Position numbers and translations under genes: made by a program. The notes beneath the pieces are model-generated. The model was not told where the DNA came from and did no database searches. It was given only the letters and a program-made list of their open reading frames with translations. Positions 1-64,000 of a stretch of 64,000 bases of DNA are shown one piece after another. The first letter of the stretch is position 1. Each line of letters opens with the position of its first letter. This DNA comes from an uncultured Phycisphaerales bacterium (GTDB lineage: Bacteria > Planctomycetota > Phycisphaerae > Tepidisphaerales > Tepidisphaeraceae), in the NCBI GenBank assembly GCA_963758525.1, contig CAVWVQ010000001.1, positions 96,001 through 160,000 of the forward strand, given 5' to 3'.

Positions 1-66
1 TCACTTTTCCTGTTGAATCGCGCTTCTGCACCTCGCTTAGCGGCTGCCGCGAGGGCAGCGCTGGTT

Positions 67-1176
67 TCAATGCTCCGGCGCCACTGCGCTCGCGAGGAAC
101 AGCGTGGTCAAAAATGTGAAAATGTATGCCTGCAGAAACGCGACGAAAATTTCCAGCAGTTGAATGCACAGATCGAGCAGCCCGATCGGCACGCCGACGA
201 CAAAGTGAAGAATGCCCAGCGGTATCCCGACGATCAGGCTGATGAGCACCGCCAGCAACACGTGTCCGGCAACCATGTTCGCAAACAGTCGAATGCACAG
301 GGCGAACGGCTTGATGATCGCGCCCAGCAATTCCAGCGCGAGGAGCAGAGCGAACATCGGGAGGTCCGCCGCCCACAGCAGTTTCGATTCGCCCTCTTTG
401 GGGCGGAAGACATGCGGAGCGAAATTCCAGAGATAGATCGGAACGGCCAGCACGATCGCCAGCACGGGCGACATGATTGTGCCGGATGCCTCCTCGGCAT
501 GCGACTTGGGCGGATGACCGCCGAATTCATCGTCGTGATAATGCGCCGTCGGATTCATTACCGCGCGGAAATCGCCGGGAAGGTCCGCGGCGAGACCTTC
601 GCCGCGGGCATGCTCCAAATCCTGGGAGGCCTCGTGCGGCGGATGGCCGTCGGAGGTGTGTTCCTCGTGATGGCCGTGTTCATGCCCGTAGGTGCCGTTC
701 ATCAACTTCTGGGCAATGACATCGATTCCGTGGGCGTGAATGAAGAAAAACGCGCAGATCGCCAGCGCCGCGGTTGTCGGCACGGTGCCCGTCGCGGCGC
801 CGCCGAGATGTTCGATTTTCCCGCCCGTAATCAGTTCGAAAAACGTGGCAAACGGAATGCATCCCAGGACATTGCAGAACAGAATGAAGAAGAAGACGGT
901 CCAGAGAAACGGTACGAAGCGGTCGGTGTTCTCCTTGAGCGCCGGGCGAAAAACCTCCAGCCGGAGAAATTCCAGGATCGATTCGAAGAGATTCTTGGCG
1001 CCGGTCGGCGGTCCGCTGTCCGGTTTGGGAAAGAGCTTCGGAAAAATCCAGGCCATCAGCACCGCGGCGACCAATGACATCACCATCGGATTGTTGACGT
1101 GCAGCGGCCCGATGCTGAAGAGGGTGTGCGGAAGGACTTCGTCGAGAGGATCGGATACGCCAAGGAGCATTTGCAT
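67..1176 (-). CDS. atpB: F0F1 ATP synthase subunit a, with a His-rich insertion
   Basis: FFFILFCNVLGCIP, KPFALCIRLFANMVAGH (essential Arg), EIFVAFLQAYIFTFLT; follows atpI-like genes. Confidence 0.96.
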   Translation of the reverse strand: MQMLLGVSDPLDEVLPHTLFSIGPLHVNNPMVMSLVAAVLMAWIFPKLFPKPDSGPPTGAKNLFESILEFLRLEVFRPALKENTDRFVPFLWTVFFFILFCNVLGCIPFATFFELITGGKIEHLGGAATGTVPTTAALAICAFFFIHAHGIDVIAQKLMNGTYGHEHGHHEEHTSDGHPPHEASQDLEHARGEGLAADLPGDFRAVMNPTAHYHDDEFGGHPPKSHAEEASGTIMSPVLAIVLAVPIYLWNFAPHVFRPKEGESKLLWAADLPMFALLLALELLGAIIKPFALCIRLFANMVAGHVLLAVLISLIVGIPLGILHFVVGVPIGLLDLCIQLLEIFVAFLQAYIFTFLTTLFLASAVAPEH

Positions 1177-1191
1177 GATTGCTGATGCCTT

Positions 1192-1587
1192 CTAATGCGA
1201 AAGTGATTCCATCGTCCCGGCCGGCGTCCGCAGCCTGCTCACAAACACGCCGCTTGTTGCAAACAGTGTTATCCAATACAGGGCCAGCATCCAGTAGACA
1301 AACGCGTCGGCCGGCCGCAGCAGCAGAATAATCGCGCACGCTCCGGCAAGTGAAACCGCCAGGTGCAGAATCGAACCCAGAAATGCGGCCTGAAATCTCG
1401 ACGCATGACCAGGGTGGGAAAGACGAAGGATCGGAGTAATTCCAAGCATCGCCGCCAGCGTGGCAAGGGTCGCGGCCATGAGCAATTCGTGCGAATGAGG
1501 GTTCACCCCGACCGCGCGGCAGACCCCCGCTCCGGTCGCCGCAGCAACAATCACCACCAACGGACTGAGCAGCATCGAACGGAGCAC
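1192..1587 (-). CDS. ATP synthase accessory membrane protein (AtpI-like, about 4 TM)
   Basis: 131-aa hydrophobic ORF directly upstream of atpB, same strand. Confidence 0.65.
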   Translation of the reverse strand: MLRSMLLSPLVVIVAAATGAGVCRAVGVNPHSHELLMAATLATLAAMLGITPILRLSHPGHASRFQAAFLGSILHLAVSLAGACAIILLLRPADAFVYWMLALYWITLFATSGVFVSRLRTPAGTMESLSH

Positions 1588-1593
1588 CGCGAT

Positions 1594-1803
1594 TCAATCC
1601 TTATTCATCCGGCTCACATCCCTGATGAGCAGGTACATGCCTGCCGCACATCCAATGAGCAGACCGATGAGCGTTCCCCAGGGACTTGATCCATGATGTC
1701 GATCCCACCAGGCGCCGACCACGGCTCCCAGTCCGGTTCCCACGGCAACCTCAAAGCCGTAGGACAACCCTTTACCCCATCCGCCCTGGTCATCGCCAGC
1801 CAT
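1594..1803 (-). CDS. AtpZ/AtpI family small membrane protein
   Basis: GTGLGAVVGAWWDRHHGSSPWGTLIGLLIGCAAGMY matches the family pattern; first gene of the atp operon. Confidence 0.85.
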   Translation of the reverse strand: MAGDDQGGWGKGLSYGFEVAVGTGLGAVVGAWWDRHHGSSPWGTLIGLLIGCAAGMYLLIRDVSRMNKD

Positions 1804-2006
1804 TCAGGCTCCCACTGTCGCGACACTTGTCAGTGGCGCGGCGCGAAAGACTTTGGTGATTTTCCAGAGCATCCATCCGGGCGCGGACAACTTAGTGAGA
1901 ATGCCAACCAAGGTCAAGACGGGGGACAATGGACGCATGGGTTCAATGCACTGCGGACTGGATGAACAGTCCGGCGGGGCAGCGGTCTTTTTCCCCCACG
2001 GGAAAA

Positions 2007-2179
2007 GGAACCGAGGGTGCAAGCACCGCTCGGCGTTCAATCTCGGAACCTGCGCGCTCCACTGCGTCAACGTCCCCGAACGCCGAGGGTGCTTGCACAT
2101 TTGGGCGATCGAACTGGAGACGTGGGCGGGATCTGCGTCAACGTCCCCGAACGCCGAGGGTGCTTGCACCCTCGGTTCC
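2007..2179. repeat. REP-like palindromic cluster
   Basis: ggaaccgagggtgcaagcac at 2007 is inverted at about 2160-2179; ctgcgtcaacgtccccgaacgccgagggtgcttgcac occurs twice as a direct repeat (about 2062 and 2133). Confidence 0.8.
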
Positions 2180-2249
2180 GAAAGGTTCCCAAACGCGATT
2201 TCGTAACGAAAAATTCCCTGACAAAGCACTCGTAGCTTATAATCCATCC

Positions 2250-3728
2250 ATGGGTCTTCAGGCGAGACTGCGCCATGCGATGGGGGAGCGGGTGCTGGAA
2301 ATTCCATTGAGCGTCGCGGACCGGCCTTTTGTCATCGGTCGCGGACCGGATGCAAATTTGATCGTCCCTTCCGTCTCGGTGGCGCAACGGCAATGTGTGC
2401 TCTTCGTGAGCGACGGACAATGGGTGATTCAGGAATGGACGCCGGGAGGCACGCGAATCAACGGCCACGCGCCTGATGGACCCACGCCGCTTTGCGTGGG
2501 CGATGTGCTGACGATCGGCGCGGAGGGAACCGCCGCCACATTGGAGATCGACCCCGGCGGCGCTGAGTCCGGCCGTGCCGGGAGCCCGGCGTTGGATGGG
2601 GTCCGCTCGCCGCTACTGCGGCCCGCGCCGTCGCACGGGGAACGCGCTCAACCCGCTCCCGCGCTGGCGGCACGACCGCGGCCCGTGCCGCCGAGGACGA
2701 TCGCAGCTTCCTTTCAGCAGCTGGGGTCTGCTCCGCCCCCGCCGAAACAAATCCGCAAGGCGCCGGCAGCGGCAGGGGACCCGGACGGGGAGGTTGTTGA
2801 TTGGGTTCCAGCGGTTGATTCCGTGGAGGGGATCACGCTCGGGCACTCGCGGAAGAAGTCATCGCTGATACCGCTGTTGATCTGCATGGTGCTGGCGGCG
2901 GGGATCATCGGTGGCACCGCATGGTTTGTCGTGGAGCAGCTTCAGCATCCGCAGGTCGTGGTGATCGGTGCGCTAACGCCTCCGGGAGCCGGACCGAAGA
3001 AGCCGGCGACCGCGAGCGAAGGGGCCGAGACGAGTTCTTCCGATCCGACCGCCGATGCGCCCGGCGCAGGTTCGCCCAGCGCAGATGCGCCCGGCGCCGG
3101 TCCGCCCAGCGCGGATGCGCCCGGCGCAGGTTCGCCCAGCGCAGATGCGCCCAGCGCCGGTCCGCCCAGCGCAGATGCGCCAGACAATGGTGGTTCGCCC
3201 GCCCCGTCCGCTTCGGACGATCCGGACGCCCAATCGGGCGATCTGGATTGGACCGATGTGATGGTCGCGCGCGACCTGCCGGACCCCGCCCCCGCGATCG
3301 TTCGATACGAAGACTATCGCCGGCGCAATCCCGGCAAACATGACAAAACGCTTCGCCAATTCGAGGCCGAGGCGTTCGACAGGTTGTGGTGGCGGCGGAT
3401 CGCGCAGTTGTGTCATCGCCGCGTGCGGCTGGCCGTGGAAATCGAAGCCAAGAAGAAGGCGATCGCCGAAGAAAGTGATGCCTCCTTCAAAGCGCGACTT
3501 CAGTTGGAATTGGCCTCGCTGCAGCAGGATGAAAAAGCATCGAGCGACGCCTTGCACAACGACATGGGCTTCGATGCCGCCGACCCGCCCGACCTCGACG
3601 ACGAAAAAGCGATTGCCGCCGCGCGGGCAAATCGAAACAAGCAGAAATACGCAGAGTGGTCAAAGGACATCGGAACGTATGTTCGCAATCACGCCGGGGC
3701 GACGCCGTGGGGGGATGAGGATTTGTGA
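2250..3728 (+). CDS. FHA-domain single-pass membrane protein with Pro/Ala-rich linkers
   Basis: FVIGRGPDANLIVPSVSVAQRQCVL...GGTRING FHA-like N-terminus; TM LIPLLICMVLAAGIIGGTAWFVV; ATG at 2250 chosen over the upstream extension, which runs through a REP. Confidence 0.8.
   Translation: MGLQARLRHAMGERVLEIPLSVADRPFVIGRGPDANLIVPSVSVAQRQCVLFVSDGQWVIQEWTPGGTRINGHAPDGPTPLCVGDVLTIGAEGTAATLEIDPGGAESGRAGSPALDGVRSPLLRPAPSHGERAQPAPALAARPRPVPPRTIAASFQQLGSAPPPPKQIRKAPAAAGDPDGEVVDWVPAVDSVEGITLGHSRKKSSLIPLLICMVLAAGIIGGTAWFVVEQLQHPQVVVIGALTPPGAGPKKPATASEGAETSSSDPTADAPGAGSPSADAPGAGPPSADAPGAGSPSADAPSAGPPSADAPDNGGSPAPSASDDPDAQSGDLDWTDVMVARDLPDPAPAIVRYEDYRRRNPGKHDKTLRQFEAEAFDRLWWRRIAQLCHRRVRLAVEIEAKKKAIAEESDASFKARLQLELASLQQDEKASSDALHNDMGFDAADPPDLDDEKAIAAARANRNKQKYAEWSKDIGTYVRNHAGATPWGDEDL
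3051..3182 (+). repeat. 30-bp coding tandem repeat (ADAPGAG[S/P]PS, about 4.3 copies)
   Basis: gc(c/a/g)gatgcgccc(g/a)gcgc(a/c)ggt(t/c)cgcccagc repeated in frame within the FHA protein. Confidence 0.9.
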
Positions 3729-3751
3729 AAATCACCAATCACAAGCCCGAC

Positions 3752-4477
3752 CTACCACGTCAGCGCATCCAGATGCCGCTGAATGTCCCCCGCGCTTCCA
3801 AAGCGCTCGAGGATCAGTGAATCTTTTTGTCCGCGAATGATGTCCTTCACCACCTTCGGCTGGCGGCTGTATCGCTTTCGCCCTCCGACGATCGTGTAAA
3901 ACACTTCGATCAGATTCAGAACGTCCTTGTGGATCTTGCTGCGCGTCGGCCGGCCGAGATCGAAGAAGTCGAGCAGCTTTACTTCAAAGCCGATGCCGCG
4001 CCGGCGGATCATGATGTTGTCGTCGTGAATGTCGCCGTGATATTCTCCCACCGCGTGAATCGGCGCGATTCCCTTGGCCAGCACGTAAAGCACGTGGAGC
4101 GCCTCGAAAGTGGTCAGCCGGTGCTCGCGCTGGGCAACGAGAAACTCGCTGAGCTTCTGGCCCTCAACCAGTTCGCTGATCACCACCATGACTTTCCGCC
4201 GACGGAAGTAGGCGATCTCCTGATGGTGATACTGCATGAGAATGGGACAGTGCCGCAGCGCGTCGAGCTTGCGTGCGTATGCGATGGCGGCTTTGCCCAT
4301 CGGGTCGCGATGGGGGTAATAGAACTTGGCCGCGCGGCGGATGCCCGTCGCCCGCTCGACGATCGAGTAGACTTCCCCTTCCCATCCGCTTCCCAGCAAC
4401 CCCTCGATCAGATATTTGCCTGCGACGCTCCGCCCCGGCGGGAAGTCGAATCGTTTCACTTTGCCGGGCCTGTACAT
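3752..4477 (-). CDS. Small atypical Ser/Thr protein kinase-like protein
   Basis: LLGSGWEGEVY glycine loop, AAKFY lysine, HGDIHDDNIM catalytic loop, LLDFFD in place of DFG; start uncertain (4477 or 4504). Confidence 0.8.
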   Translation of the reverse strand: MYRPGKVKRFDFPPGRSVAGKYLIEGLLGSGWEGEVYSIVERATGIRRAAKFYYPHRDPMGKAAIAYARKLDALRHCPILMQYHHQEIAYFRRRKVMVVISELVEGQKLSEFLVAQREHRLTTFEALHVLYVLAKGIAPIHAVGEYHGDIHDDNIMIRRRGIGFEVKLLDFFDLGRPTRSKIHKDVLNLIEVFYTIVGGRKRYSRQPKVVKDIIRGQKDSLILERFGSAGDIQRHLDALTW

Positions 4478-4666
4478 ACGCTCATATTGGGAGCCGCCGG
4501 GCAATTTTCAATCGGGGCCGGCCGGCAGTGGATTTTGATGAAAAATCGCCGGTCGTAGACAGAAAGGCCTTCCCAGAGTCCCGCGACCGAGGAACACTGT
4601 GCACCTTTGCACACCGTTCCAGCAACGTCACGTTCATCGCGAGAAACCTCTGCGCACTGAAACATT

Positions 4667-4803
4667 CCCCGTGGCACGGGCGTCCCGCCCGTGTTAGCGA
4701 CGCCGAAAATAGAGAAGCGTTGGATCAACCCGCGGAATCTGATTTGTCTTACTTCTCATGCAACCAGCATGGGCGGGACGCGCGGGACGCACATGCCACG
4801 GGG
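4667..4803. repeat. REP-like inverted pair
   Basis: ccccgtggcacgggcgtcccgcccgtg ... catgggcgggacgcgcgggacgcacatgccacgggg. Confidence 0.7.
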
Positions 4804-4875
4804 ACGCCCTATTGAAACGCGATCCGCATTTATAGCCCAACGCTTTGCGGCCGAATTCGCTACAATTCTGCGCCG

Positions 4876-5265
4876 ATGGATTTTCTCAAAAGCATCGGCG
4901 GGAAAATCGTCACCGGGCTGGTGGCGCTGGCAGTGATCGCGGCAGGGGTCTCCTGGTTTGAGATGGACCCGGGCACGCGGCATGCCATCGCCTCTGACGC
5001 TGGCCGTATTCTTGCGTGGTCCGGAGTTGTCATCCTCCTGCCGTGGGTGACGTTCTTCCTCATCGGCGCCGTGGCGCGGCAGGAGAGCAACCTCGCGGGA
5101 GCCTTGCTGGTGACGGGATATACGATCGTCGAGGCGGTCGTGCTGGCGTGGTTGTTTGGGTGGTCGCTCCGCGGGGCGATGCCGTGGGTCTTCTTTTCGG
5201 CGGCAGTTTTGTTGGCCGCGGCGTATAATCTTTTCACGTGCGACTGGATCGCCGAGAAATTGTGA
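4876..5265 (+). CDS. Hypothetical integral membrane protein (about 4 TM), first gene of the ESCRT-III-like operon
   Basis: 129-aa hydrophobic ORF ending 4 nt before the kinase ATG. Confidence 0.8.
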   Translation: MDFLKSIGGKIVTGLVALAVIAAGVSWFEMDPGTRHAIASDAGRILAWSGVVILLPWVTFFLIGAVARQESNLAGALLVTGYTIVEAVVLAWLFGWSLRGAMPWVFFSAAVLLAAAYNLFTCDWIAEKL

Positions 5266-5269
5266 AGCC

Positions 5270-6325
5270 ATGATTACTCCAAATCAACGCGTCGGCGAAT
5301 ACGTTCTGCAGGAAAGGATTAGCGCCGGCACTTTTGGCGAGGTTTGGAAGGCGCATCACCACGTCTGGAGCGACCAGATCGTGGCGATGAAAATCCCCAC
5401 CGATCCGCAATACATCCGAAACCTCCAGCGCGAAGGCGTCACCATTCACGGGCTGGTTCATCCCAACATCGTGCGCACGTTGGCGTTCGATCCGTTTGCC
5501 GAGGTCGCGTATCTGGCGATGGAATACATTCCCGGCACCAGCCTTCGACCGGTGATTCAGAGCCGCAAGCTCAAACCGGACGACGCGGTAGCCATCATGC
5601 GGCAGGTGCTTGCGGGGCTCTCGTTTGCCCATGAGCGCGGGGTCGTGCATCGCGATATCAAGCCGGAGAATATCCTCGTCCACGAGCGCGTCGCCCAGGA
5701 AGGATATTCGTCGCCGGGGTTGATCAAGGTGACGGATTTCGGATTGGGCCAGACGTCGCAGACGATGGCGGCGGGGTCGATCGCGTACTCGGCGTCCCTG
5801 CAGACGCCGCAGGCGCAGGAAATCGCCGGCACGCTCGACTACATGGCGCCCGAGCAACGGAGCGTCCAGGAGAAAATTGACGGACGCACCGATCTCTACG
5901 CCTGCGGCGTGGTCCTTTACGAGATGCTCACCGGCGAACGACCAGCCGGCACAGAACTGCCCAGCGAGCTGAATCACGCCGTTTCGCGGCAACTCGACGA
6001 AGCGTTCCGTCGCTCCTACTCCCGGCTGGATAAGCGATTTGCTTCCGCGGCGGAGTTTGCCAAGGCGCTGGGCGGCCCGCCGCCCGTCCCGCAGACGGCG
6101 CCGCGGAGCGTGCCGTTGAATATGATGTTGCTGGAAAAGCGGGCGTGCCCGCAATGTCGTCAGTCGGTGGAAGCGGCGGACCAGTTCTGCATGCACTGCG
6201 GCGTGCAGCTGGTCGAAAACGTTCGCCGCTGTCCGCAGTGCGGCGCGTATCCCGATCTGACGGACCAGTATTGTATTTTTTGCGGACAGACGCTCAGCCG
6301 CACTCCGATGCCGGCCGCGAGGTAA
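5270..6325 (+). CDS. Hanks-type Ser/Thr protein kinase with C-terminal double zinc ribbon
   Basis: AGTFGEVWK, VAMK, HRDIKPEN, DFG, GTLDYMAPE; CPQC..FCMHCG..CPQC..YCIFCG. Confidence 0.93.
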   Translation: MITPNQRVGEYVLQERISAGTFGEVWKAHHHVWSDQIVAMKIPTDPQYIRNLQREGVTIHGLVHPNIVRTLAFDPFAEVAYLAMEYIPGTSLRPVIQSRKLKPDDAVAIMRQVLAGLSFAHERGVVHRDIKPENILVHERVAQEGYSSPGLIKVTDFGLGQTSQTMAAGSIAYSASLQTPQAQEIAGTLDYMAPEQRSVQEKIDGRTDLYACGVVLYEMLTGERPAGTELPSELNHAVSRQLDEAFRRSYSRLDKRFASAAEFAKALGGPPPVPQTAPRSVPLNMMLLEKRACPQCRQSVEAADQFCMHCGVQLVENVRRCPQCGAYPDLTDQYCIFCGQTLSRTPMPAAR

Positions 6326-6331
6326 AGAATC

Positions 6332-6613
6332 ATGGTGCATGTAGCCGTTGGCGCGGTGCTGTTTGCGGCCTTGATGGTCATCACCGCGGTGCTCTTCACG
6401 ATCTGGCTGGTGGCCCTGGTGGCGCGCTGGATGTGGCGCCTGGTGATGGGCGGCACTTCGCGTTCGTCATATTCTTCCAAGGGTGTTCTCGACACACGGA
6501 TGTGCAGCCGCGACCGCTGCCGGGCGGTAAATCCATCGCAGGCACAATTCTGTCGTCGCTGCGGCACCAGCTTGAACGACGCCGCCGCCGTCGGACGGCG
6601 CGTCGCCGTCTGA
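6332..6613 (+). CDS. Small membrane-anchored zinc-ribbon protein
   Basis: Long hydrophobic N-terminus, then CSRDRCRAVNPSQAQFCRRCG. Confidence 0.8.
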   Translation: MVHVAVGAVLFAALMVITAVLFTIWLVALVARWMWRLVMGGTSRSSYSSKGVLDTRMCSRDRCRAVNPSQAQFCRRCGTSLNDAAAVGRRVAV

Positions 6614-6631
6614 TCTTCACGGAGACGATGC

Positions 6632-7563
6632 GTGAGTATGACCGTGCCCACGTCAACTGCCGCCCCGGTCGATCCCCCGGCGATGGATCCTCAATCGCAG
6701 ATGGTGCGAGCCGCCGGTTCAACCGGGTGGGGCGTGATCACTTCGGCGATCGTCGGCGCGGTTTCCTTTGGCATACTTCCCGCATTCCGCTGGTCTGGAC
6801 AATTCGCCGACATCGCCGAACGCGAAGCATCGCGCTTTCGCGGTCCGGTCCGCTGGGCGATCGCAATCGATGGATCGCAGCGGACCGCGCAGGAACTGAA
6901 CGAGCGCGTTCTCGCGTCGCTCCGCGCTGGTACCTTACGGTTTTCAGCTACGCGCTGGTCGTATACGTTGCCGTTACTTTCTCGCTGGAATTTCTCAGGC
7001 AATCGTTTTCGATCGATCGGCTGATGCTCTATACCTATTCCTACGCGAGGCCTGAATCCGATTTCATGTGGAACGTTTTTGACGCGGACCGATGGGCTCG
7101 ATCGGAACACGCTCGCGCAGCGCATATGCTCTGGTGCGTCGCGCTGTCCGTTGCGTATGGAGCCCATTGGCTGCAGGTCCGTTGGCATCGAAAGGCCGTT
7201 CGGCGGTTTGTTCGCACCTTCAATCGCGTCGTTCAACCGCGCGGCATCCTCCCCGTGCAAATGCGCGAGCCGGGCGCCTTTCATCCGATGCTGGTCGTGG
7301 GAGCCATTCTGTTTGGTTCGTTTGGCGCCTGGTGGGGAATCCCCATGCTGCTGGCCGCTTCGGCTCAGAGTCGATATACCTTGATAACGCGCCGGTCGCT
7401 TGCAGTGCAGTTTGCCGACCGCATGAGCAAAAGAGCGGTGCAGCGCACGGTCGAAAGGCGCTGCCCAACGCAGGGCTGCCGGGCGCTGCTTCCGCCGCCC
7501 GCGAAATTTTGTCCGCAGTGCGGAGCGCGGGTGCCAGAGCCGATGATCGATCAGGTGGGTTAG
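6632..7563 (+). CDS. Multi-TM membrane protein with C-terminal zinc ribbon (apparent frameshift near 6905)
   Basis: N-part in ORF 6632-7024 (TM GVITSAIVGAVSFGILPAF) joins the frame of 6145-7563 (further TMs; CPTQGCRALLPPPAKFCPQCG) if one base is restored. Confidence 0.7.
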
Positions 7564-7566
7564 TCC

Positions 7567-7707
7567 ATGCCGCAAATGTATCGAATGCTCGCGGTGATTG
7601 GGTGGACGTGGTGCATCGGGTTCTTCCTTTTCCTTGCATTCAAGCTGTGCCGTTTGCCGAGGCGGACGGATGCAGCAAATTCGGATGAGTCTTCGCGAGT
7701 TGCCTGA
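7567..7707 (+). CDS. 46-aa single-TM microprotein (MPQMYRMLAVIGWTWCIGFFLFLAFKLCRLPRRTDAANSDESSRVA)
   Basis: Translated by hand; starts 3 nt after the upstream stop and its TGA overlaps the next ATG (TGATG); below the ORF-track length cutoff. Confidence 0.65.
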   Translation: MPQMYRMLAVIGWTWCIGFFLFLAFKLCRLPRRTDAANSDESSRVA

Positions 7708-9170
7708 TGAGCAGTACCGATCCCCTGATTCACCGCGAGCTTGAAGAGCAGATGATTCGGCACGTCGAACGCCTGCTCACCGATGATCGTCTTCGCATCG
7801 ATACCGCGATCGGCCGCCGTCCGGTCATGACGTTTATCAACAGCCCGGTGAAATCGGATCATGCGGTCGAGCTCAAGCGCCTGATGAGCGAGATGAATGT
7901 GCCGGACCGCGAGTTGCAGGCGAAGATGCCGGTCGGTCTTTCGCTCGAGGTCGCGCTGACGCGCAGGAAGCTCTTCATTTTTACGCAGACGGTGGGGCGC
8001 TTGCGCGTGTTGTGCGTCCCGCCCATGCGCGCCCTGATTGGCGGTGAAGTCCCCAGGCCGATGACGACCGGCGAGTTGCAAAAGGTGCTCGCTTCACAAC
8101 CGCCGTCGACTCCCGGAGCGCCGACGACGATATTAATCGTCTCGACCAGCGGCTACACGCTTGAGGCACACGAAGCGGCCGAGCGCCGCACCGATCGCAC
8201 CGTTATACTGGCTGAGCCGAACGACGCCGGCGGGTGGACCATTACCGGTCCGGCCGAAACCAAGGCGTTGACTGATCTGTTCGATCCGGAGGTGGAGGAC
8301 GAGAAGCGCAGCCGCGTTCGCGAGCAGATTGAAGAGGAGAAGATGAATCTCTCCGGCGCCGGCATCGCCACCGACAAGCTCGCGGCGCGAATGCAGCTTC
8401 CGGTGCAGTTTGTCGAGGGCGAGCTGAAGGCCTACGCCAAGGCCAACCCCGGCCTGGTCGCCCGGCGACTGGATGGCCGGGTTGTTCTCTTTCGCGAGGG
8501 GTCGGGTCCGCCGGCACTCGCCGCTGGAGGTTCATCCATGCCGTTGATCGATCGCGTCAAAACACTCTTTGCCCGCAAGGGCGAGGTCGAGAAAAAAATC
8601 GCGTTTCTCTCCGAGCGCCGCACCGCTCTCTCGCAGCAGCGCGAACGTTCCTACGAAGAGATGGCGGGTATCGAGCAGCAGGAAGCGCAGCTCAAACGCC
8701 AGTTCGGCGAGGCGACCGGTACGATCACCAAGAAGCGGGTCACGAGCCAGCTTCTGCAGATGCGAAAGGATCTGGAGCGACGCCAGCAGCTTCTCTCGGT
8801 GCTGAATCAGCAGGTGGATGTCGTAAGCACGCATCTGCACAATCTGGAGCTCGTTCAGCAGGGCCAGACCGCGAAGCTGCCGGATGCGGATGAGATGACC
8901 GCCGACGCGGTCAAAGCCGAGGAGATGCTCGCGGAACTTGAAGCCAACAGTGAATTATCCGCGTCAATCGGACAGACCGGCGGAATCGCGGGGCTCAACG
9001 CCGAGGAACAGGCGCTTTACGAAGAACTCGAGCGCGAAATGAATCCCGCGAAATCCATCCCCGCGTCCTCCCCCGGGCGAAAGATCGCATCGAAGCAGGA
9101 TGAGCCGGCTCGTCCCGAGCCGACTTCCGCCCCCTCGCGGCAGCGTCGCGGCGAAGCCGAGCCCGGATAA
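7707..9170 (+). CDS. Fusion protein: restriction-endonuclease-like alpha/beta domain + winged helix + ESCRT-III/Snf7-like helical domain
   Basis: ILIVSTSGYTLEAHEAA (Mrr-like strand/helix); IATDKLAARMQLPVQFVEGELKAY..GLVARRLDGRVVLF (wHTH pattern); C-terminal MPLIDRVKTLFARK...long helical hairpin...GLNAEEQALYEELEREM. CDS is secure; domain calls are by eye. Confidence 0.6.
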   Translation: MSSTDPLIHRELEEQMIRHVERLLTDDRLRIDTAIGRRPVMTFINSPVKSDHAVELKRLMSEMNVPDRELQAKMPVGLSLEVALTRRKLFIFTQTVGRLRVLCVPPMRALIGGEVPRPMTTGELQKVLASQPPSTPGAPTTILIVSTSGYTLEAHEAAERRTDRTVILAEPNDAGGWTITGPAETKALTDLFDPEVEDEKRSRVREQIEEEKMNLSGAGIATDKLAARMQLPVQFVEGELKAYAKANPGLVARRLDGRVVLFREGSGPPALAAGGSSMPLIDRVKTLFARKGEVEKKIAFLSERRTALSQQRERSYEEMAGIEQQEAQLKRQFGEATGTITKKRVTSQLLQMRKDLERRQQLLSVLNQQVDVVSTHLHNLELVQQGQTAKLPDADEMTADAVKAEEMLAELEANSELSASIGQTGGIAGLNAEEQALYEELEREMNPAKSIPASSPGRKIASKQDEPARPEPTSAPSRQRRGEAEPG

Positions 9171-9173
9171 ACC

Positions 9174-9787
9174 ATGGCACTGATCGACAAGTTGTTCAAT
9201 CGCAAGAAGACGCTCAGCGAGCTGGACCGACAGGAGCTGCGCAAGGAAGAAATCCTGCTCGGCAAGCAGCGCGATCGTCTGTTCAAGAAGATCGAGAAGA
9301 TCAGCCAGGACAAGCAGCGCATTTTCAAGCAGGGATCCGAGCAGAAATCGCCCGAGCTGCGCAAGCGCTTGCGCAGGACTTTGAGTTGCAGACCCAGGAG
9401 CAGCTCATGGCCGCCCGTGAGCTGAATCTGCGCAGCAAAGAGCTGATGACCGTCAGCCGGCTGCGCATGGTCCGCGAAAACAAAGACGGCGGCCGGGCGC
9501 TGGGCCGGCTGAATGTCACGGACAAGGACGTTGCGCGGATCAGCCAGTGGATCGAAGACGACTCGGTCACGCAGGACATGTATCAGGAACGGCTCGACAC
9601 ACTGCTGGAGTTGGGCGCTCAATCCGATAAAGACGCCGTCGCCCAGGCCGGGCTCACCGGCGCCGGCCAGGAGCTGATGCAGCTTTGGGACCAGCTCGAT
9701 CGGGGGTCGATCAAGCAGGAAGAGGCGTTTGACGAAGCGGATAAAGCGGTGCGCCGACGAAATGCATCGATGGAAGGGGAGAGGTGA
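9174..9787 (+). CDS. ESCRT-III/Snf7-like helical protein (frameshift near 9365)
   Basis: MALIDKLFNRKKTLSELDRQELRKEEILLGKQRDRLFKKIEK...; restoring one G (AAG GCG CTT GCG CAG GAC TTT) joins 9174-9425 and 9386-9787 into about 204 aa with basic N-half and acidic C-half. Confidence 0.65.
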
Positions 9788-9796
9788 CAAGCAAAT

Positions 9797-10040
9797 CCGA
9801 ATGACGAAACCAGAAACCAGAATCAAGCCCGAATGACGAAACCCGAAACCAGAATCAAGCCCGAATGCTCGAATGACGAAGCCCGAAACGAAGTTAGACC
9901 GCCGATTTCCTGGAACAATCGCGTCGCGGGGAGGACGATGACATCGCGGAGCGTAGCGTTCCCTGCCTTTGTTTCGTCATTCGGTCATTCGTCATTTGGG
10001 TTTGATTGATTCTGGTTTCTGGTTTCGTCATTCGGGTTTC
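9797..10040. repeat. Long imperfect inverted repeat built from short (about 7-nt) units
   Basis: ccgaatgacgaaaccagaaaccagaatcaa x2 on the left; ttgattctggtttctggtttcgtcattcgg on the right; about 80-bp spacer. Confidence 0.8.
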
Positions 10041-10114
10041 CGTCGTTCCCCGCGCCTCCCGTTCTGCGCCTCCCGTTCTTGCAGTACTGCGGTCCCGGTC
10101 CTAAACTTGCGAAT

Positions 10115-10205
10115 GTTCGCTAGGGGTGGTTCGGGCCACTTGGCCCGCACCTGAGAACAAACCCTTGGAACCTGATCCGGGCCGAACCGGCGTAGGGAAG
10201 CGAAT
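10115..10205 (+). promoter_or_regulatory. TPP riboswitch (THI element)
   Basis: ttcgctaggggtg...ctgaga...acccttggaacctgatccggg...accggcgtagggaagcgaa matches the consensus; directly upstream of thiC. Confidence 0.95.
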
Positions 10206-10277
10206 CGTTGGCTTATCCCTTCTCTCCGCGCGGTACATTCCGGTCCAGTTTGAAAATGAAATGCTAAAGGAGTTGCC

Positions 10278-12014
10278 ATGAGTCAGTCGCATGTGCAGGC
10301 AGATGGATCGTTTGTACTTCCGCCTCTCGGGGATAATCCATCAACCGATCGGCAGGGGACCTCGCCCGGCTCGTTCGCACAGCGCGGCCGCATCGGGACG
10401 CCGTGGACGTTCAGCTCTCCTGACACGCCGGGCATGCCGGGCGTTTCCGACGTCACGGCACTGGACTTCGCGTCGCCGAAAGATCGCGATGGCAAAACAC
10501 AGCTTGAAGAGGCGCGCAGCGGACGAATCTCGGCGGAGATGAAACGCGTGGCGCTGCGCGAGCCGCATCTCACGGCCGATCAGATTCGCTTTGAGGTCGC
10601 GACCGGCCGCATGATCGTGCCGGCCAACAAGGTGCATCTGGGCTATAAGCTCGAGCCGATGTGCATCGGGCGCGCGGGGCTGACCAAGGTGAACGCCAAC
10701 ATGGGCGCGTCGCCGGTGTCGTCGGGAACTGAAGAGGAAGTGGAGAAGCTCAAGTGGGCCGAGCGGTGGGGCGCGGACACGGTGATGGATCTTTCCACCG
10801 GCGGCAATCTCGACGCCTGCCGCGAGGCGATCATACAAAACAGCACCGTTCCCATCGGCACCGTCCCGATTTATTCGATGATCATCGGACGCTCGCTGGA
10901 GGACCTTACGTACGATCTGATTTTGAAGGAGATCGAGAAGCAGGCGAAGCAGGGCGTCGACTATTTCACAATCCACGCCGGCGTGCTGAAGGAGCATCTG
11001 CCGTTTGTCCGCAAGCGCCTGATCGGCATCGTCAGCCGGGGCGGAAGTTTGCTGGCGAAGTGGATGCTGCATCACAACAAGCAGAACCCGATGTACGAAA
11101 TCTTCGACGACATCTGCGCCATCATGCGCGAGTATGACGTCAGCTTTTCCCTCGGCGACGGCCTCCGCCCAGGCGGCCTGGCTGATGCAACGGATCAGGC
11201 GCAGCTTCTGGAGCTTCGCACGCTTGGGGAGTTGACCGAGCGCGCCTGGGCCAACGGATGCCAGGTGATGGTCGAAGGCCCCGGGCACGTTCCGCTCGAT
11301 CAGATTGAATACAACATGAAGCTGCAGCGCCAGCTCTGTCATGGCGCCCCGTTTTACGTTCTCGGGCCGCTGGTGACCGACATTTTTCCCGGCTACGACC
11401 ACATCACCAGTTGCATCGGCGCCACCAGCGCCGGCTATCACGGCGCGAGCATGCTCTGCTACGTCACGCCCAAGGAGCACCTGGGACTTCCCAAGAAGGA
11501 CGATGTGAAGCAGGGGTGCGTTGCCTACAAGATCGCCGCGCACGCGGCGGACGTCGCATTGGGAATCCCCGGTACGCGCGATCGCGACGATGAACTCACC
11601 AAGGCGCGAGCCGCGCTCAACTGGCAGCGCCATTTCGATCTCAGCTTCGATCCCGACCTGGCCCGCGCCTATCACGACGAAGACCTGGAAGTGGACACTG
11701 ACTTTTGCGCCATGTGCGGGCACGACTGGTGCTCGGTCCGCATCAGCAAGGAAATCGTGGAGTTTTATAGCGGAAAGGATGAACAGGCCCAGCCCGCCAA
11801 ACGCGCGCTTGCTTCACCGGGCATCAACGTCGCCGGCGCGGAGATTCTTGAAAAGCGCGGCGTTCTGACGCAGGAACAGATCCACCAACTCGCCCACAAA
11901 GGAAAGAAAGCCGCTTGTCACAGCGACAACGTAGGTGATGAGACGGCCGCAAAACTCGTTCAGGTGAACACGCTCAAGGCACATGGGGTCGCGGTGAATG
12001 AGAGCGGGTTGTAG
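10278..12014 (+). CDS. thiC: Phosphomethylpyrimidine synthase
   Basis: [61 protein letters not shown]. Confidence 0.98.
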
Positions 12015-12166
12015 TGGTTCTTGGCGCTATTACGCTATAGGACCGAGGTGACGCTCACCCCCGGGCAGGCGGTTGTGCTGCGATTAAGCGGTGGCCACGA
12101 GCTGACCGTGCCGGTTGCCGATTTGCTTCCGTAACTCTTGTCACCGCGCAGCGCCTATCATTCCGC

Positions 12167-12787
12167 ATGATGCGACGCCGCACCTTGATCAAATGGCTGG
12201 GATTCGCCGGGGCGGAACTATTCCTCTTCGGATGTGACGGCGCAACCGCGAAGCAGCCGGAAAAGGAGAACTCTGCAATGCCCGCGACAACCCAGAGCAC
12301 AATTGTCAAAGTGAAGGTGTTCAACTCCAAAGGACAGCTCGTCGGTCCGATCGAGATGCCAAAAGTGATCAAGACGGACGCGGAGTGGCAAAAGCTGCTC
12401 ACCCAAGACCAGTACGAGATCGCGCGGGCGAAGGGAACCGAACGGCCCTTCTGCGGCACGCTGCTGGATAATCACAAAACCGGGATTTACACCTGCATCT
12501 GTTGCGGCCTGCCGCTCTTCTCCTCCGACTCGAAATTCAATTCCGGCACCGGCTGGCCGAGCTTTTTTGCGCCGGTCGCCGAGGAGAATGTCACCGAGCA
12601 CACGGACAATTCGCTGTTCATGAGCCGAACGGAGATCCTCTGCACGCGATGCGATTGCCATCTCGGTCATGTCTTTGACGACGGTCCCAAGCCCACGGGT
12701 TTGCGATTCTGTGTAAATTCCGAATCACTCTCCTTCACGCTCAGCACCGATCTGGCCAAGATCGCTGATCCCGCCGCGGCGTCATGA
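12167..12787 (+). CDS. msrB: Peptide-methionine (R)-S-oxide reductase with export signal
   Basis: GTERPFCG, KFNSGTGWPSF, HLGHVFDDGPKPTGLRFCVNS; N-terminal RRRTLIK...LFGC. Confidence 0.95.
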   Translation: MMRRRTLIKWLGFAGAELFLFGCDGATAKQPEKENSAMPATTQSTIVKVKVFNSKGQLVGPIEMPKVIKTDAEWQKLLTQDQYEIARAKGTERPFCGTLLDNHKTGIYTCICCGLPLFSSDSKFNSGTGWPSFFAPVAEENVTEHTDNSLFMSRTEILCTRCDCHLGHVFDDGPKPTGLRFCVNSESLSFTLSTDLAKIADPAAAS

Positions 12788-12791
12788 TTTG

Positions 12792-12848
12792 TTGTGGTGC
12801 AGACGTTCAGGCTGCAACCCAGCGGCAGGCTGGAAGCCTGCACCACAA
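12792..12848. repeat. REP-like hairpin element
   Basis: ttgtggtgcag...ctgcaccacaa; same family as 18525-18583. Confidence 0.75.
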
Positions 12849-12909
12849 AAATGCAGCCAGCGGTCATCGGGGTGCGATCTTAATTGTGGCGATTGCGGAT
12901 CTTGCGATG

Positions 12910-12978
12910 GTAGGGCGGGATTGATCCCGCCGCTTTCTCGGCCGGGCCAACAAATCGGCGGGATGAATCCCGCCCTAC
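12910..12978. repeat. GTAG-type REP doublet
   Basis: gtagggcgggattgatcccgccg...cggcgggatgaatcccgccctac; near-identical copy at 29737-29794. Confidence 0.85.
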
Positions 12979-13078
12979 TCGGAGCTGATCGCCACTTTCG
13001 AGCGCCACACCCCGGTCATCCAACTGGCGGCTCCCGGCGTTTGACGGTTGGCTGCGAATCCTCTATTAAACTTCGCGA

Positions 13079-13747
13079 ATGATCATCACGATCGATGGTC
13101 CCGCGGGCACGGGCAAATCAACTGTCGCTCAGCGGGTCGCTGAGCGCATCGGGTTCGATTTCCTCGATACGGGGGCGATGTATCGAGCCGTCGGTCTGGA
13201 GGCGGTGCGCAGAGGCGCGAAGCTCGAAGACGCGCGCGAGCTCGCGTTCATGGTCAGACATTGCCGGATCCGTTTTGACTGGAGCCAGCGCCCCCCGGGC
13301 CTGTTGCTCAACGACGTGCCGGTGGGGCATTTGCTGCGCGGCACGGAGGTGACGCGCGCGGCATCTTTCGTGGCGAGGGTGCCGGCCGTGCGGGAGCAGT
13401 TGGTGGGCGAGCAGCAGCAGATCGGCCGGGAGCATGGGAATCTGCTCACGGAAGGACGCGACCAGGGAACGGTGGTATTTCCAGATGCGGCCCTGAAGGT
13501 CTATCTCGACGCCACTCCGCAGGAGCGCGCCCGCCGGCGGGTCGCACAATTTCGAGCGCGTGGAGAAATCGTTGAGCTCGGCACCGTGCTCGCGGAGATT
13601 CTCGAGCGCGACCAGCGCGATGAGGCCCGCACCATCGGCCCGCTGGCGGTGCCGTCTGGGGCGGTCTTGATCGACACCACGAACATTTCCACCGAACAGG
13701 TGGTTGACGAGATCGTCCGCCACGCGAAATCGCGAGGGGCCCAGTGA
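13079..13747 (+). CDS. cmk: Cytidylate kinase
   Basis: ITIDGPAGTGKST, LDTGAMYRAV, EGRDQGTVVFPDA. Confidence 0.97.
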   Translation: MIITIDGPAGTGKSTVAQRVAERIGFDFLDTGAMYRAVGLEAVRRGAKLEDARELAFMVRHCRIRFDWSQRPPGLLLNDVPVGHLLRGTEVTRAASFVARVPAVREQLVGEQQQIGREHGNLLTEGRDQGTVVFPDAALKVYLDATPQERARRRVAQFRARGEIVELGTVLAEILERDQRDEARTIGPLAVPSGAVLIDTTNISTEQVVDEIVRHAKSRGAQ

Positions 13748-14406
13748 GCGGAACATCCGCTGGCACGGCTGCAGAGCCGGTCGTGAGGAGAGGCGCGCGC
13801 AAATCCGTCATGTGGAATCTGACGCGCATCTTCTGTCGGATCATCTGCTCGGTATTTTTCGACCTGAAAACCTACGGCGTCAAAAACGTCCCCAAAACCG
13901 GCGGCGTTCTGCTCGTCTCCAACCACCAGAGCTATCTGGACCCGGTCCTCATCGGCGTCCAGGTCTTTCGTCCCATCAGCTACCTGGCCAAGTCCGAGCT
14001 GTTCGAAAACCCCATCTTCGGCTGGTTTATTCGCGGGCTGAACGCCTTTCCCGTCCGGCAGGGAGCCGGCGATGTCGGCGCGGTGAAAGAAACGATCCTG
14101 CGCCTGCAGGAGGGCGGTGCACTGAACATCTTCCCGGAGGGATCCCGTTCAGAAGACGGAGCGCTTCAGCCCATCGAGAAGGGCGCAAGCCTGGTGATCC
14201 GGCGGGCGAAAGTGCCGGTTGTTCCCGTCGTCATTCAAGGATCGTTCCGCGCCTGGCCGCGCGGGCAGATCATGTTCCGCAGTGCGCCGATCCGCCTTTT
14301 GTACGGCAAGCCGATGGAATTGGCGCACCTTCGCCCCGACGAGATCGGCCGGACGATCGATGCGACATTCCGTTCGATGCTGGAGGAGTTGAAGAAGCGC
14401 AAATAG
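13744..14406 (+). CDS. plsC: Lysophospholipid acyltransferase (PlsC-like)
   Basis: SNHQSYLDP, YLAKSELF, IFPEGSRS; overlaps the cmk stop. Confidence 0.9.
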   Translation: MSGTSAGTAAEPVVRRGARKSVMWNLTRIFCRIICSVFFDLKTYGVKNVPKTGGVLLVSNHQSYLDPVLIGVQVFRPISYLAKSELFENPIFGWFIRGLNAFPVRQGAGDVGAVKETILRLQEGGALNIFPEGSRSEDGALQPIEKGASLVIRRAKVPVVPVVIQGSFRAWPRGQIMFRSAPIRLLYGKPMELAHLRPDEIGRTIDATFRSMLEELKKRK

Positions 14407-14423
14407 CCGCCTTCGAGACAGGT

Positions 14424-14508
14424 GGGGTTCAGGGTGTCAGGGTTCAGAAAAGAAGGGCGGTCGCAATTCTTCCCCGAATCCTGACACCTGAACCCGGACA
14501 CCCTGAAC
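14424..14508. repeat. Inverted short-unit repeat between convergent genes
   Basis: gggttcagggtgtcagggttcag versus ctgacacctgaacccggacaccctgaac. Confidence 0.65.
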
Positions 14509-14511
14509 TCT

Positions 14512-16047
14512 CTACTGATCCGCCGCCGGCCCGACGATGATCCGGCCTTTGTGCGGGCGAGTGGTGGGTTGGGTCGTCGATTGCGTAGTCGTTTGAGTTG
14601 CCGGCGGGGCGAGGTCGATGTCGATCTGTCCGCAGTAATATCGCCAGCCTCGGCCAAGGAGCAGTTGGTCTTTGAGCATCTCGGCAATGCCGGCCTTTAC
14701 CAGGCCTTCAAACCGCACTCTCTTGTTCACGATCACGGTGATCGGCGCTCTCAGATTGACCATCTGGTCGTTCAGGTAAATCCGGAACGACTCGACATTG
14801 TCGGTGGTGACATTGAATCGGTTCGCCTGGACAGTCGCATCCAGCCGCCAGGGATTCTGATCTACGACCATGTACCCACTTCCGTGGCGAAAATAGAGAC
14901 GGCGATCGTCGCCGGGAGAAAACGGCTGCCAGATTTGCACCCAGTCATTCCGGTTGAACACGCTGTCCGGACGATTCGACTGAAGTGAGACCGACTTCGG
15001 ATAGAGCTCGCGCGTGCGGGCGCGCAATTTCCCATAACACTCCTCAATCACCGCGTCGCTGGGCGCGTGACCCAGGTCTTTGGTTTCGACGAATTCAACG
15101 TCGAGCTTCAGTGCCCGCAGCGCCTTGACCAGTGACTTGGAAGCGATGGGTTTGATGATGTCATCGCTGTCATCGCACCAGACGACCGGCAGCACATTCG
15201 AAAGATTCATGAGCCGAAGCCGCTGCCAATCGGCGCTGGCCGCTCCGGCCAGCGGATTGATGGCGGCGAAATACGTCGGGCAGTGCAGCGCCAGATTCCA
15301 GACCGCATGCGCGGCTTCGGAGTGACCGATCAAATAGACGCGCGCAGGATCGATGTTGACGCGATCGGCCACATCGATCACCGGCTGCAGCGCGTCGTTC
15401 ATTCCCGCGTAGCCCGGCCCATACAACTCCTTGAGATCCAGCAGCGGCATCACCACGACAGCGTCGTCGTGACGAGCCAACTCCTCCTTGATCCAGGCGG
15501 TGTAGATCTTGACGATGTCCTTCGCATCCGGCGGAGGCTCGGTCACAAACGCCTGAGTGGTCGGCAATTTCACCACCAGCGGCCAAGGCCGGGAGCGATC
15601 GTATGCGGGCGGGAGCCCGACGAAGTATTTGGCGTCGTACGGCCCGCGTTTCTGGTTGATGTAATAGACGCCGCCGCCGGCCAGAGCCGGCCAGTGCGTT
15701 CGCAGCCGAACGAGTCGTCCCACGGCAACGGGATCGAGTCCAAGCTGCTCAATCTGTTGCGCGATGCCGTTGCGATCTTTGGACGTCGCGGCCGCGAAAT
15801 ATTCTTCGATCAGGTGATGCGCAGACAACAGCTTGATGGAGTCGCTGGGACGAAACGCATCGCCCAATTCGGTGCGATACATCGCGACCAGTGCATCATC
15901 GGGAATGACAGCCCCAACGGGCGCTGCCGCCGCCTGAGTCGTTGCTTGCCCTTTCGCAGGTGATATGAACGAAGCAGCCGCTATTGCGCAAAGCAGCGCC
16001 TTCACAGCCGCGCGACATCCGATCGATCGCTCCCGTGTCTGCGTCAC
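14512..16047 (-). CDS. Secreted alpha/beta-hydrolase (esterase/peptidase-like)
   Basis: Signal-like N-terminus, IDPARVYLIGHSEAA nucleophile elbow, DDII..LGH acid/His candidates, TTQP tail. Confidence 0.75.
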   Translation of the reverse strand: MTQTRERSIGCRAAVKALLCAIAAASFISPAKGQATTQAAAAPVGAVIPDDALVAMYRTELGDAFRPSDSIKLLSAHHLIEEYFAAATSKDRNGIAQQIEQLGLDPVAVGRLVRLRTHWPALAGGGVYYINQKRGPYDAKYFVGLPPAYDRSRPWPLVVKLPTTQAFVTEPPPDAKDIVKIYTAWIKEELARHDDAVVVMPLLDLKELYGPGYAGMNDALQPVIDVADRVNIDPARVYLIGHSEAAHAVWNLALHCPTYFAAINPLAGAASADWQRLRLMNLSNVLPVVWCDDSDDIIKPIASKSLVKALRALKLDVEFVETKDLGHAPSDAVIEECYGKLRARTRELYPKSVSLQSNRPDSVFNRNDWVQIWQPFSPGDDRRLYFRHGSGYMVVDQNPWRLDATVQANRFNVTTDNVESFRIYLNDQMVNLRAPITVIVNKRVRFEGLVKAGIAEMLKDQLLLGRGWRYYCGQIDIDLAPPATQTTTQSTTQPTTRPHKGRIIVGPAADQ

Positions 16048-16089
16048 ATTTCGATTACCAGATGAACGGGCGCGAGTACCGCGGCGCCT

Positions 16090-16572
16090 TCACGCTTCTT
16101 CGATCGTCACGCTCTTGAGTGTATCGCCCTGACGCGTGGCGTCGACAACTTCCTGTCCGCTGCTCACCTGGCCGAATACCGTATGCTTTCCATCAAGCCA
16201 GTCGGTGGCGATGTGGGTGATGAAAAACTGGCTTCCGTTGGTATTCGGGCCGGCGTTGGCCATCGAGAGCGACCCGCGCTGATGCTTGTGGGGGTTGTTG
16301 CGGGTTTCGTCGCCGAATTTATATCCCGGTCCGCCAGCGCCTGTTCCTTCCGGGTCGCCGCCCTGAATCATGAAATCCGCGATAACTCGATGAAACTTCA
16401 GCCCGTCGTAGAACTTGTCCCTGGCGAGAAACACGAAGTTGTTGACGGTCTGCGGCGCTTCCTTCGGGAAGAGCTGGCAAACGATTTTGCCGCGCGACGT
16501 CTCGAACGTCGCGGTGTATTTCTTACTGGCATCGATCTGCATCGCCGGAGCGGCGGCGTACTTCTTGGGCAT
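16090..16572 (-). CDS. Cyclophilin-type peptidyl-prolyl cis-trans isomerase
   Basis: FHRVIADFMIQGGDP, LSMANAGPNTNGSQFFITH, WLDGKHTVFG. Confidence 0.97.
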   Translation of the reverse strand: MPKKYAAAPAMQIDASKKYTATFETSRGKIVCQLFPKEAPQTVNNFVFLARDKFYDGLKFHRVIADFMIQGGDPEGTGAGGPGYKFGDETRNNPHKHQRGSLSMANAGPNTNGSQFFITHIATDWLDGKHTVFGQVSSGQEVVDATRQGDTLKSVTIEEA

Positions 16573-16621
16573 AGGTCGGTCTCCCTTGTTGCACACAAGC
16601 TTTCACGTCGGCGGCTGCTTG

Positions 16622-17890
16622 TCAACTAATGCGCAACCGTTCCACGAAATCATCAAGGATCGCGCGCGCTGCGCTTTCTGCAATTACCGCGGGCCGGTAG
16701 GTCAGTGCCAGAGTCAATTTACCGTTCATTTCCGTTGTGCTGAGCACTGCGGGGGCGATCGGGCCAGTCGGCGAGATGCGAACGTAATCCAAGACTCCGC
16801 TGCCCAGTGGCTCGTCGCGGGCCAGGCTGACACTTGAAAGCCCCGCCGCCAGCGGCATGCTCTTGCGATAGAAATGATAGAGCCGCCGCCGCGGCATGAA
16901 TCGGCCCAGTGCGAGCCCCGCGTTGACCCATACAGTGCATGCCGGCGCAATGCCGCTGCTGCGCAGCATTGCGGTCTGCTTCCGCACCTTCTTCAGCAAT
17001 TGGCCCCGGCTGGAAAAATCATTTGGCGCAGACGATGCTGGTAAATCCGAGAAACAAACCGAACGTATTGGATAGATTTCGGACGGCATACGGCCGAAGG
17101 TTGACGATGCATCCCACCGCAACGTCGCGCCGATTCTGCCGCGGCTGCAATGGCACATGCCGGCGCACGGTTTCGAGCAGTGCCGTCAGCATCACATCGC
17201 TCACGCGCGTTTGCCGCGATTGACAATCGCGCCGCAACTGGTCGATCAGACCATCGGGCATCGTCCCAGCATGACGCGCACCGGATAATCGCCCGCTCCG
17301 CTCGTGACTGGCTTTTGCGCTGATCTGAGACGGTGGTGGCCCCGGATGAACGTGCTGACCGTCTGATCCAGTTGCACCTTCGCATTGCGGCCCGTGAACA
17401 GCTTCCAGTAGCTGCCGTTTGTGTGTGTCAACGGCTCGATTCGCGACGTTGAATCGCCGGCGAGGGACGCGAGCCAATCCCGCATCAGCATCCGGATGGA
17501 AACGCTGTCGGCGACGCAGTGACGGTACGTGAGCCCGATCCAGGTGTTCTCGCCGTCGCGCAGCAGGAATGGTCGAAAGGGATGGCCATCAACATCGCTC
17601 GCGAACGTGCGATTCAACTCAAATGACAGGTGCTCGTCCAGAGCATCAGACGGCGTCAACAGCGTGGTCGACGTATCACTCGGCGCGCGGGCGGGAATTT
17701 CGCTTTGAGTATGACCATTGATCCGCCCCGTCACCAGGTGGAGCGCGCCTGATGCCAACTCCCACGCTCGCCTCACGTCGTCCTCTGCCATCCTTCCGCG
17801 AAGCTTCACGGCCTGCGCGGCATTGTATGGATGTACCGTCTCCCAACTCTGGAACAGCTTCTGCACGACATTCAAGGATGCGGCTTTCAT
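16622..17890 (-). CDS. Stand-alone condensation-domain / CoA-dependent acyltransferase-fold protein (two apparent frameshifts near 17260 and 17025)
   Basis: HPYNAAQAV N-terminus, TYRHCVADSVS (HHxxxDG-like), VSDVMLTAL, IVNLRP, GKLTLALTYR; assembled from ORFs 17246-17953, 17019-17477 and 16622-17158. Confidence 0.7.
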
Positions 17891-17918
17891 CGCGAAACTA
17901 CTCACATCCGTCACGAAT

Positions 17919-18604
17919 TCACCCGGCCCGCAACTTGGGCACGAACCCGCCAACCTGCGCGCGATAACGCGCGTACACTTTGCCGTGCGATCGCAACATG
18001 TGCTGTTCCTCCCGCCACGCTTCCCAATGCAGCAGAATCAAGTGGAGGAGGCCGGCAATTAAAAGCAACGGCGAGGGAATCGCCAGGAGCGACGCAAGCA
18101 TCATCATCTGCGACAACGCGTAGATCGGGTGTCGAAGCCAGGCGTATGGACCGCTGGCAATCATCTCGGTTTGCTCCGCGGGATCGATGCCCATCCGCCA
18201 GGACCTGCCCATTTGTCTCCAGCAAAATATCGTGGCGATGAAACAGCCGCCTGCAAGTAACGCGCCGCTCCAAGCGGCGATCGGATCGTGCCAAAAAGGG
18301 CGCACGATGCCGCGCGGCAGTCGTGACAGAGCCGTGACAAACGGCGTTACGATCCAGATTCCCACGACCGGAGTCCAGATGATGCGAAGAACCCGGCCGA
18401 GGAACTCGGCAGGAACCAGGTTCGCCGCTCGACCGGTCTTGCGACGCGCTTTCGCGCCATTCTCCCGACACGCATCCAATAGGCGCCGATGACTGTTCCA
18501 AGCAGCAGCCACGCAACCCGCTCGCTTGTGGCGCAAGGTTCCAGCTTGCTCGCCAACGGCAGACTCGAAGCCTGCGCCACAAGAGGGAGCAATCGATTCG
18601 ACAT
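17919..18604 (-). CDS. Isoprenylcysteine carboxyl methyltransferase (ICMT/PEMT) family membrane protein (frameshift near 18450)
   Basis: MGRSWRMGID, SGPYAWLRHPIYAL, WREEQHML..GKVYARYRAQVGGFVP; N-terminus in the neighbouring frame starts at the TGATG overlap with birA. Confidence 0.8.
18525..18583. repeat. REP-like hairpin inside the 5' end of the ICMT-family gene
   Basis: cttgtggcgcaagg...cctgcgccacaag; homologous to 12792-12848. Confidence 0.7.
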
Positions 18605-19448
18605 CACCGCAGGGTCACCTGTCCAGAAATGATTCGATGGACGGTCCGTCCGTCGCTGAGCAGCAGCCTTCCGGTGCTGTCGAGCCCCTGGCACTTGCCG
18701 GACAGGACCGCGTCGTCCGGTGCATTGGAAATGCTGATCCGCCTTCCGACCAGCGCATGATGTGAATCATACTCTTTCAGGACAGCCGCGAATGGATGAT
18801 CGCTTCCTCGCTTCAGCACCGCGCGGAGATGCGAAGCGATCAGCAGCAGCGCATCGTTCGGATTGATCGGCGCGCCGCGCACTTGCGCGAGAGTCGTCAT
18901 GCGCTGTCGCAAGGGCAGGGGGCGCGAGAAACATCGACGTTCAGATTCAGACCGATGCCAACGAGATCGGCTTTGAGTATGCGTTCGCAGAGCAGCCCGC
19001 CGATTTTGCGATCTCCAAAGAGGAGATCGTTGGGCCACTTCAGGAGGATCTCCTGACTCCCGCTCAGCTCCGCGGCCGCGTTGCGAACCGCCAGCCCCGC
19101 GATCAGCGGCAGTTGGTGCGGTGCGATCTGCTCATCGATCGGCAGCGCGATGGTCACGGTCAGGCATCCAGCCGCAGACCACCAGACGTTATCGCCGCGC
19201 CCGCGGCCCGCGGTCTGCCGGCCAGCGAGCACCACCGCCGGCGCAAAAAGATCACCGCGACGGCGCAGGGCGGCCGCGTGATCGTTGGTGCTTCGCAGGC
19301 GGGTAAACCAGTGCAGTCGAAAAGGTTTCAGCCCGCGTCGTAGTCGCGCAAGATCGAATCCTGCGGTGTGTCTCAGTGCCGTATCAACGGCGGCGCTGGA
19401 CGGGGCGTTCGTCAGCGTTGGCTTTCGCAGATCAACCCTCCAGGACAA
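18604..19448 (-). CDS. birA: Biotin--protein ligase (frameshift near 18920)
   Basis: STND, QTAGRGRGDNVW, LKWPNDL..RKIGGLL, VGIGLN; C-terminal SH3-like GKCQGLDSTGRLLL in the next frame; start uncertain. Confidence 0.9.
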
Positions 19449-22400
19449 TCAGCAGATCCTTGGCGCTGACAACCGATCCCGCCTTCACCAGCACATCGCC
19501 GATCTTCGCGTCCCGCGGACTGTACACCGCCGTCTCCATCTTCATCGCCTCGATCGACAGCAGCCGTTCTCCGGTTTTCACGTCCTGCCCTTTCTTCACC
19601 ATCACGCTCGAGACTTTGCCCGGCATCGGCGCGGCAACGTGATTGAGATCATCCGGATCGGCCTTGGGCTGCCGGTGCAGTTTCCCTTCCAAAGAACGGT
19701 CCGGGACGTTGACTTCGCGCGGCTGGCCGTTGAGCTCGAAAAAGACCGTTCGCAGGCCGTCCGCACGCGCGTCGCCGGTCGTGAGGTACTTGATGATCAG
19801 CGTCTTGCCCGGCTCGATCTCGACGGAAATCTCCTCGCCGCTCTGCAGGCCGTAGAAGAATGCCGGAGTCGGAATCACGCTGGTGTTGTCGTACCTCTGC
19901 AGATGCTTCGCGTAATCGAGATAGACCTGCGGGTAGAGCACGTAGGACACGGCATCGATGTCGCGTACGTCCTGCTTGAGCTTTTGCTGCAATTCCGTTT
20001 TCACCGCCGTAAAATCCGCCTTGGGAAGCTTGGCGCCGGGGCGTCCCTTTATCGGTTGGACATCCGCATTTTTGAGGATGATGCGCTGAAGCACCTTCGG
20101 CCAGCCGCCCTCGGGTTGCCCGAGCATTCCCTGCATCATCTCCACGACGCTGCGCGGAAAATTGAGCTTCTTTTCGGGCGCCAGCACGTCCATCGCGGAC
20201 AGTCCGTTGGTAACCATGAATAGTGCGAGATCGCCGACCACTTTGCTCGAGGGCGTCACCTTCACGATGTCGCCCAGCAGTTCGTTCACCTGCGCGTACG
20301 CCCGGGCAATTTCCTCCCAGCGCCCTTCAAGACCCAGGCTCCGCGCCTGCTGGCGAAGATTCGTATATTGACCGCCCGGCATCTCGTGCTGATACACCTC
20401 GGCCGTTCCGGCTTTCATCTCTTCTTCAAACGGATAGTAATATTCGCGGACGCCTTCCCAATAGCGGCTCAGGCGATTGAGCGCCTCGAGATCGAGCGCG
20501 GAATCGCGCGCCGTATGCTGCAGCGCCGCGACCAGCGAATTCAGATTCGGCTGACTGGTCATCCCGCTCATGGCCGCCAGCGCCCCGTCAACGATGTCGA
20601 CGCCGGCATCGCTGGCGCGCAACACGCTCGCGGCGTTGACGCCGCTCGTATCGTGCGTGTGAAAATGAATCGGCACGCCCACCTCATCGCGGAGGGCTTT
20701 GACCAGCGCGTAGGCCGCGTATGGCTTGCACAGCCCCGCCATGTCCTTGATGCCGAGAATATGCGTTCCCATGTTGACCAATTCCTTGGCCATCGAAACG
20801 TAATATTTGAGGCTGTATTTGGTGCGCCGCGGATCGAGGATATCGCCCGTGTAGCAGATGGCGGCCTCGCAGAGGGAGTCAGTTTTCTCCCGCACCGCTT
20901 CGATCGCAACCTTCATGTTTTCGGTCCAGTTCAGCGAATCGAAGATGCGGAAGACGTCGATGCCGTGTGCTCCGGCTGCCTTGACGAATTCGCGGACGAC
21001 GTTGTCGGGATAATTGGTGTAGCCGACCGCGTTGCTCGCCCGCAGAAGCATCTGAAAAAGAATGTTCGGCACGCGCGTCCGAAGTTGGTCGAGCCGATCC
21101 CACGGATCCTCCTGCAGAAAGCGCATGGCTGTGTCAAATGTCGCCCCGCCCCACATTTCCAGGCTGAACAGGCCCGGCGTCAGATGCGCGACGGCGTCGG
21201 CGATCGCCAGCATGTCGTGCGTCCGGACGCGCGTTGCCAGCAGCGACTGGTGCGCGTCGCGCATCGTCGTGTCGGTGAACAGCAATCGCTTCTGCTTGCG
21301 CGTCCACTCGGCAAATTTCTCGGGGCCAAGCTCGCGAAGCCTGTCGCGCGTCCCCGCGGGCGGACGCGTTGCCTGCGGATAGGCGGGAATAATCAGTTCC
21401 GGCATGCGGCGATGCGGGTCGAGCTTCTCCTTGACCTCTGGCCGGCCATTGATGATGACGTCGCCCAGATAGCTGAGGATCTTCGTCGCCCGATCGCGAC
21501 GCGGCCGGAAGTGAAACAGCTCCGGCGTGTTGTCGATAAACGTCGTCAGGGCGTCGCCACTGACAAACGTCTTGTGCGAAAGAAGATTTTCGAGAAACGG
21601 GATATTGGTTTTGACGCCGCGCACGCGAAATTCGCGCAGCGCCCTGTCCATGCGCAGGATGCTTTCGCCAAACGTGCTGCCCCAGGTGGTGACTTTCACC
21701 AGCAGCGAGTCGAAGTAGGGTGTGATCACGGCGCCGCCAAAACCGTTGCCTCCATCGAGCCGAACGGCAAAACCGCCAGGAGAGCGGTAGGTGGTCAATC
21801 TTCCATAGTCGGGGATGAAATGATTCTCCGGATCTTCGGTGGTGATCCGGCACTGGATCGCGCAGCCGCGCGTTTCGATCTTCTCCTGTGGCGGAATGCT
21901 TAGCGGAGCCTCGTGCAACTTGAATCCCTGCGCGACGAGGATCTGGCTCTTGACGATGTCGATGCCGGTCACAACTTCCGTCACCGTGTGTTCGACCTGC
22001 ACGCGCGGATTCACTTCAATGAAGAAAAACTCGTGCCGATCCAGATCGAGCAGGAACTCCACGGTCCCGGCATTGCGATAATCCGCACCTTTGCAGAGCC
22101 GCACCGCTGATTCGCAGATCGCTTTGCGAAGTTCGAGAGGAAGGTTGATGCTGGGGGCAATCTCGACCACCTTCTGATGGCGGCGTTGGACGGAGCAGTC
22201 GCGCTCCCACAGATGAACGAGGTTGCCATGCTCGTCGCCGAGAATCTGCACTTCGATATGCTTGGCCCGCGCGACATATCGCTCGATGAAAACTTCTCCG
22301 CGGCCGAAAGCGGCCCCCGCTTCCCGCTGCGCCTCTTCGAGCCTGGGCATCAGTTCCTCGGCGGTGCGGACCACGCGCATCCCGCGCCCGCCGCCGCCGA

Positions 22401-22887
22401 AGCTGGCTTTGATGATGAGGGGATAGCCGATTTGCTTGGCGGCGGCCTTTACGTCAGCCGGATCGCTCAGCCCATGCTCCGTGCCGGGAAGCGTCGGGAC
22501 GTTGGTTTTCTTCGCGAGCCGTTTGGCGGCCGTTTTGTCCCCGAAGGTTTCCAAAAGCTGCGGCGTCGGTCCGACGAAGGTGATGCCGTTATCCTTGCAA
22601 GCCTGTGCCAGCCCCGCATTCTCGGCAAGGAATCCGTAACCGGGATGGATCGCGTCCACGCCGTGCTGCGTGGCGATTGCCATCAGCGCCGCAATATCCA
22701 AATATCCTTTGACCGGGCTGCCCCCTTCCGGCGGGCCGATCAGGTAGGACTCATCCGCTTTGAAGCGATGCAGCGAGAAGCGATCTTCATAGCTGTAGAC
22801 AGCGACGGTATCGAGCCCGAGCTCGGTAGCCGCGCGAAAAATACGAATCGCGATTTCACTTCGATTGGCGACGAGGAGCTTGCGCAT
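19432..22887 (-). CDS. pyc: Pyruvate carboxylase
   Basis: KLLVANRSEIAIR biotin carboxylase; DTTMRDAHQSLLATR carboxyltransferase; EAMKME biotin site. Confidence 0.98.
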   Translation of the reverse strand: MRKLLVANRSEIAIRIFRAATELGLDTVAVYSYEDRFSLHRFKADESYLIGPPEGGSPVKGYLDIAALMAIATQHGVDAIHPGYGFLAENAGLAQACKDNGITFVGPTPQLLETFGDKTAAKRLAKKTNVPTLPGTEHGLSDPADVKAAAKQIGYPLIIKASFGGGGRGMRVVRTAEELMPRLEEAQREAGAAFGRGEVFIERYVARAKHIEVQILGDEHGNLVHLWERDCSVQRRHQKVVEIAPSINLPLELRKAICESAVRLCKGADYRNAGTVEFLLDLDRHEFFFIEVNPRVQVEHTVTEVVTGIDIVKSQILVAQGFKLHEAPLSIPPQEKIETRGCAIQCRITTEDPENHFIPDYGRLTTYRSPGGFAVRLDGGNGFGGAVITPYFDSLLVKVTTWGSTFGESILRMDRALREFRVRGVKTNIPFLENLLSHKTFVSGDALTTFIDNTPELFHFRPRRDRATKILSYLGDVIINGRPEVKEKLDPHRRMPELIIPAYPQATRPPAGTRDRLRELGPEKFAEWTRKQKRLLFTDTTMRDAHQSLLATRVRTHDMLAIADAVAHLTPGLFSLEMWGGATFDTAMRFLQEDPWDRLDQLRTRVPNILFQMLLRASNAVGYTNYPDNVVREFVKAAGAHGIDVFRIFDSLNWTENMKVAIEAVREKTDSLCEAAICYTGDILDPRRTKYSLKYYVSMAKELVNMGTHILGIKDMAGLCKPYAAYALVKALRDEVGVPIHFHTHDTSGVNAASVLRASDAGVDIVDGALAAMSGMTSQPNLNSLVAALQHTARDSALDLEALNRLSRYWEGVREYYYPFEEEMKAGTAEVYQHEMPGGQYTNLRQQARSLGLEGRWEEIARAYAQVNELLGDIVKVTPSSKVVGDLALFMVTNGLSAMDVLAPEKKLNFPRSVVEMMQGMLGQPEGGWPKVLQRIILKNADVQPIKGRPGAKLPKADFTAVKTELQQKLKQDVRDIDAVSYVLYPQVYLDYAKHLQRYDNTSVIPTPAFFYGLQSGEEISVEIEPGKTLIIKYLTTGDARADGLRTVFFELNGQPREVNVPDRSLEGKLHRQPKADPDDLNHVAAPMPGKVSSVMVKKGQDVKTGERLLSIEAMKMETAVYSPRDAKIGDVLVKAGSVVSAKDLLIVLEG

Positions 22888-23061
22888 CAGATCCCTGGAA
22901 GCAGAAGGAAGGCGGTTAAACGCCGGCGCATCACCGCGCCGGCGAGGTCGGCGGTATTGTGAGAAACTGCCGGTGATTTGCAAGGGAAAGCGACGGAGAG
23001 CGAACGGGTCAGGCGTGCGCGAATCCCCGGGGCGAGGTGCTTCACGGCGATATCCGCTCTT

Positions 23062-23180
23062 CCCCCTCCCCTGGTACTCCGGGGGAGGGTTGGGGTGGGG
23101 GTTCGTCCGTCCGGCGGGCCACGGCACACTTACGATTCTCCTCCCACCTCAGTCCTCCCCGCGGGTACGAGGGGGGGAGG
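23062..23180. repeat. C/G-rich REP-like doublet
   Basis: ccccctcccctggtactccgggggagggttggggtggggg ... cctcccacctcagtcctccccgcgggtacgaggggggagg. Confidence 0.65.
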
Positions 23181-23352
23181 CAAGACAACTCTGCCCGGAA
23201 AACGCACGCCCGACGGGTCCTCGAGAAAATGTCCGATGGGAGATCGCGCGTATGGCTTGCAACCCACAAGGCCGACTACATTACGGACAGCACGATCTTG
23301 TTTACGGGGAAAATCGCCTTGTCCCTGTTTCGCAACGAGAGGTTGATCATCG

Positions 23353-24182
23353 ATGCCCGAACTTCCAGAACATCACTCCAGAACGGCTCACGCCGGGCAT
23401 CAAGACCGGCCAAAGCCCTGGAAGACACTGCGGGCTTCCGTTCCATACCGCTGGCTGCGGCCGATTCTGTTCGTCGACTGGCTCACGCAATGGGCCGTAT
23501 ACGCGATGAGCCATGTGTCGCTGCTGGAACTGCTGGAATATTGCGGCAGCTTTTCCATCCTCATCGCGGTGATCTTCTACTTCAAGGACGGCCCGGAACG
23601 AACGAAACTGAAGCACTACCAGGCCTGGCAGGTCATCAACACCGCGCAGGGAAAGGGAGGCAGCGGAGGGCGCACCGACGCGCTGCACGAGTTGAACGAA
23701 GATCACGTGCCGCTGGTGGGCGTGGATGTCTCCGATGCATTTCTGCAGAAGGTCGATCTCAAAGATGCCGATCTTCGCCGGTCCGACTTCCACGGAGCCG
23801 ACCTCAAAGGCGCCCAGTTGTCGGGCGCGAGTTTTGAGCAGGGGGAATTGGAGTCAGCGAACCTGCGGGAAGCCGACTTGTCGAAGGTAAACCTGACCAG
23901 CGCCCGGATAGCCGACGCCGATCTCACCAATGCGAATCTCACCGGCGTCCTTCTGCACGACGCGACATTTGATCGAGCGGATTTGCGCGGCGTGAACCTC
24001 GCGGGGGCACGGCAATGGGACGCCATCAGGAGTCTGACGCTCGCCAACATCCACGGGGTTCGCAACGCTCCGGAGGGCTTCGTCGACTGGCGCTGCACCG
24101 CGGAGCGGTCGACACCGAATCAGATGACGCGTGGGAGCAGCAGATCAGCTCCCAAAAGGTGACGCCGGCGACGAAGCCTTAA
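23353..24182 (+). CDS. Membrane-anchored pentapeptide-repeat protein (probable C-terminal frameshift near 24090)
   Basis: YQAWQVINTAQGKGGSGGR; A(D/N)Lxx repeats; restoring a G gives VDWALHRGAV...stop at 24182. Confidence 0.85.
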
Positions 24183-24457
24183 ATGACCTTGCGCTCACGC
24201 GCTGTCAATCTCCCACGTTCTGCGCGAATTCATGCGGATGAAAAAATCCGGTCTGACGCGGCGTGCGCGAATTTCCGGGTGCAACCTGTTCGCGGCGATA
24301 CCCCGCTTTTGCCCCCTCCCCTGGTAGTGGACGCCGCAATGATTGAAGGTAAAGTCTTTGGCTCCTGCGTCTGAGATCAGAGGGATCGCGGAATGCCGCG
24401 GAGCGACGGGATTGCTGTTCTCAAGCGGGATTGCTTTTCTCAAAAAGGAGGCCGTTC

Positions 24458-25396
24458 GTGGCGATCAACGAGAACCTGACGGAGTTCCAAGGGAAACGAG
24501 TCGAAGAGTTCGATCCCGAGCCGTTGCTTGGCGACGCTCGCACGGTGGCATACCGCATTCGTCTTGATTGGGACGAGGGCCAGGGCGGGACACGGTGGGT
24601 CGACAAGTTTGCCCAACTGCTTGAGAAGCCCGATTCCCGGCAGATTGAGACGCTGATCATCGGAGCGTGGGAAAACACCGCCGGCGGGACCGACTCGTCG
24701 TCCATCGTCGAAGCCCTGGTCGCCGCGCGGGACGTTCTTCCCAAGCTCAAGCATCTGTTCTTCGGAGACATCATCATGGAGGAGAGCGAAATTTCCTGGA
24801 TCAACCAGACCGACATGTCTCCGCTCTTTGAGGCTTACCAGGGCCTGGAGCATCTCACGATCCGCGGCGGAATGAATCTTTCGGTCGGTCGCATTCGCCA
24901 TCAGAAACTGCGCGAGCTGATCATTCAGACCGGGGGCTTGCCCCCGCAGGCGATTCATGAGATCACCGCCTCGGAACTTCCTGCGCTGGAACATCTGGAG
25001 CTTTGGCTCGGAGAGCCCAATTATGGGGGAGACGCCACCGCGGAGGACCTGGCGGCGCTGCTTCGCGGCGATCGTTTTCCAAAACTCAAATATCTGGGCA
25101 TCAAAGACAGCACCGTTGCTGACGAGATCGCGGCTGTTCTTGCCAACTCTCCGATTCTTGGAAAGTTGGATGTGCTCGATCTGTCTCTCGGCACGCTCGG
25201 CGACGAAGGGGCCGGTGCTCTGCTGGCCTCACCGCACATTCGCGGTCTGAAAAAGTTGGATGTGCACCACCACTTCATCTCGGATGATTTGGTGACAGAG
25301 TTGCAATCCCTGGGAATCGAAATCGATGCCGGCGACAAGCAGGAACTCCAGGAATGGGGCGGTGAACAGCATCGATTCATCGCGGTGAGCGAGTGA
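24458..25396 (+). CDS. STM4015-family protein (LRR-like)
   Basis: AAGGAGG then GTG start; LIIGAW, LFFGDIIMEESEISWINQTD, LEHLELWLG, LDLSLGTLGDEG, FIAVSE end. Confidence 0.85.
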   Translation: MAINENLTEFQGKRVEEFDPEPLLGDARTVAYRIRLDWDEGQGGTRWVDKFAQLLEKPDSRQIETLIIGAWENTAGGTDSSSIVEALVAARDVLPKLKHLFFGDIIMEESEISWINQTDMSPLFEAYQGLEHLTIRGGMNLSVGRIRHQKLRELIIQTGGLPPQAIHEITASELPALEHLELWLGEPNYGGDATAEDLAALLRGDRFPKLKYLGIKDSTVADEIAAVLANSPILGKLDVLDLSLGTLGDEGAGALLASPHIRGLKKLDVHHHFISDDLVTELQSLGIEIDAGDKQELQEWGGEQHRFIAVSE

Positions 25397-26597
25397 ACGC
25401 GGGCGCAGCGGCGCACCTGATTCCCCGAGACGGGCGGCCGCCGCGTTTCGTTGTCATCGGTATTCCCGGCTCGAGGCGGGTTGAGCTGTTTGATGCCGCC
25501 TTGCAACGGCAAGGCATTGCTGCATCGCTCTTGGTCCCATGGCTGCAGTGGATTGAGGGCTCGCATGCACTTGCCGGCACCTTGCGGGCCGGGGACATCG
25601 TTCGCATCGAGTCCCCGGGTCAGGATTTTGCCGTGGAACGCGCCATTCTCCGCGAAGGTATTGAGTCCGCCGAAGACGACAGATGCGCAATGCTCGGCGC
25701 TGCGGAACTGGCGCGGCTGGATTTCGACAGAGGGCGAATTCTTTGCCCGCGCCAGTGGTATCTCGGATTCGCGCGGTTGCTCGGCCGCCTGAAGAACGAG
25801 CTTTCCGAAATCAATGATCTGGTTCTGATGAACGACTGCGATGACATCGCCCTGATGTTTGATAAGCCGTCGTGTCACCTGGCCATGTTGGAAGCTGGGA
25901 TTTCCGTCCCCGCGTCATTGGGTCAGCCCAATTGCTATGACGAATTGGTCGCGGAGATGGTGCGCAGAAAAATCCATCGCGTCTTCGTAAAGCTCGCCCA
26001 CGGATCAAGCGGATCGGGAGTGGTTGCCTATCAGACGGATGGACGGCGGCACCTGGCCTGGACGACGGTTGAAACAGCGCGCAGTGCTGACGGCATCGGA
26101 TTGTACAATACCCGCAAGCTGCGCCGCCTCAGCGGCCACCTCGAAATTGCCCGGCTCATTGACGAACTCTGCCGGCACCGGGTGCACGTCGAGACCTGGA
26201 TTCCCAAGGCCGGGATCGAGGGAATGGTGTTCGATCTGCGCGTGGTGATGATCGCGGCCGCGCCGCGCAGGTGGTTGCTCGACTCAGCAATACGCCGGTC
26301 ACCAATCTGCATCTGCTGAATCAGCGGCGTGCTGGGTCGCTCGTGCGCGCCCGCATGGGGGAATCGGCCTGGCACGGCCTGATGAACACTTGCACCGATG
26401 CCATGCGACTTTTCCCTGGCAGCCTGCACGCGGGTATCGATCTGGCGGTCACACCCGATCTGAGGCACCATGCGGTTCTGGAGATCAACGCTTTCGGCGA
26501 TCTGATTCCCGGAGTTCTGCATGAGGGCATGGAAACCCACGACACGGAAATTCAGGCGATGATGACAAGTCACCTGACGCAAGGGGCCATTTCGTGA
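25393..26597 (+). CDS. STM4014-family ATP-grasp protein (frameshift near 26256)
   Basis: VRIESPG, MFDK, VFVKLAHGSSGSGV, VETWIPKA, FDLRVV; next frame TNLHL..AGIDL..LEINAFGDLIP. Confidence 0.85.
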
Positions 26598-27397
26598 ACG
26601 TTGCATCGATGATCGGGAGCCACGATATCCTCCTGGTGACGCTCGATACGCTGCGCTATGACGCGGCGGTCGAAGCGATGGAGCGTGGTCTCACGCCAGC
26701 GCTGCGCAGCGTTTGTCCCGGCGGTCGCTGGGAACTTCGGCACTCGCCAGGATCGTTTACCTACTCCGCACATCACGCGTTCTTTGCCGGCTTTCTCCCC
26801 ACTCCGGCCGCGCCGGGAACGCATCCGCGTCTTTTCGCCGCGCGATTCGTCGGAAGTGAATCCACCGGCGCCCAGACTGCCGTGTTTGATGCCCCGGATA
26901 TCGTCGCCGGCGTCGCACACGCCGGGTATCACACGGTCTGCATCGGAGGCGTCGGTTTCTTCAACAAGCAGACGCCGCTCGGATCGGTCTTGCCGTCGCT
27001 ATTTGCCGAGAGCCACTGGAGCCCGGAAATGGGCGTGACGTCGCGCGATTCGACGCAACGGCAATTTGAGTTGGCAAGCGCGATCATCGCAGAGTTGCCC
27101 CCTGACCGGCGCCTCATGCTGTTCCTGAACGTCTCCGCGATTCACCAGCCAAACTGCATCTACGTTCCAGGCGCCGCGGTCGACGACAAGCAAACGATGA
27201 TCGCGGCACTGGCGTATGCCGATTGCTGGCTGGGGCGTCTGTTCGAGATGATGCGTCGCCGAGCGCCGCTGCTGGGGGTCGTCTGTTCCGATCATGGAAC
27301 TGCCTACGGCGAGGACGGGTTCTGCGGCCATCGGATCGCCTCCCCGGTGGTCTGGAACGTTCCGTATGCGGAATTTGTCCTGGAGAAACTGCGATGA
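26594..27397 (+). CDS. STM4013/SEN3800-family hydrolase (alkaline phosphatase/sulfatase superfamily)
   Basis: LLVTLDTLRYD, HSPGSFTYSAHHAFFAGFLPTP, CIGGVGFFNK, CSDHGTAYGEDG. Confidence 0.88.
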   Translation: MNVASMIGSHDILLVTLDTLRYDAAVEAMERGLTPALRSVCPGGRWELRHSPGSFTYSAHHAFFAGFLPTPAAPGTHPRLFAARFVGSESTGAQTAVFDAPDIVAGVAHAGYHTVCIGGVGFFNKQTPLGSVLPSLFAESHWSPEMGVTSRDSTQRQFELASAIIAELPPDRRLMLFLNVSAIHQPNCIYVPGAAVDDKQTMIAALAYADCWLGRLFEMMRRRAPLLGVVCSDHGTAYGEDGFCGHRIASPVVWNVPYAEFVLEKLR

Positions 27398-28731
27398 GCC
27401 TCGCGCAGTTTCCGCTCACCGTCGCCTCGCTGAAATCGGCAACGCCGTACGCGGCCTACTCGTATTCCTATCCGCACAAGACGGCCTACCGCCCGATCTC
27501 ACCCGCGCTGAGCCTTCACGATGCCTGGAAGAACGAGGCTGTCGATTCCCTGTTCCTTTACGTTCACCTCCCGTTCTGCGAGATGCGCTGCGGATTTTGC
27601 AATCTCTTCACCACTGCAAACCCATCGGAAGACGTGGTTGACGTTTATCTGCAGGCGCTGCAGAGGCATTGCCGGCGGATCAGCAACGCGATCGCCTCGC
27701 CGCGATTCGCGCGATTCGCGATCGGCGGCGGAACGCCCACCTTTCTATTGGCACGGCAACTTCAACGACTCTTCGATCTGCTCGCCCGCGATCCCGCCGT
27801 CGATCCGCGGCAAACGCCAACTTCCGTCGAAACGTCGCCGCGCACCGCGGATGACGATCGTCTTGGCGTGCTGAAGGATCGCGGCGTCAGCCGGATCAGT
27901 ATCGGGGTGCAGAGCATGATCGACAGCGAAGTAAACGCGGCCGGCCGCGCGCAAAAGGAGCAGTGGGTCACCGCGGCGATCGACCGCATCCGAAAACACG
28001 GATTTGCCACGCTGAACGTTGATCTCATGTACGGTTTGCCAGGACAGAGCGCTGCGTCTTTCGCGCAATCGCTGAAGCGTGTTCTGAAGTTTCGGCCCGA
28101 GGAATTGTACCTCTATCCGTTATACGTGCGGCCGCTGACCGGACTGGATCGATGGGGCGAGCAGCCGGCAGATCAGCTCCGGTTGGACTGCTATCGGGCA
28201 GGACGCGACCTGTTGCTCGCGGGCGGTTACGAGCAACTGTCGATGCGCATGTTCCGGGCGAGTTGGGCGCCCGATCAGGGCGGACCAGTGTATTGTTGCC
28301 AGGACGACGGAATGGTCGGGCTCGGCTGCGGAGCGAGGTCTTACACAACCGGGCTTCACTACTCGAGCGAATATGCCGTCGGCGCTGCGGGCGTGAAAGC
28401 GATCCTGCGCGATTACCTCACCAAGACCGATGCTGATTTCGATCGCATCTCATACGGCTGCTTTCTCGACGGCACGGAACAGCAGCGAAGGTACATCATC
28501 AAGTCGCTTCTTCGATCCGAGGGCTTGAGCGAAGCTGCCTACGTGAGACGATTTGGTAGGGAATTGCTGATCGACGTGCCGGAGATAACCGACTTGGTTC
28601 AGGAACGACTGGTGGAACGGAATGGCTCTCTTCGATTAACAGAAAGCGGGATGGAGCGATCAGATGCGATTGGCCCATATCTCTATTCCGGCGCGGTGAA
28701 GCAGATGATGGATGATTACGAGCTTCATTGA
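27394..28731 (+). CDS. STM4012-family radical SAM protein (HemN-like)
   Basis: YSYPHKTAYR, LYVHLPFCEMRCGFCNLF, GGGTPT, RISIGVQS, DLMYGLPGQ. Confidence 0.9.
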   Translation: MSLAQFPLTVASLKSATPYAAYSYSYPHKTAYRPISPALSLHDAWKNEAVDSLFLYVHLPFCEMRCGFCNLFTTANPSEDVVDVYLQALQRHCRRISNAIASPRFARFAIGGGTPTFLLARQLQRLFDLLARDPAVDPRQTPTSVETSPRTADDDRLGVLKDRGVSRISIGVQSMIDSEVNAAGRAQKEQWVTAAIDRIRKHGFATLNVDLMYGLPGQSAASFAQSLKRVLKFRPEELYLYPLYVRPLTGLDRWGEQPADQLRLDCYRAGRDLLLAGGYEQLSMRMFRASWAPDQGGPVYCCQDDGMVGLGCGARSYTTGLHYSSEYAVGAAGVKAILRDYLTKTDADFDRISYGCFLDGTEQQRRYIIKSLLRSEGLSEAAYVRRFGRELLIDVPEITDLVQERLVERNGSLRLTESGMERSDAIGPYLYSGAVKQMMDDYELH

Positions 28732-29648
28732 TGACGTCATACACTATTTTGTATCGCGGCCCGCTTTCGAGTTGCAATTACGGTTGCGGCTATTGTCCCT
28801 TTGCAAAGCGAAGTGAAACCCATGCCCAGTTGCAGGGCGATCGGGATGCGCTGGAGCGATTTGTCGAGTGGATTTCACGACAGAATATTTGCGACACCGA
28901 CATTTCCGTATTGTTTACCCCCTGGGGCGAGGCGCTGATCCGCCGCTGGTATCAGGATGCGATTGTGGATTTGAGCAATCGAACGTACGTCCGCAAAGTT
29001 GCGATTCAGACCAATCTCTCTGGTTCGCTTGATTGGCTCCACCGTTGCGACCTGCAGAAGCTGGGGCTCTGGTGCACGTATCATCCGCGAGAAACGCCGC
29101 GACAACGATTTCTGGAGCAGTGCCGAAAGCTCGACGAAGCCGGCGTTCGATACAGCGTCGGCGTCGTCGGAGTCAGGGAACACCTTGACGAGATTGAGGC
29201 CATGCGAAATCTTCTGCACCCGGGCGTCTACCTGTGGGTCAACGCTTACAAGCGCGTGGACGACTACTACACCGGCGATGAACCATCCCGGCTCGCCGCT
29301 ATCGATCCTCTCTTCCCCGTGAATAACACGCGTCACGCGAGCTTCGGCGAGCGATGCAACGCGGGCGAAACGGTTTTTTCCGTGGACGGCGACGGGAATA
29401 TCCGCCGCTGCCATTTCATCAATGAAGTGATCGGCAACATCTACAACCCGGATTGGGCCCGGTGCCTGCAGCCACGAACCTGCACGAATCAAACCTGCGG
29501 CTGCCACATCGGCTACGTCCACATGCCGCGCCTTGGGCTGCAAACTGTCTTTGATGATGGGCTGCTGGAGCGAATTCCACGGTCTCGCGCAGCCGCTTTC
29601 GCTCTTCCCGTACTGCCGCGGCCCAGTGCCGACACTGCGAACGAATGA
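28728..29648 (+). CDS. STM4011-family radical SAM protein
   Basis: ILYRGPLSSCNYGCGYCPFAK, FTPWGEAL, AIQTNLS, C-terminal Cys cluster CNAG..RCHF..CTNQTCGCHIG. Confidence 0.88.
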   Translation: MMTSYTILYRGPLSSCNYGCGYCPFAKRSETHAQLQGDRDALERFVEWISRQNICDTDISVLFTPWGEALIRRWYQDAIVDLSNRTYVRKVAIQTNLSGSLDWLHRCDLQKLGLWCTYHPRETPRQRFLEQCRKLDEAGVRYSVGVVGVREHLDEIEAMRNLLHPGVYLWVNAYKRVDDYYTGDEPSRLAAIDPLFPVNNTRHASFGERCNAGETVFSVDGDGNIRRCHFINEVIGNIYNPDWARCLQPRTCTNQTCGCHIGYVHMPRLGLQTVFDDGLLERIPRSRAAAFALPVLPRPSADTANE

Positions 29649-29736
29649 ATGACGTAACGTGGGATACCTACCGCCGTTTTGTTGCCTAGCCTCGAGTGCT
29701 TCGCTCCATCAGAATTTGCGGGGCGATTGATCCGCG

Positions 29737-29794
29737 GTAGGGCGGGATTCATCCCGCCGCAACTTGAGAGGCGGCGGGATGAATCCCGCCCTAC
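29737..29794. repeat. GTAG-type REP doublet
   Basis: gtagggcgggattcatcccgccgc...gcggcgggatgaatcccgccctac. Confidence 0.85.
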
Positions 29795-29845
29795 ACCCGC
29801 AGTTTCAAGCGAATGATCCACTGGTTCTTCCGTCTGCGTCGGTGC

Positions 29846-30933
29846 CTACGTTTCGCTCAGCGGTCGATATTGATCCGGGTCATCAAAACCGGCGATCCAC
29901 GCCGCCGCCTGATGGCACGTTGCCGTGGTCGGAGGAACTCTCAGAACGTAGCGTCGGGCGGTGGAGGGGCAGATGACGCTGAGGCAAACAAGATCCTCGT
30001 CCCCTTCCATCGGAACTTTCACCAGCCTTCTCGGGCCGCCCGCATCGCGATCTTCGTCGAGCGTCTGGGCGTTCGCGTCAGCCAGGAACTTTTGATACCC
30101 CATGCGCTCAAGCATCACCCTGCGTTTTTCAGCATTGGGTTCCGCAAGAATCTCCTGCGAAGTAATGGTTTCGGACAGGAACGCGATTCGCGCATCGACG
30201 GGGACCCCGCGCCAGCGAATCTGAACGCCGTAGAGCGAGCAGGGCAGCGACGTGACTCCCGTGCCCGCAACGTCAATCCAGGATGAAACCCGCAATCCTT
30301 CCGGGAGGCTTCTCAGATTGGTGCAGTCGCGCAAATCCAATTGGGCAATGCGACACAGCCACGAAGGGAGTTCGCGAAGCTGGGCGCACCCGCGAGCGGT
30401 CAGCCGCCCGACCGAAACTGACGCGTGCGCCGGCCATCGCTCAAGCCCCGTGCAGCCGCTCACATCAAGGAAGTAAGTGTCCAGCCCCTCCGGCAGCTCG
30501 GCAAGAGAAATGCAGTCGCGCAGATTCAAAGACCCGACTTTCAGACCGGCTGGCAGACGTTGCAGCGCCGTGCATGACTCCAGATCCAATCGGTACGATA
30601 CGCGCAGTGTCGACGGGATCGAATCGATCGAGGTTCCCTTGAGGCTCAGTTCATAGCAATTCAGCCCGTCGAGCAGATGTGATGGATTCCAACTGCCCTC
30701 CAGAGAGAGCCGCCGGACTGCAAGACCTTCGGGAAGGCTTGTCAACTCCGGAATCTGTTCCAGCACGAGCGAGTTGACGCTAAGACGGCGGGGCAGCCGG
30801 ATCGGGCATCCGGGCTTGCGAATCTCAAGAACGCCCGCCACGCGCAGTTCCTGGGCGCGGTACCGTTCAGAATCATCCGCAGTGCATCGCCGGGGGAGAC
30901 GTGGCCTTTGGGTATCGAAGGTGGCCGTGGCAT
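29846..30933 (-). CDS. LRR-like repeat + DUF6745 domain protein (frameshift near 30853)
   Basis: L..LPEGL.V repeats; C-terminal GVPVD..EILAEPNAEKRRVMLERMGY..VICPSTARRYVLRVPP..CHQAAAW; N-terminus from ORF 30742-30933. Confidence 0.8.
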
Positions 30934-30947
30934 GGAACGCCCGAGGA

Positions 30948-31244
30948 TTAGTCAACCACCCGCCGAATGCCTTTCGGCGAATACTCCCGCTGCTGCCAGA
31001 AGCGGTACGTACCGCGCGGAAGTCGGATGGGATGGTGCTCGTCGTGAATAAGCGTTGCCGATTCGCACTCAACCCGCAGGAACCCGCTCCCCTCAAAATC
31101 GAAGACTTCCACGTCCGTCGCATCGGCGATCCGATGACTATGGCCCGTCGCCTCACCCCGAGCCAGAATCGCCGAAGGCCTTCGCGCAGCCTCGGCCGGA
31201 ATCGAAGCAACGGGCATGATGATCACGTCCCCATGGCGGTACAT
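30948..31244 (-). CDS. Small His-motif protein of the type that partners DUF6745
   Basis: AGGAG RBS; MYRHGDV..LARGEATGHSH..IHDEHHPIRLPRGTYRFWQQREY..RRVVD. Confidence 0.8.
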   Translation of the reverse strand: MYRHGDVIIMPVASIPAEAARRPSAILARGEATGHSHRIADATDVEVFDFEGSGFLRVECESATLIHDEHHPIRLPRGTYRFWQQREYSPKGIRRVVD

Positions 31245-31303
31245 GCTGTCTCCTGCTTGGCGGGAGCTTGTTGAAGCACCCCAACGATTCAGTTGTTTTC
31301 GAT

Positions 31304-31345
31304 TGGGCGATGAGGGGCTCGAATCCCCGACCTCACGGGTGTGAT
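31304..31345 (-). repeat. att-site duplication of the tRNA-Val 3' half
   Basis: 42 bp, 41/42 identical to 44372-44413. Confidence 0.92.
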
Positions 31346-31437
31346 TCGCCTTCTTTAACCGCACCAGATCGGTCCCAAGAGCTTTACTTTGCATAAGATA
31401 GCGTCCGGAATTATCTGTCGCAACCCCTCTTGCTTCG

Positions 31438-34400
31438 TCATGTGATTCGCCGCAGGACTCGTTGGCTGGGATGGCGGCATGCTTTGTATAGAAGCATTCC
31501 CGCGATGGCGGCGGTGGAGACCAGCACGGCCGATTTCATCGTCGCGATGCGACGCGCGCGAGCGCGGGCACGGATGAGTCCCGCTTCGGGTCTTTCGCGT
31601 TGCGGTCCATTGGGCCCTTGGTGCAGGGCCATCTGCAGAACTTGAGCAACGTGCAGGGCGTGGCGGTTGGTGTCCTGCGAGATCTGCTCGCGGCAACTGA
31701 AGCCGTCAGCAATGATCAGCGTGTCGTCGTCCTCTTTACGGACGTTTGGAAGGAGCACGCGCTGGCCGGCCTTGACAGCGACCTCGTAATGCAAGCCCGC
31801 TTCAAACCCGAACGCGCCGGCCATGCCACAGCAGCCGTCCTCGGGCTCGTGAAAGTCAATGCCCATCTGCTTGAGCACATGCTTCTCGGCGAACAATTCG
31901 CCAAATTCCTTGTCGTTCAAGGTGTCCAACGACTTCTGATGGCAGTGCCCATGCAGCAATGCCTTGCGATGCAAGCGAGGGACGCGGTAGTCGGGAGCTT
32001 TCTTGCGCAGGAAGTCGGACAGGGTGTACGTCTGCGCTTTCAACCGATCGCCATCGCGGTTGTTTGGGAGGATGTTGCTCAACTCGTCCTTGAACACCGC
32101 CCAGCAACTGGGTTCCAGGACCACCATGGGTGTGCCGGCCTCGATGTGCGGCTGAAGTTTCTCCAGGATGTCGAGCAGCCATCGCTGCGCCATGTTGAGG
32201 AAGCCATAGTCGTACAACGGCCGGCCGCAGCAGATGTCCTGCATCGGGACGATCACGCGGAAGCCGGCATCCTCGAGTATTTCAACAGCCGCTTTGGAAG
32301 TCTCCACGTGGAAGTAATTGTTGAAGGTATCGGCGAAGAGAATCACACGCGGCCCGGCCGGGTGTCTGGGCTCATGTCTGGCGAACCATGCTTTGAAGCT
32401 TTCGGGGGCAAACGGGGGGATGCGGCGCTTCTGCTCCATTCCCGCCATCCATTTGGCGATCGCGCTTAGCCCCGGCGTCTGGGTGCACCAGTTGAGAAGC
32501 GTCGGCGCAACCGACGCCAGATGAGACCAGATGTGAATCCATCCGAAGGCATAGGCGTAACGTGGGCGCAGCCGCCCTTCGTAGTAGTGGCTCAGGAACT
32601 CGGCCTTGTAAGTGGCCATGTCCACATTCACGGGACAGTCGCCTTTGCAACCCTTGCAACTCAGACAAAGGTCCAGGGCGTCCTTAACCGCCTCGCTTTT
32701 CCAACCGTCCTCGATGATTTCGCCGTTCATCATTTCGAACAGCATCCGGGCTCGGCCGCGGGTGCTGTCTTTTTCCTCGTGGGTGACCATGTAGCTGGGG
32801 CACATGGTGCCGCCGCCCTCGCGCCGGCACTTGCCGACACCAACGCACCGCAAAGCAGCTCGGGAAAAGGAGTGACGGTCCGCGGAATAGGAAAAGTGGG
32901 TTTTAGGTTGCGGCGGGTTGTAGTCGGGCCCGATGCGGAGGTTTTGCTCCATCCCATAGGGATCGATGACCTTTCCGGGGTTCATTTTCCATTGCGGATC
33001 CCAGATGCCTTTGAATTCGCGGAATGCGTCCATCAATTCGCTGCCGAACATCTTGGGCAGCCACTCGCCGCGCGCTTGCCCGTCCCCATGCTCGCCGGAG
33101 AAAGACCCGCCATATCGCACGACCATGTCCGTCGCTTCGTTCATAAACGCGCGATATTGCTGCAACCCCTGGGCGCTATAGAGATCGAAGGGCACACGGC
33201 AATGGATACATCCCTGTCCGAGATGGCCATAGAGCGACGGGTGAAAGCCATATTTGTCAAAGAGCTTGCGAAGGTCGCGAAGATAGGAGCCTACTTTCGG
33301 CACAGGGACGGCTGAGTCCTCCCAGCCCGGCCAGGTATCGGGCAAGCCAGGCACCCAGGCGGTGGAGCCCAGGCTTCCCTCGCGCACCTTCCAGATCATC
33401 TCCTCCTGCTGCGGATCGTCGTACAGCTTCATTGACGGTGGATGTTTTCCTTTGGCCAGAGCGTCCATGCACCTGCGGGCCCGGGCATCGGAGTCCTCCT
33501 TTGAGTCGCCGCCGAACTCGACGAGCAAGAAACCTTTCCCCTCAGGAAGCAGAGCCAGGTTTGCGTTCTGATCCCCCTTTTTCTTGACGTATTCGAACAA
33601 CAGGTGGTCCATCCCCTCCAGCGCCGTGGGATTGAACGCAAGCACTTCAATGTTGTGGTCCGCGGCGGTGGCGATGTCCGGAAAACCGAAGATCACGAGC
33701 GTTCGCGCCTTGGGCTCGGGCACGAGTTTCAAGGTTGCCTCAAGAATGGTGACACAAGTGCTCTCGGTGCCAACCAGCGCCGCGGCAACATTGAAGCCGT
33801 TCTCCGGGAGCAACATCGGAAGGTTGAAACCGGAGACGCGCCGCTCTAATTGCGGGTACTTCGTACGGATGGCAACCTGGTATCGGTCGCGCAGGGATTT
33901 GAGTTTCGCGTAGATCTCTCCCTTGCGGCCCCCGGCGGCGATGATCCGCTCCAGTTCATCCGGCGAAGTGGGACCAACGCGAAATCGGGCGCCGTCGTAG
34001 GTGAGGATCTCCAACTCGTGCGTGTTATCGCTGACGCGAAGCCCCATCCCATTGTTCTTGCTCATCAGCGAGTGAACGCCGCAGGAGTTATTGCCGAGCA
34101 TGCCTCCGAGTGTGCAATGGTCGTGAGTTTCCGGATCGGGACCAAAGTTCAGGCCGTACTGGTGGATGGCAGCGTGGCGCAGGTCGTCGAGCACGCATCC
34201 GGGCTGTACTGTGCCTAGCCTCAATTTGGGATCGATGTGAATGACTTGCCGCATGTACTTCGAGAAATCGATCACCACGGCGACGTTGCAGCATTCGCCG
34301 GCCAGGCTGGTTCCCCCGCCGCGTGCGAGAATAGGTGCGCTGAACTTTCGCGCCAGCGCCACGGTTCGCTCAACATCCGCCGCGTGGCGCGGAATGACTA

Positions 34401-34611
34401 CGCCGATTGGCACCTGTCGATAATTGGAGGCATCGGTCGCATAGAGCGCGCGGGCGCCGGCATCGAAGCGCACTTCCCCGTCGATCACCGCCTTCAGCTC
34501 CGCTTCAAGTGAGTCGGGATGTGCGATGGACGTACGAGTATCGTCGATCTCCTCCCGTCGAAACCGCCGGGACTCAGTGTTCTCACGCAGTACTTTTAAA
34601 CTCTGATTCAT
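31438..34611 (-). CDS. FAD-linked oxidase fused to Fe-S/CCG domains (GlcD-GlcF/YdiJ-like 2-hydroxyacid dehydrogenase family)
   Basis: RGGGTSLAG, CTLGGMLGNNSCG, SGEHGDG, CVGVGKC, CLSCKGCKGDCP, CCGR, HGHCH, CCGMAG. Confidence 0.9.
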   Translation of the reverse strand: MNQSLKVLRENTESRRFRREEIDDTRTSIAHPDSLEAELKAVIDGEVRFDAGARALYATDASNYRQVPIGVVIPRHAADVERTVALARKFSAPILARGGGTSLAGECCNVAVVIDFSKYMRQVIHIDPKLRLGTVQPGCVLDDLRHAAIHQYGLNFGPDPETHDHCTLGGMLGNNSCGVHSLMSKNNGMGLRVSDNTHELEILTYDGARFRVGPTSPDELERIIAAGGRKGEIYAKLKSLRDRYQVAIRTKYPQLERRVSGFNLPMLLPENGFNVAAALVGTESTCVTILEATLKLVPEPKARTLVIFGFPDIATAADHNIEVLAFNPTALEGMDHLLFEYVKKKGDQNANLALLPEGKGFLLVEFGGDSKEDSDARARRCMDALAKGKHPPSMKLYDDPQQEEMIWKVREGSLGSTAWVPGLPDTWPGWEDSAVPVPKVGSYLRDLRKLFDKYGFHPSLYGHLGQGCIHCRVPFDLYSAQGLQQYRAFMNEATDMVVRYGGSFSGEHGDGQARGEWLPKMFGSELMDAFREFKGIWDPQWKMNPGKVIDPYGMEQNLRIGPDYNPPQPKTHFSYSADRHSFSRAALRCVGVGKCRREGGGTMCPSYMVTHEEKDSTRGRARMLFEMMNGEIIEDGWKSEAVKDALDLCLSCKGCKGDCPVNVDMATYKAEFLSHYYEGRLRPRYAYAFGWIHIWSHLASVAPTLLNWCTQTPGLSAIAKWMAGMEQKRRIPPFAPESFKAWFARHEPRHPAGPRVILFADTFNNYFHVETSKAAVEILEDAGFRVIVPMQDICCGRPLYDYGFLNMAQRWLLDILEKLQPHIEAGTPMVVLEPSCWAVFKDELSNILPNNRDGDRLKAQTYTLSDFLRKKAPDYRVPRLHRKALLHGHCHQKSLDTLNDKEFGELFAEKHVLKQMGIDFHEPEDGCCGMAGAFGFEAGLHYEVAVKAGQRVLLPNVRKEDDDTLIIADGFSCREQISQDTNRHALHVAQVLQMALHQGPNGPQRERPEAGLIRARARARRIATMKSAVLVSTAAIAGMLLYKACRHPSQRVLRRIT

Positions 34612-34936
34612 GAGGCACTCCAATATTGATGAGCCCGCATCCGGCGCGACGCGTGCGCAACCCTGATAGATCATTCAACAGATCGTGGGCGGCTGCTGAG
34701 GCGACGCTAACAACCCCTGGGCCGAACCAAGTACCACGCCATTGGCTGGGGGAAAGTGCGTATTTTCCGCATAAGTACCCTCATGCTTCCCCGCCATACT
34801 CCGCGACTTCTCCCAACTGGAAATTCGCAGGGGCTCCGTGGCGCAGCTCTTGCACCCCCACTTTGAGCGATTATCTCACGCGTAATCATCCGGCCGATGC
34901 CACTCCGCGCGGGCGCCGGAACTTCTTCAGCATTAA

Positions 34937-36139
34937 ATGAGACAACCCATGACTCAAGAACACGATCGTCAGCGCATGATGCTCAATCGACAGGTGTTGT
35001 TTGGCGGCAAAATCGACGCGGTGGTGTGCGCTCTTCCCGCCGACGTGCTGATGCTGTCGGGATACTGCCCAGTCGTCGGCAACAGCATTGCAATCGCCAC
35101 CCCTGAGTCGACGATTTTGATCGTCCCCGACGACGAAGCCGAATTAGCCGAGGCCGGCTGGGCCGATGACGTTCGCACGTTTGAGAGCGGTTCGCTGCAC
35201 AAATTGGAAACCCTCACGCAAGCGGTTCGGCCCGTTCTGGACGACGCGCTTCGTTCGCTGAGGCTCAGCGGGTCGCGCGTGGGATATGAGCAAGGCCCCG
35301 CCTTTCAGGCCGCTCCCTATGTCGCGATGGCGGTTTATGGTCCGTCTCTCCTTCACTTGTTGTCGAATTGCCTGCCGGGTTCGGCGTTTGTCCCCGCCGA
35401 CGACCTGCTCGAGCAATTGCGTTTGGTGAAGACCTCCGGCGAGATCGAGAAGATTCGCCACGCCTGTCGAATTGCGGGAAGTGCATTTACCGATGGAATC
35501 GGGCACGTTCGCGCCGGACAAACCGAAACGTGTATCGCGTCCTGTTTTCAGGATCGGCTCTTGCGGTCTTGCGAACAGGATCGCGCGATGGGATATGCCT
35601 TCTGCATGTCCGGCCCCAATGCGGCCAACGCATATAAGGCCTACCAGCGCTCGGGCCAGCGTGAGCTTCGGCGCGGCGACCTGGTCCTGGTTCACTGCAA
35701 CTCGACAGTTGGCGGCCTCTGGACCGACGTGACGCGCACTTATTCGCTGGGCGCGCCAGTCGAAGCGAAACGGCGAATGTACGAGGCCGTCTTTGAGGCG
35801 CGACATGCGGCTCTAGGGGCCGTGCGGCCGGGCGCCCGCGCCGCCGATGTTGACCATGCCGCCCGATCCGTTCTGACCGCTCACGGGTTTGGCAAGCAGT
35901 TCAAGCATCCCACCGGCCACGGGGTTGGCCTTGGCGCCATCAACCACGAGGCGTGCCCCAGGCTGCACCCTCTCTCGCAGGAAGGGCTGGACATCGGAAT
36001 GGTGTTCAATGTCGAGCCGGCAATCTATTTCACGGGAGACTGTGGCCTGCGCCACTGCGACATGGTCGCCGTCAGTGAGACGGGGGCGGAGCTCTTGACG
36101 CCGTTTCAGGATCGGCTCGACCGGCTTGTCATCGACTGA
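34937..36139 (+). CDS. M24 (Xaa-Pro peptidase/creatinase) family protein
   Basis: RLVKTSGEIEKIR, TDVTRT, HPTGHGVGL, FNVEPAIY; some metal ligands are substituted. Confidence 0.85.
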   Translation: MRQPMTQEHDRQRMMLNRQVLFGGKIDAVVCALPADVLMLSGYCPVVGNSIAIATPESTILIVPDDEAELAEAGWADDVRTFESGSLHKLETLTQAVRPVLDDALRSLRLSGSRVGYEQGPAFQAAPYVAMAVYGPSLLHLLSNCLPGSAFVPADDLLEQLRLVKTSGEIEKIRHACRIAGSAFTDGIGHVRAGQTETCIASCFQDRLLRSCEQDRAMGYAFCMSGPNAANAYKAYQRSGQRELRRGDLVLVHCNSTVGGLWTDVTRTYSLGAPVEAKRRMYEAVFEARHAALGAVRPGARAADVDHAARSVLTAHGFGKQFKHPTGHGVGLGAINHEACPRLHPLSQEGLDIGMVFNVEPAIYFTGDCGLRHCDMVAVSETGAELLTPFQDRLDRLVID

Positions 36140-37425
36140 TCCATCGTTCCATCGGCGGCATTGTTTGAGAGTTCACCCCGGTGATAGAGCTCGCGCGCCA
36201 TGCCGTTGAGTGGAAGACAAGACCGCCAATTCTGAATGATCTCCGCATAAGCCTTTTGAACTGGGCGAGGCTGCCGTTCTTTGTTGTAAAGCCCGCACGG
36301 GTTGGTGTTGTAGTTGATTTCGCGCAATGCCGTGTCCCAATCAGTCTGGTCAATCAGGCTATACCAGGTAAAGCCCAGGATCGGGACGGCATCCTGCTTC
36401 AGGCGAGTGACGTTCTTCCACTGCTTCTTCAACCAGTCCTCCGCTTCTTTCTCACTGCTGCGCCGGTTCGTCTCCGTATGCATAACGGGCAAATCATAAC
36501 GATCGAAATACTGGTGAGTAAGCACATAGTATCCGAAGATATCGCCGGTCGGCGGTGTGCTTCCGTCGCTCTTTACCAGAATTTCGTTTGTGCCGTAGTA
36601 GTCATTCCCCATGATGCAGTAAGGGGTGAGGAGACGGCCATTGTCCAGGAACCAATGATATTCCTCCCTGGTGAGCCCATTCTCTCTCAAGAACTCGTAG
36701 ATCAATCCGTTCACGTCGTGCCCGTAGATCAGGTCGAGAGCGACGAACCGTTTTTGATTGTCAAAGTAGGCTTCGCGATGGGTTTGCGGACTCTCCTGAT
36801 GGTAGTACGTGGTTGATTCGCTTTGTACGAACAGCGCGTCAGGTTGTACCTGTAAGATGGCCTGTTCGGCGAGGATCGTCGCCTGACACATGTGCTTCAA
36901 TGCCGTGACGAACGCTCGGTCGCTGCTCAGCCGCTCGTTCCACCAGCCGCGGCGCGCGGAAAACTCTGCACAAATGAAGATTTCGTTCACCGGGGTATAC
37001 AGCACGATCCACGGATAACGTTGGGCAAACGCCCGCGCGAAGTTGGCGAACGCGTGCGGAAATTCGGCGTTCTGGAAGCTCCCCAACCACTCTGGCAATC
37101 CGAAGTGGCACAGGTCCACGATCGGATGGATCTTCATGTCCCGCAGCTTGTTGAACGTCTCGTCGGGGAAATCCCAATCGTAATGCCCCTGCCTGCGGCT
37201 CACGTTGTGGTATTGCGGGCTATAGCGGAGGAAATGGATGCCGGTCTCCTTCACCAATTCGAAGTCTTGGCGCCAGTTCTCGTAATGTTTGGAAAGCTCG
37301 TATCCATCGCGTCGGACGAGTTTCCCTTGCCACTCGACGATGGGATAACTGCACTCGCAGCCTGTGGCAAAGATGAAATCCTGGTCGGCACGCTTTGCAC
37401 GGATAAGTGGAAAGTCGCTGGGCAT
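36106..37425 (-). CDS. Glycoside hydrolase family 1-like protein
   Basis: FATGCECSYP, PIVDLCHFGLP, YTPVNE (acid/base), MHTETN (nucleophile), GFTWYSLIDQTDWD. Confidence 0.85.
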   Translation of the reverse strand: MPSDFPLIRAKRADQDFIFATGCECSYPIVEWQGKLVRRDGYELSKHYENWRQDFELVKETGIHFLRYSPQYHNVSRRQGHYDWDFPDETFNKLRDMKIHPIVDLCHFGLPEWLGSFQNAEFPHAFANFARAFAQRYPWIVLYTPVNEIFICAEFSARRGWWNERLSSDRAFVTALKHMCQATILAEQAILQVQPDALFVQSESTTYYHQESPQTHREAYFDNQKRFVALDLIYGHDVNGLIYEFLRENGLTREEYHWFLDNGRLLTPYCIMGNDYYGTNEILVKSDGSTPPTGDIFGYYVLTHQYFDRYDLPVMHTETNRRSSEKEAEDWLKKQWKNVTRLKQDAVPILGFTWYSLIDQTDWDTALREINYNTNPCGLYNKERQPRPVQKAYAEIIQNWRSCLPLNGMARELYHRGELSNNAADGTMDQSMTSRSSRS

Positions 37426-37474
37426 TGTGAAGTCCCTCGCTTGGGTGTCGGTCGGACTGGCGGATCATCCTGCA

Positions 37475-38557
37475 CTACATCCGTGCTTCGTCGCCTTTGG
37501 CGTTTGTGCTGCTCGTATCGGTGCGAAATCGATAGCGGTTCACCTGGCGATACGTCTGACCGGGCCGGAGGATGGTGCAGGGAAAATTCGGATGATTCAC
37601 GGAGTCAGGGAAGTGTTGCGGCTCGAACGCCAGCGCTCCGTACTTCTCATAGACGCCGCCAATTCCTTGAAGCGACCCATCGAGCAGGTTGCCGCTATAG
37701 AACTGCATGCCTGGCTGAGTGGTCCGGATTTCCATCGTTCGGCCGCTCTGCGGATGGGAAACGATCGCATAGGCATCGGAGCGACCGTCCCCGGCTGGAC
37801 CGAGGATGAAGTTGTCGTCGTAGCCCGCACCTTGGGTGCAATCGATCCTTGCGCCGACCCGTGCGGGCGCGGTGAAGTCCATTGGTGTGCCGGCGACCGG
37901 GCAAACTTCGCCCGTTGGAATCTTCTGACCGTTCACTGGCGTGAATGTCGGGGCTCTCAAGGTCAGGATGTGATCCAGAGCCTCGCCCGATCCCGCGCCG
38001 CCGAGATTGAAGTAACTGTGATTGGTCAGATTCACCGGGGTGGGCCGGTCCGTGCTCGCTTCATATTGGATCTCGAGCTCTGCCTGGTCGGTCAGCGTGC
38101 AGGTCACTGCGACAGAAAGATCGCCGGGGAAACCCTGTTCCATGTGCGGGCTCAGATATGTGAACTTCACGCCGCTACGATCATCCGCCTCAAACGTCTC
38201 TGCCCGCCATACTCGTTTGTCGAAACCGCTGGTCCCTCCATGCAGGGTGTTGCCACCATCATTGATAGGGAGGTGGTAGGTGCGTCCATCGAGCTCGAAG
38301 CGACCGCCGGCGATTCGATTCGCTACTCGACCAATCGTTGCACCAAAATACCGTCCTTTGGGCAGGTACGGGTCGACGGAATCAAATCCCAACACCACAT
38401 CGGCAAAAGATCCAAAACGATCCGGCACGTGCAATTCCGTCAGTCGTGCGCCGAAATTGGTGAATTTGGCGGTGATGCCCCCGGCTGCGGCTAAGACGTA
38501 CTGTTGCACGTGGATCCCATCGAGCGTGGTGCCGAAATCAAACGCTGCGATGCTCAT
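37475..38557 (-). CDS. galM: Aldose 1-epimerase (galactose mutarotase)
   Basis: GATIGRVANRI, LHGG, NLTNHSYFNL, QFYSGN, EPQHFPDS. Confidence 0.93.
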   Translation of the reverse strand: MSIAAFDFGTTLDGIHVQQYVLAAAGGITAKFTNFGARLTELHVPDRFGSFADVVLGFDSVDPYLPKGRYFGATIGRVANRIAGGRFELDGRTYHLPINDGGNTLHGGTSGFDKRVWRAETFEADDRSGVKFTYLSPHMEQGFPGDLSVAVTCTLTDQAELEIQYEASTDRPTPVNLTNHSYFNLGGAGSGEALDHILTLRAPTFTPVNGQKIPTGEVCPVAGTPMDFTAPARVGARIDCTQGAGYDDNFILGPAGDGRSDAYAIVSHPQSGRTMEIRTTQPGMQFYSGNLLDGSLQGIGGVYEKYGALAFEPQHFPDSVNHPNFPCTILRPGQTYRQVNRYRFRTDTSSTNAKGDEARM

Positions 38558-39602
38558 GAATACTCCCCGTTTCTTCCGCCTCTCACAGCCATGGCGGCCA
38601 GACCCACACCGATCACGGCCAGTCCAGCCCATAAGCCGGTGCGGTGCTTTGCGGCCCAGAGTTGGGCGCTTTGCGACCACGCTTTGTTGTCGAAGGGACC
38701 GTGCGATCCATGGTCGCCGGGCAGCGGCTTCCAAAAATTGTTTGGCTTGTCCCGGTCAGCCGGCTGGGGCAACTGCGATCCCTCCCACGCCGCGTGAGCG
38801 AGGTAGTGGTCGAGCGCGCCGGGGATGAATTTTTCGCCGACCACCGCTTCCACCGTGGGATATCCGAGCAACACTCGCTTGCGCTGCGGATGCTCCGCGG
38901 TAAAGACGATCGCGTCGGCGGCCACCTCCGGCTGATAGATGGTCCCCGATGGGCGCGGCTTGTGCGGCATGCGGTTCAAGGTCCAATCGAACTGCGTCGT
39001 GTTCACGCCGGGCAGGAGCACCGTGGTGATGTTGATTTTGCTCTTCTCGTGAATCAGCTCAGATCGAATGGATTCGGTGAAACCGGCGATGGCATGCTTG
39101 GCGCCGCAGTAGGCCGATTGAAGCGGAATCGATCGATGCGCCAGAGCCGATCCGACTTGCAAAATGGTGCCGTGGCCGCGCCGCCTCATGCGCTTGAGCG
39201 CGGCCATGGTGCCGTACACTTGCCCGAGGTATGTGACGTTGGTGATGTGCGCGTATTCTTCGGGGCCGATTTCCCAGAAGGGCGCGTACATCGAAACCAT
39301 CGCGTCGTTGATCCACAGATCGATGGGGCCGAGCTGGCTCTCAACGGCCTCGGCGGCTGCCTCGACCTGGTCGTAATGCGCGACGTCGGCCGGAAGAACC
39401 AGCCCGCGCCCGCCACGTTCCTCCACGTCGCGCTTTGCGCTTCCAGACCGTCGCGTCCGCGGGCAAGCAGGCCGATGGAATATCCCTTTTCGGCCAGCCG
39501 TCGGACCACCGCACGCCCCACGCCTCCCGATGCGCCGGTGACAACCGCTACGCGACCGTTTCCGATCGCCCAGGTGCTATTTGTGTGTTCGGAAGTGGAC
39601 AT
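38554..39602 (-). CDS. SDR family oxidoreductase (frameshift near 39435)
   Basis: VVTGASGGVG in ORF 39186-39602; YCGAK catalytic motif in ORF 38554-39426. Confidence 0.88.
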
Positions 39603-39647
39603 TGTTCTGCCTATTAAAATGGTGAAACGGGCGGCATCGCGCCGCGA

Positions 39648-40949
39648 TCAATTGGTTTTGCCTGCGATACGGTCCGAGGTCTCGTCGTCCACGATTGGCA
39701 AGACGTGGCCTCCGTAGCGGATCACCGCGACCGTCGCGTCCTTCCCCTGTTTATCCAGCGCCATCTTCAGCGCCTCCTGGGCCGTATTGGCGTAGCGAAA
39801 GCCGATTTTTGTCGCGTCTTGCGCACGCACTCCCGGCGAGACCATAATGCAGTCGGTCTTGTCCACGATCTGGCAGACATCGGCGAGAATCGCCACGCCC
39901 ACCAGATCATCCACTTTCCCTTGCTGAACCAGCCGGACGATTTCCGCGTGCGGGCGATACCCGATCTCAAGCAGGTTCTCGTGGTTTTTGGCGATTCCCT
40001 CCGGGTTGGGCGAGACGAGGATCAGCGAGCCATTGTCCTTGACGGCCATGGTGCCGGCGTAAGGGCCTTTGGCACTTTGCCAGAAGTCGCGGTCGGCCGA
40101 GTGGGAATCAATCAGCACGATGTCCGCGCGGCTCGGAAGGTGCGCCGCGTAGACTTTGCGGCTGCGCTTGCAACCCTCGCGGTGCGCCTCGACAAAATCG
40201 CCGATGAAGCAGCCGACGACTTTGTGCCGGATGTCGTACACGACGTTGACGATGTACGACAGCCCCGCGAGCCGAGCCGCCTCTTCCATCCGCAGGCGCA
40301 TTGAATTCTCCGGAATGCCCATCACCGTTTCGGACATGTGCATCGACGCTTCCCATTGATTGCGTTCCATGATCTCCTTGCCGGCAATTCCCGGAATCAT
40401 GATCTTGGCCCCGCCGCTCAGACCCTTCACGCGGTGCGGCAGGATGGCTCCGACACCCAGGACGAAATCGAACTCGGTGACAAGTTTATTGACCGTGACG
40501 CGCGTCCCGTCGCGAGTGGCTCCAAAGTCGTGCAGGCTCTTGTAATCCTTGTAGTGATGCTCGTGAACCTTGTACTTGCCGTTGAACGTGCCGAGCTTTT
40601 TCTCCAGCTCCTCTGGGTTCATGGGCCGATGCGTGCCTGGCGCTTGAAGAAATTCGATCGCGTCGTCTTTGATGCCGGCCGCATGAATCTCGGCGAGCAC
40701 ATACGGCAGGATGCGGGCGGTCGGCGTCATTCGCGTGGCATCATCGATCAGAATCAGCACGCGGCGCTTGCCTTTGACTGCCTCGCGAAGGCGAGGCGCG
40801 CCAATGGGATGGGCAAATCCGCTCTTTAACACCGCCGCTTCATCCACGTCATCGAATGCCAGGGGAGAATAGACACCCATCAGATTTTGATCGCTAACGT
40901 CCAGCGGCGCGATCTTCTCATAGCCGGGGTATGGAAAGTCGATCCTCAA
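39648..40949 (-). CDS. larA: Nickel-pincer-dependent lactate racemase (LarA) family protein
   Basis: GGAGG + TTG start; LIDDATRMTP, PGTHRPM, VHEHH, LPHRVKGLSGGAKIMIPG. Confidence 0.85.
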   Translation of the reverse strand: MRIDFPYPGYEKIAPLDVSDQNLMGVYSPLAFDDVDEAAVLKSGFAHPIGAPRLREAVKGKRRVLILIDDATRMTPTARILPYVLAEIHAAGIKDDAIEFLQAPGTHRPMNPEELEKKLGTFNGKYKVHEHHYKDYKSLHDFGATRDGTRVTVNKLVTEFDFVLGVGAILPHRVKGLSGGAKIMIPGIAGKEIMERNQWEASMHMSETVMGIPENSMRLRMEEAARLAGLSYIVNVVYDIRHKVVGCFIGDFVEAHREGCKRSRKVYAAHLPSRADIVLIDSHSADRDFWQSAKGPYAGTMAVKDNGSLILVSPNPEGIAKNHENLLEIGYRPHAEIVRLVQQGKVDDLVGVAILADVCQIVDKTDCIMVSPGVRAQDATKIGFRYANTAQEALKMALDKQGKDATVAVIRYGGHVLPIVDDETSDRIAGKTN

Positions 40950-41364
40950 GGTGACTCCTCCGATCTGCGGATGGCGTCCGCGCGAACCTCGAATGTAATG
41001 CTAACACTGCGCCGAGTGCCGAGGACCGCGCCATTTGCTTGAGGACGACGAGTCTTTTGCTCGCTCTGTCGAACCTGCTTCAGGATGTGTCGCGCTGATC
41101 GAGCGCGGCGATGACTGCTTCACAGGTTGAGTTCTTTCGCTGGACGTCGTGCGATTGACGGGTGGGCAGTATTTCAAACGAACAGCCCGGCCCGATGCCG
41201 CGGCGCAGCGACCGTTCGCCTTTACCACCGGCTGCTCGGGAAACGGATGACCCGAATCGAGCAAATCACGCGTCGGTTCGAAGAAATGAGCTTAGCTGTC
41301 ACGGGCCTTAAACTATCGTGACGAAACATTTCGTTCGCCCGATTCTGTCACTTGGGAGGGTGGA

Positions 41365-41760
41365 TTGGAGCGATTTCAAGTGGTGGCTCGCCCGAAAAAG
41401 ATCTTGCTGGTGGAAGACCACAAGGACTCGGCCGCTTTGTTGGCGCGCATTCTGAGAAGCTACGGTCACAGCGTCACGATTGCCTGTTCGTGCGAAACCG
41501 CACGCCAATTGTTCGCGACAGAACGGTTTGACCTGCTGCTGATGGACATCCGCCTCCCCGATGGCGACGGTTGCGACCTGCTGGAGGAGCTGGCCCTGAT
41601 GCGAAACATTCCCGCAATTGCGGTCACTGGCTACGGAATGCCAGTTGACACCCAGCGATTCAAATCCGCGGGATTCGTCGCGACGCTGATCAAGCCGTTC
41701 CAACTTTCAGCTTTGCAAGATGTGCTGGCTGCCATACCGGCCAACTCCGCAGGCGCTTGA
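41365..41760 (+). CDS. Single-domain response regulator (CheY-like)
   Basis: ILLVEDH, DLLLMDIRLPDGDG, AVTGYG, LIKPF. Confidence 0.9.
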   Translation: MERFQVVARPKKILLVEDHKDSAALLARILRSYGHSVTIACSCETARQLFATERFDLLLMDIRLPDGDGCDLLEELALMRNIPAIAVTGYGMPVDTQRFKSAGFVATLIKPFQLSALQDVLAAIPANSAGA

Positions 41761-41787
41761 GCACAGGCGCTGGAAACGGAACAGGAT

Positions 41788-42449
41788 TCAATGCAACGCC
41801 GTCACGCCTTGACGGATTGCGTAATGGGTCAGCTCCGCGACGCTATCAAGCTTGAGCTTGTCCATCACCTGCCGGCGGTGGGTGTCCACCGTTTTCGCGC
41901 TCAACTTCAGTATCATTGCGATTTGTTTGGAGCTCTTGCCGTCGGCGACAAGCTGTAGAACTTCGCGCTCGCGGGGTGTCAAGGTGCCGCCGCAGAATTT
42001 GCTGCTGTTGACTCCATCAACGCAACCCTTGACGACCACTCCCGCCACCTTCGGGCTCAGATAAACCTCGCCCGCCGCCACCGCGCGGATGGCGGCGACC
42101 AGTTCAGCGAAGGGACAATCCTTCAGCAGAAAACCAGACGCGCCAACGGCAAGCATTGCAGTGACGAACTCCCGTTCCAAATGCATGGACAAGCCGACAA
42201 CCTTCACCTGGGGATGCGCCGCCTTGACTTGCCGGGTTGCCTCGATGCCGTTCAGTCCCGGCATCGTGACGTCCATGACCATTACCTGTGCTCTTGAATC
42301 AGCGGCCAGTTCCACGGCCGAACGTCCATCACCTGCGTCGGTAATCACCTCGAGGCCTGGCTGGTCCGACAGCATGTTTCGCAAGCTTCGCGGAACATCT
42401 GATGGTCGTCGGCCAGCACAATTCCAATATTGGCTCCTTCCGTTTTCAC
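41788..42449 (-). CDS. NarL/LuxR-family response regulator (frameshift near 42387)
   Basis: IVLADDHQMFRE in the upstream frame starting at GTG 42449 (overlaps the kinase stop); MDVTMPGLNG; LTPREREVLQLVADG. Confidence 0.9.
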
Positions 42450-43926
42450 GAAATAGTCCTCTCTGTAGCCACTGAAGTCAGTGGTACGATGAGCCTAACA
42501 GATGAGCCATTTCCTGCCTGCGCTTGTATTTCCATTCGTCCTCCCAGCCCGGCCAGCCGTTGACGAATGTTGAACAGCCCGAAGCCCCCGGTTTGTCTTG
42601 CCTGAGGGTTCGCCAAGGCTTGACTACATCCTGCTCCGTCGTCTTTTACGGTGAGCTTCGCATTTTGCCCATCGCGCTCGATGAAAACAGTGCAGGTGCG
42701 CACGTTGGCGTGCTTCGACACATTCAACAGCAGTTCCTGCACCGCCGCAAAGGCAATCAGCCTCGCGGCGTCCGAAAGAGGCTTGGTTTGACCATCATCC
42801 TGCACCTCGACATTAAGCCCGTATTGCTCTCGAGCCCGCCCGGCCAGCCAGCGAACTGCCGCCTCGAGACCGAGCTCATATAACACCGGCGGACTGATCT
42901 CCCATGTCAGTGATCGGGTACGACTGATCGTCTCCTCGATGAGGCCGTGGATCATCATGAGGCGTCCGGCAAGGGGCTTGGCCAGTTCAGATTCCACGGC
43001 CGCCCCCAACTGAAGCTTGGCAACCGCCAGCGTCTGCCCGATCGAATCGTGCAGCACTGTCGCGATGCGCCGTCGCTCGCGCTCCTCAGCGAGCATGAGC
43101 TCCGATGACAGCGCAACCAGTTGTTCCTGGTGCGCGCGCAGCTCATGCTCGACGCGCTTGAGATCGGTCAGGTCCAGTGCGAATCCGACGCATTCATCCG
43201 GCGGATCGTCCAGCATCGCGCAGCCCACCAGCACGGGAACACGCCGCCCATCCGGGAGCACATGCTCTTTTTCATAGGGAGTGCAGACGCGACGGGTTTT
43301 TAGCTCCTCGATCGCCTTGCTGTCGAGGTGGCGATGCTCCGGTGCCGTAATCGAGAGCCAATTCACGTCGTGCCGTTGTATTTCTTCCCGCCTGCAGCCA
43401 ACAAGCCGGCGAAATTCATTATTGCCCGCGCGCACATCACCGGCCAGGTCAGAAAAGAATACGGCGATCATGTTGGCTTCAGATAGCGCCTGGCGCGCGC
43501 CTCGCTCCGTCGCGCTTTGCGCTCGCTGATTTCGCACCGCCGTTTTGATCTGAGCAACTGGCCGTTTAGATAGGAAATCAGCATCCCCACAAGCGAAAAT
43601 AGCAATACTCGCGCGATGTCCCCAGATTGTTTCAACCCAAAAGAATGGGGCGGATTGAACAGGTAGTAGTCTACAGCCATTGCTCCGATGGCAATGACAA
43701 GGACGCCCGGTCCGAAACCCCCGTACCACGAACTGATAGCCACGGCGGCATAGAACAGCAGGAACGGAACAGGCTCGCCCAATCTGTGGTGCAACGCCGC
43801 CACGGCACCGAAGGCCATCGCCGAAGCTAGAACGGCCAGCCCATAGCGGCGTACAACCTGCGTCGGGTGGTCGTCGGAATCTCCGGAAATTTGTGTTGCC
43901 CGTCGCAATGGCTCAGCGTATCGCAT
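42446..43926 (-). CDS. Sensor histidine kinase: membrane (DUF4118-like) + PAS + HisKA_3 + HATPase (frameshift near 43495)
   Basis: FLLFYAAVAISSWYGGFGPG; PYEKE PAS; EERERRRIATVLHDSIGQ; QELLLNVSKHA; DDGAG; GFGL. Confidence 0.88.
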
Positions 43927-43984
43927 TTCCGCAGCGGTGCGAATCGTGAATCGCTTCGACGTGTCCGATCGCGGTGGAACTGTC

Positions 43985-44270
43985 AGGCCTTTACTGGAGA
44001 TTTTCTCGCTTCTGATCGGCCGAGGCCCAGCCCCTCCACCGCCTGGACTCCGTGATACCCGAGGACGGTGTTATCCCGCAACTGGCGGTCCGCTTGAACA
44101 TGCGTTTGGACAACCATTCGCCGGTGACGCGGTGGTGTTCAGCGCGGCTTGCAACGGTGCCGTGGGCGCCGAGCCAACATCGCGGCCGCTCAAGGTGACA
44201 ACGGTTTGTCCGCTCTGGCGATGCAGGCGGTAGGAGGGGACTGAGCTTTCTTGGAGCTTTGGCGTTGCAG
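43985..44270 (-). pseudogene. Degraded tyrosine integrase remnant
   Basis: VPSYRLHRQSGQTVVTLSGRDV / WLGAHGTVASRAEHHRVTGEWL and later AVEGLGLGRSEARK resemble planctomycete integrase N-terminal parts; frameshifted, catalytic domain absent; adjacent to the tRNA. Confidence 0.7.
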
Positions 44271-44371
44271 TGCTCCAGATAGCCAAAAACGGAAGTCTTC
44301 CGTTTTTTCTGACCGCACTGCCTTCACGTGAGCAGGTGAGTTAACTTAAATCTCGGCGTATTTTACTTCGA

Positions 44372-44445
44372 TGGGCGATGAGGGGCTCGAACCCCCGACC
44401 TCACGGGTGTGATCCGTGCACTCTGGCCAACTGAGCTAATCGCCC
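44372..44445 (-). tRNA. tRNA-Val (anticodon CAC)
   Basis: Reverse complement GGGCGATTAGCTCAGTTGGCCAGAGTGCACGGATCACACCCGTGAGGTCGGGGGTTCGAGCCCCTCATCGCCCA folds as a cloverleaf; CCA not encoded. Confidence 0.96.
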
Positions 44446-44484
44446 GACGGCATGCACTGTACGAATGCCACGACGACAAATCAA

Positions 44485-44890
44485 TTAAAAGTTACACCCC
44501 CTGCGGGCGTACGCGACGATTTGCTCAACGAGCGGCGCGTTCGCCTCGGGGAAGGGAAGTTCCGCGAGCCGATCGCATTGGATCCATCTCACCTCCTGGC
44601 TCGCCAGAGCTTTCGGCTCGCCGGCGTCGATGCGGCAGAGCAAAGGGGTCAGCCGGACATGGATGGTCGGGTAGTCGAAATCGACCGGATCGAATGCGCC
44701 GATGATCCGCGCTGATGCCGAGTTCTTCGGTCAACTCGCGCGCCAACGTCTGGTGAACCGTCTCTCCTTCTTCGCGCTTTCCGCCGGGGAATTCCCAGAG
44801 GCCGGCGAACGCGCCGGCATCAAGCCGACGGCAAACGAGCACGGTTTGATCGCGAAGGATGATTCCGAGGACGACCTCGACTCGCCGCAT
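44485..44890 (-). CDS. mutT: NUDIX hydrolase, MutT-like (frameshift near 44708)
   Basis: GLWEFPGGKREEGET..ARELTEELGI; corrected frame continues FDYP..VRWI..LPFPEAN. Confidence 0.8.
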
Positions 44891-45061
44891 TCACCCTTTG
44901 TACGCGCAGGCCGAAGCGGCCGCCAACAAATCTTCGACGCCACCGCGTGTGCGGAACGGGTCGGTTCGCCCCCTGAAAAGAAAGATTTGAAAATTTTATA
45001 AAGCCATTGTTAGCATGATTTTATATAGCAAAATCCCTCCTCGGGATCAGTTTTCATTGAA

Positions 45062-45091
45062 TTGACAAGCCGTGCGAGGCAGCGGTATATT
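45062..45091 (+). promoter_or_regulatory. Sigma70-type promoter
   Basis: TTGACA-N18-TATATT with an AT-rich upstream region. Confidence 0.6.
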
Positions 45092-45154
45092 TCCGGGGGT
45101 CTTTTGAGTCTTCTGACGACGAACTTTCGAAATACGGCTCCAATGCCGTGGCGC

Positions 45155-45200
45155 GCTTCCGGAGGTGGACAGGAGCCACCCCTCCGGAAGCTTTTTTTTT
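45155..45200 (+). terminator. Intrinsic terminator in the pyrK leader
   Basis: gcttccggagg...cctccggaagc stem followed by T9. Confidence 0.85.
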
Positions 45201-45226
45201 GATTCGTGCCATCGGGAAAAGCACCC

Positions 45227-46186
45227 ATGATCGCGGCTCCACGCAGCCAGTTTGTCTCGAGGGTTGTCTCCAACACATTTCTTTGCCGGGAACATTACCG
45301 GCTTGTGCTGCGCGTCGCGTCGTTTCCGCCGACAGAGCCGGGGCAGTTTGTGCAGATCTCCTGCCGGGCAATGGATGCGGATGATCAGGCCGAAATGGAA
45401 CTGACGTGGAGCGAAGAGCAGCTTCCCAAGCTTGCCGGGAATGACTTGAGATCTCCCAGCGCGGTCCTTCGCCGGCCCTTCTCGCTGGCGGGACGACGCG
45501 ATACGCAAGGAGGCGCCGAGCTTGAGATCATTCACCGCGTTGTCGGCGTCGGCACCGAATGGCTCAGCAAGCTCGCGGCAGGTGACGAAGTCCATCTCCT
45601 TGGGCCGTTGGGCAACCGCTTTATGCTTCCTCCTGAGGATGTGCCGGCCGTGCTGGTTGGCGGCGGCGTGGGAATCCCCCCCATGCTCTATCTCGCCCAG
45701 CGCCTGGCGGGACGAACCGCCGTCGCGTTCTGCGGCGCGCTGAGCCGGGATTTGCTTCCGTTCACCCTCAACGAGCCAAGGCGGGCCGCGACCGCGCGTG
45801 CTTCGGTGGATGCGGTTCGGCCGGAGTTGATCGTGGAAGAGTTCGCCCGCCATGGGATCCCTTCAGTCATCACCACCGACGACGGGTCGTTCGGCTTCCG
45901 CGGATTCGTCACGCAGGCGTTGGAACAGTATCTCGATGCCCGCAATGCAAACCCGGTCATATACACCTGCGGCCCCGAGCCCATGATGAAACGCGTGGCG
46001 GAAATCGCCGCGGCCCGTGGCTTGGAGTGTCAGATTGCCGTCGAGCGCACGATGGCCTGCGGCATGGGAACGTGTCAAAGCTGCGTCATTCGAGTTCGGC
46101 GTCCAGCGACCGCCGGCCGTGATTGGGTCTACCGCCTCGCCTGCACCGATGGTCCGATCTTCAGAGGGGACGAATTGCTGTGGTAG
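45227..46186 (+). CDS. pyrK: Dihydroorotate dehydrogenase B electron transfer subunit
   Basis: PGQFV, LRRPFSL, LGPLGNRF, VGGGVGIPP, YTCGPEPMM, ERTMACGMGTCQSC..LACTDGPIF. Confidence 0.9.
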   Translation: MIAAPRSQFVSRVVSNTFLCREHYRLVLRVASFPPTEPGQFVQISCRAMDADDQAEMELTWSEEQLPKLAGNDLRSPSAVLRRPFSLAGRRDTQGGAELEIIHRVVGVGTEWLSKLAAGDEVHLLGPLGNRFMLPPEDVPAVLVGGGVGIPPMLYLAQRLAGRTAVAFCGALSRDLLPFTLNEPRRAATARASVDAVRPELIVEEFARHGIPSVITTDDGSFGFRGFVTQALEQYLDARNANPVIYTCGPEPMMKRVAEIAAARGLECQIAVERTMACGMGTCQSCVIRVRRPATAGRDWVYRLACTDGPIFRGDELLW

Positions 46187-46195
46187 GGGGGAAAG

Positions 46196-46405
46196 GGCAG
46201 AGGAAGGCACGAAGGGGGAGGAAGGCACGGAGGCACGAAGGGTGAGGAAGGGGATTCTATAAAAACAGATTCCCGCCGCGCAGCGTCCTTCCCTTCGTGC
46301 CTCCGTGCCTTCGTGCCTTCGTGCCTTTCCCTCCCCGTGCCTTTCCCTCCCCGTGCCTTTCCCTCCCCGTGCCTTCCCCTCCCCGTGCCTTCCCCTCCCT
46401 CCCCC
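46196..46405. repeat. Purine/pyrimidine-biased inverted and tandem repeats
   Basis: aaggcacg units versus cttcgtgc units, then about 5 copies of gtgcctt(t/c)ccctcccc; related aaggcacg run at about 49822-49860. Confidence 0.75.
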
Positions 46406-46459
46406 ACCCCGTCGTCTTGACATGCCTCGACCCCCTTCCTATCGTGCCCAAACCCTTAG

Positions 46460-47521
<1,062 letters not shown>

Positions 47522-47664
47522 CCAGGAATTGCGTTGAGCGAAGAACAGAGTTGATCGTTTCAGGAAAGTCTCTACACTCGCGTATGCGGCGTGGCGATGA
47601 TGCTGCGGGCCGCGCAGAACCTCCGCCGCCCAGATTGGCAGAAGACGTTGACGGAGTTAACAGA

Positions 47665-48771
47665 ATGGCTGTAGCCAACGAAGTGGAAGCGCGATCGGCC
47701 GGCCGGAAAGGCGCAGCCGCATCCTCGTCGACACCCTCGCAAACCAATGGCAATGGGCACGCGCTGAGCACGGACGCGGAAACTCAAATCGACCGGCTGC
47801 GCATGATGATGCTCATCCGCCGATTTGAAGAACAGACCTTTCGCGAATACACCAAGCCTGGGCAGAAGATCGGCGGATTTTGTCATCTGTACAGCGGGCA
47901 GGAAGCGATCGCCGTCGGCACGGCTGCTCTGTTCGACAAGAAGCGAGATTACCTGGTCAACGGCTACCGCTGCCACGGTCACAGCCTGGCGCTGGGCATG
48001 TCGCCTCACGTTGCAATGGCAGAGTTGTTCGGCAAGGGAACCGGCTGCTCAAAGGGGAAGGGCGGGTCGATGCATCTGTTCGATGTATCGGTCGGCAACA
48101 TGGGCGGCCATGGAATCGTCGGCGGGCAACTCCCTCTGGGAACGGGATTCGCCTTCGCCCAGCATTATAAGAAGACCGGCGGCGTAACGTTCACCTTCAT
48201 GGGTGACGGCGCAATCAACCAGGGGACGCACAACGAATCATTGAACCTCGCCAGCCTTTACAAGCTCCCCTGCATCTTTGTGGTGGAGAACAATGGCGTG
48301 GCGATGGGGACGCAAGTCGAACGCTCCAGCGCCGAGAAGGATCTTGCCGAGCGCGGCTCGGGATATGCCATGCCGCACTATCATGTCGACGGCAACGATG
48401 TTGACATCGTCATCGCGGAATTTGGAAAAGCCGTCGAGCGGGGCCGTTCCGGCAAGGGGCCCAGCTATATCGTCGCCGACACCTATCGCTTTCGCGGCCA
48501 CTCCACATCCGATCCTCAGAAATATCGCAAACTTAAAGATGGAAGCTGGGCGCCCGAGGTGGAGGAAGCCCGCAAGCGCGATCCGATTACCTGCTATCAG
48601 GCCCGCCTCGTGGAGAAGGGTATCATCACCGCGGAAAAGGCCGAGGCGATGGAGCAGGAAGTAGCCGACGAAGTTGCCGCCGCCATCGAGAAGGCGGATG
48701 CCGACTCGTTCCCCGATCTGAACGACCGGTTCAATGACGTGCTTGCGGAAAAGTATCCCGTGAAAAACTAG
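47665..48771 (+). CDS. pdhA: Pyruvate dehydrogenase E1 alpha
   Basis: GFCHLYSGQEA, KGKGGSMH, GDGAINQG..ENN, TYRFRGHS. Confidence 0.95.
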   Translation: MAVANEVEARSAGRKGAAASSSTPSQTNGNGHALSTDAETQIDRLRMMMLIRRFEEQTFREYTKPGQKIGGFCHLYSGQEAIAVGTAALFDKKRDYLVNGYRCHGHSLALGMSPHVAMAELFGKGTGCSKGKGGSMHLFDVSVGNMGGHGIVGGQLPLGTGFAFAQHYKKTGGVTFTFMGDGAINQGTHNESLNLASLYKLPCIFVVENNGVAMGTQVERSSAEKDLAERGSGYAMPHYHVDGNDVDIVIAEFGKAVERGRSGKGPSYIVADTYRFRGHSTSDPQKYRKLKDGSWAPEVEEARKRDPITCYQARLVEKGIITAEKAEAMEQEVADEVAAAIEKADADSFPDLNDRFNDVLAEKYPVKN

Positions 48772-48839
48772 TTGTGCCATTCGGCGGATCAGCGTCTGAT
48801 CCGCGTTGCCCGCTCTTCAACGCCTAACCCCCCAAACCC

Positions 48840-49823
48840 ATGCCCCAGATGCAATTTCGCGAGGCTCTCCGCTCGGCCATGATCGAGGAGATGGATCGCG
48901 ACGAAAATGTCTTCCTGATGGGCGAGGAAGTCGCCGAGTACAGCGGCGCATACAAGGTTTCCGAGGGGATGCTCGAGAGATTTGGGCCCTCGCGGATCAT
49001 CGATACCCCTATCAGCGAGTCCGGATTCTCCGGACTGGGCGTTGGCGCCGCGATGTGCGGCCTTCGGCCCATCATCGAGTTCATGAGCTGGTCGTTCACG
49101 CTCGTCTGCATGGATCAGATCGTGAACAATGCCGCCAACGTGCGCTACATGTCGGGCGGGCAGTTCAAGGTGCCGATCGTCTTCCGCGGTGGAAATGGAA
49201 TCGCCCACCAGCTAGCGGCGACGCACAGCCATCGAATGGAAAGCATCTACGCGCGAATCCCCGGCCTGATCGTAGTTGCTCCATCGACTCCCGCCGATGC
49301 GAAGGGCCTGCTCAAAACATCGATCCGCTGCGATGATCCGGTGATCTTTCTCGAATCCGAGAAGATTCTCAATGAAGTCGGCGAGGTCCCTGACGGCGAT
49401 TTTGTTCTCCCGCTCGGCAAGGCAAACGTCGAGCGCGAAGGGAAGGACGTGACGCTCATCAGCTACGGTCGGCCGATGCAGCGCGTGGTACGCTCCGCAG
49501 TCGCCGCGCTGGTCGATACGCATGGCATCGACGTCGAGCTGATCGACCTGCGAACACTTCGACCGCTTGATATGGAGACGATTCTCGCGTCGATCAGGAA
49601 GACCAATCGCTGCGTGATCGTCGACGAGGACTGGGGTTATTGCGGAATGGGATCCGGCATCCTCTACAAGATTCAGAAGCCGGCGTTCGATGATCTGGAC
49701 GCGCCGATCGAATACGTTCACAGCGACGAAATTCCAGTTCCGTTCAGCCATCCGCTGGAGGAGGCGATGCTCCCCAGCGTCGACCGAATCGTCACGGCGG
49801 TCAAAGAGGTTACATACCGATGA
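48840..49823 (+). CDS. pdhB: Pyruvate dehydrogenase E1 beta
   Basis: FLMGEEV, DTPISESGF, RPIIEFM, IDLRTLRPLD. Confidence 0.95.
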   Translation: MPQMQFREALRSAMIEEMDRDENVFLMGEEVAEYSGAYKVSEGMLERFGPSRIIDTPISESGFSGLGVGAAMCGLRPIIEFMSWSFTLVCMDQIVNNAANVRYMSGGQFKVPIVFRGGNGIAHQLAATHSHRMESIYARIPGLIVVAPSTPADAKGLLKTSIRCDDPVIFLESEKILNEVGEVPDGDFVLPLGKANVEREGKDVTLISYGRPMQRVVRSAVAALVDTHGIDVELIDLRTLRPLDMETILASIRKTNRCVIVDEDWGYCGMGSGILYKIQKPAFDDLDAPIEYVHSDEIPVPFSHPLEEAMLPSVDRIVTAVKEVTYR

Positions 49824-49956
49824 AGGCACGGAGGCACAAAGGCACGCAGGCACGAAGGGAAGAGAGCGACATGCGAGTTATTCTTCACATGATTCGCGCG
49901 ACCGATGTTCGGTGTGAAGTGCTGTTTCCGTGAGTTAATCAGAGGCTCAAGTTCCT

Positions 49957-51344
49957 ATGCCTTCCGAAATCACCATGCCTCAGCTCTCGGACACCATGGC
50001 CGAGGGCACTGTCGTGAAGTGGCGCAAGAACGAAGGGGACCGCGTGAAGGCGGGCGACATCGTTGCCGAGATCGAAACCGACAAGGCAACCATGGAGATG
50101 GAGGCTTTCGAGGCGGGCACTCTGGCGTTCATCGCCGTGCCCGAAGGGGGCAAAGTCGCCGTTGGCGCCACTATCGCGATACTCGCGATCGGCAAAGAGA
50201 ACTCCGCCGATGTGAAGAAGCAGTTCGCGTCGAGGAAGACTGCGGCATCGTCCGCCACGGCCCCTGCGCCAGTCACGGCCGAAGCTGCCACGACTGCTGA
50301 AGCTTCAATCCCTCCGCAACAGGCGCCTGCGTCGGCGGTCGCCACGCTGGAGTCAGCGGTGAGCGGCGAATTGCATGAACCCGATGAAGTGGGGCATCAC
50401 GCCACGCGGAGCGTCGTTCCTCCAAACGAAACGGCCGCCGCTCCCAACGGCAGCAATGGCGGCCGAGTGCGCATCTCCCCGCTGGCGAAGCGCATCGCCG
50501 CGGATAAGGGCTTCGACATCGCACAGATTACCGGCACTGGCCCGCAGGGACGAATTATCCAGCGCGACGTGCTGAATTTTACCGCGCCCGTCGCGCGCTC
50601 CGCCCCTGCGGCTCTCGCGCCGGCGGTTCTTGCCGCCGCCTCGCGACCCCCAACGGGCGCCAAGACGGTCATCCCGCTGACAAAGATGCGGGCGGTGATC
50701 GCGCAACGCCTCCAGCAGTCGAAGCAGACGCTCCCGCATTTCTACGAGACGGTCGACATCGACGTCGAGGCCGTTTCCCAATTGCGCGTTCGCCTGAATC
50801 AACAACTGGAAGCCCAGAAAATTCGCCTGTCCATCGGCGACTTCGTCGCCAAGGCCGTTGCCGTCACTCTGCTGCGTCATCCCGGCTTGAACGCCACGTT
50901 CGACGGCAAGGAAATCACCCGCCACGCCTCGGTCAACCTCGGTATCGCGGTAGCCCTCCCCGAAGGCCTGATCGTCCCCGTCCTGCGCGGAATCGATCAA
51001 CTGGGCCTGCGCGAGATCCGCCTGCGCAGCGCCGACCTCGTCGAGCGCGCCGCGCCCAGCGCCTCAAGCAGGACGAACTTTCCGGGGCGACCTTCTCTGT
51101 CAGCAACCTCGGCACCTTCGGCGTCCGCGAGTTCAGCGCCATCATCAATCCCCCCGAAGTCGGCATTCTCGCCGTCGCCGCGGCCGAGAAGCGGGCCGTC
51201 GTCCGCAACGATCAGATCGTCGCCCGCACGATGATGACCGTTACGCTCTCGGCCGATCACCGCGTCGTCGACGGCGCCGCGGCAGCCGAGTTCCTCCGCA
51301 CGCTCAAGACGCTGCTGGAAGAGCCGGGGTTGATGCTCGCCTGA
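49957..51344 (+). CDS. pdhC: Pyruvate dehydrogenase E2 dihydrolipoamide acetyltransferase (frameshift near 51050)
   Basis: EIETDKATME lipoyl domain; ISPLAKRIA E3-binding domain; corrected frame TFSVSNLG..TLSADHRVVDGA ends at TGA 51344. Confidence 0.93.
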
Positions 51345-51462
51345 CTCCCGTCGCGGCGCAACTCGTCCACCCCGGGGATGCTACGCCAATCAGGACGTTC
51401 CGCACCCGCGGGCCTCGCAATACAATTCTTCTGTCCCGACAAACCGGAAACAGGAGAAATCC

Positions 51463-52701
51463 ATGAGGCTCATCACACCCGCTGGAAGCGCACTATTTGT
51501 GGTCTTCTCACTGCTGCCGTCCGCGCGGGCAGACGATCCGTTTCAAATCTCCGCCCAGTCCACCAGCGGGCCTCCGGTCACCAGCACCGTCAACGGCAGC
51601 AACTTGCCAAGACTGCTGAATGACCTGATCAAAGGGAAGGACGGGTTTTCCTCGCTGCGGAATGTCAGCAGCACCGCGTCGGTGCGATATGGCACGGAAA
51701 ATAATGCGATCGTCGTCACCCGCAACGCGGGCGGAACCGCCGCGAGCGTGTCGATTCCGTCGATCAACTTCAAAAGGAATTTCACCGGCACCGACAGCGC
51801 CGATCTGGAGAGGCACGTCGAGAAGTTCTTCAGAAAAGACGGCGCGGACACATACGGAAAGTTTGTCGAATCGGTCAACCAACGGACAACACTCGGCGTC
51901 GTCGATGGCAACCCGCTTGCCGCGACGGCGGTCTTCGCAAATCAGCCGTACGTGCAGTTTGGACTGCAGCCCGCGCCTACGCCTCCCGGGGAACACGCCG
52001 TTAATCGGCTCGATCAGGTGGCCACGCCCAACTTACGGTTGGATGTCAACGGCGGTTACTCGCACAGCGACTCCGGCAACGGATATTACGCCGGCGGCGC
52101 CTTCAGTTTCGGAGCGAAGCTGGGCGACCGTGTTGGACTCGTGTCGACGACCCCGTTCGAGTATCGATATGTTGCCGGCGCAACCGCGTATGACGTTGCC
52201 GAAGAAGTATCGCTGCCGGTCGTTTTGCTTCCGCCGCGCGGGCGGGCGAGTCTGGATTGGATGCTGACGCCGACGGTCTTTGCCGGCGGAGCCGGGTCCG
52301 TCGATCTGGCGGCGGGGGGCGTCTTCCTCGGCGGAGGACTGACCAGCTCCCTCTCGTTGCGATTTGCAGGCTTTATCTTCACGCTTGCCGACGAGATCAA
52401 TTATGCCCACGGGTTTCCCATCACCGTCGGCGACTACAAGTTTGACACACGCGTCGAGCAGGAAGTGGCAAAGAACGGCGTGAAGATTACGCGATTCATC
52501 GGCAACGATCTGTATGTGGATGCCGGGATCACCTACACCGAGTTCCTGCGCAAGGCCGCTGTCGGCGAATACTGGACCCCTACGGCCGGGATCGGGGTAC
52601 GGCTCGGGCCCGGTGCAGGCTTGCGCATGGGATACTCCGGGGATTTCGGACCGGGCTTCATCGATCATGGCGGCGCGTTGCAGTTTTATCTGAACTATTG
52701 A
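51463..52701 (+). CDS. Secreted protein with probable C-terminal outer-membrane beta-barrel
   Basis: AGGAG RBS; signal peptide (ARA-DD); alternating beta-strand pattern; terminal ALQFYLNY. Confidence 0.6.
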   Translation: MRLITPAGSALFVVFSLLPSARADDPFQISAQSTSGPPVTSTVNGSNLPRLLNDLIKGKDGFSSLRNVSSTASVRYGTENNAIVVTRNAGGTAASVSIPSINFKRNFTGTDSADLERHVEKFFRKDGADTYGKFVESVNQRTTLGVVDGNPLAATAVFANQPYVQFGLQPAPTPPGEHAVNRLDQVATPNLRLDVNGGYSHSDSGNGYYAGGAFSFGAKLGDRVGLVSTTPFEYRYVAGATAYDVAEEVSLPVVLLPPRGRASLDWMLTPTVFAGGAGSVDLAAGGVFLGGGLTSSLSLRFAGFIFTLADEINYAHGFPITVGDYKFDTRVEQEVAKNGVKITRFIGNDLYVDAGITYTEFLRKAAVGEYWTPTAGIGVRLGPGAGLRMGYSGDFGPGFIDHGGALQFYLNY

Positions 52702-53051
52702 GCGCACTTTCCATGCGAAGCGATGCTGACGCCAAAGCCCTGGCGCTGCGGGGCCGCGCGTCCGCCTTCGCGTTTTCCCTGGAAAAACGCCGACGATGAA
52801 AACAAATATCGCGCCTGGGAAAAAAAGTACGCGGACCGCACACGCCTCTTTGCGGTCTGCAAGCTGGTCGAGCATCTCGGGCCTCCGGAAGTTGCGGCAT
52901 CCAGCCGGCCAATTGTTGATCTGCACGATCAGTTCACTTGCGGATCCGCCACCCACCCGCTCGCCTGAGCGCGCTTCGACACTCCCGTCACGTTCCAATC
53001 ACCAATCACCACTAATTTCGGCTATAATGCCCATCCGAGGAGACCGTTACC

Positions 53052-54740
53052 ATGGCAATCAGCGACACGATCAAAATGGGACTCATTCGCGCTCCGCATC
53101 GCAGTCTGTTGCGGGCGACGGGTGTGATTCAGAGCGACGCGGATTTCAAGAAACCATTTATCGCGGTTTGCAATTCGTTTGTGCAGATCATCCCCGGACA
53201 CGCGCATCTCGACGTGGTCGGCAAGAAGGTGCGCGAAGCGGTTCGGGCGGCGGGGGGCGTGCCGTTCGAATTCAATACGATCGGCGTCGACGACGGCATC
53301 GCCATGGGACATGGGGGGATGAAATATTCCCTTCCCAGCCGGGAAATCATCGCCGATTCGGTCGAGACGATGCTCCGTGCTCATTGCTTTGACGGCGTAG
53401 TCTGCATTCCCAACTGCGACAAGATCGTGCCGGGAATGATGATGGGGGCGGCCCGTTGCAACATCCCGGCTGTCTTCGTCTCCGGCGGGCCGATGATGGC
53501 GGGCGTCGCCCCGGGAACCGGAAAAGCGATCGACCTGATCTCTGTGTTCGAAGGTGTCGGCCAGGTCTCCGCCGGGAAGATGACCGAGCGCGAGTTGACC
53601 GAACTGGAAACCCACGCCTGCCCAACCTGCGGCTCCTGCTCCGGCATGTTCACCGCCAACAGCATGAACTGCCTCTGCGAGGCCCTGGGCTTGGCGCTGC
53701 CGGGCAATGGATCGATCCTGGCGGTCGATCCGCGACGCGATCAATTGTTCCGCGACGCGGGCATCGCAATTGTGGATCTCGTCAAGAGGAACATCCGCCC
53801 CAGCGACATTCTCACCCAAAAATCTTTCGAGAATGCGTTCGCGCTCGACATGGCCATGGGTGGATCGACCAATACCGTGCTCCACGCGCTGGCGGTCGCG
53901 ATCGAAGCCGGCTGTCCGTTTGATCTGGCGAAGCTCAACGAGGTGGCGGAGCGCGTGCCGCACGTCTGCAAGGTCTCCCCGGCCGGCAAGCATCACATGC
54001 AGGACGTCGACCGCGCCGGCGGGATCAGCGCGATCCTCAAGACCATTGCGGGCAAAAAGGGGACGCTGCATCTCGACTGCATCACCGTGACGGGCAAGAC
54101 GCTTGGCGAGAATATCGGCGATGCGATCGTGAAAGACGCCGACGTGATCCGCCCGCTCGACAACGTCTACAGCGAGAAGGGCGGCCTGGCGATTTTGTTC
54201 GGCAACCTCGCACCAAAAGGATCGGTCGTGAAGACCGCGGGAGTGCAGCCGGCGATGATGAAGCATCGCGGCCCAGCCGTCATCTTCGAGAGCGAAGAAT
54301 CCGCCGCCAAGGGAATCCTCGCGGGACTGGTGAAGAAGGACGACGTGGTGGTGATTCGCTACGAGGGCCCGCGCGGCGGACCGGGCATGCAGGAAATGCT
54401 CGCCCCCACCTCCAACATCATGGGCCGCGGCCTGGGAGAATCGGTCGCGCTGATCACCGACGGCAGATTTTCCGGCGGAACCCGCGGCGCCTGCATCGGC
54501 CACGTAAGCCCCGAAGCCGCCGCGGGCGGGCCGATCGCATTCGTCGAGCCTGGCGACATGATCGTGGTCGACATTCCCAATCGGCGGATCGACCTCGACG
54601 TGCCGGAAGATGTGATTGCCAAACGCAAGGCCGCGTGGCGTCCGCATCCGCCGAAGATCACGTACGGTTACCTCGCGCGATACGCGTCGATGGTGACCAG
54701 TGCGGACACCGGCGCGGTATTCAAGAAGCCGGAGTTGTAG
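53052..54740 (+). CDS. ilvD: Dihydroxy-acid dehydratase
   Basis: [49 protein letters not shown]. Confidence 0.98.
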
Positions 54741-54764
54741 ACGATCAGTTCGGGAGGCCATCGC

Positions 54765-55013
54765 ATGACGTTACAAACCCTCAAGATTTCCGGCCGGGAA
54801 TTTGTCCTGTTGCCCAAGCGGGATTTTCAGAGGTTGGCCGCGCAAGCGGAGAAGCAGTCAGAGGATGACTATTGGACGCAAGCTGCCCTCGCGACTGAGG
54901 CCGAGGCGCGGTTCAAACGGGAAAAGCCGATTCCATTTGAGCAAGTGGAGCGAGAATTGGACGCGCTCCGGAAGCGCACGCCACGCAAGCGGAGCGGCCG
55001 GGAGCGCAGGTGA
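54765..55013 (+). CDS. Probable type II antitoxin
   Basis: GGAGG RBS; 82 aa; FVLLPKRDFQRL and KPIPFEQVERELD; stop overlaps a RelE-like start. Confidence 0.6.
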   Translation: MTLQTLKISGREFVLLPKRDFQRLAAQAEKQSEDDYWTQAALATEAEARFKREKPIPFEQVERELDALRKRTPRKRSGRERR

Positions 55014-55177
55014 TTCAGCGCACGACATGGCACGTGGAAATGCTGCCCGCCGCACGCAAGGAACTTCTGGCACTTCGCAATCCAACTCAAAACCGGATCC
55101 GGGGCGCGCCAGCGTGCACTCGCCATGATCGCACAAACGGTTTGCAACGCGATCGAGAGTTCCATTTTTCACTGTGA
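55010..55177 (+). pseudogene. Truncated RelE/ParE-like toxin
   Basis: Manual translation from GTG 55010: IQRTTWHVEMLPAARKELLALRNPTQNRIRGA, then unrelated sequence; C-terminal catalytic half missing. Confidence 0.55.
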
Positions 55178-55268
55178 ACAACCCTCTCGGCTCTGAACTC
55201 GGAGCCATAGCCGAGACGGCTCTGCTACGAGCAAATACAGCGGCGAAAAATGGAGCGGCTTGAACGAA

Positions 55269-56258
55269 TTATGGCTTCGGCGCATCGGCTCGCTGCTCCG
55301 CCCGATCCTTGGCCGTTCCAGAGAGTGCCGGCATCGCCTGTCGATAGAGTTCTGCCGCGTGCAGGCGGGCGCGGTCAGATGCCCGCCCGCTGACGGATGG
55401 CGCGTAATCCCACCACCCATCAGCCGCGGACGCGATTGAGTTTGCATCGCGGGCTTCGAGTTCCTGCTCCGCCAAGGCTTTCAGCTTTGGATCCGACCCC
55501 TTTGCCAGGTACGGCAGCCCCTGCGGCCACAATTCCCGCACGAAACACGCGTATTTTCCGACCAGCAAATTCGCCTTCCCATCCTCGGGGTGCAGCTTCA
55601 CGCGGTCCATCGCGGCGAGCACCGCCTTCTGCTCGCGCACAGCGTCCATGATCGCCACGTGCTCCTCTTTCACCAACTGCTTCAACGTCGGGTCACGCTG
55701 CTGATCGGCAAGCATGCTCGCCAGGGAGTAGGCCTTATTCGCCAGGTCGACTTCGCCCGTTGACAGAGCGGCATCGGCAACCTTCAGGTATTTGTCGATT
55801 AGTTGCGACGCCGGAAGCGTGGATTTGTCGATCATTGCCGACATTGCGGAAGCCTTGAGCTCGCGCGCGTCGATGACGAACAGCCTGTTCATGTCGTCGA
55901 TCGCGCCGAAGGCGGCGTCGAGGTCGCCGGCATCGACCGCCAGCTCGCGCGCCTCGCGCAGCATGACGAAGCGCGTCGGCGGATCGTCGGCAAATTGATC
56001 GATCTCATCACGCAATTTGCGGGAAAGTGCCAGTTGATCGGCCGGGTCGTGCTGCGCGAATTCTCTTTTGTAGTGTTCGCGGACGAAATGTTCGGACTTG
56101 GATTGGGCGGCGAATTTCGGAATCGGATTTTTCGCGGTCTCTTGAGCCTGTCCCGATGTCGCAAAAATCAGAATAAAGGCCAGAGTCGCCGGGACGCTCG
56201 CGCATTTGATTCTGATTTCGGATTTCGTCCCCGTGCGCCGGGATCTTCGACATTCCAA
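55269..56258 (-). CDS. Secreted alpha-helical hypothetical protein
   Basis: Signal-like LAFILIFATSGQA; LLVGKYACFV..GLPYLAKGSD..ADGWWD motif reminiscent of planctomycete proteins; start uncertain. Confidence 0.65.
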   Translation of the reverse strand: MECRRSRRTGTKSEIRIKCASVPATLAFILIFATSGQAQETAKNPIPKFAAQSKSEHFVREHYKREFAQHDPADQLALSRKLRDEIDQFADDPPTRFVMLREARELAVDAGDLDAAFGAIDDMNRLFVIDARELKASAMSAMIDKSTLPASQLIDKYLKVADAALSTGEVDLANKAYSLASMLADQQRDPTLKQLVKEEHVAIMDAVREQKAVLAAMDRVKLHPEDGKANLLVGKYACFVRELWPQGLPYLAKGSDPKLKALAEQELEARDANSIASAADGWWDYAPSVSGRASDRARLHAAELYRQAMPALSGTAKDRAEQRADAPKP

Positions 56259-56283
56259 CTTCCCCTTTGGCGAAGCGAAAGGG

Positions 56284-57534
56284 TCACAGGTCTTTGTCCT
56301 TGTCTGCCGGTTGCGTCGCTGGCTGCGTTGTCGGCTGAAAGTTTTCCTCCTTCATCATCTTGCGGAGCTTATCAAACGCCTGCTTCTTCATCGCATCGAT
56401 ATATTGCCGAAGATCAGGCGGACACTCGCGCTCTCGGAGAAAGAGCTGTATCCCATTTGGGAGTTGTATCGTGCCGATCGCGGGATCGCTCTTCGCGGAG
56501 GTGGTGGTCCCCGGATCGGGGGACTGATTCCAGATATAGACCTCGCCGCCTTTGATGACGTATCCCAAGCCGGTGAAGCCCGCGAGGCTCTCCAGCGCCT
56601 GCCGCACGGTCGCGTTATCGAGCACCAGCCGGACGGTGCGAAACTCCGGCGGCACGCGCTGCACGGCGCCCGGCTCGATCTCAAAGTGCACGCCGGCCAG
56701 TTGCGAGAGCTCCTGCAGCACCTGCGTGACGTCCTCGCCATTGAAGCGCGTGTCGATCGTCTTGAGCAACTGGTTGCGCACCTGCGTTTCTTTGGGAATG
56801 ATCAGAATGCTTCTTCCCCAGGGGTACCAGGTGGCGTCGGTGTCCTTATCCAGTGACTCCAGAGCCTCAGCCATCGTGGAGCCGCGCGGAACGGTCACGA
56901 CTGCGGTCGGCTTCAGCAGATCGCCGGGGCGAAACTCGATGGCGAAGGGGCTCTTGAGCTCCAGCAGCTTCTGATCGACCGCGTCAACCACCTGCTGCAT
57001 CGTCACTCGATCGCTCGAAAGACCCAGGTCGGTGCGGCTGAGAAGATCGAGCACTTCCAATTCCTGGACGGTAGAGCGGCGTCCGAGCCGTGCCAGGGCC
57101 GGCATCGGTTCGATGCGCACGGCCTCGGGAGCAAGCTCGAACGTCAATCCCAGCCGCCCGGTAATCGCGGTCAACGCCTGGCGGAGCGTCTGATTCTCGA
57201 TGCGGGCGGAAACATTGGTTTGTTCTCCCCACGGGAGCAGATTGTAAACGTCCGGATCCGGACGCAGCGGAACACCGGTTTTGTCTTCGATCGTTTTGAG
57301 CACCTGAGGCAGCACGCCCTCCACCTGGAGCTGCACGAGCTTGTCGAGTTCCTGATTGATCAGTGCGGAAGTGTCGGCGGTGCGCAGCGCAGGAGCAGCT
57401 AAAAACAATAGGATAAGAGCCGCGAAGACGCCCGTGGCGGGCGTCTTCGCGGCTCTTCCTGTCGGCTGCACTGCGTTGCGGGGAGTTCTGTAACTATTGG
57501 AGATCGCTAAATCCGATTGCACTGATTGCTTCAT
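56284..57534 (-). CDS. Exported protein with about 3 secretin-N/STN-like domains
   Basis: Repeats such as VSARIENQTLRQALTAITGRLGLTF and VRLVLDNATVRQALESLAGFTGLGYVI; ATQP tail; no barrel. Confidence 0.65.
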   Translation of the reverse strand: MKQSVQSDLAISNSYRTPRNAVQPTGRAAKTPATGVFAALILLFLAAPALRTADTSALINQELDKLVQLQVEGVLPQVLKTIEDKTGVPLRPDPDVYNLLPWGEQTNVSARIENQTLRQALTAITGRLGLTFELAPEAVRIEPMPALARLGRRSTVQELEVLDLLSRTDLGLSSDRVTMQQVVDAVDQKLLELKSPFAIEFRPGDLLKPTAVVTVPRGSTMAEALESLDKDTDATWYPWGRSILIIPKETQVRNQLLKTIDTRFNGEDVTQVLQELSQLAGVHFEIEPGAVQRVPPEFRTVRLVLDNATVRQALESLAGFTGLGYVIKGGEVYIWNQSPDPGTTTSAKSDPAIGTIQLPNGIQLFLRERECPPDLRQYIDAMKKQAFDKLRKMMKEENFQPTTQPATQPADKDKDL

Positions 57535-57590
57535 GAACACTCCATCTGATGTCGACAACCAACGAAGTGTCGGCGCGACGCGGGCGGCGG

Positions 57591-58172
57591 TCAATATGGA
57601 AGCGATGACGCATCGGTCGACGTGGGCGGATTGATGCCGCTGGCGATCACAACACGTGCCTGGCGGGTCACCAGATCACTGGAATAGCGGGAGACTGCCG
57701 CAACGCCCAATTCTTGCGGGCCGGGGCCGACAGAAACGTCGGCGATGCCGTTTGGCGCTGCTTCGGCAACGGGGCCGGTGACGATCAGCACGGGCTTGGC
57801 GACGGCAACCTGTGGAATAGATGCCGGCGTCCGATGCGCGGACGACAAATAGACGCTGATTCCAATCCCCGTTGCGATGAGGAGCGATGCCGCCATCGCC
57901 ATCCGGGCGGGAAGCCATCGCGGCGCGAGTCGATACGACTGCGCCGGCTCCGATGCTTCCCCTACGCGGTCGGAGATGCAAGCCGCCAGCGCCTCCCAGT
58001 CAACTGCCTCCATCGGTGCCGATGCCGCGATCAGGAAATTCGTGAATTTGCGCTCGTCGGCCAGCATCCGGCGCGCGCTCTCATCGTCCGCGAGAAGTGC
58101 TTCCACGACAGCGCGGTCGGCATCGCTGATCGTGCCATCCACGTACTGCGAGATGAGATATTCCCGATCCAT
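57591..58172 (-). CDS. Anti-sigma factor (single TM)
   Basis: LISQYVDGTISDADRAVVEALL N-terminus; TM MAMAASLLIATGIGISVYL; directly after an ECF sigma. Confidence 0.8.
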   Translation of the reverse strand: MDREYLISQYVDGTISDADRAVVEALLADDESARRMLADERKFTNFLIAASAPMEAVDWEALAACISDRVGEASEPAQSYRLAPRWLPARMAMAASLLIATGIGISVYLSSAHRTPASIPQVAVAKPVLIVTGPVAEAAPNGIADVSVGPGPQELGVAAVSRYSSDLVTRQARVVIASGINPPTSTDASSLPY

Positions 58173-58173
58173 G

Positions 58174-58788
58174 TCAAATCACGTCCTTCAACAATTCACG
58201 CAGTTTCTTTCGGCCCTGAAACACATGCCACTTCACCGCCTCCACACTGCAATTGAGCGTCTCGGCAACCTGCTTCTGCGGCATCTCTTCGATGGTAAAC
58301 ATCGTAATCGCCAGCCGCTGCTTCTCGGGCAGTTGCTGCAACGCCTGCTGCAGCCGCCGGCCCATCTCTTCGCTCTCCAGGCGATGAACCGGATCGCCCC
58401 CTCGCGCCATCCACTCGCTGCCCCCGGCATCCGAGGCGCTGCCGTCGGTCGGTCCCAGCAAATCATCCAGCGGCAACTGCGAGCGCGTCCTGCGGCTGCG
58501 GCGAAAATTCAGCGACAGGTTGGAAACGATCCGCATCAACCAGCCGCCAAACGCTTCGGGTTTTTGCAGCGTGTTCAGGCTCGTGAAGCCCTTGACGAAT
58601 GCTTCCTGCGTCACTTCCAGCGCGTCGTGTGAGTTGCCCAGGAGCCGATACGACACCGCAACCGCCTGCCGCTGGTAGCGGTTGATCAATTGATCAAACG
58701 CCTTGCGATCTCCAGCGAGCGTTCGGGCCACCAGCGCGCCGTCGCTTGGAAGCTGCTTTTCGGAAAGATCGCTCGGGCGCGGTTCCAT
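58174..58788 (-). CDS. ECF RNA polymerase sigma factor
   Basis: AFDQLINRYQ, DALEVTQEAF, FGGWLMRI, LPEKQR..VAETLNCSVEAVKWHVFQGRKKL. Confidence 0.93.
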   Translation of the reverse strand: MEPRPSDLSEKQLPSDGALVARTLAGDRKAFDQLINRYQRQAVAVSYRLLGNSHDALEVTQEAFVKGFTSLNTLQKPEAFGGWLMRIVSNLSLNFRRSRRTRSQLPLDDLLGPTDGSASDAGGSEWMARGGDPVHRLESEEMGRRLQQALQQLPEKQRLAITMFTIEEMPQKQVAETLNCSVEAVKWHVFQGRKKLRELLKDVI

Positions 58789-59023
58789 TCGGTAGACACT
58801 CTGACAGCAACCGGGGTTAGAGAAAATCCAACAATTTTAATTGTGATACGAAGCCCCGGCCCTGCTTTTCAGCCCGGAAGCGATGCAAGCCCTCATCCTA
58901 TCCCACATAAGTGCAAGATGTACAGTATGTTGCGGATGTATTGCGAGTGGTCCGTTTTCCGGACCTCCCGGCGGCGCGTGGGCAAGAAGCCCCTTCAAAA
59001 CTGGTAACGGCGCACTCACCTGT

Positions 59024-59130
59024 TTAGCCGCGACGCGCAGCGGAGCGTGTCCAGGGGCGCTTGCTAATAATATAGAGCGCGATTCGGCAGCACGCGCAAT
59101 GGGACACGCTTCGCTTCGCGGCGCGGCTAA
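59024..59130. repeat. REP doublet (ttagccgcg family)
   Basis: ttagccgcgacgcgcagcggagcgtgtcc ... ggacacgcttcgcttcgcggcgcggctaa. Confidence 0.75.
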
Positions 59131-59177
59131 CCGGGTCCTGAATTTAGCTTTAGACCGACCGATGTACCGCGAATGAA

Positions 59178-60020
59178 CTAACGCAGAGCAGGACCCGCAA
59201 GCCAGTCAATGGCGTTGACGAGATCAACGGCGCTTTGGCCCGCAACCGGGTCGTTGTGATCCGCCCCAAGCACCGTCACAACTTTCTTGGGCCCGCCGTA
59301 GGCCGCGACGACCATCTGCTGGTAGGGCGGGGGAACAATCGTATCCTTCTCGGCGAGAACGAAGACCGCCGGCACGTGAATCCGCGGGCCGTTCCGCAGG
59401 CTGTTGAGATCCGCAGGCACTCCCGACGCAACGGGGCCCGCAAGCAGCCACAGGTTCCACCATCCGTGGCGCTGCAGAATGAGCCGCTGCAACGGCGGTG
59501 GATTCTGGAGCAGCAGACCTGCCGCCGGTCGATGCGCGGCGACATACAGCGCCACGGTCGTTCCCAGGCTGCGCCCGCTCAAAAAGATCGGTCGCGAACC
59601 GGCGTGCTCCGCGAGCTGATCGTAAACCGCCAGCGCCGCCGGCGGGATTGACCCCAGCTTTGCCGGGCCGGTGCTTTGCCCGTACCCCGGATAATTCATC
59701 GACCAGACTTCGACGGCATGCCCCTGCCATTCGTCTGCCACCATCTCGGCTTCGATCTCGCCGCGCGATGCATTGCCGGTAAAATTGAGCACAAACCCGA
59801 CCGGCTCGCTGCCGGGCGCACTGCGCTCGGTCCAGACTTCCACCTTGCCGCCGGGCGCGGCAACCTGCACCGGCAGTTCACCGGCAATGTTGAGCGCCTG
59901 AGTGGACGGGTAGAGAATCAGCCGATCAGCACAACCGCCAAAGAGCATGAGCAATCCATACGCCGCAACAGCGGCGCACAACGTCACCCGCCCTCGCCGT
60001 CGCGACCCCGATGTTCGCAT
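59178..60020 (-). CDS. Alpha/beta hydrolase, probable lipoprotein
   Basis: FGGC lipobox-like; NYPGYGQS; GRSLG; KDTIVP; ADHND. Confidence 0.85.
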   Translation of the reverse strand: MRTSGSRRRGRVTLCAAVAAYGLLMLFGGCADRLILYPSTQALNIAGELPVQVAAPGGKVEVWTERSAPGSEPVGFVLNFTGNASRGEIEAEMVADEWQGHAVEVWSMNYPGYGQSTGPAKLGSIPPAALAVYDQLAEHAGSRPIFLSGRSLGTTVALYVAAHRPAAGLLLQNPPPLQRLILQRHGWWNLWLLAGPVASGVPADLNSLRNGPRIHVPAVFVLAEKDTIVPPPYQQMVVAAYGGPKKVVTVLGADHNDPVAGQSAVDLVNAIDWLAGPALR

Positions 60021-60136
60021 GCCAGGCTCTGTCTGAAAACCAGTTACTGGGATTCAAATCAAAACGTCCGCTGACCAACTTCGCCGGTCTTGCCGCTTGA
60101 GCGGCGAGCACTGCGCAAGATTCAATTCGATTCCGA

Positions 60137-60607
60137 TTACTCCGGCTGTCCCTTGCTCAGATCGTACACCCACGTCCGAACCGCCGGCTGCCAGTCGAGC
60201 AACTCGTCGGGCTTGAAGAACAAGCTCAATTCTCGCTGTGCGCTCTCAAGCGAATCGGAGCCATGAATCAGGTTGAACGTGTTGCTCACGCCAAAGTCTC
60301 CGCGAATGGTTCCCGGCTCGGCTTTGGAGCCAAACGTGGCGCCCATCATCTTGCGGCTGATGACAATCGCATCTTTCCCCGCCAGCGCGATCACCACCAC
60401 CGGAGAGCTGGTCATGAATTTCACCAGCCCCGGATAAAAAGGCTTGGCCTTGTGCGGCTCGTAGTGCATCTCCGCGAGGCTCTGCGGAATTTTCATGAAC
60501 TTGAGCCCCACGATCTCAAAGCCCTTCTTTTCGAAGCGGGTGAGAATCTCGCCGCAAAGCCCGCGCTGAACGGCGTCGGGTTTCAGAATGATGAGCGTTC
60601 GTTCCAC
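60137..60607 (-). CDS. ndk: Nucleoside diphosphate kinase
   Basis: ERTLIILKPDAVQRGL, PGTIRGDF, NLIHGSDS; AAGGAG RBS. Confidence 0.98.
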   Translation of the reverse strand: MERTLIILKPDAVQRGLCGEILTRFEKKGFEIVGLKFMKIPQSLAEMHYEPHKAKPFYPGLVKFMTSSPVVVIALAGKDAIVISRKMMGATFGSKAEPGTIRGDFGVSNTFNLIHGSDSLESAQRELSLFFKPDELLDWQPAVRTWVYDLSKGQPE

Positions 60608-61785
60608 GATGCTTGTCTCCTTCCAGAGGCATACTTCGATTCGTCTGCAAATCTACCGGCGGGATCGTAACCGCTGCCGGTCGTCGTTCCAAGATAAGGC
60701 GGTCGGCTCTGCTGGGCATCGCTTTCTCCATCTGGCCGATGCTTGGATCGCGCGGCTTGATACGCCTGCTGCACTTCGCAAGCGAATCGGCGCAGAGCGA
60801 CCTCAAGCCGCATTCGGAGGAATCGCCCTCTCGCGACGAGAAATGAAAACGCGAAGCCGTTGGAACCGCGGATTTCGCGGACGGGCGCGGACTCGTGGGG
60901 AAGCGGCTCTCCGAAAACCATCTCTTCGTGTAGCCGGTGGGCATGCCCGCCGTGTTCCCGCTCCCTGGGAACACAACGGAGAGCCGGATTTGCGAACATG
61001 CTCGCCGGCCACTGGGAGATTCCGCTGGCTCCGACCCTGCCGTCTTCCCGTGGGCCTTGAGACTTGGGCCTTTGTTGGCCATTGGGCCTTGGGCATTCAA
61101 CTTTCCTCTGACGCCCTGCACCAACGAATTGATACTGCAGAGTGAAGCGGAGCAGCTGCATGCAGCCGCTTTACAATCCAGAACAACGCGAGTGACCGCC
61201 GGGCGATCAACCCTCATCTGTCGCTCGGAATCAGCGGTTCGCTTTACACAACTTTACGGAATTTTACGCTTTGGAGCAGTGCGTAAATAATAAAACATTG
61301 CTTGCCTTATGAAAATAAATGGACATGCGCCTCCCGCTGATTCGGTGCTTGAATTCGTCTTCAAAGTAGATGTTCATTCGCTCCTGCCGTTGCTGGTACA
61401 CCCGGAACTCCCCCTCCACTTTCCACTCTCTACAACTCTCCTCTCTCGCGGAGCGTGGTGCAGGGGAGCCTATGAGAGAAGGCCGTCTCTCCCGTGCGGC
61501 CCTTTCCGCAGTCCGCATCTGCGGCCTCGCCGTCGATCTCCGGCTTTGCATTCGACCCGCGGATGGGGGACGCGTCCGGAAACCGGCATTAGTGTTCACG
61601 GTCTCGATTTATTTTTTGATTTTTTCTGATCGTAGCGACAAGTCATTTTTGTGAGGCTGAGAACATGAGAACCAATGAGCACCACCATCGGCCAAGCGTT
61701 CGTCATCGCTTTCCCCTCCCCGCATTATCGAGAATTGAATCGCGATTCGCACCGCACCGTTCATGCAATGCCGTCCAGCCGCCAA

Positions 61786-61899
61786 GGTTAGCCGCGACCC
61801 GCAGGGGAGCGCGTCCGGCGGACGTCGATGCTGAGCGACGTGCTTTCGGACGCGGCCGCGCAACTGGACGCGCTCCCCTTCGGGTCGCGGCTAACCGGT
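61786..61899. repeat. REP doublet (ttagccgcg family)
   Basis: ggttagccgcgacccgcaggggagcgcgtcc ... ggacgcgctccccttcgggtcgcggctaacc. Confidence 0.8.
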
Positions 61900-61941
61900 G
61901 TGGAAGCGCGTTGCCGCAGGCAGTGCTGCTCTGCGTATCTT

Positions 61942-63180
61942 TCATCGCCTCCTCCGTCGGGGCGTGCGTGCGTTGTTCGCTGGTTTGCCGCCGGCGCTTT
62001 CGGTCGCAAATTCGGCTTCGATTTGTTCGATGCTCGGCAGCGATCCCGCCAGTTGTTCCGGAAGCGATTCGATCAGCCTGGTCACGTACCGGGCCACGCC
62101 GACCGGCTTGGCGAGGTCGCGCAGGGCGTATTCGGCGATCGTCTTTTTCCGGGTTTTGCAGAGGATCAGCCCAATGGACGGCTTGTCGTCGGCGTGGCGC
62201 ATCTGGTCGTCGACCGCCGACAGGTAGAAATTCATCTTCCCGGCAAATTCAGGTTTGAACCCCTCGACTTTCAGATCGACCACGACGTAGCAGCGGAGGC
62301 GCAGGTGATAGAAGAGCAGATCGATGAAGAATTCTTCGCCGTCGACTTCGAGGCGCACCTGCTGGCCGACGAAGGAGAAGCCGGCGCCCAGTTCCAGCAG
62401 GAATTTGCGGATGTGGGCCAGCAACCCCTGTTCCAGTTCCCGCTCGGCGGCGTCGGTGGCCAGCGTGAAGAAGTCGAATTTGTAGGGATCCTTGATTAGT
62501 TGTTGGGCCAGATCGGACTGCGGCGCGGGCAGGGTTCTCTTGAAGTTATTGATCGACTTGCCCTGGCGCGTATACAAGCCGGAGTCGATCCAGTGCTCGA
62601 GCATTGATCGCGACCAGCCGTTCTCGATCGTCTGGCGGGCGTACCAGAGGCGTTGGACGGGATCAGTTAACTGAAAGATCAGGGCGATATTGTGGCCCCA
62701 CGGAATTTCCATCAGGACAGACGGCGGAAGCGATTCGGCTATTTTCGGCACAGGCTGTGCCGAAATTGGCGGCTGCATGTTCGGCACGGGCTGTGCCGAA
62801 ATTGCCGGCACATCGGCCCACGCCAGATGGAACGCGCGCATGCGCGAGATATTGGACGGAGAAAATCCCTCGATTCCGAGAAACGCCGTCCGAATGTCCT
62901 TGGCCAATCGGTTGATGACGCCCGCTCCCCAACCCTCCAGATGCTGTCTGGCCACGATGTCACGCCCGATGCTCCAGTACAAACCGATCATCTCGCGATT
63001 GACCGACAGTGACGCCTTGATCTGCGCTGTGCGGATCCGCGATTTGATATCTTCCAGAAGCGCTGGATATCCGCGCGGAAGGCCGGCAGCAGAGCTGCGG
63101 GCCAATTGTCCCGCAGGCTGCGGGACAATTGTTTTAGACGGTTGCCGCCGCGCCGTTTTCTTGGAGCTTTTTCGGGCCAT
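61942..63180 (-). CDS. YhcG/DUF1016 family PD-(D/E)XK nuclease-domain protein
   Basis: LYWSIGRDI..WGAGVI, IPWGHN, WSRSML, IKDPYKFDF, LLELGAGFSFVG, IDLLFYH..VVDLK. Confidence 0.92.
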   Translation of the reverse strand: MARKSSKKTARRQPSKTIVPQPAGQLARSSAAGLPRGYPALLEDIKSRIRTAQIKASLSVNREMIGLYWSIGRDIVARQHLEGWGAGVINRLAKDIRTAFLGIEGFSPSNISRMRAFHLAWADVPAISAQPVPNMQPPISAQPVPKIAESLPPSVLMEIPWGHNIALIFQLTDPVQRLWYARQTIENGWSRSMLEHWIDSGLYTRQGKSINNFKRTLPAPQSDLAQQLIKDPYKFDFFTLATDAAERELEQGLLAHIRKFLLELGAGFSFVGQQVRLEVDGEEFFIDLLFYHLRLRCYVVVDLKVEGFKPEFAGKMNFYLSAVDDQMRHADDKPSIGLILCKTRKKTIAEYALRDLAKPVGVARYVTRLIESLPEQLAGSLPSIEQIEAEFATESAGGKPANNARTPRRRRR

Positions 63181-63460
63181 TATCGTCCCCTTTGTGTGGT
63201 TCGCGACCAGGGCAGAGGAAACAGATCGCACGCGAATTGTGAATTCCCAGACGGCGTCTGGGAAATTGCCAGACGCTGTCTGGCAAATCTTTCCTCAAAT
63301 TTGCAGCGGGCTGCTGCAGATCCGCGATTGTCGTTCGCGCCGAGCATTTTTGCCACCGGCGGTGGAAAAATTGGAATCAGTGGCAATTCAGCAGACGCCG
63401 TCTGCTGAATGTGTGCGCATGACAACTGCCCGGTTCGCGCTGGAAATTGCCGAGCCGACA

Positions 63461-63502
63461 GCGCAATTGGACGCGCTCCCCTTCGGGTCGCGGCTAACCG
63501 GT
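63461..63502. repeat. REP copy forming a 42-bp direct repeat with 61858-61899
   Basis: gcgcaa(t/c)tggacgcgctccccttcgggtcgcggctaaccggt, 1 mismatch. Confidence 0.8.
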
Positions 63503-63544
63503 AGTGACGGACGCTGTCGCGCCGGCGGTTGGGATGTGTCTGGA

Positions 63545-64000
63545 TCATGCTTTCGGCCCCTCCGCGAGCAGCGCCTTGATCTCGCCCATGATCTCCAGAA
63601 TCCGCTTCTCCTTCTCGACGATGCTCTCCACCAGCTTCTCCGGCGGGAGGTGTTCGAGGTCCTCCTTCGCAGTGGGATTTTTAATATCGAGGTTGCAGCC
63701 GTTCTCGATGATCTGCTTGGCCGGGATCCTCCAGGCGCGGTCTGTCTCCTTGCGCTTGGTCCACCAGGCGATGCAGTCGGCGAATTCCTCCAACTGAATT
63801 GGCGCGGTCTTGGTGTAGTTCTTCTTTCCCTCCGGCAACGGCTGCTCGTAGTACCAGACATGTTTTGTCGGGCCGCTGCGGTCGAAGAAGAGGAGATTCG
63901 TCGGGATGCTGGTGTAGGGCGCGAAGACGCCGTTGGGCAGGCGGACGATCGTGTGGAGATTGAATTCCTTGAGAAGCTCCTCTTTGATGCGGGCGCAGAC
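63545..64000 (-). CDS. hsdM: Type I restriction-modification methyltransferase subunit M, C-terminal part (runs off the window)
   Basis: IKEELLKEFNLHTIVRLPNGVFAPYTSIPTNLLFF..VWYYEQPLP..NYTKT..NLDIKNP. Confidence 0.9.
   Translation of the reverse strand, partial: VCARIKEELLKEFNLHTIVRLPNGVFAPYTSIPTNLLFFDRSGPTKHVWYYEQPLPEGKKNYTKTAPIQLEEFADCIAWWTKRKETDRAWRIPAKQIIENGCNLDIKNPTAKEDLEHLPPEKLVESIVEKEKRILEIMGEIKALLAEGPKA

Follow-up and report, generated by a model that had tools for sequence, protein, structure and literature searches.

The locus described here is probably part of an ESCRT-type system in bacteria, built around a fusion gene that likely has two starts. In the window (the whole stretch of 64,000 nucleotides that was analysed), this gene joins an N-half, composed of a nuclease-like domain and a winged helix, to a C-half that is likely an ESCRT-III protein. 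We consider it probable that the fused gene, having kept the start of a formerly separate second gene, yields a long adaptor-plus-ESCRT-III protein together with a short free subunit, both for a bacterial ESCRT-III/Vps4-like membrane-remodelling machine.

The fusion gene and its two halves

The features of the fusion gene and the gene that follows it are:

7707..9170, + strand: fusion gene, 487 aa (long form); open reading frame, homologue search, AF2 model
7707..8288, + strand: N-terminal alpha/beta domain, aa 1-194, weakly restriction-endonuclease/Mrr-like, without catalytic D and QxK; AF2, hhalign, Foldseek
8289..8501, + strand: winged helix, aa 195-265, right after which stand-alone orthologues stop; AF2, structure search
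8526..8531, + strand: internal Shine-Dalgarno (SD) GGAGGT, within a low-confidence linker; sequence, anti-SD pairing
8538..9170, + strand: predicted short form, 210 aa, likely ESCRT-III; AF2 helix layout, homology chain
9174..9787, + strand: second ESCRT-III-like gene (E2), frameshifted near 9366 here and intact in relatives; loci of relatives

The sequence-only reading of this DNA had raised the doubt that the fusion might be an assembly error or the result of a lost stop codon. Both were rejected: the homologue search with the fusion protein gave 677 proteins, the 120 of them that were listed (query included) are all 469-521 aa long, and the junction is open in 109/110 class-level loci. Met stands at alignment column 278 in 120/120 of the listed homologues. 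A search of 401 class genomes detected the gene in 122, almost always in one copy (58/63, 15/15, 22/22, 22/22, 2/2, 1/2 and 1/2 genomes of seven families, between which the fusion shares 22-37% identity; the tallies take in one unpublished genome, G283), and in 0/272 genomes of 17 other families, so that 17 of the 24 families of the class gave no match. The loci compared below come from 110 of the 122 fusion-bearing genomes plus three named records, and since the genomes counted are kin, locus counts are not independent. Close relatives of the gene are labelled Tepidisphaeraceae and Humisphaera by their source, which we take to belong to class Phycisphaerae, phylum Planctomycetota. In the Atlas, the whole protein matched only unnamed Planctomycetota clusters and aa 1-195 gave low scores (0.77, DUF8052), while PADLOC had no match for the fusion protein, E2 or E3 (a further gene of the cluster), and NCBIfam none specific for the same three.

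The AF2 model has a mean pLDDT of 87.9 for the full protein (pTM 0.75) and 97.2 for aa 1-265. The Mrr-like segment that had been picked out, ILIVSTSGYTLEAHEAA, corresponds to residues 142-158 (8130-8180). When aa 1-194 were aligned by hhalign with a 14-sequence Mrr_cat alignment (PF04471), the score was 26.5 with 101 columns in register and a probability of 25%, compared with 19 for the best of 40 block shuffles, 10.7 for the reversed alignment and 21.6 over 23 columns for a kinase control. The strand/helix order and a TSGF-type motif are in register with Mrr_cat, from which the domain differs by two insertions and by the catalytic D and (D/E/Q)xK, absent at the aligned columns in fused and split forms alike; this agrees with the earlier remark that a clear PD-(D/E)xK set is missing. 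Foldseek matches of the domain, which was modelled within aa 1-265, appeared only at E > 0.01 (including MspJI, Bax1 and MUS81-EME2), with nothing at E <= 0.001. As the domain was modelled together with the winged helix, the wider structure search that ranked matches of the winged helix barely probes it; Pfam gave no match for it. With moderate confidence, we regard it as a putative dead nuclease fold.

The winged helix that had been proposed from sequence was predicted by AF2 at residues 195-265, so its position stood, while its extent did not, the predicted domain being one helix longer. It matches many such domains (Z 6-8.5), the best being Zalpha (Z 8.5, rmsd 2.5, 68 aligned), with ESCRT-II 1w7p at rank 47 (Z 6.2, rmsd 3.4, 62 aligned). 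It is thus a generic winged helix, not nearer to ESCRT-II than to many regulators, and its top structural matches are nucleic-acid binders. The N-half of CHMP7/Chm7, by comparison, is made of tandem winged helices.

In the C-half, AF2 predicts helices at 280-289 (alpha0), 294-335 with 339-384 (hairpin), 394-422 and 432-445, followed by an acidic disordered tail, a layout that matches that of ESCRT-III (alpha0, alpha1-alpha2/3 hairpin, alpha4, alpha5, acidic tail). Direct comparison with Snf7, CdvB and PspA gave nothing significant (Snf7 in 2/105 at E 0.03; CdvB at E 0.33), and the structure matches (PspA Z 9.1, Snf7 8.5, CHMP4B 8.5) lie amid unrelated coiled coils. The C-half (E1) has no direct match to E3 either; the homology chain runs from the C-half to E2 (93%) and from E2 to E3 (P = 0.002 over 113 columns). 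The E3 profile in turn gave four PDB sequences at E <= 10, of which three are CHMP3 (best 8.6e-4) and none is PspA or Vipp1, and Snf7 matches 7/39 E3 members below the cut-off. Based on the helix layout and this indirect chain to CHMP3, the C-half likely belongs to ESCRT-III, as had been suggested. An amphipathic start shared by all three proteins is not supported by the hydrophobic moment of alpha0: only the C-half has a high value (0.57), those of E2 (0.27) and E3 (0.17) being low.

When the two halves were given as separate chains to complex prediction, the score was 0.49 against 0.00 for the best control, in a calibration whose mark was reached by 116/157 solved and 2/215 mismatched pairs, with 18/157 of the solved and both mismatched pairs at 0.60 or under. 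The runs agree in at least 97% of contacts and the partner pLDDT is at least 89, which weakly supports the modelled docking of the N-half on the C-half.

The internal start and the origin of the fusion

The GGAGG at 8526-8530 lies 7 nt upstream of the in-frame ATG at 8538, which is Met278 of the ORF 7707-9170, exactly as had been read from the sequence. In the model, the SD falls within a low-confidence linker, and the split gene of other classes starts at the same helix as the short form. Genome-wide, only 58 of 16,460 in-frame internal ATGs in ORFs of at least 400 aa have GGAGG 4-9 nt upstream, and the anti-SD pairing at ATG 8538 (-10.7 kcal/mol, computed against the same genome's own 16S 3' end) is the top one among the 14 internal ATGs of the fusion gene. 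As a synonymous-codon null on the window's gene alone gave p = 0.12, the case for the internal start rests on conservation.

Conservation was found at both the start codon and the SD. The codon at the Met278 column is ATG in 99 and GTG in 2 of the 111 loci with a residue there (101/111 together), and both Met-to-Val changes at this column are GTG. The SD is encoded by differing residues, namely Gly-Gly in the window's family and Glu-Glu/Lys-Glu, Glu-Lys or Glu-Gly in other families. In the window's family, Gly-Gly at -4/-3 is written as GGAGG in 34/36 loci (6/166 Gly-Gly pairs elsewhere in those genes), and Gly at -4 is GGA in 36/39 (166/1592 Gly codons elsewhere). Measured against the synonymous-codon null, pairing comes out better for 45/55, 15/17, 11/11 and 2/2 loci in four families, respectively; family f14 shows no codon preference for the SD, with just 5/22 loci beating the null. 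Allowing a two-codon shift, a start with an SD of -4 kcal/mol or better is present in 100/110 loci, and about 10/110 are without an internal start. Folding of the mRNA at the internal start is weaker than in the gene body in 91/97 loci, resembling true first starts, an effect that is partly due to amino-acid make-up, as 9/10 start-less loci show it too, less strongly. The internal SD is also stronger than the first-start SD in 75/83 loci, but the ratio of long to short form is unreadable from SD strength because the first start of the fusion gene overlaps the upstream stop (TGATG).

The internal start follows the partner genes. In the window's family, it is kept in 45/50 genomes with E3 and lost in 5/6 genomes where E3 was not found, the sixth of these loci ending at a contig end and keeping the ATPase. 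The ATPase is absent in 4/4 of the start-losing genomes in which it was examined (four of the five), and since two of the five genomes share a genus, the losses amount to about four events. Conversely, five E3-bearing loci of this family have no good start within two codons. In one locus (L088, G115:C1), a stop ends the N-half immediately upstream of the former SD-ATG, from which an unrelated ORF now starts, and neither E3 nor the ATPase was found in that genome. Taken together, these patterns make it very probable that the fusion gene makes two products, one long and one short. It is already known that in-frame internal starts give long and short isoforms in clpB, infB and cheA; unlike in those genes, the internal start here traces to the start of a formerly separate gene.

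The origin of this start was seen in other classes of Planctomycetota. A profile search of 401 genomes of the phylum matched 73 outside the class, many of them with a stop inside the match, and 44 non-redundant loci of the 73 were examined. A search with the N-half alignment gave fused forms in its best 120 rows, a list too short to reach split ones. In 44/44 the halves are separate neighbouring genes, as the earlier reading had proposed to look for, with a stop directly after the winged helix. A strict pattern places the start of the downstream gene no more than 130 nt away in 30/44, where it opens with the same helix (M-x-L-(L/F)-D-(K/R)-I-K-x-L-F); further loci show the helix start by eye, three loci end early, and the second gene frequently overlaps the stop of the first. 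The fused C-half and the split gene align with a probability of 98.7% over 162 columns. In a quick unrooted tree built from 38 fused (subsampled) and 44 split N-halves, 82 in all, the fused forms make up one side of one branch (SH-aLRT 83), adjoining two split loci whose gene set is reduced in the same way. The simplest reading of these sequences is one old fusion that kept the start of the second gene. Of the two options offered earlier, a long plus a short form or a recent fusion of two genes, the two forms and the fusion of two genes thus fit together, while a recent date was rejected, as the fused forms span seven families at 22-37% identity on one side of one branch.

Some variants of the two genes were noted along the way. 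The stand-alone N-half gene opens with a cysteine-rich zinc-finger-like domain in L182, L184, L185, L188 and L190, and carries a long extra N-terminal region in L154, L155, L158, L161, L168-L170, L176 and L177. One locus (L105, G108) has an extra stand-alone ESCRT-III half after the fusion gene (+1543 to +1987 from the gene start). Dozens of divergent stand-alone proteins of 190-215 aa resemble the fused-type short form with the same start point (P0231, P0244, P0261, P0263 and P0264 among them), and one such relative, on a 557 kb contig, is labelled as a Promethearchaeota MAG (MHA2279654.1). They are possibly mobile or phage copies; a phage origin remains a guess because their context was not found in viral contigs, phage records or metagenome contigs.

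Gene cluster and partner proteins

Upstream of the fusion gene, the window holds the following genes:

7567..7707, + strand: 46-codon hydrophobic ORF whose TGA overlaps the fusion ATG (TGATG); no NCBIfam match; sequence
6632..7563, + strand: membrane protein with a C-terminal zinc ribbon, family-specific (35 loci), apparently frameshifted here; neighbour conservation
6332..6613, + strand: small hydrophobic zinc-ribbon protein, conserved neighbour (64 loci); neighbour conservation
5270..6325, + strand: Ser/Thr kinase with a double zinc ribbon, conserved neighbour (kinase cluster in 76 loci); neighbour conservation
4876..5265, + strand: small multi-pass membrane protein, conserved neighbour (68 loci); neighbour conservation

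In the class, the cluster begins with the small membrane protein gene, followed by those of the Ser/Thr kinase and the zinc-ribbon protein, the fusion gene, E2 and E3, and a single-ring AAA ATPase ends it in five families. This wider cluster, with its ATPase, had gone unnoticed in the sequence-only reading. E3 was found in 120/401 genomes, three of them weak, with the same family pattern as the fusion gene; in the source genome both E3 (C1:170196-170801) and the ATPase (C1:79458-80612) lie outside the window. The N-domain of the partner ATPase was found in 69/81 family genomes. Of the split loci, 35 of 44 have E3, 32 an ATPase and 24 a second ATPase type. This second type, a single-ring AAA ATPase with a helical N-domain, sits between E2 and E3 (24 of the loci, within L156-L195; e.g., L194:9055-10275) and was not seen in Phycisphaerae loci.

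Vps4_C matches 28/31 partner ATPases, which have a single AAA ring domain and are encoded beside ESCRT-III genes. In NCBIfam the top match is CdvC with 229 bits, under the cut-off, followed by CDC48 with 226 and PAN alike. The N-domain matches MIT in 1/8 at E = 0.05 and, weakly, TPR in 5/8. Searches of PDB sequences with both ATPases were swamped by two-ring Cdc48, which left Vps4 unranked, and the PADLOC/NCBIfam matches of kinase and ATPase are generic. By its sequence, the partner ATPase is of the Vps4/Cdc48 class. That the cluster as a whole is an ESCRT-III/Vps4-like machine seems to us highly probable.

Several other elements were observed. Three otherwise conserved genes carry frameshifts, i.e., E2 (9174-9787), the membrane zinc-ribbon gene (6632-7563) and another AAA ATPase (G000:C1:87770-88533), and these are probably read errors of the assembly. 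Short contigs built from small portions of two DNA read runs span neither the E2 frameshift nor the fusion junction. Further upstream, the gene of an FHA-domain protein (1929-3728, + strand) did not appear in the set of conserved neighbours, and a second kinase-like gene (3752-4504, - strand) recurs in 8 loci of the family. A short repeated intergenic element at 9790-10030, between E2 and the thiC leader region, is also matched by unrelated contigs.

Relation to known systems and possible function

Chm7 is described as an ESCRT-II/III chimera in the available part of bioRxiv 10.1101/049148, and the fusion protein resembles CHMP7/Chm7 in that a single chain carries a winged-helix module ahead of its ESCRT-III-like half, beside other ESCRT-III proteins. 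The CHMP7-like logic suggested earlier therefore stands as a likeness in design, and membership does not: here a single winged helix follows a nuclease-like alpha/beta domain, whereas the N-half of CHMP7/Chm7 is Vps25-like, its tandem winged helices being noted in PMC10936438. No sequence link was found, and the fusion appears independent. The internal start would also give a free subunit, a feature unmentioned for Chm7 in that part of the preprint.

Archaeal ESCRT loci (CdvABC, euryarchaeal Main and Halo_adaptin) are similar in that, according to PMC10936438, a winged-helix gene lies upstream of ESCRT-III, with a Vps4-class ATPase and often a Ser/Thr kinase. The present loci differ in that the host is a bacterium, a nuclease-like domain precedes the winged helix, the ESCRT-III-like genes number three or four and there can be two ATPases; no equivalent of CdvA or arCOG08177 was noticed in the loci. 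PMC11237479 reports the transfer of Vps4-like genes to bacteria, Planctomycetes among them, where a TPR-6TM gene has displaced snf7, and also that some bacterial PspA or Snf7 genes accompany other AAA ATPases; unlike in those Vps4-like loci, snf7-type and Vps4-like genes co-occur here. PspA/Vipp1 share the helix layout of the ESCRT-III superfamily and an N-terminal amphipathic helix in a bacterium (PMC11237479 and PMC7619361), but E3 matches CHMP3, not PspA. We found no description of the cluster in the literature, although subscription papers, bioRxiv supplements and Table S3 of PMC11237479, all beyond the scope of the search, could hold such loci; the accessible part of PMC7203096 had nothing relevant.

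To hypothesize, the 210-aa short form would bind the membrane with its amphipathic alpha0 at a free N-terminus and form the bulk polymer with E2 and E3. The nuclease-like/winged-helix head of the 487-aa long form would dock on ESCRT-III and place or seed the polymer, as ESCRT-II does for Vps20, the ATPase would disassemble it, and the kinase and membrane zinc-ribbon proteins may regulate it. A 265-aa head on all subunits would crowd the filament, which would explain the kept internal start. That the head acts as an adaptor is, in our view, slightly favoured over its not doing so.

It is also conceivable, though improbable, that the fusion is neutral, i.e., both products are made after a single loss of the stop, with all ESCRT-III work left to the short form and the long form amounting to an N-half with an idle tail. 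The split state works in all 44 examined loci of other classes, and the stronger internal SD (75/83 loci) fits this too; however, a weak SD at the first start, which often overlaps a stop, does not have to entail low output, and the junction stays open in 109/110 class loci, with the single re-split (L088) having lost the ESCRT-III half and the partners. An N-half that binds DNA or RNA, linking the membrane polymer to the chromosome or to a signal of infection in the service of division-segregation or defence, seems quite improbable to us. The nucleic-acid binders among the top structural matches of the winged helix speak for binding. For division-segregation, ftsZ was not found in 5/5 genomes tested (87-95% complete; 13/14 controls positive), and Phycisphaerae divide by fission without FtsZ according to PMC6952346, which leaves open how such bacteria shape or cut membranes. 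Against either role, the gene was not found in 17 of 24 class families (272 genomes) and was lost in several genomes that are 91-97% complete; a single copy in a stable gene order is unlike most defence genes, and PADLOC had no match for fusion, E2 or E3. It is very improbable that only one product is made, Met278 and the residues before it being conserved for the protein's sake and the SD-like stretch being a relic or pause site. The missing synonymous bias in f14 and the roughly 10/110 start-less loci, which favour this reading, are outweighed: GGA is used at -4 in 36/39 Gly codons although the linker varies in both length and sequence, the spacing is fixed, the substitutions are GTG, the mRNA folds weakly at the site (91/97), and Met278 sits at the start of the orthologous stand-alone gene.

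Rather than obligatory division, the two-product ESCRT-III/Vps4-like machine would most likely carry out repair or regulated budding of the inner membrane. We give an essential division role a low rating because the system was not found in most families of the class and was lost in some near-complete genomes, and its patchy presence argues against a universal division machine. A wider reading, which we hold only tentatively and consider rather unlikely in full, is that Planctomycetota have a complete undescribed ESCRT pathway with a winged-helix adaptor, a kinase, three or four ESCRT-III subunits of the Snf7 type and one or two ATPases resembling Vps4. Phycisphaerae would then have independently made a CHMP7-style chimera giving nucleator and polymer, and these cells without FtsZ would rely on the machine for fission of membranes and possibly for division.

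A 2025 review states that a Vps4-like ATPase partner appears absent from bacterial ESCRT-III systems (PMC7619361), and a 2024 survey that ESCRT homologues in bacteria are not identifiable (PMC10936438). If many Planctomycetota families have all three building blocks in one conserved cluster, this picture of bacteria lacking ESCRT would change. The fusion gene is a clean case of a fusion predicted to retain both the fused and the free product, and the cluster offers testable candidates for membrane shaping or cutting in FtsZ-less bacteria.
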